From Bryobacterales bacterium (GTDB lineage Bacteria > Acidobacteriota > Terriglobia > Bryobacterales > UBA6623): DNA of 64,000 nucleotides. The number at the start of each line of letters is the position of its first letter. The first letter of the stretch is position 1. Shown here in pieces: positions 1 to 64,000 of this stretch. Both the position numbers and the translations under genes were made by a program. Location: contig CBDEGU010000011.1 of NCBI GenBank assembly GCA_965238045.1, positions 474,281 to 538,280 on the forward strand. The letters are read 5' to 3'. The notes beneath the pieces were generated by a model. That model was not told the DNA's origin. It ran no database searches and saw only the letters and a program-made list of their open reading frames with translations.

Positions 1-11
1 AGAGGAACAGC

Positions 12-923
12 TTGATTAAGCGGGCGATAGTCGTCGCCAAGTTCCTGGTTCCGCTGATCGTCGCCTTCTTCATCGGGCGGCTGATCCATGGCAACTGGCA
101 ACAGGTGCGCGGCGAGGACTGGCGCTTTGAGTCGGTTTGGCTGCTGGCCTCGTTCCTGCTGACCGGCTGGTGGTTTCTGATCCGCCCCTATGTCTGGGGA
201 CACATTCTGCGCGGTTTCGGCCATTCCCTTCCTTACCGCGACTCGTTCCATATTATTCGTCGCGCCGAGCTGAGCCGCTATGTGCCCGGAGGCGTCTGGC
301 AGTACTTGAGCCGCGTCTATCTGGCCGGGCAAGCAGGTATTCCGGCGGGTGTCTGCCTGATGTCCGCGCTGGTGGAGACCGTCATTCTGATGACGGCGGC
401 CCTCTTGCCCGCCTTCTTGTATCTGTCCGAAACCCTGCCCGCGCTGGAAAGATACCAGCGCGGTCTGCTGATCGCCGTTCCGGCCGCGGCCTTTTGCGCC
501 ATCCATCCCAAGCTGCTCAACTTCTGGGCCGGGTTCCTGGCGCGGCGCTTCAAGCAACCTCACATTCGGCTGACCATCCACTGGAAGACGATGGCGGCGA
601 TCTGGGCCGTCTACGTTTTTACTTGGGCCGTCCTGGGCCTGGCCGTGGCTCTTTTCGTGCGCGGGGTTTTGGACATCCCGGCCGAGTGGATGCCCCGCAT
701 TGGCGCTCACTATGCGATGGCCTGGCTGGTGGGCATGGTTTCGATGATCGCGCCGGCCGGCATGGGAATCCGCGACGGCATGTTCGGGCTCCTGCTCGAA
801 GGACTGCTGCCGATCGGCGCCGCGATGGCGCTGGCCGTCGGCGTACGGCTCTGGCTCACGCTAACCGAGCTGATATGGACCTTCTCAGGACACTGGATTT
901 TCGGACGCGCGAGAGACAGCTAG
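12..923 (+). CDS. Lysylphosphatidylglycerol synthase TM-domain (flippase-like) membrane protein
   Basis: Multi-TM protein with RYVPGGVW and APAGMGIRDG motifs typical of the LPG synthase TM family. Confidence 0.75.
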   Translation: MIKRAIVVAKFLVPLIVAFFIGRLIHGNWQQVRGEDWRFESVWLLASFLLTGWWFLIRPYVWGHILRGFGHSLPYRDSFHIIRRAELSRYVPGGVWQYLSRVYLAGQAGIPAGVCLMSALVETVILMTAALLPAFLYLSETLPALERYQRGLLIAVPAAAFCAIHPKLLNFWAGFLARRFKQPHIRLTIHWKTMAAIWAVYVFTWAVLGLAVALFVRGVLDIPAEWMPRIGAHYAMAWLVGMVSMIAPAGMGIRDGMFGLLLEGLLPIGAAMALAVGVRLWLTLTELIWTFSGHWIFGRARDS

Positions 924-942
924 CAGCACTCGTCTGATGCAA

Positions 943-2679
943 CTACTCTGGCGGCGCGGTTTTCTTCCGGCGGAAGACTTCGTAAGTTCTCACCGGTGCC
1001 GAGGAGGCCCGGTCCCACCAGCTCAGGCGGCGCGGATAGGAATACTCCCATACTTTCTCGAACCCATCGCTCAGACCCTTGATCTTCCCGCCCCGAGGGT
1101 CCCAGCGGACGTACCAGTCCGCGCCCGCGTAGTCGTCAAACTGATCGTCGGGAATCCGTCCCCGGAATTGTCTGTTGTGCGGCGCCTCGCTATCCAGCAA
1201 GCCGACCCATCGCATCTTGGGCAGGTAGAAGTAAACCGTCATGCCCTTGACATTGCGCAGGAAGGCAACCTTATCCTCTGGCCCAACGTGCTCATGCAGA
1301 TAGTCGATCAGAGGTGCATTGTAGGATCGGTCGCGCAATAATTGCCGTTCGAGCATTTGCTCGTCGCCGGACGCATACCAGTTGATGCTCGGCCAAATCA
1401 GCAGCCCCGCGCAGAGCGCCGTCGCCGCTTTCGCTCCCGCCGCCTGTCTCATCTGTGCCACCGCCAAGGCGCTGAGCAGCAGCGCCGCCGGCAAGATCTG
1501 GAAATAGTGCCGTGTATTGGCTTTGTGTTTCGCGGCCGCCACGGTGAGCAACGGGGAGACCAGCAGCAATAGACCCGCCAGCAACGCCGCGCGCGCCCAG
1601 ATCCCCTTCGCCCCGAGCCGCGTCCTATCGAGCCGCGACCACGCCCAAGCCAGTACCGCGGGCGCCACCAAGCACAACAGCGCGAAACCCCAAAACGCCG
1701 CCGAGTCCAGCCGTCGCACGTCCCTGTGTCCGTAGTTCACCACCAGCGGCGAGAGAACCAAAATCCCGGCCAGTAGCAGGGTACCGGTAAGGACCGCGGG
1801 TGCCTTGATGGCGCGGCGGCTGAACAAAAACACGGCCGCCGGAACCAGCAAAACCAGGGGCACGATACGCCAGAAATCCTTGGCCCTTCCGGTCAAGCCC
1901 GCGCGGTAAAGATCCAAGAGCGGCTCAGGTTCGGGAGGAGGCCAGGTCGAGGTAAAGTCAGAATGAAACATCCAGAATTCCGGCGTCAGCACGGCCACCA
2001 GCAGCGCCGAAAGCACCAGGAAGCCCCGCAGCAGCACACGGTCGCGCAGCGCCAGCACGAAGATCCCCAGCGCAAGCCAAGTGCCGCCGAAGCTGACGTA
2101 ATTCGACAGATAAAGCAAAACTCCGTAGAGACCGATGCGCGCGTAGAACCCCCGCTGGTTCGCGAGCGAGGGTTGCTTGAGATAGCGGCAGAATTCCAGC
2201 ATCAGCAGCGACGCGAACAGCACCACCAGAATGTAATACCGCGACTGTCGGGCGGCACTGAGAAACGAGATGTGAACGATGCCCAAGAAAGGCATCAGCA
2301 GCGAAAGCATCCCCGGGCCAAAGAGCAACACGCCGATGCGATGGAACACATAGAGGCAGAGGGCTCCGATCACGGCGAACGGCAGACGAGCAGTGAACGT
2401 ATTCGCGCCGAAGAGCTTGAAGCCCGCCGCCGAGACATAGAACTGCAGCCAGCTCTGCATCGCCGGCAGCATCCGCGAGTTCGTGTCATGGCCGTCGGCG
2501 GCTTGCACGATCAATTGTTCGCCGTCGAAGGTCCGCGGAACCCACACGCCGCTTTCCGCCATCAGCCGGCCCCAGTTGGCCGTCGTCGTCTCGTCCCTCC
2601 AGAGGGGAATCCCGTCGAGCCGCCAGAACAGCAGAATGGCCGAGACAGCAACAAGCAACAGAGGCAGCGCCTTTTTCAT
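943..2679 (-). CDS. GT-C fold glycosyltransferase (ArnT/PMT-like)
   Basis: N-terminal TM, LWRDE acidic motif, ARLPFA, RQSRYY, many TM helices. Confidence 0.75.
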   Translation of the reverse strand: MKKALPLLLVAVSAILLFWRLDGIPLWRDETTTANWGRLMAESGVWVPRTFDGEQLIVQAADGHDTNSRMLPAMQSWLQFYVSAAGFKLFGANTFTARLPFAVIGALCLYVFHRIGVLLFGPGMLSLLMPFLGIVHISFLSAARQSRYYILVVLFASLLMLEFCRYLKQPSLANQRGFYARIGLYGVLLYLSNYVSFGGTWLALGIFVLALRDRVLLRGFLVLSALLVAVLTPEFWMFHSDFTSTWPPPEPEPLLDLYRAGLTGRAKDFWRIVPLVLLVPAAVFLFSRRAIKAPAVLTGTLLLAGILVLSPLVVNYGHRDVRRLDSAAFWGFALLCLVAPAVLAWAWSRLDRTRLGAKGIWARAALLAGLLLLVSPLLTVAAAKHKANTRHYFQILPAALLLSALAVAQMRQAAGAKAATALCAGLLIWPSINWYASGDEQMLERQLLRDRSYNAPLIDYLHEHVGPEDKVAFLRNVKGMTVYFYLPKMRWVGLLDSEAPHNRQFRGRIPDDQFDDYAGADWYVRWDPRGGKIKGLSDGFEKVWEYSYPRRLSWWDRASSAPVRTYEVFRRKKTAPPE

Positions 2680-2857
2680 GGAAGCAATATGGAAGCGATC
2701 CTGGCCGGGGCTGGAAGAATCCGCGCGTGAAGCGGTGATCGCACCTTCACCGCAACTTCTCTGGGCGCGCCGCGTTTATAAGCAGTGAAGCCCAAGCCGG
2801 CCGGCAAACGGACCAGTACACAGAATTGATCCAGAGGATAGCAAAAGGAGACGACCC

Positions 2858-3187
2858 ATGACCAGAAAATCGACCCGTTGGCTGATGATCTCAGTGTTCG
2901 CGCTCACCCTGGGCGCTTCCATGGCGCCGGCCGCGAAAAAGTCCCCGGCCCGAAACCGTCAGAAGCACCAAGCGGCCCGGATACATCAAGGCGCCCAGAG
3001 CGGTTCGCTGACCAAGCGCGAGACGCACAAGCTCCGCCATCAGCAGCAAGCCGTTCATGCCTCGATCGTTCGAGACCGTATCGACGGCGGCGTCTTCACG
3101 CCCAAGGAGCGCGCCAAGGCCCAGGTACGGCTGAATCAGCAGAGCCGCCGCATCTACCGCCAGAAGCACGACAGCCAAACCCGCTAG
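2858..3187 (+). CDS. Small secreted hypothetical protein with repeated helical motif
   Basis: AGGAG RBS, signal peptide, RIHQGAQSGSLTKRE / DGGVFTPKER repeats. Confidence 0.75.
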   Translation: MTRKSTRWLMISVFALTLGASMAPAAKKSPARNRQKHQAARIHQGAQSGSLTKRETHKLRHQQQAVHASIVRDRIDGGVFTPKERAKAQVRLNQQSRRIYRQKHDSQTR

Positions 3188-3208
3188 CGCGGCGAACAGT
3201 CAAGCAAA

Positions 3209-3237
3209 GCGGCGGGCCCGGCAGCGGGCCCACCGCC
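3209..3237. terminator. GC-rich hairpin between convergent genes
   Basis: gggcccg-gcag-cgggccc perfect stem; no clear U-tract. Confidence 0.35.
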
Positions 3238-3291
3238 GGTTTGATCTCCTGGCGGCCGCATCATGCTCGCCCGCCACAACCGCGCACACTC

Positions 3292-3795
3292 CTAGGAGGG
3301 AACGTCCGTATCGGTGAACTCGATCCGCTCTTCGTCCGCTTCCTGTCCGAAGTGCGGAGGCGGTTCGTTTGATTCGTTGTCGCCGGTGGCTTTCGGCTGC
3401 GCGGCGCTGTCAGGTTCGTTCGCCAGTTCAAGAAGCCCAAACGTGTTAGGCGCCGACCGATAGAAGATCTCTCCTCTGCGCACGTACGCCCCGAGGGAAC
3501 CAGCCAAAGCGGATCGGCTGTCCCGGCCGTCCTTCTTGCCCATAGCGGCCAAGATTCTCTGGATGTGCATCGGCTCGCCATGGCTCAACAGGACTTTACG
3601 CGCTTTGGCCACAACGCTATTGGGCCTCAGGACCGTCTCTGCATTGCCGTCGTTGACGCCCTCACGTGGTAGCAGCTTGAGCGTGTCTTCGAGGGCAGAG
3701 ATGTAGATCTCCTCCTCGCGGATCTGCTCCTTCAGTCGCGCCGCTCTCTCGCGTTTTTTCTCTATACGTCTCTCAATTTCTATTCTGGCGCTCAT
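3292..3795 (-). CDS. Coiled-coil + winged-helix (HARE-HTH-like) DNA-binding protein
   Basis: N-terminal coiled coil, then KVLLSHGEPMHIQRI...FYRSAPNTFGL, a HARE-HTH pattern; GGAGAG RBS before ATG 3795. Confidence 0.6.
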   Translation of the reverse strand: MSARIEIERRIEKKRERAARLKEQIREEEIYISALEDTLKLLPREGVNDGNAETVLRPNSVVAKARKVLLSHGEPMHIQRILAAMGKKDGRDSRSALAGSLGAYVRRGEIFYRSAPNTFGLLELANEPDSAAQPKATGDNESNEPPPHFGQEADEERIEFTDTDVPS

Positions 3796-3934
3796 GGTCT
3801 CTCCGTTGCTCTCTACTGTACATGATAGCATCGTGAGTGATAATATGTGAAAATATGGATTTGGATGAATGCGGCACGGCGTTGACCCTACGATGGACCT
3901 TGGAGGTCTCCAGTAACCCCATGGATGATTACAG

Positions 3935-4750
3935 ATGGATGATTATAGCATTTTTTTCAGTCGTTTAGAAGGATTGGGGAAATCCACATCCCGAGGTGTT
4001 GAATACTGGCTCGGGCGTGAGCTACAGGATTTCTTTGAATATTCCTCTTGGGAGCGCTTCGACAGTGTTGCCGAGAGAGCGAAAGCGGCATGTGATAAGT
4101 CCGCTCAGAACCCATCACACCATTTTCACAGGTATGTGAAAATGGTCCAGATCGGCAGTACCGCCAAACGCGAGATAGCTGACTGGTACTTGACTCGGTA
4201 CGCCTGCTATCTGGTCGCGATGAACGGCGATCCGTCGAAGCCCGAGATCGCTTGCGCGCAGACCTACTTCGCCCTCCAAACTCGGCGGCAAGAGATTGGA
4301 CAACAGACCGCAAAGCTTGACCAGAGACTTGCCCTGCGGGACCGGATGCAGGACGCCAACAAGGCCCTTTCTTCAGCGGCCCAGGGTGCGGGCGTGAAGA
4401 AATTCGCCGTGTTTCATGATGCTGGTTACAAGGGCCTGTACGACGGTCTGGGCCAAGCCGACATAAAAGAACTCAAAGGAATCAGCCCCAAGGAACCGAT
4501 TCTGGATCGCATGGGCAGTTCGGAATTAGCCGCGAACTATTTTCGGGCAACGCAAGCCGAAGAGAAGATCCTGCGAGATAACGTACAGGGAGAAGAAAGC
4601 GCAATCGATACGCATCGGGACGTAGGGACTGAGGTGAGAGAGGCCATCAGAAGAATCGGGGGCGTCATGCCTGAGAGCCTTCCGGCGGAACCCTCGATCA
4701 AGAAGCTCGAGCGGCGCCGGAAGAAGCTCTTGAAATCTCCTGACGAATGA
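3935..4750 (+). CDS. dinD: DNA damage-inducible protein D (BRO-N domain)
   Basis: EYWLGREL, LTRYACYLVAMNGDPSKPEIA.AQTYFA.QTRRQE, FHDAGYKGLY, ILDRMGSSELAANYFRATQAEEK motifs. Confidence 0.9.
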   Translation: MDDYSIFFSRLEGLGKSTSRGVEYWLGRELQDFFEYSSWERFDSVAERAKAACDKSAQNPSHHFHRYVKMVQIGSTAKREIADWYLTRYACYLVAMNGDPSKPEIACAQTYFALQTRRQEIGQQTAKLDQRLALRDRMQDANKALSSAAQGAGVKKFAVFHDAGYKGLYDGLGQADIKELKGISPKEPILDRMGSSELAANYFRATQAEEKILRDNVQGEESAIDTHRDVGTEVREAIRRIGGVMPESLPAEPSIKKLERRRKKLLKSPDE

Positions 4751-4862
4751 GCAAGAAGATATCTCGAAACTCGGCCGACGATCCGCGGACCGCGTTCCCA
4801 GCACAGGTTATTGGCGTCTGATCGATTGAGTAACGCAGGCCGCACTGCGACTCGGGCCAATC

Positions 4863-5046
4863 CTAGCCCGCATTTCTCACCACCTGACGACCAAAGGACA
4901 TGACAGGCCCGCCATTACTTCGTTGCGCTTGCTCGCCGTGCTCAACGTACTGTCAAGTACGCCTGCGCTCGTCAAGCGGCGCGCGCCTCGTACTGACTGG
5001 TCTCTCACGCGCTTCGCTTCGCCACGTGGTGAGAAAAGCGGGCTAG
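4863..5046 (+). mobile_element. MITE copy 1 (~184 bp)
   Basis: TIR ctagcccgcatttctcaccac / gtggtgagaaaagcgggctag; homologous to copies at 6464, 20447 and 27630. Confidence 0.85.
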
Positions 5047-5108
5047 CCCGGCAGCGAGGATAATTCTGGAACCTGGCGCCGACTTACAAGAACGTTCTTG
5101 GCCGCTAG

Positions 5109-5966
5109 CTAGCCGACGAGGCGGTAGCCCTTTCCGTGGTCGGAAAGGATGATTTCTGGAGTCGCTGGATCACGCTCGATCTTGCGGCGCAATCGCAGAA
5201 TGTGATGGTCCACCACGCGGCTGGCCGCCGAGATTTCACCGTTCCAGACTTCCTCTACGATCTGCTGGCGGGTCACCACGCGGCCGCGATTGCTGATGAG
5301 CAGCCGCAGAACATCAAACAACCGCGTCGTCAGTTTAATGGGCTTGCCATCGCGGCTCACACGCTGCCTCTGAAGATCCACTTCAAGGTCGGTGACACGG
5401 CAGGACGACGACGATGTCGCCGCCGCCGAGTGTTTGCCCCGGCGCAAATGCGCCCGTACCCTGGCAAGAAACTCACGCACGCGAACGGGCTTCTTGATGA
5501 AATCATCGGCGCCGACTTCGAGCGCCACGACGACATCCGCTTCTTCGGTCCGGCCCGAGAGTACGATAATCGGCGTGTCCTTGCCCAGCCAGCGGATCCC
5601 CCGACAAACATCCAGGCCATCGCCGTCGGGAAGGCGCAGATCCAGAATGACCAGGTCGGGCGTCTCGGTGCGGATCGTCTGCAGCGCCTGGTCGACGCGA
5701 GTCGCCCCAATGGGCTCGTAGCCGCCCGTACGCAGAATCTCGCTCAGAGTTTCCAGCAGCGCCACGTCGTCTTCGACCACCAGCACCTTGGGAGGGGCCT
5801 CGCCGGTGTCCGCGGTCTGCCGCGACTGCCAGCCTTCCAGCGTCCGCGAGCCACCCCGGCTGTCCAAACCCGTGCCGCCTTGGTCTACAAACTCTGCTTC
5901 CCCGGCGCCAGTGCTAACACCAGCCGAGGCGGAACGTGAATTGGAACCCTCAGCTATCCGATTCAT
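5109..5966 (-). CDS. OmpR/PhoB-family response regulator (orphan); start uncertain
   Basis: VLVVEDD, LVILDLRLP, ADDFIKKP receiver domain; C-terminal wHTH VVDHHILRLRRKIE...GKGYRL. Confidence 0.9.
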   Translation of the reverse strand: MNRIAEGSNSRSASAGVSTGAGEAEFVDQGGTGLDSRGGSRTLEGWQSRQTADTGEAPPKVLVVEDDVALLETLSEILRTGGYEPIGATRVDQALQTIRTETPDLVILDLRLPDGDGLDVCRGIRWLGKDTPIIVLSGRTEEADVVVALEVGADDFIKKPVRVREFLARVRAHLRRGKHSAAATSSSSCRVTDLEVDLQRQRVSRDGKPIKLTTRLFDVLRLLISNRGRVVTRQQIVEEVWNGEISAASRVVDHHILRLRRKIERDPATPEIILSDHGKGYRLVG

Positions 5967-6463
5967 CTAGACCTCTGTATCCTATCTGGATACGGACCAC
6001 TTTCCTTCCTCGTCTGATGCCTCACAGGTTCTACCGTCTCCAGATGACAACATCTCGAAACAACGTTTCGATGGCACCAATGTAGACCCTACTAGTATAA
6101 CCCATGTCGTGGCATAATACTACTAGTCGTTTAGTACTAGTACCTTAAGTCGGTCGGCCTCCCATGAGGCCGAGATCGAACTAGCTCGAAGTCCGGGCAG
6201 CAAACCAGAGAGAATTCGCCTCACGACGATCCAATTTATGATAGTAACCTATTGATTACAAATAACATGCTGATGCAATTCAGGTCTCTTTCCGATGCCT
6301 CCCCGTCGCAGTCCCCGGCTTCCTGTGATTCACGCTGTCGTCTGGACGAAGTGCGTCGAAGACGTATGACTCTGCATATACGCCCGGCCTCGCGGGCGAA
6401 GCCGCGCACGGGATGCGGACCGCGCTCCAGCAGCGAGGCTTACCCTGTCAAGATGTAGGCATG

Positions 6464-6644
6464 AGCCCGCATTTCTGACCACTCTGACAATCGAAGCACG
6501 CGATAGGCCCGCCAATCCTTCGTTGCGCTTGCTCTCCGCGCTCAGCGTACGATCAAGTACGCCTGCGCGCGTCAAGCGGCGCGCGCCTCGTAGTGACGGG
6601 CCTCTCACGCACTTCGCCTCGCCACGTGATGAGAAAAGCGGGCT
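6464..6644 (+). mobile_element. MITE copy 2
   Basis: agcccgcatttctgaccac ... gtgatgagaaaagcgggct; same internal gtac..aagtacgcctgcgc core. Confidence 0.85.
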
Positions 6645-6660
6645 GGCCAAAATGTGACCA

Positions 6661-7269
6661 GTGGTCCCGCCGCGACCGCCGACAAACCCAATGACTGGAC
6701 AGACGCTGCCGATCCTAATCTCCCAGAAGCGCATCCGCGACCGCGTGGCCGAAATGGCCCGGGCCGTGGAAGAAGATCTTGGTCCGCCACGGGAAGACGG
6801 CGCCCCGCCGCGCATGGTCGTCGTTCTCAAGGGTGCGTTTTTTTTTGCCGCGGATCTGGCGCGCGAGATTCGCCGGGATTTGTCGATCGGCTTCATCCAT
6901 GCCGGCAGCTATGGCGGCTCCACCGAGAGTTCCGGACGCGTGCTCCTAAGCAAGGATCTCGATCATGACATCGAGGGCGTTGACGTGCTGCTGGTCGAGG
7001 ACATCGTCGATACCGGGCGCACGGTGCGGACCATTTGCGAGAGGCTCCGTCGGAGAGAGCCGCGATCCCTGCGTGTGGCGACGCTGCTCAGCAAGCCGAG
7101 TCGGCGGGTCGAGCAAGTCGAGTTGAGCTACACCGGTTTTGAGATTCCAGATTGCTTCGTGGTCGGTTACGGCCTAGACCATGCCGGGCGGTATCGCAAC
7201 CTCGCCGACATCCGGGTTCTGGAGCCTTCCGGCGCCGGAGATCCGGTCCAACCCCAACGGAGCGGCTGA
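6661..7269 (+). CDS. hpt: Hypoxanthine phosphoribosyltransferase
   Basis: VLKGA, PRPP loop [21 protein letters not shown]...YRNL. Confidence 0.93.
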
Positions 7270-7355
7270 CCCGCAGTCCCCAGCCGCCCCGGCCGACGGG
7301 AAAGACCCGGCTTCGCGTCTCGACGGAATTCCTCCCGCCGGAGTACACTGTATGC

Positions 7356-8849
<1,494 letters not shown>

Positions 8850-9146
8850 TTGCCAGCAGCACGGCGTGAAGGCGGCGTGGTGCGCGGTGGCCGAAGCCTG
8901 GCGGTTCGCCCCGGCCGCAAAAACTGGCTTGCGATCCGCGGCCGGCGGCCCGGCGCCCAGTCCGCGAGGCGCTCTCGCATGGTCTCGTTCTCACAGTGCT
9001 GGGCCGTTGCCTTTTCTCGGACCCGTCTAGAATGGTAGAATTACTGCGGAGAGTCGTAAGGCAGAGAAACACTCGCCGATGCGCACGGTTCTGGGCAGGT
9101 GGTTCTTGCCTTCGTCTTTAGGAAACGCCTAGCGAAGGAGTCGATC

Positions 9147-9797
9147 ATGAAATCGATCTGGAAAGTGTCTTGGTTTGTTTTGCTGGCTGTCGTCTTGAGT
9201 TCGTTCGGATGCGGCTCCGCGCCGGAAACGAAAGCCGAGCCAGAAGCCGTCGTCGAGAAGAAAGAAGAGGTTCCCGAGCCATTGACCGGGACACCCGTCG
9301 TCGTGATGAAGACGACCAAGGGTACGGTCAGGATGGAACTCTACCCCGAGAAAGCCCAGGAGACCGTGGTGAACTTTCTCAGGTACGTGGACGCCAAGTT
9401 CTATGACCACACGATTTTTCACCTCGTCATTCGGAGGGCCATGGTACAGGGTGGAGGCTATACCTGGGCCGCTGCCGGCATGAAGCGAAAACACACGCGC
9501 GGAGGGATCAAGAATGAATCCCAGAACGGCCTGAAGAATGTGAAGGGTTCCGTCGCCATGTTCCGAGGTGAGACCCCTGACTCAGCGACCTCGCAGTTCT
9601 TCGTTAATTTGAGGAACAATTCCAAACTGGATGCCGACAACCGCGACGATGGCTTCGGCTACTGTGTGTTCGGGAAAGTGATCGAGGGCATGAAGGTCAT
9701 GGAAGCGATCGGCAAGATGGAGACCCACGAAGTCCGCGGACAGAAGAACGTTCCCACCGTCCCGATATTCATCAGCAGGATTCGGCGGGAGGGTTGA
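9147..9797 (+). CDS. Cyclophilin-type peptidyl-prolyl isomerase, lipoprotein
   Basis: AAGGAG RBS; lipobox FGC; FYDHTIFH.VI..MVQGGG, SATSQFFVN, GYCVFGKV. Confidence 0.9.
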   Translation: MKSIWKVSWFVLLAVVLSSFGCGSAPETKAEPEAVVEKKEEVPEPLTGTPVVVMKTTKGTVRMELYPEKAQETVVNFLRYVDAKFYDHTIFHLVIRRAMVQGGGYTWAAAGMKRKHTRGGIKNESQNGLKNVKGSVAMFRGETPDSATSQFFVNLRNNSKLDADNRDDGFGYCVFGKVIEGMKVMEAIGKMETHEVRGQKNVPTVPIFISRIRREG

Positions 9798-9857
9798 GGG
9801 CGGCGGCGGGGAACCCGGTCCCCGCGCCTTGCTGTTCACGCCGCGTGAGGTTGGAAG

Positions 9858-11420
9858 ATGTCTGAAAGATTGCTCGACCGCCGGTCTTTTCTCGCGGCCG
9901 GACTGGCGGCTCCCTTGCTCGGTGTCTCGAACGGCTGCGGGCTCGGGGAACCAAGTTTTTCGGCTAACCCGTTCACCCTGGGCATCGCCTCGGGCGATCC
10001 CGCCCCGGATGGCGTCGTCCTGTGGACCCGCCTGGCGCCCGATCCGCTCCACGGCGGCGGCCTGCCGCCCGATGAGTCCTACCAGGTGCACTGGCGCATC
10101 GCCTCGGACTCGAACATGCTCCAGGTCGTCCAGCAAGGCACGGTGGCCGCGGTTCCCGAATGGGGGCACTCGGTCCATGTCGAGGTTAGCGGTCTTGAAC
10201 CGGGCCGCTGGTACTGGTATCAGTTTCGGGCCGGATCGGAAGAGAGCCCGCGAGGCCGTACCCGCACGGCCGAGGGTGCCGGCGCCTCGCTCCAGAAACT
10301 CCGTTTCGCCGTGGCCTCCTACCAGCATTACGAACACGGCTACTTCACTGCCTACCGGCACATGGCGTCCGAGGATCTTGAACTGGTGGTTCACCTCGGG
10401 GACTACATCTATGAGGACGCCGGCAAAGAGGACAACGGAGAAGAGGGCCGGACTCGCAGGCATTTCGGTGGCGAAATCAAGTCCTTGGCCGCCTACCGCA
10501 ACCGCTACGCGCTGTATAAGTCCGACCCCGATCTTCAGGCCGCCCACGCCGCCTTCCCATGGACCCTCACCTGGGATGATCACGAATTCGACAACAACTA
10601 CGCCTCGGGCATCCCCGAGGGAAAAGCACCCGCCCCCAGGGACGCATTCTTGGCACGCCGCGCGGTGGCCTACCACGCCTATTACGAGCACATGCCGCTG
10701 CGACGCTCGGCGATGCCCAGCGGCCCGCGGATGCAACTCTATCGCAGCCTGAGCTACGGCGATCTGGCGCGGTTCAGCGTGCTCGACACGCGCCAGTACC
10801 GCTCGGATCAACCCTGCGGCGATCGCAACAAGCCGCTCTGCGAGGGGGTCTTCGACCCGGCCGCGACGATGCTCGGAAGCGAGCAGGAGGACTGGCTGGG
10901 CACCCAGCTCAGAGGTTCGGGCGCCCGCTGGAATCTGCTTGCCCAGCAGGTTATGATGGGCCGGGTCGATCACCTGCCCGGACCCGAGAAATTATTTAGC
11001 ATGGATCAGTGGAGCGGATACGAGGCGCCGCGAAAGCGGTTACTCGCCAGCCTGCGCGAAGGCGCCGCCGCCAACCCGGTGGTTCTCACCGGCGACATTC
11101 ATGCCAATTGGGTGAACGACCTGAAAGTGGATTTCGACGATCCCAAATCCACCGCCGTCGCAACCGAATTCGTGGGCACATCGATTACTTCCGGCGGAGA
11201 TGGGTCCGATGTACGTGAGGAGACCGAGGGCGTACTGCGCGAAAATCCGTTCGTGAAATTCTTCAACAACCAGAGAGGCTACATCCGCTGCGCGCTCACG
11301 CCAGAACTCTGCCAGGCCGACTACCAGGTGATGGACTTCGTCGAGAAGCCGGGCGGGACCATCTCGACGCGCGCCTCGTTTGTGGTGGAAGACGGGCGCC
11401 CCGGCGCCCTTCGTGCGTAG
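9858..11420 (+). CDS. phoD: Alkaline phosphatase D family, Tat-exported
   Basis: DRRSFL Tat signal; [38 protein letters not shown]. Confidence 0.92.
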
Positions 11421-11651
11421 GGTGCTGGCGTAGGGTGCCTGCGTTGCGTGCCCGCTTGGCTCGAATCCTCATCTATCCGTACTCCGCTCCCTTCCTCCGC
11501 CGACGCAACGCCATCGATCGCCGGATTCTGCCCTCAGCGGACATCAGCAACTGCCGGTTGCGGTCTGGGGCCGAGGTCCGCGACGGAACCACCCCGGCCA
11601 GCTCTCATGCGCACCGTCGGCAAAAGCCAGCCGCGTTCGGCGCGGCCGCCC

Positions 11652-11918
11652 TCAAGCCGCGATGTTCTTCACCCGTTTGGCCACGGTTTGGGCAGTGTCG
11701 TCAACCCATTCCTTACCTTTTTCGTAGATCTTCTCGCCGTCGGCGGTAAGCTGCTTGCTCGTTTTGGCTAGATACTTGCGACCTTCCTTGCTCTTCTTGC
11801 GGATCATCCTGCGTGTGACGCTGCCCTTTCGCGGGGCCAGAACCAGAGCGCCCGCTACGCCCATCGTGACACCGGTCAGAAACCAGCAGAATCCCTTGGC
11901 TACACTTTGCGTTGACAT
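11652..11918 (-). CDS. YtxH domain protein
   Basis: FLTGVTMGVAGALVLAPRKG..TRR signature; AGGAG RBS. Confidence 0.85.
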   Translation of the reverse strand: MSTQSVAKGFCWFLTGVTMGVAGALVLAPRKGSVTRRMIRKKSKEGRKYLAKTSKQLTADGEKIYEKGKEWVDDTAQTVAKRVKNIAA

Positions 11919-12044
11919 ATGATCTCTCTCCTTGCTGGCGACTCTCTTACACCAGATCGGCCAGACGAGGCCTCCTATGAGTTAGACCGCTCCAAAGGTC
12001 GATCGTGTTTCAAGTTTTCTGGGCCGGGTCGTTCTCGTCGCGCC

Positions 12045-12100
12045 CTGCCCATCACCGCCTGCCCCATCACCGCCAGTCGCGTCACCGGCAGTCCCCATCC
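12045..12100. repeat. Degenerate ~15-bp tandem repeat
   Basis: ctgcccatcaccgc / ctgccccatcaccgc / cagtcgcgtcaccgg / cagtccccatcc. Confidence 0.5.
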
Positions 12101-12163
12101 AGCCCAGACCGCCGAAATCCCCCCCGGCACTGCCTTCGAGGCGGCTCGCCGAATGCGCGTCCG

Positions 12164-13375
12164 TCAGCCTGGGCTGCCGTTCGAGACGCCCGCCCGCCGA
12201 AGCCAGCGCTCTGTTTGCTCTCGCAGACGCCGGTAAAAGCCGTCTCGGCGATCACGCAGCAAGGTCTCCTCGTATCGTCCGGCCTCCTCCAAATTTCGCG
12301 CCGACATCGCGGCCAGGCGTGCCGGACTCGCCGCCAACTCGGCGATCTTGTCGGCGATCGCCCCGGCGTCGCCGCTAGGAAACAGATCCTCGCCGGGGAG
12401 TAATTCGGGGATGCCTCCGACGCTGGATCCGATCGCGGGCAGGCCGCGGGCCATCGCTTCAATCATCGCCCGCGGCAGCCCCTCGGCGCGCGAGGGCAGC
12501 ACGAAGAGGTCCGCCGAGTCCAGTGCCGCGCGAATCGCCTCTCCAGAGGGCAACTGTCCCAGGAACTCCGTGCGGTTGGCGATGCCCGCCCGCGCGGCCC
12601 TCTCGCTGAGGGTGCTCTGATATCTCCCGCCCCCGGCGATGCGCAGCCGAAGGTCCAGACCTTTTGCAACCAGCGCCGCCACAGCATCGATCAGCAGGTC
12701 GGCGCCCTTATAAAGATATTGCAGCGAACCGACCGTGATGATCCTCAACGGCGTGCTAAAGGATTCGGCTGCTCGCGGCGCCGCGGCGAACCCAGCCGCG
12801 GGCAATTCGACGCTCGAGTAGTGGGTCGCGTACGCTCCGGCGGCGGGAGGATAACGCCGCTGCAGAGTCTCGGCCGTGACGTAGGCGCTCACCGCCGCCC
12901 CCGCGCATTGCTGCCTCAGCCGATGGCGAAACCAGTAACGAAACAACGGACGCAACGGGTGACGCACCGACCCCGGCGCATAGGAATGAAACGGATCGCC
13001 CACCACCTCGACGCCGAACGGCTGACCGCGCCGGCGCAGGCTTGCTTCGATGCACGTCGACACCTGGGAGGGAACACGTAAGATCACCGCGTCGCCCCAG
13101 CCAAGCGAGGTCCGCGCCCGCACCCTCCGCGCTCGCGTCAAATATTGCCACGCGCCAACGTAATAGGGCAGGTCCGAGAACGTCACGCCCGGCCCCGAAG
13201 CAGGCTTCCATTTTTCCGAGGGATGGCCGCTCCCCCCAACCCGCGCGACGACTCTGACCTGGTCGAAAACCCGCAGATACCGCTCAAAGAACGTAAACGG
13301 CATCGGACCATCGGTCCACACCGTGCCGTCGGGCGTTCGGTGGTAGCGCTGGTCCAAAAATACGGCGAGATTCAT
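12164..13375 (-). CDS. GT4 family glycosyltransferase
   Basis: YKGADLL; DLFVLPSRAEGLPRAMIEAMARG (EX7E motif). Confidence 0.92.
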   Translation of the reverse strand: MNLAVFLDQRYHRTPDGTVWTDGPMPFTFFERYLRVFDQVRVVARVGGSGHPSEKWKPASGPGVTFSDLPYYVGAWQYLTRARRVRARTSLGWGDAVILRVPSQVSTCIEASLRRRGQPFGVEVVGDPFHSYAPGSVRHPLRPLFRYWFRHRLRQQCAGAAVSAYVTAETLQRRYPPAAGAYATHYSSVELPAAGFAAAPRAAESFSTPLRIITVGSLQYLYKGADLLIDAVAALVAKGLDLRLRIAGGGRYQSTLSERAARAGIANRTEFLGQLPSGEAIRAALDSADLFVLPSRAEGLPRAMIEAMARGLPAIGSSVGGIPELLPGEDLFPSGDAGAIADKIAELAASPARLAAMSARNLEEAGRYEETLLRDRRDGFYRRLREQTERWLRRAGVSNGSPG

Positions 13376-13444
13376 GACGCGGCGGACTGGTCATAAATCG
13401 GCTCTGCCAGCGCCGGTCTTTATGACGGCCCGGGGAAGGAACGC

Positions 13445-14278
13445 CTAGGAAAACAGGATCTTGCTTACCAACTGATACGCCATCGCGAACGAGAGCACCA
13501 CAAGCAACACCGCCAGCCTCGCCGCCATCTTCCATAACCGCTCGGCCGGCGAGCCGTACTGGGGAGTTTTCGCCACATAGCCCAGAGAGAAACCTGCCAG
13601 GAACCCGCCCAGATGCGCGGCATTATCGATGCGGAACCCCGGCAGCAAACCGATCACCGCGATCAGGATCGCCCATCGCAGATAGAACGACCAGATGAAA
13701 GAACTCCCCGTTCTCCGCCCGTAAGCCATCATTGCGCCGATCAATCCGCAGGCGGCCGCGGAAGCCCCAATCGAAATCGCGCTGCTCCAGAACATGCTCA
13801 GCACGAAGCCGCAAATGCCCGACACGAAATAAATCACCAAATACCGCGACGTGCCATAGAATTCTTCCGTCCGCGCCCCGAGATCGAAGATCACCCAGGT
13901 ATTCATCAGAAAGTGGAACAGGCCGCCGTGCAGAAATCCCGCGGTGATCAGCCGCCACCATTGCCCCCCGTCGAGAATCAAACTCCGTTCCTTGGCGCCA
14001 AACAACACCAAGACATTGCCGTTGATTCCGCTGAAGATCGAGAACGATCCTTCGGAGAACTTCGACGTCAGCATCAGCGTCGCCGCGAATATTGCGAAGT
14101 TCACCAGCAGGATGATGAACGTCGTGAAGTGGCTCTGCTGAATGAATCCGCCCAGCGCCACGCTCGGGTCGGTCCGCTTGGCGAACGGCTTGCCCACCGG
14201 CTCGCCGCAGTACTCGCAAACCTTCGCCTTCGGGTCGATAAAAGCCCGGCAATGCGGGCACATACGGGGTTTCGCCAT
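13445..14278 (-). CDS. Rhomboid intramembrane serine protease with N-terminal zinc ribbon
   Basis: CPHC..CEYC; WWRLITAGFLH, GASA, AHLGG. Confidence 0.92.
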   Translation of the reverse strand: MAKPRMCPHCRAFIDPKAKVCEYCGEPVGKPFAKRTDPSVALGGFIQQSHFTTFIILLVNFAIFAATLMLTSKFSEGSFSIFSGINGNVLVLFGAKERSLILDGGQWWRLITAGFLHGGLFHFLMNTWVIFDLGARTEEFYGTSRYLVIYFVSGICGFVLSMFWSSAISIGASAAACGLIGAMMAYGRRTGSSFIWSFYLRWAILIAVIGLLPGFRIDNAAHLGGFLAGFSLGYVAKTPQYGSPAERLWKMAARLAVLLVVLSFAMAYQLVSKILFS

Positions 14279-14343
14279 CCTCTTTCAAACCGATCTTGGA
14301 GCTTTTTCTGGCACGGGCGGCTCCTCCGGTCCAGTACGCGGAA

Positions 14344-14715
14344 TCATCGCTCCCCGCGTTCGGTGAAGCCAATGCTTTGACCGATGAGGTTCTTCATCCT
14401 GATTTGGTCTTGCAGTATCCGCCGGGGAAGCACGGCGTAACTTTTCTTGACGTGGCCGGTTGGAAAGTACTTCAAGCGCCTGACGCCCTTCTCCTTCAAC
14501 AGAGCAGCGACAGTCTCGGAAGGAAGCTTCAATGCTGTGCCGAATCGTCCGCGGGAGATGAAGATGTTACCGTCGATGTAACCGGCGACGGCCCCGAAAC
14601 AACTCCCAAAACTCAGGTCGTGAGTTGTGCTCAATCTCGGCTGGATTCGTCCTAAGAGATCTGTCAGTCTGTTCAAGTATTCCGCCTTCAATACCCGGCG
14701 CCTCTCCTCAGCCAT
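14344..14715 (-). CDS. TfoX N-terminal domain family protein
   Basis: CFGAVAGYIDGNIF, ALKLP, KYFPTGHVKKSYAVLP. Confidence 0.65.
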   Translation of the reverse strand: MAEERRRVLKAEYLNRLTDLLGRIQPRLSTTHDLSFGSCFGAVAGYIDGNIFISRGRFGTALKLPSETVAALLKEKGVRRLKYFPTGHVKKSYAVLPRRILQDQIRMKNLIGQSIGFTERGER

Positions 14716-14862
14716 CCTACCAGAGCATTCGCGTCAACTCTAGCAAGACGGCCACGGATTGCATCCAGACAATCTATCTTTGCGGTTGGCAGGGTGATTT
14801 GCAACTTTCGCCAGCATCGCGCCCCCGCGCGATCCCTAGGAGCCGTCCCTGGTAGCCTTTCC

Positions 14863-14892
14863 TTTACAACTAGATGACGGCCACGCTAGGAT
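14863..14892 (+). promoter_or_regulatory. Putative sigma70 promoter of the BMC cassette
   Basis: TTTACA-18 nt-TAGGAT, 10 nt before ATG 14903. Confidence 0.45.
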
Positions 14893-14902
14893 ACGAATTC
14901 GC

Positions 14903-15694
14903 ATGGTCAAAACCGAGCGCGAGCATCGGCAAGCGATCGTTGAGATTGGGCGTCTTGTCTATCAGAAAGGCTGGGTGGCGGCCAATGACGGCAATATCAC
15001 CGTCCGGCTCGACGGCGAACGCATCCTCTCGACGCCCACCGGCGTCAGTAAGGGGATGATGGACCCCGACGACTTGATCATCGTCGATTACGAGGGCAAC
15101 AAGATTCTCGGACGCCTCGAAGGCACTTCAGAAATCTTGATGCACCTGCTGATCTATAAAATGCGGCCCGACGTTCATGCGGTGGTCCACGCCCATCCGC
15201 CGGTCTCCACCGGGTTTGCCGCCGCCGGCTTGTCGCTCAATAAGGCCATCCTGCCCGAAGTGGTCATCGGCCTCGGATGCGTTCCGCTGGCCGAGTACGG
15301 CCTGCCGGGCACGCGGGAGCTCACCGAGCGCATGTTGCCGCTGGTGCCAAAGCACGACGCCATCCTGCTGGCCAATCACGGCGCGGTCGCCTACGGCGCC
15401 GACTTGCAACAGGCCTTTTTCAGGATCGAGACCGTGGAACACTCCGCCCGCATCAATCTCGTTGCCGAGATGCTCGGCGGCCCCAACGTGCTGCCTGGAA
15501 GCGAAGTGCGCAAACTGATCGACGCCCGCGGCCGCTACGGCATGACATCGGCCGCCGTGGCCGAGCCGGGATGTCCTGTCACCGCCGAGGAAGAGGCACG
15601 CTCTCAATACGGCGGCTCGCGGGAGCGGTTTTACGTCACCCGGGATGAATTGGTACAACTGGTCGAAGAGGCCATGCGAGCCCGCAGTGGATAA
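14903..15694 (+). CDS. Class II aldolase (FucA-like) with C-terminal putative encapsulation peptide
   Basis: DGNITVR, TPTGVSKG, SEILMH, VVHAHP, LLANHG; linker plus amphipathic tail RDELVQLVEEAMRA. Confidence 0.9.
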   Translation: MVKTEREHRQAIVEIGRLVYQKGWVAANDGNITVRLDGERILSTPTGVSKGMMDPDDLIIVDYEGNKILGRLEGTSEILMHLLIYKMRPDVHAVVHAHPPVSTGFAAAGLSLNKAILPEVVIGLGCVPLAEYGLPGTRELTERMLPLVPKHDAILLANHGAVAYGADLQQAFFRIETVEHSARINLVAEMLGGPNVLPGSEVRKLIDARGRYGMTSAAVAEPGCPVTAEEEARSQYGGSRERFYVTRDELVQLVEEAMRARSG

Positions 15695-15713
15695 CACGAA
15701 GGAGAACATCTAA

Positions 15714-16007
15714 ATGGGCGAAGCCCTTGGAATGATTGAAACGCGCGGCTTGGTCGGCCTGATCGAAGCCGCGGACGCCATGGTCAAGGCGGCGAACGTG
15801 ACCCTGGTCGGCTGGGAGAAGATCGGATCCGGCTACGTGACCGTCCTTTGCCGGGGCGATGTCGCCGCCGTCAAGGCCGCGACCGACGCCGGCGCCTCCG
15901 CGGCGCGCAAGGTCGGCGAACTCATCGCCGTCCACGTGATTCCGCGCCCGCACGCGAATCTGGAAGAGATCTTCGCGATCTCGGCCGCGAAGTCTTCCAG
16001 CGAGTAG
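15714..16007 (+). CDS. BMC hexamer shell protein (BMC-H, EutM/PduA-like)
   Basis: [35 protein letters not shown]; AAGGAG RBS. Confidence 0.96.
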
Positions 16008-16031
16008 ACTCGCCGGAACAGGACGTCTCTT

Positions 16032-16319
16032 ATGCTGCTGGCTCGCGTCGTGGGTACTGTCGTCGCTACCCGCAAGGACCCTCGCCTCGAAGGCAAGAAG
16101 CTCCTCGTGGTGCGTCATATTTCCCCGCAAGGCGAGGACCTGCCTGGCTATGCCGTCGCCATCGACACCGTCGGCGCCGGCTACCGTGAAAGAGTCCTCA
16201 CCGTCTCGGGCAGTTCCGCGCGCATGGCCGCGGACATGAAAGACATTCCGGTCGATACCGCCATTGTGGGCATCGTCGATGCACTCGAACTCGACCCCGC
16301 CGAAGACGGCGCGGACTAG
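16032..16319 (+). CDS. BMC pentamer (EutN/CcmL family) 1
   Basis: MLLARVVGTVVATRK, DTVGAG, GSSAR, AIVGIVD. Confidence 0.95.
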   Translation: MLLARVVGTVVATRKDPRLEGKKLLVVRHISPQGEDLPGYAVAIDTVGAGYRERVLTVSGSSARMAADMKDIPVDTAIVGIVDALELDPAEDGAD

Positions 16320-16322
16320 CTC

Positions 16323-16607
16323 ATGCGTCTGGGCCGCGTCGTGGGTCGGGTGTGGGCCACGGTCAAGATAGACCAGCTCGAAGGCCAGCGGCTTCTGATC
16401 ATCCAGCCCGTCGATCCCAGTGGGAGCGACACAGGACAGTCTCTGGTCGCGGTCGATGCGGTGGGCGCCGGCGCCGGGGAAACCGTCTACTGGTGCCGCG
16501 GACGCGAAGCCAGCCTGGCGATGCTCCCCGCCGAGGTCGGCGCCGACGCGGCCGTGGTGGGCATCGTCGATTCCATCCACTCAAACAACGGAAGCGACCC
16601 ATGCTGA
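16323..16607 (+). CDS. BMC pentamer (EutN/CcmL family) 2
   Basis: MRLGRVVGRVWATVK, DAVGAGAGE, GREA, VVGIVD. Confidence 0.93.
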   Translation: MRLGRVVGRVWATVKIDQLEGQRLLIIQPVDPSGSDTGQSLVAVDAVGAGAGETVYWCRGREASLAMLPAEVGADAAVVGIVDSIHSNNGSDPC

Positions 16608-16918
16608 TCTGCCGGGTCGTCGGCCAGGTCGTATCCACCGCCCAACACCCCAGCCACAGCGGACTGAAGCTGCTGCTGGTCGCCCCCCTGGATCTGGAAG
16701 ACAAGGAAACCGCCGCGCCGTTTCTCGCCGCGGATTCGGCCGATGCCGGCGTGGGTGACCGTGTCTTGGTGACGAGCGACGGCTGGGCCGCCATGACCGC
16801 CGTCGGGCGCCCGCACTCGCCCATCGACGCCGCCATCATTGCCGTCGTCGATACGGTCGACCTGGCCGCCGACGCCGCCGGCCAGCGGGAATCCACCCGC
16901 CTTGGGACGAGCGATTAG
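16601..16918 (+). CDS. BMC pentamer (EutN/CcmL family) 3
   Basis: MLICRVVGQVVST, DAGVGDRVLV, IIAVVD; overlaps the previous stop. Confidence 0.92.
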   Translation: MLICRVVGQVVSTAQHPSHSGLKLLLVAPLDLEDKETAAPFLAADSADAGVGDRVLVTSDGWAAMTAVGRPHSPIDAAIIAVVDTVDLAADAAGQRESTRLGTSD

Positions 16919-17059
16919 CCGAGATCTTCGGCGGCATGCCGGGCAAGATGCACGAGCGAAAACTGCGCGCCTCGCAGCCCCGTATGCCGCCTCGGCGCAT
17001 GAATTGACACCATAACCCGACTTTGCGACGATGAGATAGTTCGTCGTCCGTGCCCTTGT

Positions 17060-17136
<77 letters not shown>

Positions 17137-17141
17137 TCCTC

Positions 17142-17477
17142 TCAACAACTTAGATGTTGGTGGAGCAGCTTTAGGCCCCGAGTGGAAGCCACGCTGGAAG
17201 CTGCGGGTCCGAGAACGCTGCCCATCTGGTCGGCCGTTTCACGCTTCGACTCCTCGAACAGGTGGCCGCAAACCTGCGAAGTGAACGCGGTCGAACTGTG
17301 TCCGAGCAGTTCCTGGATCACCTCTGCATGCACGCCTTGGGCAATCAGGAGGGCAGCGGCGCTGTGTCGCATGTCGTGCGGCCGCACTCCGCGTAATCCT
17401 CCAATGTCGAGAAGCTTGCAGAACCGTCTAGGGATGTTCCGATGAAACAGCGGTGTGCCAACGGTCGAGGTGAACAC
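17142..17477 (-). pseudogene. Tyrosine integrase C-terminal remnant
   Basis: RPHDMRHS (HxxR), LLGHS; Cys at the catalytic Tyr position (TSQVCGH); N-terminal domains absent; abuts the tRNA 3' end. Confidence 0.85.
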
Positions 17478-17708
17478 CAGCGGCCAGGGACTGCCCTTCC
17501 ACGCCGAGCCTGCCAGTTCACGCTGACGCGCTTGTACCGCCTGTTGGTGATGTAGCGCGCCGGCGGCGGACTAGTTTTGCTCCGCCACAATCGGGCTGCA
17601 CTCCGCCGCCTGTCAGCCTATTTTCTCTCCGCCGCTGACAGGCTAAGATGGTCTTGTTAGAAATTCCCGCGGGAGCCAAGAGGCCACGCGTGGTCTCGGA
17701 CCAGCACG

Positions 17709-18362
17709 ATGACGCAGGGTCAGCAGCTTCAACAGGCGGTGGAAACCGGAGATGTCGCCGAGCTTGAACGGCTTCTCGGGGACGATCCGTCCTTGGCTCA
17801 CCGCGGCGTTCACAACAAGCTCAGGCCGCTCCAGCTAGCTGTGTATGCGCGTCAACCCGGGGCTGTCGAGATCCTGCTGCGGTATGGCGCCAAGCTCGAT
17901 CTGTGCATGGCGGCGACGCTGGGCCGCGATGATGTCATTCGCCAGCTCATCTCGGACGACCCGGCGTGCGTCCACCGGCGCGCATCCGACGGCTGGTCGG
18001 CGCTCCATCTCGCGGCCGCGTTCGCCGGACCGGCCACCGTTCGGTTGCTGATCGAAGGCGGCGCTAGCGTTCGAGAGGCGTCGAACAATCCCAAGTATCA
18101 GCCGCTGCACTGGGCGCGCCGAGTCGACGTTGCCGAGCTGCTTGTCGATCACGGCGCGGAGGTGAACGCGCGGTCTTTGAACGGTTCCACGCCGCTTCAT
18201 CTGGTGGCCGCCTCCGGCAGCGAGGAGTTGGTGCGGTTTTTGCTCGATCACGGCGCGGACGCGAAGCTGCAGACCAAGGCCGGCCAGACGCCGTGGGTGC
18301 TGGCGGTGAGTCAGGGCCGGCGCGCGGTGGCGGATCTGCTCTTTGGCGCCGCTCCCGTGTGA
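17709..18362 (+). CDS. Ankyrin repeat protein
   Basis: GWSALHLAA, QPLHWA, GSTPLHLVA, GQTP repeats. Confidence 0.92.
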   Translation: MTQGQQLQQAVETGDVAELERLLGDDPSLAHRGVHNKLRPLQLAVYARQPGAVEILLRYGAKLDLCMAATLGRDDVIRQLISDDPACVHRRASDGWSALHLAAAFAGPATVRLLIEGGASVREASNNPKYQPLHWARRVDVAELLVDHGAEVNARSLNGSTPLHLVAASGSEELVRFLLDHGADAKLQTKAGQTPWVLAVSQGRRAVADLLFGAAPV

Positions 18363-18518
18363 GCGGATGGTTGATGGGGCGAACCGCCAAAATCGAACTG
18401 CCAAGCCGGCTCAATCTCGCCCCCTGATCGCTGTCGCCCGGCCGCTGCCCCTTCGATACTCTACACTGGAGGCGGGCATGGGCGCATGCCCGCCCGGCAG
18501 GTCCTCAATAGCTGCAAC

Positions 18519-19211
18519 GTGAACTACTTCAACTACTTCACCGAAATCGAGGAGCACTTCCAGCAGGCGCGCGGCAGCGGGCTATTTCTTCTTTCGCCGC
18601 TCGACTGGGCCATGATCGAGATGTGGAAAGAGTCGGGCGTGCCTCTCGATGCGGTGCACAAGGGCATTGAACGCGCTTTCGACAAATGGCATGCCCGCAA
18701 GCACAAAACGCGGCAAGTCAACTCGCTGGCCTATTGCGCGCAGGAGGTTCTGACCGCCTGGCGGGAGATGGCCGAGCCGCCGAAGTCGAGTTTGGAATCC
18801 GCCCCGGCGTTTCGCAACGACGAGCTGGCAAAGTATCTCCGCGAGAACGCCAAGACAATCCGAGAGACCGGCGCCAGAGAGACCGGCGCCGCTGAGCTGC
18901 TCGGCGCGCTCATCGAGCAGACGGCGGATTCACTAGACGCGCTAGCCCGCGGCGTGGACGAGCAAGAGCGGAGCAATCTGGAAGAGCTTGAGCAGCGGCT
19001 CACCGTCCTGGAGCAGCGTCTGGTGGCCTCCGCGATGCAGCATCTCTCGGAAGAGGCCCTGTTTGGGGCACGCAGCGAGATGGAGAGAGATCTGGCCCCC
19101 TATCGGCGCAAGATGACCGCGGACCAACTGGCGCTGTTCGAGAGACAGTACCTCGAGCGAAAGTATCTCGAAATACTCGGTTTACCGCGGCTGAGTCTGT
19201 TCTATATGTAG
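18519..19211 (+). CDS. Conserved hypothetical protein
   Basis: NYFNYFTEIEEHF...LSPLDW...LPRLSLFYM; good coding character; start at 18486 or 18519. Confidence 0.75.
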   Translation: MNYFNYFTEIEEHFQQARGSGLFLLSPLDWAMIEMWKESGVPLDAVHKGIERAFDKWHARKHKTRQVNSLAYCAQEVLTAWREMAEPPKSSLESAPAFRNDELAKYLRENAKTIRETGARETGAAELLGALIEQTADSLDALARGVDEQERSNLEELEQRLTVLEQRLVASAMQHLSEEALFGARSEMERDLAPYRRKMTADQLALFERQYLERKYLEILGLPRLSLFYM

Positions 19212-20411
19212 GCGCGAGCTTGTGTCGCTCGCGGTGCCGTTTTCTGGGAAACGATCGGGGCGCAGGGCTTCGATCGGCAAATCCGTCGCGCCGCCGGTGA
19301 TGAGGTCCGCGAGGATTTTTCCGGTAACCGGGGCCATCATAATGCCTTTTCGGTAATGGCCCGCCGCGACGAAGGTCCGCTTCTGATTGGGGATCGGGCC
19401 GATGACCGGCTTGAGGTCTTCGCAATAGGGGCGAAAGCCCGACCAGGCGCAGACGGTCGGCAAATCCGCCGCGGCCGGAATCCACCGATGCAACTCGCGC
19501 CGGATGTCGGCGACAGTTGCCGCCGCGACGCCGCGCTCGAAGCCCGTTTCGTCGGTAGATCCGCCAGCGCCGAGAAAACCTTCCGCCAGCTGCCAGTAGT
19601 AGTACTTGCTGGTCATGACCGTGTGATGCAAGGTCTTCGCGGCTGGGCCGGCGGCCAGCAGCGTTCCCCGCACAGGGCGGATCGGCGGTTCCCAGCCGAG
19701 GCAGCGGGTCACCAACGGCGTCCACGATCCGGCGGCGACCACGACCGTCCCGGCGGCGACAGTGCCTCGCGAGGTGACAACGGCGCCTTGCGAGGTAACA
19801 GGGGACGGGCGCAAGCCGGTGACCTCGGCAGCGGTGCAAAGGCGTACTCCCCGCCGCCGCAGGCAGGCGATCAGCTCGGCCGCGAGCTGTGCCGGATGCA
19901 GGTGAGCTTCGTCGGGATAATAGAGCGCCTCGTCGGGAGTGAGACCCAGGCCCGGCTCGAGCGATCGCGCTGAGTTTCCACTCAGGCGCTCGACGCGGAA
20001 TCCGGCCTCTTTCACGGCCGCGATCTTCTTATCGGCCGCGGCCCGCGGCTCTTCGGTGTCGAGCAACTCCAGCATGCCGCCGCGTTCGAATCCGAAGGAG
20101 AACTCCGCGCCCAGTTCATCATAGAGACGGCTGCTGGCGGCGGCCAGCGTCGCAATCGGTCCTAGCTCCAGGCTCTGCTGCGCGAACCACAGTCCGCCCG
20201 CGTTGGCGCCGCTCGCCTCGCCCAGCGCGCTCCCGCGATCGACGATACAGATGCCGCTGACACCCGCTTTGACGAGGAAGTATGCCGTCAGAATGCCGAT
20301 CATCCCGGCGCCGACGATGACCACCTCGGCCGTGGAGGGCAGTTCATCGGATGTTTGAAAGACGTGCAGTTGATCGTTGCTCAGTGTGCGAAACCAAATC
20401 GAATCCTGCAT
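19182..20411 (-). CDS. FAD-dependent oxidoreductase (glycine oxidase/D-amino acid oxidase family)
   Basis: VVIVGAGMIG, ASGANAG, WSGFRP, GHYRKGIMMAP; the longer ORF start runs through MITE copy 3. Confidence 0.9.
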   Translation of the reverse strand: MQDSIWFRTLSNDQLHVFQTSDELPSTAEVVIVGAGMIGILTAYFLVKAGVSGICIVDRGSALGEASGANAGGLWFAQQSLELGPIATLAAASSRLYDELGAEFSFGFERGGMLELLDTEEPRAAADKKIAAVKEAGFRVERLSGNSARSLEPGLGLTPDEALYYPDEAHLHPAQLAAELIACLRRRGVRLCTAAEVTGLRPSPVTSQGAVVTSRGTVAAGTVVVAAGSWTPLVTRCLGWEPPIRPVRGTLLAAGPAAKTLHHTVMTSKYYYWQLAEGFLGAGGSTDETGFERGVAAATVADIRRELHRWIPAAADLPTVCAWSGFRPYCEDLKPVIGPIPNQKRTFVAAGHYRKGIMMAPVTGKILADLITGGATDLPIEALRPDRFPENGTASDTSSRLHIEQTQPR

Positions 20412-20446
20412 GCGGCCCCTGGGGAGAATGTCTTTCCATCCTATCA

Positions 20447-20624
20447 ACCCGCTTTTCTCACCACGTGGCGAAGCGAAGTGCGTGAGAGGCGCGTCAGCAC
20501 GAGGCGCGCGCCGCTTGACGAGCGCAGGCGTACTTGACTGTACGTTGAGCACAGCGAGCAAGCGCAACGAAGTAATGGCGGGCCTATCATGTGCTTCGGT
20601 CGTCAAGTGGTGAGAAATGCGGGT
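20447..20624 (-). mobile_element. MITE copy 3
   Basis: acccgcttttctcaccac ... gtggtgagaaatgcgggt; close to the reverse complement of copy 1. Confidence 0.85.
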
Positions 20625-20759
20625 CAAGGGCGAGAACGGGCTCGGCGATCTCCAGGAGGATTCCTCTGCCCGTAACCTATGCATTGAAACAGGCGCCCGC
20701 TCCGGACCGTTGCATCTGCCAGACTAGCCACAGGCGATGTGTATTTCTGGCACCAGCGG

Positions 20760-22207
20760 GAGATTGTCCCGAATCTAGTTGAAGGTGGAAGGGCGGCGGT
20801 TCTCAAGCCCGGTTCTCTGAGAGAATCGAGCAAACCTTTCACCACAAAGGAGAACCGCCGTGAAGAAACGATATCACATTCTGGATTCCGCGAAGCAACA
20901 GCCAGTCAGCCCCAACGACCTCACCCGCCTGCTCAGCCAAAACTCCCAACTCATGCTGCCCTTGGTTGAACTGGTCGAGCAGTGCCGCGGAGCCGTCGAC
21001 GAGGTTATCGACGTCACCGGCCGCGCCGCCATTCAAGCCGTGCTGGAACTGTCGGCGCAGCAAGTTACCGGTGGAAAACTTTCCCAGCCCGGCAAGAAGC
21101 GCCGCGGCGATGTGGTCCGCTGGGGCCGCCAGCCCGGTCGCGTCAAGCTCAGCAACCGCAAACTGCGCGTCAGCAAACCCAGACTGCGCAAACGCTCCGG
21201 CGGCGAGGTCAAAGTGCCCGCTTACGAAGCGATGCAGGACGACGAACGCCTCGGCGCGCGCATGCTCGACATTCTGATGAAGGGCGTCTCGACGCGCAAC
21301 TATGCCGGGGTGATTGGCGCAATGGCCGGCACGGCCGGGGTGTCGAAATCCGCCGTCAGCCGGGAGGCAGTCGAGGCCGCCGAAAAGAGCATCGACGAAG
21401 TGCTCACGCGGCGCCTGGATGAGTTGGATCTGCTGGTGATCTACGTGGACGGTTTGATCTTCGCAGATCATGTAGTGCTTGCAGCGGTGGGCGTAGACCG
21501 TCAGGGCAACAAACATGTGCTGGGATTGCAGCACGCCGCCACTGAGAGCACAGCCGCCGCCGAAGACTTGCTGAGGGGCATGGTCGAGCGGGGAGTATCG
21601 ACGGAGAAAAACAGGCTCTTCGTGCTCGATGGATCGAAGGCCCTGCGGGCGGCGGTGCGGCGGGTCTTCGGCAAAGTTCCGGTGCAGCGCTGCCGTGCTC
21701 ACAAGCTGCGCAATGTCGTCGAGCGGCTGCCTAAGGCCGAGCGCGATCAGGCCAAAGCGGCGATCCGGGCCGCCTGGCGGCTGGGAGCCCAAGATGGACA
21801 AGCGCGGCTGGAGAAGCTAGCCCAGTGGTACGAGGGTGACTGGCCCGAGGCGGCGGTGAGTTTGCGCGAAGGCATGGAGGAGTGTTTCACCATCAACCGC
21901 CTGGGTGCGCCGCCGTCGCTGCATCGCTGCCTGGCGACGACGAACATCGTCGAGTCTCCTAACGCCGGGGTGCGGCGGAGAACGCGGCGAGTGACCCGCT
22001 GGAAGGACGCGGCCATGGTGTGTCGCTGGGCCACGGCTGCATTCCTCGATACCGAGAAAAGCTTCCGCAAGATCATGGGTTACAAGGATCTGTGGATGCT
22101 CGACGCCATCCTCAATCCGGCCAAGGCCACAGCAGCAAAGGCTGCCTAGTACAATGCTCTTTTACGCCGCCGCCCTACAAACCCTCAACTACGATTGGGA
22201 CACTCTC
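20760..22207 (+). mobile_element. IS256-family insertion sequence (1448 bp)
   Basis: Imperfect 27-bp IRs (gagattgtcccgaatctagttgaaggt / rc gagagtgtcccaatcgtagttgagggt); 8-bp direct repeat accagcgg at 20752-20759 and 22208-22215. Confidence 0.95.
20860..22149 (+). CDS. IS256-family transposase
   Basis: GVSTR, VSKSAVSR, IYVDG, VLDGSKAL, QRCRAHK, TTNIVES (DDE); AGGAG RBS. Confidence 0.95.
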   Translation: MKKRYHILDSAKQQPVSPNDLTRLLSQNSQLMLPLVELVEQCRGAVDEVIDVTGRAAIQAVLELSAQQVTGGKLSQPGKKRRGDVVRWGRQPGRVKLSNRKLRVSKPRLRKRSGGEVKVPAYEAMQDDERLGARMLDILMKGVSTRNYAGVIGAMAGTAGVSKSAVSREAVEAAEKSIDEVLTRRLDELDLLVIYVDGLIFADHVVLAAVGVDRQGNKHVLGLQHAATESTAAAEDLLRGMVERGVSTEKNRLFVLDGSKALRAAVRRVFGKVPVQRCRAHKLRNVVERLPKAERDQAKAAIRAAWRLGAQDGQARLEKLAQWYEGDWPEAAVSLREGMEECFTINRLGAPPSLHRCLATTNIVESPNAGVRRRTRRVTRWKDAAMVCRWATAAFLDTEKSFRKIMGYKDLWMLDAILNPAKATAAKAA

Positions 22208-22222
22208 ACCAGCGGCGCCGAG

Positions 22223-22843
22223 ATGGAGCGAGCCACGCTCGTTCGGAGAGGATTTCTGCTCGAAGTTTTCACCGTCACTTGGAACATCTTCGAAGGAGTG
22301 ATCGCGATCGCCGCGGGCGTCATGGCCGGTTCGACCGCCCTGACTGGTTTCGGAATGGATTCTCTGGTCGAGACCGCCAGCGGCTGGGTGGTCGGCCGCC
22401 GGATGTACCTGGAAATGAAAAGTCGCGGCAAAGAGAATATCGAAGAGTTGGAGCGCGGAACCGCCCGGTTGGCCGGGGCACTGCTGCTGTTGCTGGCGGG
22501 CTACCTTAGTATCGATGGCGTCCGGCGGCTGCTGGGATTCGGAGCGCGAGCCGAGGAGAGCTTGATCGGGATCGTGCTCACCGTTCTATCGCTGGCGGTG
22601 ATGCCGATTCTCGGGCGAGCGAAGCTGCGTACGGCGGCACAACTCGGCAGCGGGGCGTTGCGCGCCGACGCCTACGAGACCATCACCTGCGCCTGGCTGC
22701 CGCTGACGACGTTAGCGGGACTGCTTCTGAACGCCGCCTTCGGCTGGTGGTGGGCCGATCCGGCCGCGGCGCTGGTTCTAGTGCCGCTCATCGTAAAGGA
22801 AGGCCCCGAAGGCTGGCGCGGCGAGCACTGCGGCTGCCACTAA
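22223..22843 (+). CDS. Cation efflux (CDF/TMEM163-like) transporter
   Basis: WNIFEG.IAI.AG, GFGMDS.VE, ALRADA, GWWWADP. Confidence 0.85.
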   Translation: MERATLVRRGFLLEVFTVTWNIFEGVIAIAAGVMAGSTALTGFGMDSLVETASGWVVGRRMYLEMKSRGKENIEELERGTARLAGALLLLLAGYLSIDGVRRLLGFGARAEESLIGIVLTVLSLAVMPILGRAKLRTAAQLGSGALRADAYETITCAWLPLTTLAGLLLNAAFGWWWADPAAALVLVPLIVKEGPEGWRGEHCGCH

Positions 22844-22858
22844 GCCGCCTTGCCGCCA

Positions 22859-24343
22859 CTAACCGCCCTTGGCGAAGCAGTAGAGTCCCCAGTCGGTTCG
22901 GATGTAGAGTTTGCTGTCTGCGACCGCCGGCGTGGCGTAGGCGTTATGGCCGAGGTCGTTTGTCCGCAGAACTTCCCAGTCCGGCCCCGGTTTGAGGACC
23001 GAGACTTTGCCGGCTTCGCTCATGGTGTAGATTTTGCCGTCGGCGGCAATCGGCGCGGAGAAGTACTTATCCATGGCCTCTCGCAGACGGCCCTGTTTGA
23101 GCACCGCTCCGGTTTCGGCATCGAGTGCGGTAAAGATGCCACCGTCCTTGAGCAGGTAGAGTACGCCCTGATAGAGCAGAGGCGAGGGCACGTTGGGCAG
23201 GGTCTTGTAATAGCGCCACTTGAAGGCGCCTTCGGTCATGTCGCCCTTGCCTCCCAGACGAATGGCGCTGACTGCGTTCACCGAAGCACGTTTCGCCCGG
23301 TAGTGATACCAATCGCGTTCCGCCATGAAGCCGTCGCGGTCGAGATCGTAACTGTCCCAACTCTTGGCCATCTGAGGATCGGGCGCTTCCTCGGGTGAAA
23401 GTTTTCCGTCACCGTCGGCGTCGTGGAGCTTGAGTCCTTCCTCGAACGAGGGTACCTTCCGCTGCTGTCCCAGGTCGGCGGCGCCGGCCCAGCCCAGAAC
23501 GTAGATCGTGTCCTCGTCCATGACCGGAGTCGGTTTCAACTGCCACGTCAAACCGCGAACCCACCAAATTTTTTCGCCCGTGGCGACCGCATAAGCGTTG
23601 AGCTGATAGGAGCCGGCGATGAGGAACTGCGCCGGACCGCCGTCTTTCGGCTGATAGAGGACGGGCGTCGAAAAACCTCGCGCAACCATGGGACGCTCAT
23701 GACGCCAGACGATCCTGCCGGTATCCTTGTCGGCGGCGAGCATGAACGAACCGCTTTCCGAGTCGCAGACAAGAATCACCTTGCCATCAACGACGATGGG
23801 AGAAGCCCCCATGCCCATGGGGTTGTTGAACGGACCGAGCGGAATGCGCCACAACTCATTGCCGTCGGGGCCGTAGGCGAGCATGCCAAAATCCTGAAAG
23901 AAGACGTAGGCGTTGCGTCCGTCGGTCGCCGCGCTGGGCGAAGCCGGCCCGTTGGTGTCATGGAGATGGCCCTCGCGTTCGCGCGTGACCTCGCGGCGCC
24001 AGCGGATGCGCCCGGTCTGGCGATCGAGGGAGAAGGTGAACAGGCTCGTGCCGCTCCAGGCGGTGAGAAAGATCGCGTCGTCGCCGAAGACCGGGGAGGA
24101 ATGTCCCTTGGGCAGTTTGGTTTTCCAGACAACGTTGCTGTCGGCGCCGAACTCGACGGGAAGGTTCTTGTCGCTGGCCACGCCCGAGCCGTTAGGGCCA
24201 CGGAAGCGAGACCAGTCCGCCCCCGAAACGAGACAAGCGCTGAGAAGCAACACAGGCGCAGCGTGAAACAGTTTCAAAACGTCCTCCCGACTCAAACGAA
24301 TATAGCGCAAACAAGCCGGTGGGCACATCCGGAGCCAGTACAT
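22859..24343 (-). CDS. PQQ-binding-like beta-propeller protein with EF-hand-like insert; start uncertain
   Basis: DWSRFRGPNGSG, GHSSPV, repeated GxxxW blades; DADGDGKLS and DLDRDG loops. Confidence 0.85.
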   Translation of the reverse strand: MYWLRMCPPACLRYIRLSREDVLKLFHAAPVLLLSACLVSGADWSRFRGPNGSGVASDKNLPVEFGADSNVVWKTKLPKGHSSPVFGDDAIFLTAWSGTSLFTFSLDRQTGRIRWRREVTREREGHLHDTNGPASPSAATDGRNAYVFFQDFGMLAYGPDGNELWRIPLGPFNNPMGMGASPIVVDGKVILVCDSESGSFMLAADKDTGRIVWRHERPMVARGFSTPVLYQPKDGGPAQFLIAGSYQLNAYAVATGEKIWWVRGLTWQLKPTPVMDEDTIYVLGWAGAADLGQQRKVPSFEEGLKLHDADGDGKLSPEEAPDPQMAKSWDSYDLDRDGFMAERDWYHYRAKRASVNAVSAIRLGGKGDMTEGAFKWRYYKTLPNVPSPLLYQGVLYLLKDGGIFTALDAETGAVLKQGRLREAMDKYFSAPIAADGKIYTMSEAGKVSVLKPGPDWEVLRTNDLGHNAYATPAVADSKLYIRTDWGLYCFAKGG

Positions 24344-24444
24344 TCGGGGTCAGAAAACGCCAGGCGCGGCAACTCCTGGTCGTGGTAGTGCGAGGCAAGG
24401 AAATCCATCACAGCCTGCTTGGGTGGGAACGAACCAGCCGTTGT

Positions 24445-25476
24445 TTACGATCCGGCTAGAACAGCCTGAAGGAATCGAAGCGCCTCAACCTCGGCCCAGA
24501 AGCGAGGGGCGGCCTTGGCCAGAAACGCTACGTGACCGCCATGGGGCGTGCGGATCAATTGCAGGTTGGGATTCTGATCGAAGACGGGATCGTCGTAGGT
24601 CTGGGCGGGGATGAACGGATCGTCATCGGCTTGCAAGAGCAGAGCGGGAACGCGAACCTTGGCCAGATAAGCGGCCGAGGAGCAACGCGCGTAGTAATCC
24701 TCGGCGTCACGGAAGCCGAAGGCCGGAGCGGTGATGCGGTCGTCGAATTCGTAGATGGAACGGATACGATCGCGGGTCAGCCGGCCGAAGAGTTCGGGCA
24801 TGAGGCGGCGCTTGGTTTCCAGCGTTCTCAGCAACACCCGCAGAAAACGCACTTCGTAAATCCGGTTGCGGGCCTCGCCCAGGCGGCGGGCGCAGGCGCC
24901 GAGCTGGACCGGCACCGAGATACCGCAGACGGCCTTGACGTGGCGCGGGAAGTCTTCCGCCCACTCGCCGGCCAGCTTCAGCACGATATTGCCTCCCATC
25001 GAAAAGCCGGCGATGAGCAGCGGCCGGGGGGCGAGTTGTTCGACAATCCGGCGGAGGTCGACCGTCAACCCGGAGTGATACAGAGTGGGCGAGTCACGCT
25101 CGGTGCCTCCGCAATTGCGAACATTGAGCCGGATCACGCCGAGACCCGCTTCGAGGGCGCGCTGCGTGATGCGGCGCATATAGGGAGCGTGGCTCGAAGC
25201 GGCCAGGCCGTGGACGGCGAGCAGTGTGGCGGGAGGGGCCGAGTCTGGGCCGGGGTTAGAGTCCGGGCCGGCCGGGCGGTTTTCATGCGCCAGGATCTTG
25301 ACGCCCGGCTCGGTGGGAAACCAGCGTTCGGCGGTCGGGAAGCGGGCTTCGTCCAGAGGCGAGGGCCAATAGCGGGCGAGGATGGTTTGCGCGTGAGGGT
25401 TCGACAGCAGTGGGCTGTAGGGGCTTGGACGGAACGGCGAGGCGTCCTCCGCGGGGCGCAGTGGCGGGACAGGCAC
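24445..25476 (-). CDS. YheT-family alpha/beta hydrolase
   Basis: NPHAQTI, VHGL, RNCGG, YHSG, GFSMGG, DDPFI, GGHVAF. Confidence 0.9.
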   Translation of the reverse strand: MPVPPLRPAEDASPFRPSPYSPLLSNPHAQTILARYWPSPLDEARFPTAERWFPTEPGVKILAHENRPAGPDSNPGPDSAPPATLLAVHGLAASSHAPYMRRITQRALEAGLGVIRLNVRNCGGTERDSPTLYHSGLTVDLRRIVEQLAPRPLLIAGFSMGGNIVLKLAGEWAEDFPRHVKAVCGISVPVQLGACARRLGEARNRIYEVRFLRVLLRTLETKRRLMPELFGRLTRDRIRSIYEFDDRITAPAFGFRDAEDYYARCSSAAYLAKVRVPALLLQADDDPFIPAQTYDDPVFDQNPNLQLIRTPHGGHVAFLAKAAPRFWAEVEALRFLQAVLAGS

Positions 25477-25528
25477 GGGCTGTTAGGACGGGAGACGCCA
25501 GGGATTGCTCAAGGCCGCAGGCCGCGGA

Positions 25529-26056
25529 CTAGCTGGTCTTGCCGCCCTCTTTGAGAAGCTTCTCGAGTTCGGAGCGAATGCCGGCGGCCGAGCCTTTAAA
25601 GATGGCATCGCCCCCGGGATGCTCGTAGCGGATCTGGCCGTTGCGGTCAATAAAGAACATGTAGGGCACGTAGAACTTCGCCATCACTGACAAACCGGCG
25701 AAGCGGTTGCATTCAAAGCGGCTCACCGCGGCCAGAGGGAACTCGGCCTGGTAGGTCTCCTTAAACGCGGCCAGAGCGGTGGGCGCTGACTTGTTGATCG
25801 CCAGCCCGACGATTTCGAGTCCGCGCGGCTTGAGGTCTGAATAGACCGGGCCAAGAAGTTTCGTCGTCTCCTGGCAGTGCGGGCAGGTGGTCATAAAGAA
25901 CATAACCGCGACGACCTTGCCCTTGAGGTCGGCCAGGCTCATGGCCTTGCCTTCCATCGTCGTAAACTTCAGCGACGGCGCCGGGCGAGGAATGTCGCCG
26001 GCGGACAAAACGCTGGCGGCGAGAAGTGTAAATACAGCAGTATTTAGAATTCGCAT
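25529..26056 (-). CDS. TlpA-like thioredoxin-fold protein
   Basis: Signal peptide, LADLKGKVV, TCPHC, FIDRNGQI. Confidence 0.85.
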   Translation of the reverse strand: MRILNTAVFTLLAASVLSAGDIPRPAPSLKFTTMEGKAMSLADLKGKVVAVMFFMTTCPHCQETTKLLGPVYSDLKPRGLEIVGLAINKSAPTALAAFKETYQAEFPLAAVSRFECNRFAGLSVMAKFYVPYMFFIDRNGQIRYEHPGGDAIFKGSAAGIRSELEKLLKEGGKTS

Positions 26057-26064
26057 TGTGACGT

Positions 26065-26129
26065 TACTCTTTCGTCCTACTCTTTCGTCCCAGTCTTTCA
26101 CCCCACTCTTTCATCCCACTCTTTCATCT
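26065..26129. repeat. 13-bp tandem repeat x5
   Basis: tactctttcgtcc x2, cagtctttcaccc, cactctttcatcc, cactctttcatct. Confidence 0.8.
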
Positions 26130-26144
26130 TCGAGATGGGCTGCG

Positions 26145-27581
26145 TCAGGTCCCGGCGTGCTGCTTCAGACCCTTCAATGTATCATTCGGGATTCCTTCGA
26201 CGCTAGTTACGGTCACGCCGCGGAGGCTGAGGCGAAACCGGCCGGTCTCGCTTCGCCCGGTGGCCCGGTTGCCGGTCTCGATATCGAACTCGGCGTGCTT
26301 CCACTTTTTCTGGCAGACCTGCTTGTAGAGATCGAAATAGCGTGCGGCGTCCTCGGGCTTCTCCCATTGGACGGCGTAGAACAAAACCGCTTGTTTTGTC
26401 TTGCGGTTTTCCAAAATCTTATACTGTCCGCCGCGCCAATGGGGCGCGAGATCGCCGGCAAGAGTTTCGCCGAGATATTGCTTGAGCAAGATATAGTGGT
26501 CGAGCTGGCCGATTTCACCTTCGTGGATCTTCTTGAACCGCCGGGGGAGTTTCACTTTCGGCAGCGGCGGGTGAGCGGGTTTTCGTCCCTCGAAATAGGT
26601 CTCCGGATCGAGGATGTGCTGGGAACTCACTGGCGGATTGCGAAAGATTTCGGCGAAGCCGCTCTGTCCTTTCTTATCGATCACCGCCTGCTGGAAGAGC
26701 AAACCCTTGGTGTAGGGAAACAGCATCGACTCGCGCAGAAATAGCGGCGAGGCGGCAAAAACCGGAAACTGGCTGGCTTCGATACGCGAGGCGCTGGCCG
26801 CGAGGACGGCGATGAGACGGTTCCCGATCATCGTGCGCCCGGATTGCCGCAGCACATGCTCGGTCATGAGCCATGAGGCCTGCCCCTCCATGACGGCCGC
26901 GCGCGCGATGTCGGCCTCGGAGCTCTTGGATTGCTTGACGAATCGCCGCAAGTTGAAGTGCTGGTCGGCGAGCGCGTGGGCGAGTTCATGCACGACGGCG
27001 AACTCCAGCATGTCGTCGGGCGTCCAGCCGGCGACGTAAAGACGGCGTGTCTTGAAGTCGTAGATCGCGGTGGCTTGTTCGGTGAGCACATCGACGATCT
27101 CGCCCTTGAGGTCGAAGTCATCTTCGACGAAGCCGAACATTTTCAAGAACAGTTCCTCGCGGCGCAGTTCCTCGGGAGTCATTTCCTCGGCAAGGCGCGA
27201 TTCGAGAAGCGCGTGAATCTCCTCGCGGCTGATCAGCGATCGTGAGATCGGTTTGCGGGGCCGCAGTCCGGTGATCTCGGCGAGCGACGCCAGCATGGCA
27301 TCGACCTGGGAGAAGACGGCGGCTTCGCGCTCCGGAGTGATCGCCCCGGAAGTGGCAGCCTGGCCCGAAGCCGCATCGCTGCCTGAGGCGGCTCGTGCCG
27401 GGTCCGCGGCGGTGAGCAGAGCGACGACGGCCGCAAGGAGCCAGAACAGTAACTGGCCAGGGCGAGAGGCGCGGCGCACGGGAGACACTGCTGCAACAGA
27501 CGCCTCTCGAAGGCGAACCGTTCCCCCGGGACCTGTCTGCTCGGGGCTTGGCCCCAAACTGTTTGGCGACAATTCGGTCAC
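26145..27581 (-). CDS. Secreted putative zinc metallopeptidase; start uncertain
   Basis: VHELAHALADQHF (HExxH) and downstream AVMEGQA; FPY.KG..F. Confidence 0.7.
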   Translation of the reverse strand: MTELSPNSLGPSPEQTGPGGTVRLREASVAAVSPVRRASRPGQLLFWLLAAVVALLTAADPARAASGSDAASGQAATSGAITPEREAAVFSQVDAMLASLAEITGLRPRKPISRSLISREEIHALLESRLAEEMTPEELRREELFLKMFGFVEDDFDLKGEIVDVLTEQATAIYDFKTRRLYVAGWTPDDMLEFAVVHELAHALADQHFNLRRFVKQSKSSEADIARAAVMEGQASWLMTEHVLRQSGRTMIGNRLIAVLAASASRIEASQFPVFAASPLFLRESMLFPYTKGLLFQQAVIDKKGQSGFAEIFRNPPVSSQHILDPETYFEGRKPAHPPLPKVKLPRRFKKIHEGEIGQLDHYILLKQYLGETLAGDLAPHWRGGQYKILENRKTKQAVLFYAVQWEKPEDAARYFDLYKQVCQKKWKHAEFDIETGNRATGRSETGRFRLSLRGVTVTSVEGIPNDTLKGLKQHAGT

Positions 27582-27629
27582 AACAGCGAGAATATCAAAT
27601 GGCCCGCGGGGGAAGCACTCGCCCGGCCA

Positions 27630-27824
27630 AGCCCGCATTTCTCACCACGTGGCCCGGTGAAGCGGACGGGCGAAGTGCGTGAGAGAACCGTCAGCGGGAG
27701 GCGCGCGCCGCTTGACGAGCGCAGGCGTACTTGAGAGTACGTTGAGCACGGCGAGCAAGCGTAACGAAGTAACGGCGGGCCTGTCATGTGCTTCGGTCGT
27801 CAGGGGGTGAGAAATGCGGGCTAG
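27630..27824 (-). mobile_element. MITE copy 4 (with small internal hairpin insertion)
   Basis: agcccgcatttctcaccac ... ggtgagaaatgcgggctag; extra cccggtgaagcggacggg segment. Confidence 0.85.
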
Positions 27825-27837
27825 CCAGCTCTCGCTC

Positions 27838-28992
27838 TTAGCCGTGCGCTGCCACGACGTCCGCGTTCAGTTCGATGCCCAGGCCCGGACGATCCGATAG
27901 CGGCAGGCATCCGTTTTCGAACCGCTCGGGCGGCACGACGAGTTGAGAACGCCACTCGGCTTCACCCCAGGCGTATTCGAGAATCGAGAAGTTGGGCAGT
28001 CCGGCGGCGAGCTGCGCGCTGGCGGTGGTCGCAACGGGTCCGCTGGGGTTGTGGGGCGAGAACTCGACGCCATGAGCTTCGGCCAGCGCGGCGATCTTCT
28101 TGCCTTCGAGGATGCCACCGCAATGTTTCACGTCGGGCATGATGATATCGACGGCGCGATTTCGGCAGAGCGGTTCGAATCCCCCGGCGCCGAAGAGGAT
28201 CTCGCCGCCCGCCAGGCGCTGTGAGATGGCGTCGTGGATCGATTTCGTTTCTTCGATCTGTTCCGGATCGACGGGCTCTTCATACCAGGCCAGATCGAGC
28301 GGCTCGAGTTCGCGGGCGATCCGGATGGCGCGCTCGCTCTCAAAGCGGCTGTGACAATCGATCATCAGCTTGATTCGCGGACCGACGGCGCGGCGAATAG
28401 CCTCAATGCGCCGCAGGCCGAGCGCCTCGAGCCGGTCGAGTTCAGCAGGCTCGGAATCGAGGGGCGGGAAATCGTCGAAGGGTGCGGCCTTGATGGCCAC
28501 AAACCCCTCGGTGGCTGCCTCGGTGGCCCGGCGGGCGAAGTCTTCGGGCGAACGCTCGTGTACGGCGCGGTTGATATTGGCGTAGACCGGGATGGTGTCG
28601 CGCAGCTTGCCTCCCAGCAAGTTGTAGACGGGAACATCGAGCGCTTTTCCGGCCAGGTCCCACATGGCCTGTTCGATGGCGCTGAAGGCGGTGACATGAA
28701 GCAGGCCGCCACGCCTGGCGTGGGTCCAGGCCGCTTCCCGAAAGGCCTCGACATCAAACGGCAGCCGCCCTTCGACGAGTGGGAACAGCGCCTCGATCGC
28801 CGACCGCATGCGGGCGTCGTCGCGGCCGGAGGCGCGCGTGAAACCGGCGCCGTGAGAAGCTTCCCCCAAGCCCGAGAGCGAACCGCCGGCTTGCAGGCGA
28901 ACGAAAGTCCAGTTGCCGCGAGGGCTCACGCGCACCCGGATGACTTCTAGGCCGCTGATTTTCAGCGAGCCGTCTCTGGCTGAGTGTTCCAT
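27838..28992 (-). CDS. Mandelate racemase/enolase-family enzyme (galactonate dehydratase-like)
   Basis: SAIEQAMWDLAGK, MIDCH, WYEEP, AGGE, PDVKHCGG, PHNPSGP. Confidence 0.88.
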   Translation of the reverse strand: MEHSARDGSLKISGLEVIRVRVSPRGNWTFVRLQAGGSLSGLGEASHGAGFTRASGRDDARMRSAIEALFPLVEGRLPFDVEAFREAAWTHARRGGLLHVTAFSAIEQAMWDLAGKALDVPVYNLLGGKLRDTIPVYANINRAVHERSPEDFARRATEAATEGFVAIKAAPFDDFPPLDSEPAELDRLEALGLRRIEAIRRAVGPRIKLMIDCHSRFESERAIRIARELEPLDLAWYEEPVDPEQIEETKSIHDAISQRLAGGEILFGAGGFEPLCRNRAVDIIMPDVKHCGGILEGKKIAALAEAHGVEFSPHNPSGPVATTASAQLAAGLPNFSILEYAWGEAEWRSQLVVPPERFENGCLPLSDRPGLGIELNADVVAAHG

Positions 28993-29068
28993 TCCTAGTT
29001 CATTTTGACCGCGGGAGCCGGGACAAGCCGGGACGGACGGAGCACGGCGGCCGGGTTTCTGTTGGCGT

Positions 29069-30415
29069 TCAGTTAAAGATCAACTCGACTTCGACGGTGT
29101 GCTCGGCGTCGTTCTCGATGATCCGCCAGTTGGTCTTGGTGAGGTTGTCGAACATATGCTCCTGGCGGATGCGGTTGAGAAAAACCGCCGGGTAGGAGAG
29201 CTTGAATGGATCGCCGACCTTAAGCCCCCAGCGTTTCCTGACCGCCGCCTCGCCGATCGGATCGATTCCCTTGATCTGGAGGCGCTGGAACCGATAGAGG
29301 GCGCCGGGAGCGACCCGCAGAGCGATATCGACCGTCTTGGTCTTCCGGTCAACGGCTTGGCTCGATTCGGTGCGGACTTTGATGTAGCCGTTGGCTTTGA
29401 ACTGATCGCCTAGTTCGATGACCGCGGCTTCTACCAGACCCATGTTGGCGGTTTCCCCGGAAGAGAAGGTGATCAGTTTTCGCAGCTTTTCGGGTTCGAC
29501 GACGCCCGTCTCGGGGAGCTGGATTTTCCCAAATTTGTATTCTTCGCCTTCCTCAACGTGAATGGTCACGACCAGGCCCAGCGTCTCGGTATCAGGCTCG
29601 GTGCGGCAGGGGCAGAACTTGACGTCCAAATAGCCCCGCTCGGCAAACAGCGGCGCGACGTTGAACTTGAGAAGTTCCCGGAGCCGGTACTCGGAATAGG
29701 GAATGCCCATGGCGATGTTGTTGAACTTTTGCTGCAGTTCGAGCGGCGGGATGACGGTCGCGTTTTCGAATCTCGTGAAGGCGATATTCTGGATGGCTTC
29801 CTCGGGCTGGTAGACCATCTCGAACTGGCCGTTCTCGAGCGCGCGAATTTGTCCGCCGACCTTGCTTTCCTTGCCCTGCTGGGTCCAGTAAGTCTGCAAG
29901 GCGTTCCCGATACGGCGGGCCATGGCGCCGGTGGGAGGGACCTTGGGCGCGTAGAGCGGGATTTGTTCCCGAAGCAGTGCGTGCAGGGTACCGGCCGGAA
30001 CGCCGAAGCCTTCCAGGCGCACCGAGAATAGATCGGCGATTTCTTCGACGGTGAATGTGACGCTATAGCCATCTCCCCGCGGGCCGAAGCGGTACTGGAT
30101 ACTGTGGAACACGCCGGCGGCGTCGAGCTTGCGCGTCGCCTTCCGAAAATCGGCTTCGCTGACGGGTTGACCTATTTCCAGGCCCAGCACGGCGATGATC
30201 CGCTCGCGGGAAAAGTTCTCATTGCCGGTGATGCGGATTTCACGCAGCGGGTAGGCAGGCGAGGTTTTGACCGGGGACGGTTGCGGAGGTTTCGGATCGG
30301 AAGCCGCCGCTGGGGTCTGCGTCTCGGTTTGGGCCCCGGCGGAGGTTTGTGTGAGCCCGATGAGGCTGATCACAACAGACAAAAAAAACACTATCATGAG
30401 GTGCCGTGCGAGCAT
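29069..30415 (-). CDS. POTRA-domain-only periplasmic protein
   Basis: Signal peptide; repeated I.ITGN/LEGF...GY..V...V.EG POTRA units; no beta-barrel. Confidence 0.8.
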   Translation of the reverse strand: MLARHLMIVFFLSVVISLIGLTQTSAGAQTETQTPAAASDPKPPQPSPVKTSPAYPLREIRITGNENFSRERIIAVLGLEIGQPVSEADFRKATRKLDAAGVFHSIQYRFGPRGDGYSVTFTVEEIADLFSVRLEGFGVPAGTLHALLREQIPLYAPKVPPTGAMARRIGNALQTYWTQQGKESKVGGQIRALENGQFEMVYQPEEAIQNIAFTRFENATVIPPLELQQKFNNIAMGIPYSEYRLRELLKFNVAPLFAERGYLDVKFCPCRTEPDTETLGLVVTIHVEEGEEYKFGKIQLPETGVVEPEKLRKLITFSSGETANMGLVEAAVIELGDQFKANGYIKVRTESSQAVDRKTKTVDIALRVAPGALYRFQRLQIKGIDPIGEAAVRKRWGLKVGDPFKLSYPAVFLNRIRQEHMFDNLTKTNWRIIENDAEHTVEVELIFN

Positions 30416-30620
30416 TCAGTATGGCAGAGAATAGCGCCTGGCTATCGGGGCTCCGCCATCGGGCAGGCGTCATCGGATAGACGCGCCGCCGCCCGCCAGG
30501 GTTGCGGGAGCCATCGGCGCGGCCGCTCCCGGAAGAGCGCGGCCCGGCTAAGGCGGCCGGGCCTTCACAGGGTCATAAGACGGTAAAGTGCGACGCGACG
30601 GCCATGCGACAGCAGATTTC

Positions 30621-32411
30621 ATGAGCGACGTGCTAAGGCGGCTGAGATCCCATCTGGCCGAGAAGACAGTGGGGCGCGAGCTGACCGATTCGTTGCGGGA
30701 CGAGATCGCCGATTCGGCTCCTTCCGGGGGAGCGGAGTGGCAATTCTGCTTTCCTTCTCTGACCCGAGATCCGCAAGACGACCGGCGGCTCTTTCTGGCG
30801 GCGGATCAACTCGGCGAGCGAGGCGGGCCGAAGCTGCTGCTGTTCTCGGCCAGCCGCCCAGGCGAGGGCGAGAACGTGCGCGAAATCGAGGTGCGCAACT
30901 TCGCGCCAACGGACCGCGAGGCCGTTCGCGATTTCGCCACGCGCATCGAGCCCCGCTTTCTGCCGCGCCCGCAACGCGAGCGGCCCGCCGTCGCGGTGGG
31001 CAATCGCCATCCCGAAATTTCGCTCCCGGCTGCCTTCGAGGCCTTCGCCCAGATTTTCAAAGACAGCGGGGTGAACATGGCGAGCACGGTGCAGCTCTCG
31101 GCCACGCGCGAGATGACACTCGATGAAAATATCGCCGCGCGCAAGGGCGAGGACCCGACCCAGATCGGCCACACGATGGTATCGATCGAGCACCTCTATC
31201 ACACGGGTCTTTGGGCCGCCATCCGCGCGGGCCAGCGCGGCGGCTACACGGCCGAAGCCGATCATTTCATCATCAGCGGGTCAACGGCCGAAGAGATCGC
31301 CGCTTCGACCGAAGCGACGAAAGAGGCGATCCGCCGGGCGGCGGGCTACACGAAGTTCACGACCGATTCGTCCCGCTTGTTTCGTCTTCAGGCGGATACT
31401 CGCCATCCCAAGGCATGGGACAGCACGCGGGTGGATACGGAGTTCGCCGCCGCGCTGAGCGCGGAAGAGCAGGAATGGATTCTTGGGGAATTCGCACGCC
31501 CGATCGCGGTCGAGGGGACCGAGTACCGTTTCACGGCGGAGGAAGTCAAACGACTGTCTGTAAAATTCAGCGAAAGCTTAAAACTGAACGAAGAACTCTA
31601 CGATTTCATCCGGGAACAGAAGCAAGGAGGAGAGTTCGACTTCGAGCCCTCGATCGACGAGGCCAAAACGCTGACTACCGCGAAAGAGCTTTTCTTTTAC
31701 ATGCATTGGCTCAAGGAGCGGGGACGCCCGGCGAGCCTGGTGCCGCCCAATCTCGGATTCAAGAAACGTCAGGCCTATCCCGAAACGCTGGAGGCATTGA
31801 AGGAGTACACGGCGGGCAAGATGTGGCCGGAACTCGTGCCGGCGGTGGAAGAGAACTTCGGCGGAGACCCGATCCGGGAACTCGAAGCCCGGGTGGCCGA
31901 ACTCTCGCGCGTCGCGCGGCATTTCAACGGGACGCTCAGCATTCACTCGGGCAGCGGAAAGCAGTCCCGCGTCCTTTCGATGATCGGACGAGCGACCCGC
32001 GGACGCGTGAACTACAAAATTTCAGGCGAGTTGCAGCTTCAATTGCTGGACGTGCTCAGCGAGCAGCCGCCGGAAAGTCCCTGGCGGAAGATGTATGAGC
32101 GGATGGCCGATCGCTGCCGTGACTTCGCGGCGCAAGGGGCGTTCGGCGCCGAAAGCAAGCTTGCCGATATTTATCACGAGCGCGGGCTGGATTACTATTT
32201 GGGAGACGCCGCTCGGGGACGGGTGGACGGGAATCTCTTTCTTGTCTTTTGGATCGGAAATCTGGCCGGCAGCCGGGACCTCAAAGCGCCGGATGGAGAC
32301 CACCGGTTTTTCAAGGAAAAGATCGACGAACTGCCGGCGGAACTCCTTGCCGAGGTGCGGCGGCGGAACCGCGACTACATCGTCTGGCTGGCCCGGCATT
32401 TGCGGCCTTGA
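30621..32411 (+). CDS. Tagaturonate/fructuronate epimerase (UxaE) family protein
   Basis: EADH, FTTDSS, FDFEPSIDE, LSIHSGSGK match the UxaE family pattern. Confidence 0.72.
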   Translation: MSDVLRRLRSHLAEKTVGRELTDSLRDEIADSAPSGGAEWQFCFPSLTRDPQDDRRLFLAADQLGERGGPKLLLFSASRPGEGENVREIEVRNFAPTDREAVRDFATRIEPRFLPRPQRERPAVAVGNRHPEISLPAAFEAFAQIFKDSGVNMASTVQLSATREMTLDENIAARKGEDPTQIGHTMVSIEHLYHTGLWAAIRAGQRGGYTAEADHFIISGSTAEEIAASTEATKEAIRRAAGYTKFTTDSSRLFRLQADTRHPKAWDSTRVDTEFAAALSAEEQEWILGEFARPIAVEGTEYRFTAEEVKRLSVKFSESLKLNEELYDFIREQKQGGEFDFEPSIDEAKTLTTAKELFFYMHWLKERGRPASLVPPNLGFKKRQAYPETLEALKEYTAGKMWPELVPAVEENFGGDPIRELEARVAELSRVARHFNGTLSIHSGSGKQSRVLSMIGRATRGRVNYKISGELQLQLLDVLSEQPPESPWRKMYERMADRCRDFAAQGAFGAESKLADIYHERGLDYYLGDAARGRVDGNLFLVFWIGNLAGSRDLKAPDGDHRFFKEKIDELPAELLAEVRRRNRDYIVWLARHLRP

Positions 32412-32506
32412 TGGGAACCGGAATCCTTTGCGCCGGGATGGTCCCGGGCGCCGTGAAGCCGGCGATCTCATCGAGTCCCGCGCCGCGGGCGGACCAGGAC
32501 CCAGAG

Positions 32507-33502
32507 CTACTTGCGGCCCTTCTTTTTCGTGTCTTCCACTTTCACTTTGGCGATTTCGAACTGCTCGCGGTATTGAATCTCCGAAAATCCGTCGACTTCT
32601 AATCGAAGCCGCACTCGCCCGTCGAGTTCCGGGGGTGTTTCGATCGAAAGCAGATGAAAACCGCGCACCTTGTCGATCAACTGGTCTAGATAGGCTGGAA
32701 CCTGCGAGAGACTTTCGCAGAACAAAGCGTCGCCGGCGGTCAGGCCGGCAAACTGCGTGAGCCCATTCTGATAGACCATATTCAATTGGTCACGCCGGCT
32801 CTCCAGATGCAGGAAGAACAGCGGCGTCCATGAGGAGATGACCGCGCCCATGGTTCGCTTCATTCGTTCCTGAATCAGGCGGTCGCGAAAGCGCCGGCTG
32901 AGGTCGCCTCCGTCGCTGGGGTTGATGACGGGGTTGGTGTAATCTCCGCGGTACTCGTAAATACTGCCGTCGGTGATATAGAGAACGGCGACCCGAACAT
33001 CGGAGGCTCGCAGCATCTTGTCACCGATCGCCGCGGCGTCCTCGATCGATTCGAGCAGACCGGGGAACCCGGTGACGGGCAGATTCAGAAGCGAATCCTT
33101 GACCGATTCGCGGTCGCCGGTGGGCTCGACTAGAACTTGAAGGCCGTCCTGGGCGCGCAGAAGAGCGACGAACTGGCTGGACTTGAACTTCTCGAAGGCT
33201 TGAATCAGGGCGTTGCGGACGGCGTCGACGCGGACCATGTCGTTGACGACATCCATGACGACAAGCAAGATCAAGTTCCCATCCGGCGGGTGAACGGACT
33301 GCACCCGCGCCGGCTCGCCGCCGATCCAGGCGTGGAATTTTTCCGTGTCGGTGATCGACGCCGAGCCGCCCGAGGCGTCTTGGATCCAGACGGGCGTCTT
33401 GAGTTCGGCGCGAGACCGGGGAACCGCCACACCGAGCAGCGACAGGAGCAGAACGGCCAGCGAGAGAGGCTGGCGAAAGGCGTTCCAGGCCGGCGCGGCC
33501 AT
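32507..33502 (-). CDS. Secreted VWA-like domain protein
   Basis: Signal peptide; LILLVVMD strand, AVLYITDG. Confidence 0.6.
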   Translation of the reverse strand: MAAPAWNAFRQPLSLAVLLLSLLGVAVPRSRAELKTPVWIQDASGGSASITDTEKFHAWIGGEPARVQSVHPPDGNLILLVVMDVVNDMVRVDAVRNALIQAFEKFKSSQFVALLRAQDGLQVLVEPTGDRESVKDSLLNLPVTGFPGLLESIEDAAAIGDKMLRASDVRVAVLYITDGSIYEYRGDYTNPVINPSDGGDLSRRFRDRLIQERMKRTMGAVISSWTPLFFLHLESRRDQLNMVYQNGLTQFAGLTAGDALFCESLSQVPAYLDQLIDKVRGFHLLSIETPPELDGRVRLRLEVDGFSEIQYREQFEIAKVKVEDTKKKGRK

Positions 33503-33504
33503 GC

Positions 33505-36500
33505 TCAGAAATTAAACCTCATCCCCAATTGCACGACGCGGCCGCCGTTCGAGCCGATAATCTTTCCGGCATTGACGTTGCGGGCATTCGCTGGACCGAT
33601 GACCGGATCGGGCGTATTCCAGTTGGCGTGATTGAGAAAGTTGAAGCCCTGCAAAAGCAGTTCCAGACTCCGTTCTCCCGAGAGCGGCAGCCGCTTGGTG
33701 ACGGCAAGGTCGTGGTTATTCCATCCCGGATTCCGCAGCGACGGATGCGTTCGGGAAACGCCGCCGACTGCGAAATCAGAAGGATCGACAAAGGCGAACG
33801 GATTAAAGAAGAGTTCCGGCCCGGGATGGGCGACGCCCGGATCCACGCCGGGGACGGCGTTCACGCGCAGAAAGCGAACCACGCCGCCGGTGTTGTTGAA
33901 CTCCGGCCGCAAGGTCACCGGGTGGCCGCTCATCCAGCGGGTAAAGCCGCTCACCGACCAGTTCCCCAGCACATGGCGCAACTTCGAGGCCCGCAGCATG
34001 GGTTTGCCTTCGCCGAAGGGCAGTTCGTAGGAATAGGTGAGCGAGAGGCGGTGCGGACGCAGTCCGTTGGAGATGGCCCACTCGTTGTCGCGATCGAAGT
34101 AGTCTTGGACGCCGGGCCCGGAATAGTCATCCCATTGCCTGGTGAGGGAATAGGAGAAATCGAGCGTCAACCCGTGCGAGGCGCGCTTTTCGACGCTGAT
34201 ATCGGTTCCGTGGTATTTGTAGCGGCCCAGCGGAAACTGACCGTCCGTCTGGAAGTTTTGGAACTGAGGAAACGGACGCAGTGAGCGGCGGAAGATCTCG
34301 TCATTCAGCGCATCCCGGTAGGCAAGGGTCTCCAGCGGAATGGCGTTGAGCCCCACGCTGCTGCCACCCAGAAGAATGTCTTTGCCGCTATAGAGCCGGC
34401 TAGACATGCGCATGGTCAATCCGGCCCGCAGGCGGCGCTCGATCTGCACCCAGGCATAGCGGTAGCGCGGCTGCCGGGCGGTATCGGGGATGAAGTCCGG
34501 GTCCGTATCATTGGCCGCCTCGGCCCGCAGGTCCGGCAGCGGATGCTCGGGAGGAACCAGCCCTTGATCGAGAACCACCGCCGGTTCGAGTTGCTGGTTG
34601 GCCGAGATCAGTGTCCGCCGGGCGCTGAAGCCCTGGGTGCCGAAGGTCCCCGACCGGATGCCCAAATTCGTATAGTGCTGCAGGAACGAGACGCGGATGA
34701 CGGTGTCACGCGAATCGGTGGGACTCCACGCCATACCCAGCCGCGGCTCGAAGCGTGCCCGGTAGGGCTGAAAGGTGCGGCCGCGGCCGTCGCGAGAGGC
34801 AAAAACGAGCGCCCCTGGCAGACCATTGGCAGGATTGATCTCGGAGAGATCGACTGTGGACTGGCGGTCAAACTTCTCGACTCGCGGGCTCGAGAGATCG
34901 AGATTGATGCTGACGGTCACGGTGAGATTCGGCGTGACCTCGTATTCATCTCGAACGCGGGCTTCGATGGACGTCCTGCGCAGATAGGACGGCTGCAGAA
35001 GGTCGGTGGCCTCGGCCCGATAGGAACGGCCCACCAGGAAACTCGCGAAAGAATTGCCGGTATTGATAATGCCCGGCAGTCCGGTTAGGTCATCGTTGAA
35101 TTGGAACAGACCCGAAGGCGACTCGGGCATGTAGGTGTTGACCTGGTAACGCGTGTACTCGCCGGAGAAAGTCCAAGAATGCTTGCCGCGGCGCAGTGTT
35201 AAGCCATGATTGGTGCTGTAGCGGTTCCAGACATTGCTGTATTGCGAACCGCGGGGGGCGCCGAAGGTTTCCATATCGCGCAATTCAATACGAGGAAACA
35301 AGGTTCCGGTCACTCCTTCGAGCCCCAATTCCGCGGGGATGTCGCGCTCGCCCTCAATGCCCGGTGTCCAGCTCTTCCGGGAAGTGACGATCGCCCGCGC
35401 GGTGTAGATGGAGCGGGGGGTGATGGAGTAGGTCTCGGTGAGATGAAGGCGGCGGTTGGAAAACAAGCGGTCCGGGCCCACCGGATTCGCGATGGTGGCG
35501 AACATATTGGGCGCAGTTTGAAACCCCTTGGAATAGGCCAGGTCGGCGCTGATCTTGTGCTTGTCGCCGAGACTGTGATCGACCTTGGCGATGAAACCGT
35601 CCGGTGTTTCCTGCTGTGACGGGTTCGACCAGTAGTTGTTTTGCAGGAATGGGCCGACGCTGGTATTGGGCTGGGGGACGTGGGTGATGATGTTGCGCGA
35701 TACGGTATCGAGCCGCGAAGCTGGGATGACGTTGTTTGGAAAAGGATCGCGGACGTATTCCAGGTTCGCGAGCGAGACATTCTCCTCGGGCCGGAACGCG
35801 GGGTTAGCTCGGGTCGTATCCGGGTCGTAGATTGTTACAGGGGCGCCGGCCTTGTTGACCAGGTCGGAGAACTCGCCGCTCTGCTGGAGCGAGGTGGGCA
35901 GGGTGGTGAGAAACGACCGGCCGACCCGCTGCCGGGTTCCTTCATAGGAAAAAGTAAAGAAGGTCGCGCGGCGTCCGTCGTAGAGCTTGGGGAAGAATAC
36001 GGGGCCGCCCACGCTAAAACCGAATTGATTGCGACGGAGCAAATTGCGTTCGCCGCCGCGCTGGGCCACCTCGTGCGGCACGGCATCGAAGGCGTCGTTG
36101 CGAATGTATTCATACACACGCCCATGCCAGAGATTGCCAGCCGGTTTTCTCACTGCCGAGCCGCCCTTGCCGCCAGCCAGGCCGAGCCGCGCGATTTCGG
36201 ATCGAAAGACGCCGACGGCCTTTTTCAATTCCGCGATCTCCCGGTCCTTGGGAGAATCGTTCTGGGGCGCCTGGCTGCCCTGGGAGGAGTTTTCCGGAGC
36301 GCTGGAGTCGGCGCTTGCCGCCTTGCGGCCTGGAGAGCCCGACTCGGATCCAGCCACAAACTCGGGGGGCACGACCTCGGCGGGCGGGAGTTCGCCCAGA
36401 ATCCCGGCTGGAACCTCCGCGGCCGGCATGGCGACGAACGAGCCGGTGGCCGCTAAGAGACACAACACAGCGCGGATCTCACTTAGGGCGATGCGGCACA

Positions 36501-36522
36501 CGACAGCTTTCCTGTCTCCCAT
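33505..36522 (-). CDS. Oar/TonB-dependent-receptor-like beta-barrel, apparently lacking the plug
   Basis: GNLWHGRVYEYIRN, RRNQFGFSVGGP, EPRLGMAW, FNFLNH, C-terminal QLGMRFNF. Confidence 0.85.
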   Translation of the reverse strand: MGDRKAVVCRIALSEIRAVLCLLAATGSFVAMPAAEVPAGILGELPPAEVVPPEFVAGSESGSPGRKAASADSSAPENSSQGSQAPQNDSPKDREIAELKKAVGVFRSEIARLGLAGGKGGSAVRKPAGNLWHGRVYEYIRNDAFDAVPHEVAQRGGERNLLRRNQFGFSVGGPVFFPKLYDGRRATFFTFSYEGTRQRVGRSFLTTLPTSLQQSGEFSDLVNKAGAPVTIYDPDTTRANPAFRPEENVSLANLEYVRDPFPNNVIPASRLDTVSRNIITHVPQPNTSVGPFLQNNYWSNPSQQETPDGFIAKVDHSLGDKHKISADLAYSKGFQTAPNMFATIANPVGPDRLFSNRRLHLTETYSITPRSIYTARAIVTSRKSWTPGIEGERDIPAELGLEGVTGTLFPRIELRDMETFGAPRGSQYSNVWNRYSTNHGLTLRRGKHSWTFSGEYTRYQVNTYMPESPSGLFQFNDDLTGLPGIINTGNSFASFLVGRSYRAEATDLLQPSYLRRTSIEARVRDEYEVTPNLTVTVSINLDLSSPRVEKFDRQSTVDLSEINPANGLPGALVFASRDGRGRTFQPYRARFEPRLGMAWSPTDSRDTVIRVSFLQHYTNLGIRSGTFGTQGFSARRTLISANQQLEPAVVLDQGLVPPEHPLPDLRAEAANDTDPDFIPDTARQPRYRYAWVQIERRLRAGLTMRMSSRLYSGKDILLGGSSVGLNAIPLETLAYRDALNDEIFRRSLRPFPQFQNFQTDGQFPLGRYKYHGTDISVEKRASHGLTLDFSYSLTRQWDDYSGPGVQDYFDRDNEWAISNGLRPHRLSLTYSYELPFGEGKPMLRASKLRHVLGNWSVSGFTRWMSGHPVTLRPEFNNTGGVVRFLRVNAVPGVDPGVAHPGPELFFNPFAFVDPSDFAVGGVSRTHPSLRNPGWNNHDLAVTKRLPLSGERSLELLLQGFNFLNHANWNTPDPVIGPANARNVNAGKIIGSNGGRVVQLGMRFNF

Positions 36523-36657
36523 TTTATCCTTTCAGGCTCCCTCGCGCCATGGCTGGGTTCTCGTGCTCTGAGTTCTCGTATCGTCTGCGGCGCCGAGAAG
36601 CAAGAATGCGAGGCGGCAGGACTCGGACCTGGGAACAAATCCCGGCCGGGCGGCCGT

Positions 36658-37848
36658 CTATCCCAAGACGCGAACCAGTTCGCTCTGTGTCTCGCCGGTG
36701 GCCGCCGCGCCAGAGCCGGAAACATAGCAATCCAGCTCGCTGCGAACGCCGAATCCGGGCAGATAGACGCCCGGCTCGACCGAAAAGCAGGTGCGAGCGA
36801 TGAGGGGCCTGTCATCGCTCGATTCGAGGTTGTCGATATTGGCGCCGTTGCCATGCACTTGCTCTCCAATCGAGTGGCCGGTTCGATGTGTAAACTGCTC
36901 GCCGAATCCCTTCGCGCCGATGTGGCCGCGGGCGATGTCGTCGGCCTCGCGCCCGGTCACAGGCCGGCCGGCCGAGACCTCCGCGTTGACGAACGCGACG
37001 GTCTTGTCGCGCGCGTCTCGCACAATCTCGAACACGTTCACGATCTCGGACGGAGGCAGCCCGCCGAGAAAGCCGGTCCAGGTGATGTCGTAATAGACGG
37101 CGCCGGGCCGATTCAGTTTCGCCCACATGTCGAGAAGCACGAAATCACCCGAACGGATAGCTGAGCTTCGCTCCGAGGTCGGCGCGTAGTGGGGGTTGCC
37201 GCTATTGTGGTTGACCGCCACGATCGGGCCGTCCTCGGTGACGAGGGATTCGGCGGCGAAGCGCTCGCGAATGAACTCAGCGATGGCGAATTCGGTAGTG
37301 GTGCATTCGCCGGCCGTGCCCGCGGCGGCGACACGCCGGCCGATTTCGGCGAAGGTTTCCGCCCGAATCTTGTCGATCCGCCGGCCCGCTTCAAGATGCG
37401 ACTCGTACTGTGCCTCGGACCAGCGAGCCTCGAAATACTGCACCAGAGACGCCGAACCGGCGACCTCGACGCCGCAACTTCGAACTAGATCGATCGTGCC
37501 CCCGTCGACCAGCGAAACGTAAGGAATCATGCAGTTCGGCGAATACTGCATGGCGACGCGCGAGGCCTTCCCGAGCAGATTTTTCAAGCCGTCGTGCTGC
37601 TCCTGCCAGCGGGAATAGAGCAGCCGCTCGCCAGGCAGCGGGTCCAGCATCCAGTCCTCAATGCGATGGACGAGCTTGACCGGCTCGCCTTGGGCAGGGA
37701 TCCAGTAGTACCAGCGCCGCGACACATGGGCCGGGATGTCAAGCGAAAGCACGCGATAGGCGATCGGGTCGCGCCCATGATGATCGAACAGGAGCCAGCC
37801 GTCCAAACCCTGCTCCCGCAATTGCTGCTGAATCTCTTCTATATCCAT
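36658..37848 (-). CDS. Xaa-Pro aminopeptidase (M24)
   Basis: NPHY, LLDMWAK, YYDITW, HRTGHSIG, FSVEPGVY, GVRSE. Confidence 0.9.
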   Translation of the reverse strand: MDIEEIQQQLREQGLDGWLLFDHHGRDPIAYRVLSLDIPAHVSRRWYYWIPAQGEPVKLVHRIEDWMLDPLPGERLLYSRWQEQHDGLKNLLGKASRVAMQYSPNCMIPYVSLVDGGTIDLVRSCGVEVAGSASLVQYFEARWSEAQYESHLEAGRRIDKIRAETFAEIGRRVAAAGTAGECTTTEFAIAEFIRERFAAESLVTEDGPIVAVNHNSGNPHYAPTSERSSAIRSGDFVLLDMWAKLNRPGAVYYDITWTGFLGGLPPSEIVNVFEIVRDARDKTVAFVNAEVSAGRPVTGREADDIARGHIGAKGFGEQFTHRTGHSIGEQVHGNGANIDNLESSDDRPLIARTCFSVEPGVYLPGFGVRSELDCYVSGSGAAATGETQSELVRVLG

Positions 37849-37920
37849 GCCGGTCTCCGGACCCATGGCGCCGAGCCGCGCGAAAAACCGCAAAGCCTCG
37901 CCAAACGGTCCTGGCCGCTT

Positions 37921-38304
37921 CTAGCAGCCCGTAGCAGCCGCCAGCAATGCCTCCACCTGATCGCGCGTCAAGCCCGCGACTTCGATGACCTTGCGGCGGC
38001 TTCTCTCGCCGCGAACGATCCGCAAAGCCGAAGGAGGCCGGCCCAGCAGCTTTCCGAGAAATCGCAGACAAGCGGTATTCGCCCGGCCTTTGATTGCCCG
38101 CGCCCGCAAGGTGATCTTCCAGACCTCATCGCCCTCCTTGCCGGCCAGCCGGTCGCTGGAGGCGCCGGGCTGGATTCGAACGCGCAAACAACCCACCGCG
38201 GGCGCGTCGGCCGCCTGCCGCGGAGCGCGCCCGACCGGTCGGCCGGCTTTGGAACGTTTCGCCAAAACGGGCCCCGGCGCTTCTGGCGCCGCGGGAACCC
38301 ACAA
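37921..38304 (-). CDS. DUF167 (YggU-like) protein; start uncertain
   Basis: VRIQPGAS, KGRAN, IVRGERSRRK. Confidence 0.8.
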   Translation of the reverse strand: MWVPAAPEAPGPVLAKRSKAGRPVGRAPRQAADAPAVGCLRVRIQPGASSDRLAGKEGDEVWKITLRARAIKGRANTACLRFLGKLLGRPPSALRIVRGERSRRKVIEVAGLTRDQVEALLAAATGC

Positions 38305-38321
38305 CGTAGCAAATTGGCAGA

Positions 38322-39569
38322 TCAGACGGCACCGCCCGAGACATCGCGGACCGTCACCTTCGGGTTGAGATGGGCGACGCCGGTGAACGCGCGATCGTCC
38401 ATCACTCGAAAGGTCAGCACGTCGTCGAGCCAGTCATGACTATAGCCCTCGGCGTTCTGGCCCGCGACCGTCAGCGTGTACTCCTGGGGCGCCAGCCATG
38501 CCTCGAAGGCAAACTCCACCTCGACAGCGTCCCCCGCGCGGCGCGGGCCGATGGCAGTTTTCTCGATTGCGGTGTTGGTTCCGTAGACATCGAGACCGGT
38601 TCGCGTACGAATGAGAATGCCGACCATGGGGCTGGGCTGCGGGGAGTGGAAGCGGCAGGCGATCTTGATTCTGACCCGGTCGCCCGCCTGCATCGCGCGG
38701 CAAGCGCGGCCGTGAGCATCGAGCAACTCGACAGCGGTGATCTCGGCGCCGCGGTCGCCGTGCCGGTGGCTGGGATCGAGCTTCGCGCCGGACGGCTCCT
38801 CGCCGGCGTCGCCGGCCCGGGGTGCGGAGAGTTCGAACTCGCGCTGCCGCTCGAGCACGGTCCCCACATAACGGTTCACGACCGTACTGGGATCGCCCTG
38901 TTCCTCAATCTGGCCGTCGAGCAGGAATACGGCGCGGTTGCAAATCTGCTTGACCAGTCCCAGGTCGTGGGAGACGAAAACGACCGTGACGCCGGCCTCC
39001 TGAAGCTCCCGAAACTTGCGGATACAGCGGTTGGCGAAGACTGCGTCGCCGACGGCCAGCACTTCGTCGACGATGAGAATATCGGGCTCGACATGAATCG
39101 CGGTGGAAAACGCCAGCCGCACGTACATGCCGCTGGAATAGGTTTTCACCGGGCGCTCGATGAACTCGCCGATGCCCGCGAAGCGTTCAATCGAGGGCAT
39201 CGAGCGCTCGATTTCCGCGCGGCTCAGCCCCATGATTTCGCCGTTGATATGGACGTTTTCCCGCCCGCTGCATTCGGGATTGAAACCGGCGCCGAGTTCC
39301 AGAAGCGCCGCCACCCGACCCTCGCGGCGTACGCCGCCCGTGGTCGGCTCGATAATGCCGGAGAGGATTTGCAGCAGCGTGCTTTTGCCGCCGCCGTTGG
39401 GCCCGATGACGCCGAGCGTCTCGCCCGGCTCGACGCTCACGCTGACGCCGCGCAACGCCCAGAAATCCTCATGAAACGAGCGGCGGCCGAAACAGAGCGC
39501 CTCTTTCAGCCGGTCCACCGGCTGACTGTAAATCTGGTAGACCTTCGAGATGTTATCAGCAACCAGCAC
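38322..39569 (-). CDS. Polysaccharide ABC exporter ATPase with Wzt C-terminal domain
   Basis: GPNGGGKST, YSSGMYVRLAF, IVDEVLAVGD; C-terminal Ig-like carbohydrate-binding domain. Confidence 0.92.
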   Translation of the reverse strand: MLVADNISKVYQIYSQPVDRLKEALCFGRRSFHEDFWALRGVSVSVEPGETLGVIGPNGGGKSTLLQILSGIIEPTTGGVRREGRVAALLELGAGFNPECSGRENVHINGEIMGLSRAEIERSMPSIERFAGIGEFIERPVKTYSSGMYVRLAFSTAIHVEPDILIVDEVLAVGDAVFANRCIRKFRELQEAGVTVVFVSHDLGLVKQICNRAVFLLDGQIEEQGDPSTVVNRYVGTVLERQREFELSAPRAGDAGEEPSGAKLDPSHRHGDRGAEITAVELLDAHGRACRAMQAGDRVRIKIACRFHSPQPSPMVGILIRTRTGLDVYGTNTAIEKTAIGPRRAGDAVEVEFAFEAWLAPQEYTLTVAGQNAEGYSHDWLDDVLTFRVMDDRAFTGVAHLNPKVTVRDVSGGAV

Positions 39570-39902
39570 GGATGAACCAGTAGTAACGAAGTAAGAACCG
39601 GTTCCTTGGCGCGAACAGGAGCCCGCTGCCTCGGATCAGCGTAACGGCTCGGCCCCGCGCGCCGGTGGTCCTCTGCGACGGTGCCCCCGCTGTGACGGTG
39701 ACAAGGAGCCGATTCCGCACAGCCCCGCGACAATGCATCACCCTACCATAATGCCCGTCGGCAACTGACCGAATGGAGCGGACCCGGCCGCGCCCCGGGG
39801 TTTTTGGCCGGGTGACGAAATCACACCCCTCGACCCGCGGCTGTTTCCTCCCGCGCTCCCTTGCCACACCGCCAAATCCGGCTTCGCCGAAACGGTTGCC
39901 GG

Positions 39903-40148
39903 CTAACGGACGAGGCCACGCAGACGAATCACTTTGGCCAACAGCACAAGCGCCGCGACATGAAAGGCTGGAATGATCACGAATCCGATTTGCACGACGC
40001 GCCACTCCAGTGCGAGGTCCGGCTCGCCATGCCATATGTCGGTTAGGGCCAGCTAAGTCAGCAGCACGGCGAAGGCCGAGAGAACACCGAGAGTCGCGGT
40101 CGCCGCGATCATCGGATCCAGTTTTCGCAAAGCGTCTCCGATTTTCAT
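39903..40148 (-). pseudogene. Small two-TM membrane protein interrupted by an in-frame TAG
   Basis: MKIGDALRKLDPMIAATATLGVLSAFAVLLT*LALTDIWHGEPDLALEWRVVQIGFVIIPAFHVAALVLLAKVIRLRGLVR; stop at 40053-40055. Confidence 0.65.
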
Positions 40149-40438
40149 GCGTCCACTTTACCGCACCGCTTTGCCGCACCGCGGCGCAAGCCCGGGGCGG
40201 CAACCTTCTTGCGACGAGCTCGGTCTCGATCTGGCGTCTCAGACTGTTGAGATGTCCTGGATGCTCTCTCGTCACTCGCGAAGCCGCCCGGAGATCGTTT
40301 CAACCTTGGCAAGTGCGTTTCCAGCGAAACGTTAAACACCTTGCATGGGACCTCCAGCGCGAAAACATGCTGATTGTCCCCCTGGCCCCGTTTCTGCCGT
40401 GGCCTGCTGCGCCCGTCGGCCGCTACAGAGTCAAGAAT

Positions 40439-40484
40439 TGGCAATCGGGGCAATCGGGGCAATCGGGGTCGGCAATCGGGGTCA
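40439..40484 (+). repeat. GGCAATCGG tandem repeat ending in GGGGTCA (REP-like)
   Basis: ggcaatcgg x4; partner inverted accccgat near 40594-40601. Confidence 0.6.
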
Positions 40485-40584
40485 GGAAGCTGTGAAGAAA
40501 TCAACTTGCCGCAGAATCCAGTGCTGCAAGCAAAGGACTTAGCTCGACGAAAAGAGGTCGAAAGGCAATTAACTCACACCTTCC
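40485..40584. mobile_element. 100-bp IS5-like MITE
   Basis: Ends ggaagctgtgaagaa and rc ggaaggtgtgagttaa resemble the IS5 IR GGAAGGTGCGAA. Confidence 0.5.
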
Positions 40585-41045
40585 AGCTCCCGAACCCCGA
40601 TCCAGCAGCTGCGGGAGCGGCCTCAGGCCCACCCGCGGACCTGCCAAAACCAGCCCCGGCGCCCATTGGGGTCACAACATTCCTAACAATTTATCTGCTG
40701 CATTTTGAATGCTTTACCCGCGCCGATCCGCGTCCAACCGCCCACCCCCAAGGTATCCTAGAACTGTCAGACACCCGCGCGGCACCCGGCCTGCAACCGG
40801 CGTCCGCCGTCGGCGATCGGGTCCAATACCGAAGGTGCCGCCATCCGTCCTGACCACCCGCGCCGCGGGGCGCAAACTCATTCCCGCCAGCCGCCGAGGC
40901 CCCTTCGTCCCAGGCATTCCCACACCAAAAGGAAAAGCAGCAATGCCAAAGAAAGCAACAAAAGCTCAAATACGATCCAACTGCGAAAACGCGAAAAATC
41001 CGCCGCCCCCCAGCTCACCACCAAGCATCCAACCCAGCGCAACCA

Positions 41046-41823
41046 GCAAAACAAGAACTACCAAACAGACCCAATCTCTCCGAACCGCAGTCAAATCAGT
41101 ATCTTACAACGCGGTCCCGATCCCGCCCCCAGCAGCACCGCCGAGATCCCAGGGCGAGGCATGGCGTCCGGCTTCCGTAGCGCCGGCCTCGAAGAGACCC
41201 GCGGCTTCTCCCGGCCCAACAAACCATCAATCCCCCCGCTCCCGCCCGGCCTCCCGCCAACCCCCAGCCTCAGCCTCAAAGCGCCAAAATCGAACTACCA
41301 AACAGACCCAATCTCGCCGAACCCATCTACATTACCAACTTGCCGACCCACGATCTCCGAGCACCCGTAGCGTGGATCTCGGTTTTGAGATCCGCGGCTT
41401 TTCCCACCCCAGGAACCATGAATCCTCTGCGAATCCTCCGCGCCCCCATTCACCCCCGGCCTGCCGCCAAGCCCCAACCCCGTCCCAGACCGCCAAAATC
41501 GAACTGCCAAACGAACCCATCTCGCCGAACCTCATCGAAATCAGCGTCTTAGTCAGCGCCCACCCTTGACGTGCCGCACGTCTCCAGGGGTGTCGTGTCG
41601 CCATTCCTGGCGACATATCTTACCCGCACAACCGCATAATCTCTCGACCTTGCACCCGCCGCCAGTCGCCAAACCGGTATGCCAAACAAACCCAATTCCC
41701 AAAAACCAATCCAGACCCACATCTCACGGCCACCTGCCCCGGACCGCATCGCGGATCTCCCCCGCGGTCGCGGCAATCGAAAACCACCGTAGCGCGGAGA
41801 TCGAAGAGACCCGCGGTTTTTCC
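41046..41823 (+). repeat. Degenerate array of ~175-240-bp units
   Basis: gaactRccaaac(a)gacccaatctc-type motif at 41055, 41292, 41501 and 41681 (partial); a solo copy at 18385. Confidence 0.8.
41367..41404 (+). repeat. GTAG-type REP hairpin
   Basis: GTAG-cgtggatctc-ggtttt-gagatccgcg-gcttttcc; variants at 41177 and 41789. Confidence 0.75.
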
Positions 41824-41864
41824 TAGCCCGCCGAGCGATTGATCCCCCAATCCCCCGCGCCCGC

Positions 41865-41956
41865 CAAGCTCCGTAGGAGCGACACATCGAACAGCCTGGG
41901 GCGTGAGCCCCAGGACCACAGGCCGAAAACAGTCAGCCCCGGCAGGGGCGGCACAC
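41865..41956. repeat. REP-like triple-hairpin element
   Basis: gctcc-gta-ggagc, cctgggg-cgtgag-ccccagg, gcccc-ggca-ggggc. Confidence 0.55.
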
Positions 41957-42149
41957 CCCCCTTCACCACAAATACCGCTCATCGGGCCGCGGAATCCACC
42001 GCTGGAATTCCCCGCTGGAATCCCCGGTACCGAAACCCCAAATCCCCCGACCCTCCTGTCACAACAAACCACCCCCGCCAAATCAACAACATACCCGAAA
42101 AACACCCCAAAACACTTGACACCCCGTGCTAGCCTATACCCGTAACGAC

Positions 42150-42455
42150 CGGAAAGGATAGATCACCGCGATCCCCCGACCGTTTCCTGGCCAGGACAGA
42201 AAGCTCGCCCCGCGGTTCATCACCTCCTCGAATCACAGAGGAGAGGGTGACCGCCAAGGCGAGTCTTCGGACAGCTCTCGAAGGTGGACATCCACCGCGA
42301 AGGGCTACGAGCGCAGTCGTGCACCATCGCCGCGCGGAACAACTGCGCGGAGCGGCCGCGCGAGAGAACCCTTCGCCCGGAACCGCCTGCAACTTCCGGC
42401 TGGGGCGGCTCGCCGGGATCACATAGTCGGAACGAGAAGCGTCTCTCACTTTTTT
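42150..42455 (+). ncRNA. Candidate structured non-coding RNA (unassigned)
   Basis: Several nested stems closed by gatccc/gggatc, a cUUCGg loop, and a final hairpin plus T6; no credible ORF. Confidence 0.45.
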
Positions 42456-43095
42456 GAAATTGTTTTGAATCTGAAAAAGAAGCACCGCGAAGAACGAAGC
42501 TAGCAAGCCCAGCCAGCCAGCAACCTCAGCCAGTCACCTAACCCATCCGCTAGACCAAGCAGTGGCGCTAGGGCGAGATACCGTCGAGCCCCTCAACCCG
42601 CCCATAGCCACCAAACATCCGAAAAACCGGGCAAATCCCGGCAAAAACGACGCCCAAGAGCCTTTCTCCGACCCAACCTCAGCCGCTTCCCTCACAAAAA
42701 AAACTAAAAAAATCGCCAAAAACCGGGCATTTCCGGACAAAAGCGCACCCGGCCGGTTCGCTCGGCTGCAACGACAGGACTGAAGCAACCGCCACCAGCA
42801 CCGCTTCCAACGGGCCACCGAGCACCGTGATATGATTTCTGCCATGCGCATTTGCGGGTCTTTGCTGCTAGCTTTGTTGCTCCCCATGGCCGCCAGGCTC
42901 TCGACGCCGCCACCGGCTCAGGCCCAAGCGGCGTAAACTACAGGTTCCGGAGAGCCGCTTGTTTCAACGGAATTCCGGACATCCTCCGGCCGGGTTCCAT
43001 GTGCGCGCGGAGGTCGGGGGCAGCTCCCGAACTGTGGGGGAATACAGGCGTTTTCTGCTGAGCCATGGCTCGTGTGGTGGCGGCGGGGGGCCGCA

Positions 43096-43133
43096 GGAAA
43101 AGCCGCGGATCTCAAAACCGAGATCCGCGCTAC
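43096..43133 (-). repeat. GTAG-type REP hairpin (reverse copy)
   Basis: rc gtagcgcggatctcggttttgagatccgcggcttttcc; 1 mismatch to the 41367 copy. Confidence 0.78.
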
Positions 43134-43442
43134 GGGTCGGCTATCTCGACAGTGTCCGTGAGCGTCGCGGCGGAGCGCCGTTACGCTGCTCGGCTATTGC
43201 CTGATGAGGAGTCACGCCCGTCTGGTGGCGAGCCCCGAGCGCCCCGATTCGCTCGCTTGCGCCACGGGGCAGGGGTCTGGCCGGCGGAACGGGAATGGCC
43301 GGTTTTCTGTCGACATTTTAGACTCTCGATCACGTTCAACTACAAGTGTTTGTCGCCGGAGTTTTCCGCCGGGATAGACGCCTCGAGGCGCAGAATGCGC
43401 TGGGCAGCCACTCTGAGGGGGTACGGGGGCGTTGCGGGGTTG

Positions 43443-44930
43443 CTAGTCGTCGATGCGGCGGGGGACTAGGGGCTGGGTGGCTTCCATGGCTCGCATCTGG
43501 TCGAGGGTGATGTCTTCGCCTTGCTCGTGATACTCCTGGTCTACGTTCACCTTCCAGAGGTCGTAGCGGGCGCCGAGAATGTTGCGCACCGCCAGCATGG
43601 AGGTGAGCATGGAGTGGTCCTGGTTGTTGTAGCGGTGCATGCCGTTGCGGCCGACGAGCTGCAGGTTGGGCAGTTTGGCGAGAAAGGCGCGCATGATGTC
43701 CATCGCGGCGGCGTAGTCGCGATCGTAGATGGGATAGGCTTTGCGCATACGAACGACCGCGCCGTCGGTGACGTCCGCCGGATCGGCCAACTCTAGCTGG
43801 CCGATCTCGCGCTTGCCCCGCTCGATGAGATCTTCGTCGGAACTGGACCAGAGGGAGTCGCCCTCGAAGCAGAAATACTCCAACCCCAGACAGGAAGTTT
43901 CGGGGTCGGGGACCATTTCCGGACTCCAATTGCCGAAATTCTGGATGCGGCCCATGGCGACGGCGGAATCGTGGATGTAGATCCAGTTGTCGGGAAAGAG
44001 ACCGGTCCGGCGAAGAATTAACGCCACGGTGAGAAAGTCGCGGTAACGCAGACGCCGGGCGGCTTCGAGAATTTCCGGAGGCGGAGCGGGCGAGAGCGCC
44101 TCAATGAGATCGAGCACGGCGATGCTGCTGATAAAATGCCGTCCGGCGTAGGAGCGGCCTCCGGCCTCGATGCGCCCCACGCCGGTTTCGTCCCAATGAA
44201 TCCGGGTCACTGGAGACTTCATGACGACCGACGAGCCCATGTGCTCGACGAGTTCGGTGGTGCGTTCCCACATCATGCCGGGGCCGTGGCGGGGATAGGC
44301 AAACTCGTCAATGAGAGTCTTGACGACATCGCCGCGGCGTTTGGCGGTCTCTCCAAAAATGGCGTTCTTAATGGCGGTGGCGAGGGAGAGTCCTTGGATG
44401 CGCTGCGCGGCCCATTCGGCCTGGATCTTGTCGCATGGTATGCCCCAGACCTTCTCTGTATAAGTGCGGAAGAAGATCTCAAAGAGGCGGCGGCCGAAAC
44501 GGTTCGAGATCCAGGTGGCGAAATCGTCCTCGGGCAGCTGAGGCGAAAGGCGCGCCATGCCATAGCTGGCGATACATCGCACGGTCTCGAAGATGCCCAA
44601 GCCGGTGAGGGCGTTGAGGGGCTTGAGCGGATAGGAGAAAAACTTGCCGTTGTAGTGGATGCGGGAAAGACGCGATCGCTGGAGAAGATCGTCGCCAAGA
44701 ATCTCGTGCCAGAGCTTTTCGACCGCCGGAACCTTGGTGAAAAATCGGTGGCCGCCGATGTCAAAGCGGTAGCCCTTGTAGAGGACGGTTTTCGATAAAC
44801 CGCCAACGGTATCGCCGGCTTCGAGCGTTGTGGAGGTGAGGCCGGCCTTAGCGAGTTCGTAGGCCGCGGTGAGTCCGGCCGGGCCAGCGCCGAGGATGAC
44901 TACGGGAATGACTGCGGGGGTTGGTTCCAC
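43443..44930 (-). CDS. FAD-dependent oxidoreductase (HemY/UDP-galactopyranose mutase-like)
   Basis: ILGAGPAGLTAA, FDIGGHRFF, YTEKVWG, GRNGMHRYNNQDHSM. Confidence 0.88.
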   Translation of the reverse strand: MEPTPAVIPVVILGAGPAGLTAAYELAKAGLTSTTLEAGDTVGGLSKTVLYKGYRFDIGGHRFFTKVPAVEKLWHEILGDDLLQRSRLSRIHYNGKFFSYPLKPLNALTGLGIFETVRCIASYGMARLSPQLPEDDFATWISNRFGRRLFEIFFRTYTEKVWGIPCDKIQAEWAAQRIQGLSLATAIKNAIFGETAKRRGDVVKTLIDEFAYPRHGPGMMWERTTELVEHMGSSVVMKSPVTRIHWDETGVGRIEAGGRSYAGRHFISSIAVLDLIEALSPAPPPEILEAARRLRYRDFLTVALILRRTGLFPDNWIYIHDSAVAMGRIQNFGNWSPEMVPDPETSCLGLEYFCFEGDSLWSSSDEDLIERGKREIGQLELADPADVTDGAVVRMRKAYPIYDRDYAAAMDIMRAFLAKLPNLQLVGRNGMHRYNNQDHSMLTSMLAVRNILGARYDLWKVNVDQEYHEQGEDITLDQMRAMEATQPLVPRRIDD

Positions 44931-45126
44931 GGAAAACTCATATGGTAACAGAGCGCTAGATGGGGGGGCGCCGGATGGGGGGCGGCGGATGGGGGGCGGC
45001 GGGGACTTTTTACTTTGCGCAAAAGGCGGACTTGCTACTTTGCGCTGAGCTGGTTTGTGGTCTGGTTGACGCACGACGGGCAAGCTGGCCACAATAAGGG
45101 CTGGCCCGGAAATTTCCACTTGCAGT

Positions 45127-45203
45127 GCGCCCGTAGCTCAGATGGATAGAGCGCTTGCCTCCGGAGCAAGAGGTCGCGCGTTCGAATCGCGCCGGGCGTA
45201 CCA
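45127..45203 (+). tRNA. tRNA-Arg (CCG)
   Basis: gcgcccg/cgggcgt acceptor, cttgc-ctccgga-gcaag anticodon arm, ttcgaat, CCA; TTGACG-18-CACAAT upstream. Confidence 0.97.
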
Positions 45204-45375
45204 AGACCCCTCTTATTTTTATTTTTCAAAGGCTTACGCTCGTAGCGTTTCTTGCCGGTCCCCCGGCGGGAGCGCTATGGGGCTGTTTTTGGTCGATTTT
45301 GTGGCCCATTTGTGGACCAAAGCGGACTAAGGAGGGAGGGCGCGACGGGTCCGGCCCGACTCCCGCCACGGGCTG

Positions 45376-47622
45376 CTAGGCGGCGGGAAGGCGGAAAGTG
45401 TTGCGGGCGGCGCCGACCAAGCGGTCCGTCATCATCCGCGCGGCGGAGAGCAATCGCTTCTTGTCGAGGGAAGGGATCTGGTCTAACACCGAAGCAGACG
45501 AGCCGACCCCGTTGTGTTGAGCGGCAGCGGGGCTTGTGACCCGGCTGGCCGGCACAGGAAAGTTGCTGCCGATCTTCCAGTAGAGGGATGGCGCATAGGG
45601 CGCGCGCTCAGCGGCGCCGGTCTGCTGTTGCTCTCTCACGGCGGCGGCCAGGGTGTAGGCCGACAGGAAAGACGGCCTGGCGGCGAGGAGCCGGCGAAAT
45701 TCCCCCGCCGGCACGGGCCGGCTGGCGAGAAACCCTTGCAATTGATCGCAGCCCTGCCCGCACAAGAATTCGGCCTGCGCCACATCTTCGACGCCCTCGG
45801 CCGTAATGTGAAAATCGAGGTCGTGAGCTAGCTGAATGACCGCTTTGGCCAGCGCCGCCGCATGCCGGTCCGAATTCACCTCGGTGATGAACGAGCGGTC
45901 CAGCTTGAGTGTATCGGCCGGAAACTTTCTCAAGTAGCCAAGCGAGGAATACCCGGTGCCGAAGTCATCAATGGCGATGCGGACACCGTCTCCCTGAAGC
46001 GATCGCAGGACCACCGAGGCAGTCTTCAGACTTTCGATCAGAACACTTTCGGTAACCTCAAGTTCAAGAAGTTCCGGCGCCAAGCCGGAGTCAGCGAGGG
46101 CCCGGCGCACAGTGCGGGCAAACCCCGAACGGGCAAGCTGACGGGCCGAGACATTGACGCAAATCTTGACAGGATCGGAACCTTCCTGGCGCCAGCTTTG
46201 TGCCTCTTCGCAAGCCGTGCGAAGCACCCATTCTCCAAGCGAGATGATAAGGTCGGACTCTTCGGCGCAGGGAATGAACTCACTCGGGGGGACGCTCTTG
46301 CCATCGGCGCGAGTCCAGCGAGCCAGCGCCTCGGCGCCGCAGATGCGCCCGTTTTTCATGCTGATGATGGGCTGATAGTGAAGGAAAATTTCGCCCCGTT
46401 CCTGAGCCTTCCGCAGGTCGTTTTGCAGGCTCCATGACTGGACTGTGCTGTCGTACATCGAGGGGGTAAAAACCTTGGTCCTTCCCTTGCCCTCGCTCTT
46501 GGCCGAGTACATCGCGATGTCGGCGTTGCGGATCAGATCCTCGGGGTCTTTGAACTTGACGGTGCTGGGCACCAGACCGATGCTGGCCTGAGTGAGCACC
46601 TCGTGCTCACTGAGCTGAAACGGCTCGCCAATCGCCTTCTGGAGGCGCTTGGCTACTTGCTCGGCTTCACTGAAATCGTGCAGGTTGCGCAGCAGAACGA
46701 CAAACTCGTCTCCGCCAAAACGCGCAACGACATCGCCCGGCCGGACACAGGTCGTCAGGCGGCTGGCAATACTGGCCAGCAATTCATCACCCACCACGTG
46801 TCCAAGACTGTCGTTGACGCCCTTAAAGCCGTCGATATCCATGAAGACGAGCGCGAACAAGGACTTCGAACCGGTCTTGGCCTGATCCACGGCATTATTC
46901 AGGTTGGCGAGGAATGAGTTCCGATTGGGAAGTCCGGTGACACGGTCGTGGAATGCGTCATGGATCAGACGCTGTTCGACATCAATGAGCCGGGTCACAT
47001 CGGTCTGCGAACCGGCAATCTCAATCGCCTTCCCGTTTTCGTCGCGCACGGCGCGGCCCCGGCAAAGAACCCAGCGGTAGGTGCCGTCGCGGTGCCGAAT
47101 GCGGTATTCGCTGCGGAACTGTTCGGTCTTGCCGTTGAGATGAGCCGAGAGATCCATGCGGAGCCCCGGCAGGTAGTCGGCATGAACAGCGTTAAACCAC
47201 TCCGAGGAGTTCGGCTCGAGTTCGCTGGGTTTGTAGCCGAGCGTCCGCGCCCACTCGGTCGATACGGTAAAGCGCTTCGTTTGCAGATCCCAGTGCCAGA
47301 GACCTTCGGTCGCCGACTCGACCGCCCTGTCCCGCCAGGAGGCGGCGGCCGGGGCGGACGGCTGTTCGCGAGTGCCTTCGTCGACCGCGGCTGGGAGCCG
47401 CGGAGCGCTCTCGGGTTGAAGGGAACTCGATCCGTTCCACCTGCCCGACAGAAAGAAGAGCAGGGGTCCGGCAACGAGTAAGATAAGGAAAAGCCCCAGG
47501 GCCGGAATGAGAGTCCCGGCAGAAGGGAAATCCATAGCAGCCGGCAAGAGCACGAACTCACCGGCAAGCAAGATCAGCAGGGATGTCCTGACGAGGACCG
47601 GCGGGATACGGGTATGTTGCAT
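45376..47622 (-). CDS. Membrane-anchored PAS-GGDEF-EAL c-di-GMP enzyme
   Basis: 2 TM, PAS (YRIRHRDG.YRW), ARFGGDEF, GAEALARW, IDDFGTGYSSL. Confidence 0.95.
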   Translation of the reverse strand: MQHTRIPPVLVRTSLLILLAGEFVLLPAAMDFPSAGTLIPALGLFLILLVAGPLLFFLSGRWNGSSSLQPESAPRLPAAVDEGTREQPSAPAAASWRDRAVESATEGLWHWDLQTKRFTVSTEWARTLGYKPSELEPNSSEWFNAVHADYLPGLRMDLSAHLNGKTEQFRSEYRIRHRDGTYRWVLCRGRAVRDENGKAIEIAGSQTDVTRLIDVEQRLIHDAFHDRVTGLPNRNSFLANLNNAVDQAKTGSKSLFALVFMDIDGFKGVNDSLGHVVGDELLASIASRLTTCVRPGDVVARFGGDEFVVLLRNLHDFSEAEQVAKRLQKAIGEPFQLSEHEVLTQASIGLVPSTVKFKDPEDLIRNADIAMYSAKSEGKGRTKVFTPSMYDSTVQSWSLQNDLRKAQERGEIFLHYQPIISMKNGRICGAEALARWTRADGKSVPPSEFIPCAEESDLIISLGEWVLRTACEEAQSWRQEGSDPVKICVNVSARQLARSGFARTVRRALADSGLAPELLELEVTESVLIESLKTASVVLRSLQGDGVRIAIDDFGTGYSSLGYLRKFPADTLKLDRSFITEVNSDRHAAALAKAVIQLAHDLDFHITAEGVEDVAQAEFLCGQGCDQLQGFLASRPVPAGEFRRLLAARPSFLSAYTLAAAVREQQQTGAAERAPYAPSLYWKIGSNFPVPASRVTSPAAAQHNGVGSSASVLDQIPSLDKKRLLSAARMMTDRLVGAARNTFRLPAA

Positions 47623-48169
47623 ATCTTTCCAGATTGTGGAGATCTGTACTATGAGTATATTTTATTGGGCCGAGCCTGTCGATAGGGTATTAGTTTTGTT
47701 GGAGCTAGTACGAACTACCTATCCGCCGTCAAGACTCGATTCTGGGCAATAGCTTGGGCCTGGCGGGCTGGAACCATCGGATCCCGCGGCGACTCTGGAA
47801 GCGCACATTCTGGTGAACTCCGGGCACGTTGCGCTCCTTTACCTCACCTGGAAATAGCCTATCTTTGGGGAAACGGCACTCTGAGAGGCCAGCATCCCGG
47901 TGGCGCCCATTCGGCGCGGACTCGGTGCCCTCTGGAACCCGCCGTGAAGTTCGCACCGGAACCATCTGATGATCGGGCCGAGCGCGACTCGATTCTTGGT
48001 AGTACGTTCTGCCTCCAACCGGCCCGGCGCCGCGCCGCTCGTACCATGCCAGGGGCCGGGAAATAAAACTTGGATAAGCCCTTCTACCTAAAAAAATTCG
48101 GTACTGGTGCTCCATTCTCAAAAAGCTCCGAGAATGCGACTATAGGGGTGATCGGAACAGAGACCACCC

Positions 48170-48415
48170 ATGGCCACGACTCACCCAAGATGCAATCGAA
48201 ACACGACTGAACGGCTCAGACGCAGCGTAGCGATCCTGGCGGTTGTCGAGCAACAAAGAAATACCACGCGAGATCCCCGGCTTGGGGCGGGTCTGGAATC
48301 GTTCCTTATCACCCGTGAGCTTCGTGATCTCGAAAATGCGTGCCGAGCCGAAGAGTCCGCTTTGGGCGAACCCATCCCTGAAGTTTTCGTGGCCCGGGTC
48401 CGGAAGATCAGCTAG
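48170..48415 (+). CDS. Small hypothetical protein
   Basis: 81-aa helical-looking ORF in a 1-kb gap; no recognisable motif. Confidence 0.35.
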   Translation: MATTHPRCNRNTTERLRRSVAILAVVEQQRNTTRDPRLGAGLESFLITRELRDLENACRAEESALGEPIPEVFVARVRKIS

Positions 48416-48733
48416 CCGGAGTTGCACGCCAGCCCCGGGCAGGACTCTGCTCGCCACCGCCGGCCTGACTCTTACCCCCTCTTTACTATTTACTGCTTGC
48501 ACCTTACCCGCCGCACCTCACCCGCACGTGGGCGTTGGTTCCACGTTGCCGGGGTTCCTGTCATGCTCCAGGCGTTTGTCAGGAAAGGGAAGGCTCGATA
48601 TGAGGCTGGCCGCGGGTCACGGGCCGGCGATGGACCGGTTGGGATCGGCTGAGGGAGCAATTTATATAAAACGAGAATGACAAGAAATGTTGTAGCATAG
48701 TTGATGAGCTCGCATGATTATGAGGAGCCTAAC

Positions 48734-49393
48734 ATGACTCTGCGTCTTGTCTTCGCGCTGGTACTCTCGACCGCGATTTTGACCGCCGCCAGCAAACCGG
48801 TCGAGCGGGCCCTGCGGGCGGCCGAGGTTCTCGAAGAGGTGATGGGTACGCCCGAGCAGGGGATTCCGATGGAGTTGATGAGCAAGTGCCAGTGCATTGC
48901 CATTATCCCGGGCGTAAAGAAGATTGGTTTCGGACTGGGGGCCAAGTACGGCAAGGGTGTGCTGATGTGCCGCGGCAAGGAAGACCGCGGCTGGACCGGG
49001 CCCTCGACGGTGCGGGTGGAAGGTGGCAGCATCGGGTTTCAGATCGGAGGCAGCTCGACCGACTATGTGTTGCTGGTGATGAACCGGCGCGGGGCCGAAA
49101 AGTTACTGTCGAGCAAATTCACCCTGGGCGCCGACGCCTCCGTGGCAGGCGGGCCGGTCGGACGCAGCGCCCAGGCGCAAACCGATGCACAATTGCGTGC
49201 TGAAATTCTTTCGTATTCCCGGTCGCGAGGCGCGTTTGCCGGGGTCTCGCTCGAAGGCGCGACTCTGCGTCCGGATCACGATGACAACAGCGTCGAGCCG
49301 AAACAAGTGCTGTCCGCGGAAATTTCCGCGCCGCCGAGCGTGCAACCTCTGACCGATACGTTGAACAAGTACTCGGCGGCGAAACACCGCTAG
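48734..49393 (+). CDS. Lipid-binding SYLF (YSC84) domain protein
   Basis: GAGGAG RBS, signal peptide, GGSIGFQIG, LGADASVAGGPVGR, YSRSRGAFAGVSLEG. Confidence 0.92.
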   Translation: MTLRLVFALVLSTAILTAASKPVERALRAAEVLEEVMGTPEQGIPMELMSKCQCIAIIPGVKKIGFGLGAKYGKGVLMCRGKEDRGWTGPSTVRVEGGSIGFQIGGSSTDYVLLVMNRRGAEKLLSSKFTLGADASVAGGPVGRSAQAQTDAQLRAEILSYSRSRGAFAGVSLEGATLRPDHDDNSVEPKQVLSAEISAPPSVQPLTDTLNKYSAAKHR

Positions 49394-49454
49394 AGAGCAG
49401 ATTCCATGAGACAAGGAACTCGACGGACGCGGGAAAGGCGCGCGTGGACAGGGG

Positions 49455-49677
49455 GCGAGATTCTCACTTGCGTTCGCTCGCGGGATTTGTTTGCGGTCGT
49501 TTCCCTCGACGGCGCGACGCTGCGTCGCGCCCGCGGGGGCCATCGCCAGCTCTATCAAGGATGGGACCCCGCCGGATGGACATCTTGCCGGGCCGCGTTG
49601 CCCCTCCAGCGGCCGCCGAGCCTCTGCCCGGCGTACCGCGCAAATATTCCGGCGGGAAGAAACCACCAGCCGACTGA
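49455..49677 (+). pseudogene. C-terminal remnant of a second SYLF gene
   Basis: EILTCVRSRDLFAVVSLDGATLR...RQLY, frameshift, DILPGRVAPPAAAEPL...KYSG parallels the upstream gene. Confidence 0.7.
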
Positions 49678-49730
49678 GCGGACCCGCTCCGAGGACAGAC
49701 CGGCTCCGCCTCGGCGGTGTCGCGCCTATA

Positions 49731-50993
49731 ATGAGCACAGTGGAAGAAAAAATCAAATTCGCGGTCTTCATTGACTACGACAACATCGAAATCGGCGTAA
49801 AGTCGACTCTCAACCGGGAGTTTGACGTTCGTTGCGTACTGGAAGGGCTCAAGGAGCGGGGTGAAGTCGTCACGACGATCGCCTACGGCAACTGGGGACG
49901 CCACGGCAGCGCGGCGCGGACCTTCAGCGAGCATGGCGTGCAGATGGTTCAGCGCGACTCCACGCCCCGGGGCGACAAGAACGGGGGAGACATCAACCTC
50001 GCGCTCGACGCGCTCGAGATGGCGTTTACGCGCGAGCATATCAACGCGTTTGCCATCCTCAGCGGAGACAGCGACTTCATGTCGCTGGTGAACAAGCTCA
50101 AACAGTACAACAAGAGAGTCTACATCGTGGGAGGCAAGGCGTTCACGAGCACCATCTTGCAGCGCAACTGCCATGAGTTCATCAGCTACGAGTCGCTGCT
50201 CGATACGCCGACGGCGCGCACGCGGCGTGGCGGCTCAGCGCCGAGCAGCCGGGGACGCAAACAGCACGTATTGCCGCTACAACGGGCCCTTCCTTTGCTC
50301 GACCGCGCCGTGCGGGCGCTGGAGATGAGAAGTGTTCAGCCTCAGCTTGGTTTGCTCAAGAGCACGATGCTGCAACTCGATTCGGCCTTCACCGAGCGGG
50401 ACTACGGCACGTCGTCGTTTTCCACCTTCATTCAGAACTTGGCGAAGGAAGGACACCTAACGGTTCACACCATCGACGGGCACGCCGTCGTCGAACGGGC
50501 CGGTGAAGAAGAGCCGTCCGAGAACGGCGGAACCAGAGGCCCCGAGGATGCGATTCCTCTGCTTCGAGAGGTCTTGGCGAGGAACGCGGATATTCTCAAG
50601 ATTGGCCTTCCGGCCCGTGAAGTCGAAGCCCTGGTCACGGCGGCCGACCCGGATTTCAACGAGTCGGACTACGGCTTCAGCGAGTTCGCCGAACTGCTGA
50701 ACTTCGCGCAAGACAAGGGCATGGTTCGCGTGGAAGCCGATGCGGCGCGCGGCCTGCGCTACTATCCCGACGATGACCTCCTCAGCGGGGGAGACAGCGA
50801 CAAGCCGGCCGAGAAAGCGGCGACCGATGGCAAGAGCGATGAGCCGAAAGCAGCGCCTCGCCGCCGCACGCGGACGGGACGCCGCCGGCGCACAACGACG
50901 AAGGCCGCCGAAACCGAAACAAGCAGCGACGATGCCCAAGCGCCCTCCACGGCGGATGCCGATGATTCCGCGGCAGGCGGTGACGCGGCCTAG
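49731..50993 (+). CDS. NYN-domain (LabA/DUF88) protein with OST-HTH/LOTUS domains
   Basis: VFIDYDN, KNGGDI.LALD, LSGDSDF; two F.E.DYG..SF/EF LOTUS motifs; start at 49731 or GTG 49740. Confidence 0.9.
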   Translation: MSTVEEKIKFAVFIDYDNIEIGVKSTLNREFDVRCVLEGLKERGEVVTTIAYGNWGRHGSAARTFSEHGVQMVQRDSTPRGDKNGGDINLALDALEMAFTREHINAFAILSGDSDFMSLVNKLKQYNKRVYIVGGKAFTSTILQRNCHEFISYESLLDTPTARTRRGGSAPSSRGRKQHVLPLQRALPLLDRAVRALEMRSVQPQLGLLKSTMLQLDSAFTERDYGTSSFSTFIQNLAKEGHLTVHTIDGHAVVERAGEEEPSENGGTRGPEDAIPLLREVLARNADILKIGLPAREVEALVTAADPDFNESDYGFSEFAELLNFAQDKGMVRVEADAARGLRYYPDDDLLSGGDSDKPAEKAATDGKSDEPKAAPRRRTRTGRRRRTTTKAAETETSSDDAQAPSTADADDSAAGGDAA

Positions 50994-51330
50994 GCCAAAC
51001 CCAAGGCGGCTCCGCGAAGGCGGCGCAGCCGAGCGGGAGCCAGAACCAGAACTCGTTCCAAGGCGGCGAAACCAGAAGGTTCCGGCGAATCATCCGAGGG
51101 AGAAGTGCCCTCCGAGTCGGCGGCGGGAGTTTTGTCAGCCGGCGGCGGGCCAGAAGCGCCAGTCGAGCAGGCCGATTTGCCCGAGACGGTCGATAGCGCG
51201 CCTGCTGAGGATTGACCTCGCGGGCGGCTAGGGTTTAGCGGATGCGGCCTGACCCGACAGGTTTCCGCAATCGTCGCCCCGCAAAGCAGATCATCGACCT
51301 GGGCGGGCCAGCCCAGTGCTGCCCGCAACC

Positions 51331-51603
51331 CTAGTCATCCATCTTGATCTTGAGGGCCTTCAGAAAAGCGTGGTCCTGCCGGGAGAACGAAACTTCCGAG
51401 CGCACCAATGGTTCGTCTGCTGACATTTCCGCCGCTTTCGTATTGCGCTGGTTGAACCCGATCGTCGCTTCAAGAAACAAGAACACGTCATAGCCCTCTT
51501 TGCCAATCTCCGCTGTCGCTTCGTCGATACGGTCGGAGTCAGAGAGAGACTCGCTAATCGCGTTTCCCAATTCCTGAATCAACTTTTTGAGATGGTCGTC
51601 CAC
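51331..51603 (-). CDS. Small conserved hypothetical protein
   Basis: GGAG RBS + GTG; LGNAISESL...GYDVFLFLEATIG...QDHAFLKALKI. Confidence 0.7.
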   Translation of the reverse strand: MDDHLKKLIQELGNAISESLSDSDRIDEATAEIGKEGYDVFLFLEATIGFNQRNTKAAEMSADEPLVRSEVSFSRQDHAFLKALKIKMDD

Positions 51604-51876
51604 ACTCAACTCCCTGGCTTCGGATTTGCTTGACTCGACGGTTCGGCGAAGGCGCCGGATTGCAAACCGCGATGAGTCGGGCAAGAGGAGAATTCCATTC
51701 CATCAGATTGCGCCTGGCCTTGGCAAGGAGATGTTCGCCTGAGAGGTACGCCGCGATACCGGCGCAGGTTCCCACCCAATGCCGGCCCGGTCCGTGCCCA
51801 GCAGCGACAAGGGGAAGTTCCGGGTTAGCCTTGAGAGATTGCATCGGCGGAATCGCGGAAAATCCTGTGCCCCGCT

Positions 51877-52357
51877 TGCTGAAGGGCAATGAGGTTCCCC
51901 CCTTTCCACAGCCCCCACGATTCCGCCGTTTTCCGTTTTCGCGACAGCAGCGGCCGCCGCCAAGGATGGTCCGCCGCCGGTTGGCGCACTTGCCGCGCCC
52001 CTCGCTGCTTCGGCTCCCCGGAGTAGTGCGCGCGCACCAGTTGCAGCACTCGCCTGCGAACTTCCGCCGGCTTGGCCTGGTTCGATATCCGGCCCACGTT
52101 GCCGTGCTTCAATGCTCTCGTCTCTCCCGCGCTGTAGCGCCTCCAGATCCGCTTGGTCCGGCGATCACTGATAGCGAGCATCCGCGCCGCCTCGCTGAGC
52201 TTCAGCTCACCTCGCTTCACCCGGCCCAGCAACTGGCCCCGTCTTCATTCCTTGGCGTGCCTCCATGTCCTTTCCATCTCGGCTCCTCCTTCGGAGCCTT
52301 AGATTAGGGGACATTTCTATCGCCCTCTTATGGGGACATTCTCATTGCCCTTCAACA
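51877..52357 (-). mobile_element. Internally deleted ISNCY/IS481-like element with transposase N-terminal pseudogene
   Basis: 17-bp TIR tgctgaagggcaatgag / rc tgttgaagggcaatgag; tandem aatgtcccc subterminal repeats; HTH fragment LKLSEAARMLAISDRRTKRIWRRY...HGNVGR after a TGA. Confidence 0.8.
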
Positions 52358-52550
52358 GCCATAGGGCGGCCGGCGCTCGGAGCAAGGATTGCCATTTTGG
52401 GCATTCCGGCAGGCGCGGGACATACGAGATGGGGCTGCGAGGCAGTGATTTTTCTTGGCTTCCGGTCACCTTCGATCCATCTCTCGCCCCCGGTCCGGGG
52501 CGTGGGGAGGCGGTGGAGGCTCGGCATTCGGATTGGTTACGATAGGCGTG

Positions 52551-53744
52551 ATGATGGTTTCGATGCCCGCGGCCGCGACGGATGTGAGGCGGCGCCGATT
52601 TCTTGTGGCGGCGGGAATGGCGGGCGCTTCCGCCGCGGGTCAGGGTGCGGGGCCGACGGGTACGGGAGCGGCGGGCGCCGGTTGGGCGGGTGCGGTGTCG
52701 GCGGCGCCCTCCAGAAGCCTGGCGGCACCGGCGGGCAGGGGCCTGAAACTGGGGCTCGATCTTTTTAGCCTGCGGTCGCAGGGCTGGAGCGCTTTCAAGC
52801 TGCTTGATTACAGTGCCAAGCTCGGCGTGGGCGTCGTTCATTTCTCCGAGCCGCGATTCTTGGGGAGCGTCGAGCCGTCGCATCTGGATCGGGTCAAGGA
52901 ACACGCCGACGGCCTGGGTCTCGAAATCGAAGCGGGCTTTGGTTCGATCTGCCCGACGTCCACTCGATTCGACCCAAAACAGGGAACCGCCCCCGAGCAG
53001 TTGCGCAAGATGTTCGCGGTGGCAAAGCGGCTGGGCTCGCCGTTTGTGCGCTGCTACCTGGGCAGCTCCCGCGACCGGGAAGGCGCGATTCCGCTGGAGC
53101 AGCACATTGAGAACACCATCCAGACATGCAGGAGCGTGCGGACGGAGGCGCTCGATTTGGGGGTCAAGATCGCGATCGAGAATCATGCGGGCGATTTGCA
53201 GTCCCATCAACTCAAGATGCTGGTCGAAGAAGCCGGCACCGATTACGCCGGCGCGCTCTACGACGCCGGCAACGCGACCTGGACGCTCGAAGACCCGCTG
53301 ACCGCGCTGGAGACGCTCGCGCCGTATCTGCTGACGACCGGGATTCGCGATTCCGCCCTGTGGCAGACCCCCGAGGGCGCGGCCGTGCAGTGGGTGGCCA
53401 TGGGGGATGGAAACGCGGGCATCGAACGAGTCGCCAGGCGATTTGCCGAGCTGTGTCCGGGCAAGACGTTTTGTCTTGAGATCATCAACACCCGTTCGCC
53501 ACGAATGTTCCCATACCGGCGAGACGAATTTTGGGCGAACTACCGCGATGTTCCGGCCTGGGTTTTCGCGCGGTTTGAACGGCTGGCGGAGTCGGGCGAG
53601 GTTTACGGGAAGACACCCGCGGGGCCGGCAGGAGTTGACGAGAAGAGCGCGGCGTTCCGACGATTCCTGGTCAAACAGGAACGGCGCGATGTCGAGCAGG
53701 CGGTGGAGCATGCGAAGACCGTGCTTGGCTTGGGTGGGGGCTGA
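52551..53744 (+). CDS. Tat-exported sugar-phosphate isomerase/epimerase (xylose isomerase-like TIM barrel)
   Basis: RRRRFL signal; LGLDLFSLR, IAIENH, YDAGN, MGDG. Confidence 0.85.
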   Translation: MMVSMPAAATDVRRRRFLVAAGMAGASAAGQGAGPTGTGAAGAGWAGAVSAAPSRSLAAPAGRGLKLGLDLFSLRSQGWSAFKLLDYSAKLGVGVVHFSEPRFLGSVEPSHLDRVKEHADGLGLEIEAGFGSICPTSTRFDPKQGTAPEQLRKMFAVAKRLGSPFVRCYLGSSRDREGAIPLEQHIENTIQTCRSVRTEALDLGVKIAIENHAGDLQSHQLKMLVEEAGTDYAGALYDAGNATWTLEDPLTALETLAPYLLTTGIRDSALWQTPEGAAVQWVAMGDGNAGIERVARRFAELCPGKTFCLEIINTRSPRMFPYRRDEFWANYRDVPAWVFARFERLAESGEVYGKTPAGPAGVDEKSAAFRRFLVKQERRDVEQAVEHAKTVLGLGGG

Positions 53745-53753
53745 GGCGGCGGC

Positions 53754-55277
53754 TTACTGTTTGGTTCTCAGCGAGCCAGGCATTTTCAGGGCGACGACAC
53801 GGCCGGCCGAGTCGGCCTCGAAAATCGCCAGCTCGCCGGCCGGGCCACCGGCGTTGCCTTCGATCTCGATGCGGAAGCGATGCTCGCCCGCGGGGGTGAG
53901 CGTCAGGCGAGATTTCCAAGGGTTGTCCGAGTGGGGGCTCAGCACGGTGAGCACGCCGTCGAGCACGAGAACGTGCACTGCGTGGCCGAAGTTCACGCCA
54001 GTGTAGACGCCGGTGTATTTTTCCCATGCCGGGTCCGCGACCGGCGGCGACTCGAAAGGCTTGACAGCTTCGGCGATGGGTGAGCTTAGCAGTTCGAACG
54101 CCTTGCGAGCATAGGTTTGGGGGTCGCCGTCAGTGGCGTTCATCAGAACGATGACGCCGAGTTTGCGCTTTGCCGAGAGCATGATCTGGGTGCGGTTGCC
54201 AAGAACGCTGCCGCCGTGGCCGAAGAAGACTTCGTCTTTCTCGCGGCGAATGCTGAAGCCCAAACCCCAGCCGCTTTTCCAGTCCGGCTGGAGCCAATGG
54301 ACGCGCCGCATTTCACGCAGGGTCGAGCCTTTGAGGATTTGCGCGCCGCCAGCCGGGCCGCCGCGAAATTGGAGGGAGGCGAATTTCGCCAGGTCTTCGA
54401 CCGAGGAGGCGAGATTGGCCGCGGGCGTGAGTCCGCCGGAGCGGGTGAACAACTCGATCGTGCGGGGCCGGCCGGGGCGATGGATGCCGTAGGGCACGGC
54501 CAGTCCTGGCGTGGAGGGGTCGGGCAGTACATGCGTGTTGAGCATGTTCAAGGGCCGCAGCACATGCTCTTCGATGTACCGCGGGTAGGGCTGGCCCGAG
54601 ACGGCCGTGATGACTTCCCCGGCGAGGGATATCGCGAGGTTGGAGTACTTCCAGCGGGTTTCGGCCGGGTAGGCGGTTTCCTGGCGGGCGAGACCATCGA
54701 GCATCTCGTCGCGACTGGGAAATTCGCCGTCGCTCCAATACTGACCCACGGCCTCGCGCGGCAAGCCCGAGGTGTGGGTGAGCAGATGGCGGATGGTGAT
54801 GAGCGGGCCGTCCGGGTGCCGGTTGGTGATCTTGAAGCGGGGCAGGTGTTTGGCGACAGGGTCGTCGAGTTGCAGTTTCCCGGCGTCACGCAATTGCAGG
54901 ATGCCGGTGGCGGTAAAGAGTTTCGAATTCGAGGCGATGCGGTAGAGCGTCTTGGGAGTGGCCGGGGTGCGCTGGGCGATGTTGGCGAACCCGTATCCCT
55001 TGGCCCAGATCAGCTCCTGGTCATGAATGATGCCGATCGATAGTCCGGGCTTCTCTTGATCGCTGAGGCGGGCGTCGATCCAGAGGTCGAGAACTTTCAG
55101 CGCGGTTTCGACCTTGGGGTGCCCGGCCAGTGCGCCGGGTTCGGGGGCGGGCGGCGCGGTGATGCCCGACGGCGCGGTGAAGGCGGCCAGGAGCAGGAGC
55201 GAGGGGGCTATAAACCTGTACGCGCTGAATCTATGCGGACGGCGATGGATACGGTGGAGCGATTTTCTCCATGTCAT
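53754..55277 (-). CDS. Serine hydrolase, beta-lactamase family
   Basis: IASNSK (SxxK), LLTHTSGL, YSN, GHGG. Confidence 0.92.
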   Translation of the reverse strand: MTWRKSLHRIHRRPHRFSAYRFIAPSLLLLAAFTAPSGITAPPAPEPGALAGHPKVETALKVLDLWIDARLSDQEKPGLSIGIIHDQELIWAKGYGFANIAQRTPATPKTLYRIASNSKLFTATGILQLRDAGKLQLDDPVAKHLPRFKITNRHPDGPLITIRHLLTHTSGLPREAVGQYWSDGEFPSRDEMLDGLARQETAYPAETRWKYSNLAISLAGEVITAVSGQPYPRYIEEHVLRPLNMLNTHVLPDPSTPGLAVPYGIHRPGRPRTIELFTRSGGLTPAANLASSVEDLAKFASLQFRGGPAGGAQILKGSTLREMRRVHWLQPDWKSGWGLGFSIRREKDEVFFGHGGSVLGNRTQIMLSAKRKLGVIVLMNATDGDPQTYARKAFELLSSPIAEAVKPFESPPVADPAWEKYTGVYTGVNFGHAVHVLVLDGVLTVLSPHSDNPWKSRLTLTPAGEHRFRIEIEGNAGGPAGELAIFEADSAGRVVALKMPGSLRTKQ

Positions 55278-55353
55278 GACGAAGGTCCTCGGATGGGAGT
55301 TGTTTGTCTGGGTCGCCTTGTCTGGGCCGGCGGCGAGACCGGTTTGTGTCGAG

Positions 55354-56646
55354 CTAGGCCAAGTCGCCGCCTGGCAGAATGCGTTCCGCGTTCAGGTACG
55401 GACGCAACGCCTCGGGCACGACGACGCTGCCGTCGGACTGCTGATAGTTTTCGACGATCGCCACCCAGGTGCGTCCGATGGCGAGACCGCTGCCGTTGAG
55501 CGTGTGGATAAACTGGGATTTCCCTTTCTTGGCCGACGGATCGCGATAGCGTATGCGGGCCCGGCGAGCCTGGAAACTCTCGAAATTACTGCACGACGAG
55601 ATTTCCTTGAACTCGTTCACGCCGGGCAGCCAGACTTCGATATCGCAGGTCTTGGCGCTCGAAAACCCCAGGTCGCCCGTGGCGAGTACGACGGTGCGAT
55701 AGGGCAGGCCGAGGCGGTCGAGTATGTCTTCGGCGTCTCGGGTGAGCGATTCGAGTTCGTCGTAGCTCGTCTCGGGCTGAACGAATTTGACCATCTCGAC
55801 CTTCTGAAACTGGTGCTGCCGAATGATGCCGCGCACGTCGCGTCCATAGGAGCCGGCTTCGCTGCGAAAACAGGGGGTACAGGCGGTTAGCTTGATCGGA
55901 AGCTCGCCGAGATCGAGCGTTTGGCCGGCATAGATGTTGGTTAGGGGTACTTCGGCCGTGGGAATGAGCCAATAGTCTGTCCCTTCGAGCTTGAAGAGAT
56001 CTTCGCTGAACTTGGGAAGCTGACCGGTTCCGAACAGGCTCGCGGAATTCACCAAGAACGGGGGAAGAACTTCGGTATAGCCATGCTCGCCAGTATGCAC
56101 GTCGAGCATGAAGTTCATTAACGCGCGCTCGAGTTTCGCGCCCGCCTTCCAATAGACGCTGAAGCGCGCGCCGGTGATCTTGGCGGCGCTTTCGAAATCG
56201 AGAATGCCGAGTTCCGGGCCCAGATCCCAGTGCGCCTTGGGCTGGAAATCGAACTCGCGCGGCGTGCCCGAACGGTGAATCTCGATGTTGGCGCTCTCAT
56301 CGCTTCCTTCGGGAACCGACTCGTGGGGAATATTGGGAAGGGCGCGCAGAACTTCCGCTAAAGCGTCGTCGAGCACCTTGACGTTCTCGTCGAGCGACTT
56401 GACTTGCGCGCCGACTTCGCGGCTCTGGCGCATGGCGTCGCCGGCGTCGCCGCCTTCTCGCTTAGTCTTGGCGACTTCGGCGCTGAGGGCATTGCGCCGC
56501 GCCTTGAGACTCTCGATCTCGGTCACGGCGGCCCGGCGGCGCTGGTCGATTTCGAGGAACTGGCCGAGGCCTTCGATCGCGCCGCGCTTTTCGAGGTTCT
56601 GTTTTACCGCGTCGAAGTTCTGCCGGAGGGTGTTTAGGTCGAGCAT
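55354..56646 (-). CDS. serS: Serine--tRNA ligase
   Basis: [50 protein letters not shown]. Confidence 0.98.
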
Positions 56647-56734
56647 GAATTCATCAGTTTAACGCAGGGCAGTTTAACGCAGGGCCGAGCGCGCCTGGTC
56701 ACTCGAAGACTGTTGTTATCGCGGGTGCGGGCTG

Positions 56735-58477
56735 TTACGGGCCGGTGGCCAGCCGCGGTTCGGTTACGGTCAGAATCTGATCGGCGGTGATGTTATTGAG
56801 CTGCTGGCGGATGCCGCTTGGCCAGTCGATTACTAGTTTCTCGACGAGGGCTTCCTCTCCCAGGCCGAAATGAACTCTGCCGTCGCTTGCCGACTGATAG
56901 CTTCCCGCCGTGGTGGCATAACCCCACTGCTCGGCGCCCGACGGGGAGCGGATGTGCAGCTTGGCGCCCTGCCCGTCGCGGTTGCTCGTGGCGCCGATGA
57001 GCTTGATCTCCAGCCAGTGGCGCGGCAAGGAGGAGGCATTGCTGTAAAGCACCGCCGGGTAGTCGCCAAGCACGCCGACGACGATATCGATGTCGCCGTC
57101 ATTGTCGAGATCACCGAACGCGGCGCCTCGGCCAGCGAGGTTCTTGCTGAAGATCGCGCCGCTCTCGCGGGACACGTCGGTGAACTTGCCGCGGTCGTTG
57201 CGGACCAGCAGCGGAGGCTGGAGGTAGGGGATGGTGGGATCCATCCGTTCAACGTTATCGAGGACGTGGCTTTGCGCGACGAAGAGATCCTTCCAGCCGT
57301 CGTGATCATAGTCGAAGAAACGGACTCCCCAGCCAGAAAGGAAGTTCGTGATGCGCGCCAGATAGGTTTGCCGGGTGCGATAGGAAAAGTACCCGCTCTT
57401 ATCGTTGCGGTAGAGCGCGTATAACTCCTTGGCGAGGTTGGTAATGATGACGTCGGGACGGCCGTCGTTGTCATAGTCGTTGAAGTCGATTCCCATGCCG
57501 GCGTAGGTGCCGCCGTCCTCGTTATAGGCCAGGCCGGCAAGGAGACCCTGTTCGCTGAAGGCGCCATCGCCCTCGTTGTGAAAGAGCAACTGTGCGACCG
57601 AATCGTTGGCCACGGCGACGTCGGTTCGCCCGTCGCCGTCATAGTCGTTAAACGCCACGCCCAGTGACTTGCCCAGAACGCGGCCGATGCCCGACGACTC
57701 GGAAACGTCGCTGAAGGCGCCGTCGCCATTGTTGCGGTAGAGGATGTTGCGGACGGGCTGAAAACGCGTCGGGCTGCAATAGACCTGAATCTCGGCCCCG
57801 CATCGAATGTTTTTCGCAAAATCCCAATCGAGGTAACGGGTCAGGAACAGATCGAGGTCGCCGTCGTGGTCGTAGTCGAAGAATCCCGCGCTGGCCGACC
57901 AGCCGCCGGCCGCGACACCGGCCGCCGCCGTTACATCCTCGAAGGTTCCGTCGCCGCGATTGCGGTAGAGGACATTCGGGCCGAAATGGGTGACGTAGAG
58001 ATCGACGAAGCCGTCGTTATCGAAGTCACCGGCGGCCACGCCCATGCCGTAACCGGAATGTCCCTTTCCGCTGACGCCTGCTTTCTCGGTGACGTCGGAG
58101 AATTTGCCCGTGCCAAGATTACGGTAGAGGCGGTGGAATTGCCCGAGTTGCGAGCGGTCGATCGTGACGGTTTGATCCGGGCCGCGGTCGAGACCGCCGC
58201 TGTTGACGAAGAAAATGTCGAGTAACCCGTCGTCGTCGTAGTCGAGGAGGGCGACGCCTCCGCCCATGGTCTCGATGAGGTATTTTTCGGGTTGCGGGCT
58301 GGCGTGGTGCTTGAAGGTGATGCCGGCTTCGGCGCGGCGGTCTTCAAAGGACGGCGCTTGCTGGGTTGCTTGCTGGGCTGGGGCTGGCCCTCGAGTCAGA
58401 TCCAAAGCGAAAGCCAGCAAAAGGATGGAGAGGAACAATCCGCGCCCTGGAGGACGTTCTCTGTGGAAGGGAATCAT
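56735..58477 (-). CDS. CRTAC1-family FG-GAP/ASPIC-UnbV protein
   Basis: ETMGGGV, repeated D(Y/F)DNDG..D, SNRDGQGA, VHFGLG, WPSG. Confidence 0.92.
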   Translation of the reverse strand: MIPFHRERPPGRGLFLSILLLAFALDLTRGPAPAQQATQQAPSFEDRRAEAGITFKHHASPQPEKYLIETMGGGVALLDYDDDGLLDIFFVNSGGLDRGPDQTVTIDRSQLGQFHRLYRNLGTGKFSDVTEKAGVSGKGHSGYGMGVAAGDFDNDGFVDLYVTHFGPNVLYRNRGDGTFEDVTAAAGVAAGGWSASAGFFDYDHDGDLDLFLTRYLDWDFAKNIRCGAEIQVYCSPTRFQPVRNILYRNNGDGAFSDVSESSGIGRVLGKSLGVAFNDYDGDGRTDVAVANDSVAQLLFHNEGDGAFSEQGLLAGLAYNEDGGTYAGMGIDFNDYDNDGRPDVIITNLAKELYALYRNDKSGYFSYRTRQTYLARITNFLSGWGVRFFDYDHDGWKDLFVAQSHVLDNVERMDPTIPYLQPPLLVRNDRGKFTDVSRESGAIFSKNLAGRGAAFGDLDNDGDIDIVVGVLGDYPAVLYSNASSLPRHWLEIKLIGATSNRDGQGAKLHIRSPSGAEQWGYATTAGSYQSASDGRVHFGLGEEALVEKLVIDWPSGIRQQLNNITADQILTVTEPRLATGP

Positions 58478-58586
58478 GGAGCTTGCAGGATGCTCGGGAC
58501 CGTCTGGCGCCGCGGCGGTGGCCGGTACGGCAGCGCGGGCCTGTACGGGACCGACACTTCGGAGTATACTCCACAGGCTGTTTCGG

Positions 58587-58615
58587 TTGACTAATACGTA
58601 TGATACGTGTACGGT
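58587..58615 (+). promoter_or_regulatory. TA operon promoter with ATACGT operator repeats
   Basis: TTGACT-17-TACGGT; palindrome ATACGTAT and a second ATACGT in the spacer. Confidence 0.6.
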
Positions 58616-58621
58616 ATGTAT

Positions 58622-58852
58622 GTGACCAGAAAGCTGACTATTACTGTCTCGGAAGAGGTTTATAGAGGGCTGCACGGCAAGATCGGCAGGGGGCGCATCA
58701 GCGGTTTTATTGATGCGCTGGCCCGGCCGCATGTTGTGGACACTGAGCTTGACGCTGCCTACAAAGGGATGGCGGCCGATCGGCACCGAGAGGCCGAGGC
58801 CGAGGAATGGGTTGAAAACCTGGCTGGTGATGTGGCCGATGAAGCGCGGTGA
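58622..58852 (+). CDS. Type II antitoxin (RHH-like)
   Basis: [11 protein letters not shown]...ISGFI...LDAAY..MAAD..RE.EA.EW; overlaps the toxin start. Confidence 0.85.
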
Positions 58853-59177
58853 GGTCTGGTGGGTCAGCTTCGACCCGGCGATCGGGGGCGAAATCCGCAA
58901 GACCCGCCCTGCCGTCATCGTCAGTCGCGATGCCTCCAATCGCCACCTCAACCGGGTCCAGGTTGTCCCGCTGACCAGCAACACCGATAAACTCTACCCT
59001 TGCGAGGCCTACGTGATCGTGGAGAATCAGACTGGGGGGGAGCAGACCGCTAAGGCCATGGCTGACCAACTTACGACCGTCTCCAAGAAACGTTTGCGCA
59101 ACCGAGCCGGGCTTCTTTCTCCCAAAGACATGGACAGCGTCGGGCGTGTCATCCGGCTGCATTTGGATCTGCGGTGA
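58839..59177 (+). CDS. PemK/MazF-family toxin
   Basis: [42 protein letters not shown]. Confidence 0.95.
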
Positions 59178-59300
59178 TTGATCACCCCCACTTGTCCGGC
59201 TGACTCGATGATGCCTTAGATCGGCTGGGTACGCTATGCTTTTTCAGGCAGCCGCAACCGGTCCCTGATTTCGCCCCGCCCTGATTCCCCCGGTTTTCCC

Positions 59301-59329
59301 TTGAAAATCTCGCCCAAGGGCGGCATACT
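59301..59329 (+). promoter_or_regulatory. Putative sigma70 promoter
   Basis: TTGAAA-17-CATACT upstream of the WG-repeat gene. Confidence 0.5.
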
Positions 59330-59431
59330 TTCTATCGGAGGGCGCTGGCTCTGTCGTTTCGGCTGAACCAGGACCAGGTCAATAGTGTGACTTGTGGGCT
59401 GGCTCTGACCGGCCGGAAGGAGTTGCAGGCG

Positions 59432-60595
59432 ATGAACTACGTGATCATCCGAATCTTGCTCGTCTTTTGTTTTTCTTCATGCAGCTTGTTGGCCTGCTCG
59501 TGGGACTATCCGATCTGGATTCCGCGAAGCAATGACGCTGATCCTCTTTACAGATTTGTAAAACACGGTAAGGCTGGGTACATCGACCGGACCGGAAAGG
59601 TCGTCATTAAGCCGAAGTTCCCGACCTCCGGTAACTACGGCGACGAATTCCATGCCGGCCTGCTCGATACGGACATCAGCGAGGGTGAGTACGTGAACCG
59701 CCAGGGCGAGCGGGCTTTCGAGAAAAGTTTCTATCGCGGATGGGAGTTTTCTGAGGGCTTGGCTGTCGTGATGGAAGAAGAGGGTGGGCTGTGGGGGTAC
59801 ATTGACGCGACCGGCGAATTCGCGATCTCGCCGCGGTTCCAGGGGCACCCGCACGGCTACGTGTCCTCCTTTTCAGACGGACTCGCCAGCGCAAAGGTTG
59901 GTGAGAAGCATGGTTATATTGACAAGACTGGAGAGTTTGTGATCAAGTACCGATTCCTGGTCGCGAACCGTTTTATTGAGGGAATGGCCCGTGTGGTGGC
60001 AGTTGACCAACCGTGCATCTACGTCAGCGATGGCCCCTGCTCTGGCCTCCAAGTGCTGCCGGAAGGAACCCCCTGGACCGAAGGCCTGCCGTTCTGCAAG
60101 TACACCTTTGTCGACAAGTCAGGAGACCTTCTGCGAGACCAGTTCGACCAACTCGGGGATTACGCGGAGGGGATGGCGCCTGTCCGCATCAATCGTCAGT
60201 GGGGGTATATCGACTCCGCGGGCGAGATCGTCATCAAACCTTCCTTTGAGGCCGCCTGGCCGTTCTCGGATGGTCTGGCGAGAGTGAAGGCGAGAGACAG
60301 ATTCGGTTTCATAGACGCGTCGGGAGAGTGGGTGTTACCTCCGATCTTTGATCAGGCGGGAGATTTTTCTAGCGGTCTGGCGCCGGTGGAACAGACGGGT
60401 TACCGCTTCATCAATAAGCGTGGTTTCCAGGCTTTCCCTGGCCGGTTCGCTGAAGCCAGTCCTTTCTTCAAGGGGTTGGCTCATGTCCAACTGTTTGAAA
60501 TAGGAGACGATGGTCTATCAGAAGTCAGCCAGAGGTTCGCCTACATCGACACATCCGGCAAAGTCGTGTTTAGTTACGAGCAGTCGTGGGAGTAG
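59432..60595 (+). CDS. WG-repeat (KWG) protein
   Basis: Repeated GYID..G..VI.P.F....FSEGLA; AAGGAG RBS; signal/lipoprotein-like N-terminus. Confidence 0.92.
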   Translation: MNYVIIRILLVFCFSSCSLLACSWDYPIWIPRSNDADPLYRFVKHGKAGYIDRTGKVVIKPKFPTSGNYGDEFHAGLLDTDISEGEYVNRQGERAFEKSFYRGWEFSEGLAVVMEEEGGLWGYIDATGEFAISPRFQGHPHGYVSSFSDGLASAKVGEKHGYIDKTGEFVIKYRFLVANRFIEGMARVVAVDQPCIYVSDGPCSGLQVLPEGTPWTEGLPFCKYTFVDKSGDLLRDQFDQLGDYAEGMAPVRINRQWGYIDSAGEIVIKPSFEAAWPFSDGLARVKARDRFGFIDASGEWVLPPIFDQAGDFSSGLAPVEQTGYRFINKRGFQAFPGRFAEASPFFKGLAHVQLFEIGDDGLSEVSQRFAYIDTSGKVVFSYEQSWE

Positions 60596-60747
60596 CTGCC
60601 CGATGCCGCGAAGCGCGCTCCGATGGTGAGACAGTTGATTGACCGACAAGATTGGGGGGCGGAGAGACGGACCGCACTCCTGTTGCGCCAGTGCGGCATG
60701 TGATGGGGCCGGAAGGTGCAGGGACTGGAGCGAAGCGGGTTTGAGGT

Positions 60748-62280
60748 TTGATGAGCATGTATCTTAGAGCGGCGGTGAAGCAGTTTATGGTTCTGGCGGC
60801 GGCGGGTATTTGCTGGCTCGGGCTGGCGGCGGCTGACGTCGTCGAGCAGGGGCCTCGGGACTCGGCTGCTTCGGGGCTGCGGGCCGGGGTTGCTCGGGCG
60901 GATATCACTCCTCCGGCCGGGATCGCTCAGTTGAACTGGGGCTCGCAAACTCACATTGCGGCGGATGGGGCCGATCCGGTGGGGATGGTGGCTACGGCTT
61001 TGGTGATTGCTCACGGGGATGAGCGGTTCGCGATGGTGGACATCGATAGTCTGTTCCCGGACTATTTTTCCGGCGCCATTGAGCGGGCCGCCAAGCTGAC
61101 TGGCATTCCGGCGTCGCGGATACGTTTGGCGGCCACGCATACCCATGCCGGTCCGATGCTGTCGGCGGCCAAGGGTCCGGCGGGCTCGGACCTGACGGCG
61201 CATCTGGCGATGATCGGGCGCTACCGCTCCTATACTACCGATAAGATTGTCGGCGCGATCGTCGAAGCGAATCGGCGGCTGCGACCCGCGCACATCCATG
61301 GCGGACGAGGACAGGGGACGATCAACGTCAACCGGCGCGTTCGCGCCGAGGGCGACAGGCCTCCAGCGGTGGGCCGTAATCCGGCCGGCTTTGTCGACCG
61401 CGAGCTGGTTGTGTTCCGAATCGACGACGCCGAGGGCCGGCCGATCGCCATCCTGTCGAATTTTCAATGCCACGGCACGGTGCTGGCCTACGAGAACAAA
61501 TACCTCTCGGCGGACTGGCCTGGTATGACGCGGAAGGTCGTCGAGCAAGCCTTCCCCGGCGCGCTGTGCTTGTTCTTTCAAGGCGCGGCGGGGAACCAGG
61601 GGCCGATCGAGGGATTTACGGGCGACCTGGGGGTGGCGCACCGGCTGGGGGCGACGCTGGGACATCAGATCGCCGCCGTTGCGCTGGGGATTGAAACCGT
61701 GCGCCGCGAGCCGACCTTCGAGGGATTTGTCGAATCGACCGCTTACCAGGCGAAACAGCATTGGCGGGTGAAGGGGCCGCGGGACGCCACGCTGCGATTC
61801 GCCAGCAAGGTGATCGAGCTGCCGCGGCGGCGCTATGGCGAAGAGGAAATTTCGGCCATGGCGCGGCGTCTGGCCGATGCCGAGGAAAAACTCGATGCGG
61901 CCGGGCGATCGGGCGACGCGTGGAAGAAGCATCAGGCCGAGGCGCGGGCGAGGCGTTTTTCGGATCTGCTGAAGAAATGGAAGCAGCCCGCCGATGTGTC
62001 GCCGGTGCGGCTGGAGGTGCAGGTTTTGCGCATCGGGGAGCTGGCGATCGTCGCGATGCCGGGCGAGATGTTCGCTGAAATCGGCGTGGCGATCAAGAAG
62101 GCATCGCCGTTCGCGTTCACGATGTTCGCCGGCTATTCGAGCGGAACGGGCGGGGGCTATATGCCGACCGAAGCCGAATACGCTTTCGGCGGCTACGAGG
62201 TCGAGCGTACACCCTACGGGCGGCGGGCGGCGCAAGAACTCATCGAGCAGGCAACGGCGCTATTCGATGAGGTTCGGTAA
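60748..62280 (+). CDS. Neutral/alkaline ceramidase-like N-terminal domain protein
   Basis: AGVARADITP, ATHTHAGP, NFQCHG, SADWPG, FQGAAGN, PGEMF, GYMPT. Confidence 0.85.
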   Translation: MMSMYLRAAVKQFMVLAAAGICWLGLAAADVVEQGPRDSAASGLRAGVARADITPPAGIAQLNWGSQTHIAADGADPVGMVATALVIAHGDERFAMVDIDSLFPDYFSGAIERAAKLTGIPASRIRLAATHTHAGPMLSAAKGPAGSDLTAHLAMIGRYRSYTTDKIVGAIVEANRRLRPAHIHGGRGQGTINVNRRVRAEGDRPPAVGRNPAGFVDRELVVFRIDDAEGRPIAILSNFQCHGTVLAYENKYLSADWPGMTRKVVEQAFPGALCLFFQGAAGNQGPIEGFTGDLGVAHRLGATLGHQIAAVALGIETVRREPTFEGFVESTAYQAKQHWRVKGPRDATLRFASKVIELPRRRYGEEEISAMARRLADAEEKLDAAGRSGDAWKKHQAEARARRFSDLLKKWKQPADVSPVRLEVQVLRIGELAIVAMPGEMFAEIGVAIKKASPFAFTMFAGYSSGTGGGYMPTEAEYAFGGYEVERTPYGRRAAQELIEQATALFDEVR

Positions 62281-62285
62281 GCGCT

Positions 62286-63458
62286 GTGCCGACGCGACGC
62301 GACTTTCTCAAGCGATCAGGCGCGGCGCTGGCTGCTCTCGATCCGGCGCTGGGACCGGCACCGGGCCGGGGAACAGACGAATCCTCCGACAGGTTTCGTC
62401 TTTGGGCGTTCAGTGACGCGCATGTCGGCAGTGACCTCCGTTACGGTAATCGCGAGAGTTTAGTCGAGGCCATTCAACAGTCGGAATTCGGTACTCCCGA
62501 CGGCGCGCCCTCGTTTGACTGGGACATTGCGGTGGATCTGGGGGATCAGTCCGGAGCACAGCATTTGCCTGACGATGCCGAGGGCGAAGAAGTCGTTCGG
62601 CAGTTTCGCAAAGGCCTTCGAAAACACAAGCGAGAGGACGTGTATAGCCTTTGCGGCAATCACGACCGCAGCGGAATGGATGAGCCGAAGAACTGGTGGT
62701 GGCGCAAATGGCTCGATCCGATGGGTGAGTTCACGCGGCACTCGGGCGTTGACCCGGCGCGGCGGACTTATCCGGTTGAGGGGACTTGGGAGCATTATTC
62801 GTTTCAGGCGGGCAATGTGTTGTTCCTGATGATGAGCGACATCAATGAACCGAGCCAGCGGCCGGGACGCGACCTGCTCGGCGGCAACCCCGGAGGCGTC
62901 GTCTCGGGAGAAACCTTTGCCTGGTGGAAGCGGATGGTCGAGGCGAATCAGGACAAGATTATCGTTTCGGCGCATCACTACGTGCTGAAAAACACCACCG
63001 TTGCGTCGGGCGAGTGGGAGGGGATGCGCAAGGACGCCAGCGGGCTGTGGCGCTCCCACTATCACGGCTATAAGGCGCTGGGAACCCCGCGCGGGGCTTC
63101 CTATCTGTTCTGGACCGGCGGAAGACGGGACGCGCAGGCGTTTGAGAAGTATTTGGAAGCGCATCCGGGAGCGATTGATCTTTGGCTCGGCGCGCACACG
63201 CACACGCACCCGGTCGACAGCTACGGCAATAAGTCTCACGTCGAGACCAAGTGGGGAGTGCACTTCGTGAACGTGTCGGCACTGGCCCGGCATCACGCCC
63301 GACGGACAACCGTTCCGATGAGCCGCCACTTCACTTTTCAGGGGGCCGAAGCGCGGGTTGGGTGCTATTTGCATAGCTGTGACTACGCGGCGGCGGGATG
63401 GTATGAGAGAGCGGAGCGGCGGCTGCGGCTGCGGAAGGAATTTCGATGGTCGCCGTGA
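62286..63458 (+). CDS. Tat-exported metallophosphoesterase
   Basis: TRRDFL; SDAH, LGD, GNHD, HH, AHTH motifs. Confidence 0.85.
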   Translation: MPTRRDFLKRSGAALAALDPALGPAPGRGTDESSDRFRLWAFSDAHVGSDLRYGNRESLVEAIQQSEFGTPDGAPSFDWDIAVDLGDQSGAQHLPDDAEGEEVVRQFRKGLRKHKREDVYSLCGNHDRSGMDEPKNWWWRKWLDPMGEFTRHSGVDPARRTYPVEGTWEHYSFQAGNVLFLMMSDINEPSQRPGRDLLGGNPGGVVSGETFAWWKRMVEANQDKIIVSAHHYVLKNTTVASGEWEGMRKDASGLWRSHYHGYKALGTPRGASYLFWTGGRRDAQAFEKYLEAHPGAIDLWLGAHTHTHPVDSYGNKSHVETKWGVHFVNVSALARHHARRTTVPMSRHFTFQGAEARVGCYLHSCDYAAAGWYERAERRLRLRKEFRWSP

Positions 63459-63659
63459 GGTGGCGGCGAGAGAGGAGCGCCGTCCAGCCCTCATTTTTAC
63501 CACGGGCTACTCGTGCTGCTGTGTTACAAAACTCCTGAACCGCAAAAAGGGCATCGCTCGAACTGCCGCGGGATGTGGCGGGCTGCCTACGCCTCTTGGA
63601 TTTCCTATTTCTATCGAGACGAGAGAAACGCCTGGCTAAAAGGTTACTTTATATTATGC

Positions 63660-63910
63660 GGGAGCCAATTGGGTGAGAAGAAACCGCCAATCTGCCAGAA
63701 CCAGTGCCCGCAGATGGGATGGGCCGTGCCTATCGCTGCCAGCCTTGAGGGACTCACGATTCAAACGCTACGGCCGCGCCTCGCGACGCTGATCGAGACG
63801 GTCGGCTCCATTCTCAAAGATACGCGGGCCCAGTTGCGCTATGCCTCCTCTCAAGCTACGCTGGGGGTGTATGAGAAGACGATTGCCGAAAACGTGAGGC
63901 AGGCTGCCGA
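63660..63910 (+). pseudogene. Degenerate tyrosine-integrase C-terminal fragment
   Basis: GLTIQTLRPRLATL...LKDTRAQLRYASSQATLGVYEK resembles LRH.FAT...KD.Q.QLRH....T..VY with the His residues lost. Confidence 0.55.
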
Positions 63911-64000
63911 AGGTCCTTGTGGGATGCTCTACCCGAGGATGTATCCAGGCAAGTTGGGCTCTGTGGATTGGTGTTTCCGAGGTGCTCCAGTGAGCGAAGT

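Follow-up and report, generated by a model that had tools for sequence, protein, structure and literature searches.

An uncatalogued family of multicopy, structured RNAs found in a few related acidobacterial genera

We analysed a 64,000-nt stretch of DNA from a Bryobacterales bacterium (hereafter the window), within which an earlier note, made from the letters alone, had described a candidate structured RNA of about 300 nt in a gene-free island. The locus has no long ORF, in agreement with that note: the longest are of 125 aa (minus strand) and 59 aa (plus strand), and among 11 ORFs tested none of the seven that lie inside or adjoin the island has a Pfam match. It is not, however, unique DNA. 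Invisible from the window itself, the island is made up wholly of repeat modules that recur elsewhere in the genome, with a BLAST depth (40000-45000 against the genome) of 2- to 52-fold within 40425-43150 and 1-fold beyond; its GC skew is -0.2 to -0.4. The segment 42143-42455 is one copy among 44 near-identical ones found by BLAST in the genome. The repeated unit as a whole spans 402 nt (42058-42459), and its 44 copies of at least 250 nt are 83-100% identical, mostly 91-95%, a level which may reflect recent amplification or gene conversion and not selection on each copy. The boundaries recur: 42058 is the precise starting point of 18 alignments, and 42459 the end point of many. Every copy contains a GTCAC box, an extended -10 promoter-like motif, the RNA and a terminal hairpin (Table 1). 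Across the 44 copies the two ends of the predicted transcript are conserved, and only hairpin arms vary; exact 13-mers of the core are common to approximately 40-46 places in the genome and those of the arms to 1-25.

Table 1. Features of the cassette and its surroundings (positions in the window).
Feature	Position	Strand	Remarks
Gene-free island	40425..43150		no strand; plus strand C/A-rich
REP-type hairpin, 5' GTAG (ACCCGTAGCGTGGATCTC...GAGATCCGCGG)	41363..41404	+	
Acido-Lenti-1 RNA motif (Rfam RF01687)	41867..41914	-	divergent from cassette; 43 bits against a gathering threshold of 37
Core cassette	42058..42459	+	upstream box, promoter, RNA and terminal hairpin; repeat-unit bounds
Upstream box starting GTCAC	42058..42115	+	left end of the cassette in relatives
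Promoter-like motif TTGACA-8 nt-TAGCCT	42116..42135	+	TAGCCT preceded by TG (extended -10, TGnTAnnnT)
Predicted RNA, ~310 nt	42143..42455	+	start inferred 7-9 nt past the -10; end in T run
P1 hairpin (CCGG ... CCG)	42149..42169	+	conserved loop GGAnnGATC
P2 hairpin TCCT-GGCC-AGGA	42185..42196	+	stem covaries; GGCC loop almost invariant
Extra arm: 60-nt hairpin and UUCG hairpin	42204..42272	+	inserted after P2; genus-specific
P3 5' strand GCTCTCGA	42274..42281	+	pairs with 42426-42433; closes multi-helix core
P4: GCGAAGGG with CCCTTCGC	42297..42304 with 42369..42376	+	encloses hypervariable arm 42305-42368
P5 hairpin: ACCGCC (42382-42387) with GGCGG (42404-42408)	42382..42408	+	pyrimidine-rich loop conserved
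P3 3' strand	42426..42433	+	pairs with 42274-42281
P7 terminal hairpin GAGA-AGCG-TCTC, then CAC and T6	42434..42455	+	terminator-like
Inverted REP copy	43096..43137	-	right edge of island; 42 nt, 98% complementary
RAYT-like (IS200-type Y1) transposase gene fragment	43165..43284	+	tblastn with the Y1 protein of C9:196769

The minimum free energy predicted for the plus strand is -138.7 kcal/mol (z = -4.18), and none of 100 shuffles folds as well, compared with z = -1.36 and 9 of 100 shuffles for the minus strand. Relatives were detected with covariance models of the 5' and 3' halves of the RNA, using automatic structures which served for detection only and not as the final fold; in the genome itself these recover 43 copies against the 44 found by BLAST. 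In an alignment of 39 copies from four genera, 86.1% of the cells pair, as against 35.8-45.0% when the partner strands are slid, and 19 of the 35 pairs change on both sides. The observed pairing score is reached by 0 of 500 shuffles, although this count does not equate to a probability, the sequences being related and drawn from only four genera. Many of the pair changes are U:A/U:G or C:G/U:G switches, which are neutral for pairing on the plus strand only. The RNA is a structured family in which base pairs are held by compensatory change.

The RNA is approximately 310 nt long here and 210-460 nt in relatives, with conservation across genera beginning at about 42144. Its conserved core consists of P1, P2, a long-range P3 closing a P4/P5 junction, and P7, with peripheral arms that vary freely. 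In P1 the three central pairs are invariant and wobble changes occur at one outer pair, such that this hairpin is neutral with respect to covariation. P2 pairs in 97.9% of cells and shows both-side changes at all four of its pairs, the stem occurring as CCC/GGG, CCA/TGG, CTT/AAG or TTT/AAA among the copies. P3, a long-range helix which the earlier list of stems did not include, pairs in 86% of cells with both-side changes at two of seven pairs, while the corresponding values for P4 are 93% and five of eight. The arm enclosed by P4 ranges from approximately 30 to 300 nt, with REP hairpins or tandem hairpin modules inserted in or at it. Five of the six P5 pairs change on both sides, and the paired share is only 78.5% because the alignment register lowers the count. 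In P7 three of four pairs do so, and the U run that follows is shared by this genome with G015, G053 and G054, and missing in G005 and in genus g10. The terminal hairpin is missed by a simple terminator scan because its stem has only four pairs here. The extra arm is absent from genera g6, g10 and g11; within the 44 copies of this genome pairing in it is maintained mostly by U:A/U:G and C:G/U:G switches, and one of the 44 (C11:351790) is without most of it.

All of the stems and motifs listed in the earlier note were found in the sequence where it had placed them, but they differ in how they fare among relatives. The palindrome TCCTGGCCAGGA (42185-42196) is P2, kept and covarying, and the terminal GAGA-AGCG-TCTC (42434-42445), followed by T6 at 42450-42455, likewise forms a covarying hairpin. 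GGTGG/CCACC is present at 42283-42296. The long arm built from CTCGCC/GGCGAG, GCGGT/ACCGC and CTCCTC/GAGGAG (42204-42263) and the GTC-TTCG-GAC hairpin (42263-42272) are present too, and are restricted to the genus. GATCCC (42170-42175) and GGGATC (42415-42420), proposed as an outer stem, can form 6 bp here and shrink to 3-4 bp in other genomes; the stem gains no support from covariation, either as proposed or as a conserved pseudoknot, with one of five pairs changing on both sides and a better result when one strand is slid by +1. Finally, AGCTCT/AGGGCT and CCGGAA/TTCCGG can be read in the sequence but compete with the conserved P4 and P5 and have no counterpart in the other genera; these two stems are probably not native.

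Upstream of the RNA, TTGACA lies at 42116-42121, and the distance to the -10 is indeed non-canonical, as had been remarked: a scan for consensus sigma-70 promoters with a 16-18 nt spacer found none, the TTGACA not being spaced at the canonical 17 nt. The pattern TTGACA-N7/8-TAnnnT is nevertheless kept in all four genera. Contigs assembled from RNA libraries (four runs from three studies) cover approximately 42130-42455, with zero cover over 41741-42116, and one of them extends to 42550. They represent relatives' sequence (88-99% identical, with 0 of 21 records at or above 99%) and, being assembled, are blind to strand, ends and level, while RNA libraries may also contain DNA. These observations provide hints that the RNA is independently transcribed from the candidate promoter. 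Clustering of the ORFs that flank 44 copies from this genome, 33 from relatives and 35 from metagenomes revealed no common neighbour, yielding only spurious frames over repeats and abundant insertion sequences. The promoter motif kept in four genera, the absence of any downstream gene common to the copies and the RNA-library contigs that end at the predicted ends agree with the suggestion of a stand-alone transcribed RNA. Insertion sequences are numerous in this genome (approximately 108 copies of an IS1595-type element and 83 of a 1448-bp element); an IS1595 copy lies within 5 kb of 12 of the 44 cassettes, where about 7.5 would be expected from its density.

Of 77 genomes from the family, 10 contain the RNA, with 5-43 matches each. 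These fall into four of 12 genera, namely g1, g6 (4/4 genomes), g10 (3/3) and g11 (2/7), and no match was found in two sister families (0/71 and 0/7, 78 genomes in total), in viral contigs (0 matches) or in plasmids. A pattern of 17 specified bases scanned against genome contigs returned 106 stretches, almost all of them chance matches in unrelated phyla; only four of these loci hold the RNA, all in MAGs labelled Bryobacterales bacterium. In metagenomes, 45 loci match the pattern. The DNA runs that hold it are labelled marine, seawater or hydrothermal vent, and the habitat is known to the extent of these labels. Only one locus is cleanly orthologous (G015/G054), and there the RNA matches at 227 of 227 positions and the flanks at approximately 96%. 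For a partly orthologous pair (L142/L154) the RNA is 96.5% identical and the right flank 91-97.5%, so that here the RNA is kept no better than its surroundings.

Searches of Rfam 15 with the whole window at gathering thresholds returned only two tRNAs and Acido-Lenti-1. An E-value scan of 41500-43300 gave mir-3150 as the best match overlapping the RNA, at 26 bits against a gathering threshold of 100, and nothing was found on the RNA at four relatives' loci. RNase P RNA is located elsewhere in the genome (C9:177596-178007). Full-text literature searches returned no description of the RNA, the supplements of Weinberg 2010 and of two 2026 preprints lying outside this search. The term "undescribed" used in the earlier note therefore holds for Rfam in the window and at these loci, by gathering or E-value thresholds. 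We conclude that the RNA is a real, uncatalogued, multicopy and structured family, borne on a mobile-like cassette devoid of ORFs and found only in a few related acidobacterial genera.

Cassettes in g6 and g10 have sharp ends in unique DNA. On the left, similarity between copies sets in at (G)TCAC, with unique DNA ahead of it; in 10 of 14 g6 copies this flank ends in GA, a motif too short to be informative. On the right, the cassette ends with the hairpin and TTTTTTTGAA; in the copies inspected, the hairpin is followed by the T-run and GAA, and it lies 9 nt from the terminus. Inspection by eye of the ends of 20 g6 and g10 copies showed neither terminal inverted repeats (longer than approximately 5-9 nt) nor a target duplication, and no convincing hairpin was seen by eye at the left end. 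A classical MITE mobilised by a DDE transposase was rejected because, by eye, both of these hallmarks are lacking. No clean empty site was found when two left flanks from G015 were sought in G054, G005 and G053; one orthologous left flank is present in G005, where the right flank is not collinear. In our own genome, the flanks are mosaics of a few repeat types, and segmental duplication with recombination could explain the copies there. The 44 dispersed copies, the discrete ORF-less insertions in relatives and the co-location described below fit the proposal that the RNA may belong to a mobile system together with the adjacent repeats.

Three kinds of element recur around the cassette. There are 35 strict copies of the GTAG-type REP hairpin in the genome, of which 20, spread over 18 of the 44 loci, share the orientation of a cassette located no more than 3 kb downstream. 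We rejected the idea that the cassette is itself a REP or REPIN, because its ends have no GTAG hairpin and only its neighbours do. The RAYT fragment to the right of the island aligns to residues 45-84 of its query with 62.5% identity (E = 1e-7, tblastn); on its own, this 40-aa fragment is too short to match Pfam or NCBIfam. A RAYT gene lies 125 nt from one copy in the same genome (NCBIfam NF047646, 108 bits against a cut-off of 80), and in G019 a RAYT of 58% identity is found 257 nt from a copy. Each of the two genes points away from the RNA and has GTAG-hairpin REPs on either side. Homologues of the RAYT with at least 68% identity occur only in the RNA-positive genomes G015, G054, G056 and G058, and these include exactly the two of seven g11 genomes that hold the RNA. 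On the other hand, six of nine Y1 loci inspected have no RNA within 2.5 kb, a close homologue is lacking at E 1e-25 from three RNA-positive genomes (G005, G009 and G053), and 51-60% homologues are found in g2 (7/7) and g4, from which the RNA is absent. A second Y1 subfamily is present in 31 of the 77 family genomes, and the surroundings of 35 metagenome copies (to 2 kb) and of 33 copies from relatives (to 1.5 kb) contain no RAYT. The link between RAYT and RNA is therefore a loose one, and may alternatively reflect related genomes sharing a mobilome. Acido-Lenti-1 is the third neighbour: of its 26 matches in the genome, 18 are on the strand opposite to a cassette and 130-190 nt upstream of it, and the same divergent arrangement is seen in a metagenome copy (L196). 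The RNA is on the locally C-rich strand in 27 of 44 copies, a count made uninformative by the weakness of the skew and its bias from the islands.

On this basis the observation made in the earlier note is confirmed as real and its interpretation is supported. We favour, with a probability of roughly 0.6, the reading that 42143-42455 (plus strand) is a copy of a new family of independently transcribed ncRNA with a complex fold, carried as a trans-acting payload by a mobile-like cassette. Each copy forms a self-contained, ORF-less cassette comprising the GTCAC box, the extended -10, the RNA and the terminal hairpin, and would multiply as a non-autonomous mobile or duplicative DNA element. A REP-associated Y1 transposase acting in trans is the leading candidate for the mobiliser, because the ends resemble those of single-strand HUH/Y1 elements and the islands are rich in REP and RAYT sequences. 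The RNA would be the selected payload, acting in trans as a folded RNA or RNP, perhaps as a protein scaffold, a decoy or a catalytic RNA. A role as a base-pairing sRNA appears less likely, because the invariant parts are junction strands and the palindromic GGCC loop and no variable guide or seed was seen. A bolder version, to which we give only an outside chance, is that an RNA-centred ORF-less mobile cassette borrows REP/RAYT transposition and forms one system with the REPs and Acido-Lenti-1; the RNA might then be an RNP scaffold, an RNA self-assembling through its GGCC loop, or a ribozyme.

The idea that the copies are sibling trans-acting sRNAs, which pair with mRNAs and were amplified by duplication without being mobile, is unlikely but deserves some weight. 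Each copy has its own promoter motif and terminal hairpin amid differing neighbours, and multicopy sRNA families such as LhrC are known. Yet a closed multi-helix junction of 210-460 nt is unlike seed-type sRNAs, 44 copies are far above the number in known sibling families, and no 13-mer of the RNA recurs beyond its own copies (exact identity or complementarity only). The sharp, insertion-like ends and the patchy occurrence within g11 (2/7) also better suit a mobile element. Slightly less probable is a DNA-level repeat of MITE or REP type in which the hairpins serve single-strand transposition by a Y1/HUH enzyme and any RNA is functionless. IS200/IS605-type elements have subterminal hairpins at both ends, a fixed short target 5' of the left end and neither terminal inverted repeats nor target duplications; in the cassette, too, no such repeats or duplications were seen by eye, and its right hairpin lies 9 nt from the terminus. 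P2 and P7 are perfect 12-nt DNA palindromes and the cassette sits amid REP and RAYT sequences. What argues against this reading is that folding is strand-specific, with many G:U-preserving changes that the opposite strand would turn into C·A mismatches, and that P3 and P4 covary across 150-350 nt, which is not needed for end recognition. In addition, the promoter motif is kept across genera, RNA-library contigs stop at the RNA ends, and the left end has no convincing hairpin by eye.

A trans-acting guide or cofactor of a transposon nuclease or recombinase, akin to an omega RNA or IS110 bridge RNA, is very improbable. The lifestyle is similar: HEARO/omega RNAs are reportedly structured RNAs of about 300 nt with a patchy distribution and dozens of copies, as Weinberg in 2009 and Altae-Tran in 2021 are said to have described, and some are ORF-less. 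The RNA here, however, has no sequence or structure match to them, no nuclease ORF beside the examined copies and no guide taken from the flank. Neither is there an Rfam match, even though Rfam annotation covers families of bridge RNA and omega RNA (10.64898/2026.10.21.760802). Of the genomes searched for the TnpB domain PF07282, one of four in g6 contains it, and this genome (91% complete), all three of g10 and all seven of g11 do not. Variable parts of the RNA are hairpin arms and not a hypervariable guide-like segment, and the internal promoter and terminal hairpin bar a guide derived from the flank. The TnpB version is thus largely refuted, and an omega RNA of TnpB was set aside because TnpB was not found in the genome and no common ORF adjoins the copies. 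RRXRR (IscB) has 0 matches, in a search that was equally silent in control genomes and so does not discriminate. An IS110 bridge RNA was rejected since each of the three PF01548 genes (C11:163796, C9:310414 and C11:631091) is separated by 30 kb or more from the nearest of the 44 copies. An 11-nt identity between 42170-42180 of the RNA and the left flank was also discarded as a guide, as this RNA segment is invariant while the flanks are of two unrelated types. Finally, a cis-acting leader (riboswitch or attenuator) can practically be dismissed: the structure and the terminator-like terminal hairpin would suit one, but the downstream sequence varies among copies and is non-coding repeat DNA here, and the absence of a common downstream ORF at the 44 own, 33 relatives' and 35 metagenome loci refutes it.

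Comparison with other repeated RNAs and elements sets the family apart while placing it in familiar company. It shares its surroundings with REP/RAYT (REPIN) systems, the islands containing RAYT genes, or pieces of them, and GTAG-hairpin REPs, but the cassette is 330-560 bp long, has no GTAG hairpin at its ends, and possesses a promoter-like motif and a long-range RNA fold. Acido-Lenti-1 is from the same phylum, multicopy and physically linked to the cassette, but is a different RNA, with just two hairpins in 46 nt, that lies on the opposite strand and has a far wider distribution (Acidobacteria and Lentisphaerae). LhrC1-5 of Listeria is said to be a family of sibling sRNAs that are separately transcribed, and the resemblance lies in the paralogous small RNA genes; sibling families have 5-7 copies of seed-type sRNAs of about 100 nt, as opposed to the up to 44 copies, the 210-460-nt junction-type fold and the insertion-like ends seen here. 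TwoAYGGAY of Pseudomonas is, similarly, a structured RNA motif acting as a genomic repeat, with a median of 11-23 copies, up to 202, and numbers that vary strongly between strains; it is a much smaller motif, often in divergent doublets, and the portion of the report available to us describes no promoter/terminator cassette or multi-helix junction for it (bioRxiv 10.64898/2026.09.22.753630).

Large bacterial RNAs with complex folds and no catalogued family are rare, and earlier cases opened the way to ribozymes, RNA-only assemblies and the guide RNAs of mobile elements. Comparative support is unusually good in the present case, resting on an alignment of 39 copies that spans four genera, on a promoter motif common to these and on hints of expression in marine metatranscriptomes. 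Copy numbers of up to 44 in one genome imply that the RNA is either supplied at high dosage or spreads selfishly. For annotation, the family accounts for approximately 44 "gene-free islands" in this genome and for many contig breaks in related metagenome assemblies. We know of no RNA partner of RAYTs, the ten best matches of a literature search containing none, and if the RAYT-borrowing version were true this would be the first non-coding RNA partner of such an enzyme. The linkage to REP, RAYT and Acido-Lenti-1 offers a handle on the roles of RAYT/REP systems and of Acido-Lenti-1 itself.

The RNA encoded at 42143–42455 represents a new family of structured RNAs with a cassette organisation, high copy number, narrow distribution and no linked gene. 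An earlier note had proposed an undescribed RNA here, in a gene-free island, and the complementary segments on which it relied were all found in place when the sequence was re-read. The stretch 42140–42460 folds better than dinucleotide shuffles, as had been anticipated, on the plus strand (minimum free energy −138.7 kcal/mol, z = −4.18, 0/100 shuffles as good), with the minus strand giving z = −1.36 and 9/100 shuffles as good. The longest ORF overlapping it is 125 aa, in keeping with the claim that it holds no convincing ORF, and no Pfam domains were detected in the tested ORFs within or beside the island. The description as "undescribed" also stands: Rfam 15 returned no family for the RNA stretch in a whole-window search at gathering thresholds, the best overlap in a permissive scan of 41500–43300 was a microRNA model (26 bits, where the cut-off is 100), and there was no Rfam match on the RNA at four relatives' loci. 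RNase P RNA was found elsewhere in the genome, away from the cassette. Full-text searches of the literature returned no account of this RNA; copy numbers for TwoAYGGAY are given in 10.64898/2026.09.22.753630.

When the stretch was compared by BLAST with the genome from which the window comes (12 contigs totalling 6.6 Mb, 91% complete), the unit 42058–42459 was found 44 times at 83–100% identity, mostly 91–95%; in one additional copy, a 1448-bp insertion sequence interrupts the unit. Each of five sub-segments returned the same 44 full matches, and there is therefore no partial or autonomous relative in this genome. A small number of recurring flank types accounts for the 44 copies, and the island itself (40425–43150) consists entirely of modules repeated 2–52 times and is C/A-rich on the RNA strand. 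At 41040–41531, a C/A-rich module is present as three tandem units, spaced by 237 and 209 nt and each ending near a hairpin followed by GCTTTTCC; these units may be further small transcription units. The genome is heavily loaded with insertion sequences. For the 1448-bp element, with GAGATTGTCCC... ends (for example at 1217424–1218933 of contig C12), BLAST at E 1e-20 returned 83 matches, nearly all of the 40 inspected being 99–100% identical, and the one copy that interrupts an RNA cassette is accompanied by a duplication of ~8 bp. The genome also carries about 108 copies of a 1037-bp IS1595-family element.

Homologues, which the earlier note had suggested seeking in Acidobacteriota, were found in four genera of the same family and in metagenomes. 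With a covariance model (R1) built on the 5' half, 10 of the family's 77 genomes, our own included, proved to carry the RNA, in 4 of 12 genera: the window's own (g1), g6 (4/4 genomes), g10 (3/3) and g11 (2/7), with 5 to 43 matches per carrier genome. An order-level search recovered it in 7/72 genomes of the same family, 0/71 of a second and 0/7 of a third, where the zeros describe the genomes searched and are not proof of absence. A pattern of 20 specified bases found 45 metagenome loci, 39 of which match R1, but nothing in viral contigs; plasmids gave no BLAST match. Four loci in public records titled 'MAG: Bryobacterales bacterium' also carry the RNA.

Alignment of 39 full-length copies (11 from our genome, 15 from g6, 8 from g10 and 5 from g11) revealed a shared fold of six helices, which are listed in the table together with the annotated features of the window. 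Standard pairs occupy 86.1% of 1320 cells, compared with 35.8–45.0% after the 3' partners have been slid 1–3 columns along, and 19 of 35 pairs show changes on both sides, compared with 6–12 in the slid versions, so that the predicted folding with covariation among homologues was borne out across the four genera. The observed covariation score was reached in 0/500 column shuffles, which is not to be read as a probability given related sequences from only four genera. Compensatory changes fall mostly in P2, P4, P5 and P7; P3 contributes two covarying pairs, while P1 is nearly invariant and covariation therefore says nothing for or against it. Some of the stems proposed earlier are probably not part of this fold. 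The outer stem GATCCC/GGGATC does form 6 bp in our sequence but receives no support from covariation, and AGCTCT/AGGGCT and CCGGAA/TTCCGG are in competition with P4 and P5, other genera showing no equivalent of either. The long arm (60 nt) and UUCG hairpin (42204–42272) are present, but as an insertion specific to the genus. Their pairs are preserved among the 44 own copies, mainly via U:A/U:G and C:G/U:G switches, a pattern characteristic of constraint on the plus-strand RNA and not on duplex DNA.

Table. Features annotated in the window and helices shared across the 39-copy alignment
Feature	Position	Strand	Remark
tRNA gene	17060–17132	+	Rfam, 73.7 bits
Wzt-type ABC ATPase	38322–39569	−	nearest real gene on one side of the island
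GTAG-hairpin REP	41363–41404	+	shares the island
Acido-Lenti-1 (RF01687)	41867–41914	−	
GTAG-hairpin REP, inverted copy	43096–43137	−	shares the island
RAYT-like Y1 transposase fragment, 40 codons	43165–43284	+	tblastn; just outside the right REP
Flavin amine-oxidase-like gene	43443–45119	−	nearest real gene on the other side of the island
tRNA gene	45127–45200	+	Rfam, 66.6 bits; separated by 8 nt from the amine-oxidase-like gene start
P1			CCGG hairpin
P2			UCCU-GGCC-AGGA
P3			long-range helix, GCUCUCCG with CGGGAGC
P4			GCGGACGG with CCGUCCGC; bears an arm of widely varying length
P5			hairpin with conserved pyrimidine-rich loop
P7			terminal hairpin

Exact 13-mers of the core are common to about 40–46 places in the genome and those of the arms to only 1–25. 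Across copies, the P4 arm can be as short as about 30 nt or as long as about 300 nt and thus behaves like an expansion segment. In relatives, insertions of REP hairpins and of tandem 43-nt hairpin modules occur within this arm or at it, and in one metagenome contig (L180, 17–478) it comprises four such modules in tandem (GGCGCAAGCTCTTAGCGTGCC...). Evidence for selective constraint at orthologous loci is mixed. At the sole clean one (genomes G015 and G054), the RNA is identical at 227/227 positions and ~1030 nt of flank are ~96% identical, a rate which predicts about 8 changes in the RNA where 0 are observed, but in a second pair of loci, orthologous only in part, conservation of the RNA (96.5%) does not exceed that of its flank.

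The copies start to resemble one another at (G)TCAC, about 85–100 nt upstream of the predicted RNA start. Ahead of (G)TCAC, every g6 and g10 locus has unique DNA, past the terminal hairpin (in g6, plus TTTTTTTGAA) the sequence likewise differs locus by locus, and inspection of these ends by eye found neither terminal inverted repeats nor target duplications. A promoter-like motif (42116–42135 in the window) is a perfect TTGACA placed 7–8 nt before a −10-like TAnnnT, mostly preceded by TG as in an extended −10, and it stands upstream of every copy in the four genera. A canonical −35 would lie farther away, and the geometry may reflect an operator or a lineage-specific form of promoter. Because the spacing is non-canonical and a simple sigma-70 scan reported no promoter upstream of the RNA, we can only infer a start at about 42143. 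A U run follows P7 in our genome and three g6 genomes but is absent from G005 and g10. Contigs of four RNA libraries (three studies; four of 24 public runs) cover 42130–42455 (individually 42130–42210, 42156–42319, 42235–42451 and 42373–42455, one continuing to 42550), with zero cover of 41741–42116 in all four; they are 88–99% identical and hence come from relatives. They hint at transcription of the cassette, although such contigs are blind to strand, ends and level, and RNA libraries may contain contaminating DNA. Their highest depth (up to 131.8) lies at 42894–42991, where contigs extend into unlike sequence, suggesting another repeated, apparently expressed motif; a 31-codon signal-peptide-like ORF (MRICGSLLLALLLPMAARLSTPPPAQAQAA) followed by a small hairpin occupies 42846–42938.

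Clustering of open frames within 5 kb of 44 own, 1.5 kb of 33 relatives' and 2 kb of 35 metagenome copies yielded no shared protein gene in cis, only spurious repeat frames and two abundant insertion sequences; one low-copy variant has an ordinary gene on either side, for a TPR protein and a glucose/sorbosone dehydrogenase. An omega-RNA or bridge-RNA is unlikely, since no TnpB domain was found in our genome, g10 or g11, none of the three IS110 genes in our genome comes within 30 kb of a copy, and the copies show no hypervariable guide-like segment. A search for RRXRR (IscB) drew no match, the control genomes being equally silent. The islands also hold three further kinds of element. A 5' GTAG hairpin is the hallmark of REP sequences, and the two 42-nt REPs of the island are 98% complementary, inverted and flank 1.7 kb including the RNA. 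The genome has 35 strict copies of the GTAG hairpin, and 20 of these share the orientation of a cassette located no more than 3 kb downstream; 18 of the 44 loci are involved. Pfam Y1_Tnp has 9 matches in the genome, tblastn adding further IS200-type Y1 fragments, and one intact gene (C12, 1119192–1119779; 108 bits against a cut-off of 80 for NCBIfam 'REP-associated tyrosine transposase') is divergent from a cassette 125 nt away, with two REPs bracketing. The same arrangement recurs in G019 with a 58% identical gene 257 nt from a copy, and homologues of at least 68% identity occur only in the RNA-positive G015, G054, G056 and G058, in g11 exactly the two RNA-holding genomes. Against a tight link, however, 6/9 fetched Y1 loci have no RNA nearby, three RNA-positive genomes have no close Y1 homologue, more distant homologues are present without the RNA, and a second Y1 subfamily is widespread (31/77 genomes); the association may be simply a shared mobilome. 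Acido-Lenti-1, an abundant motif of unknown function, is not placed at random in this genome: 18 of its 26 matches are on the strand opposite a cassette and 130–190 nt upstream of it. The same pairing is seen in a g10-type metagenome contig (L196, 1104–1158). The motif appears as a table row in Weinberg 2010 (PMC2864571).

We favour, with a probability of roughly 0.6, a cassette that would multiply as a non-autonomous mobile or duplicative element and whose selected payload would be the RNA, acting in trans as a folded molecule. A search for an empty, cassette-free insertion site, made with two G015 left flanks in G054, G005 and G053, found none; the cassette ends and neighbours point to mobilisation that would be of the single-strand type (HUH/Y1, RAYT-type). 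The junction strands and the palindromic GGCC loop are invariant, and the peripheral arms expand freely. A seed-type sRNA fits these features less well; judged by them, the payload may better be an RNP scaffold, a ribozyme or an RNA that associates with itself.
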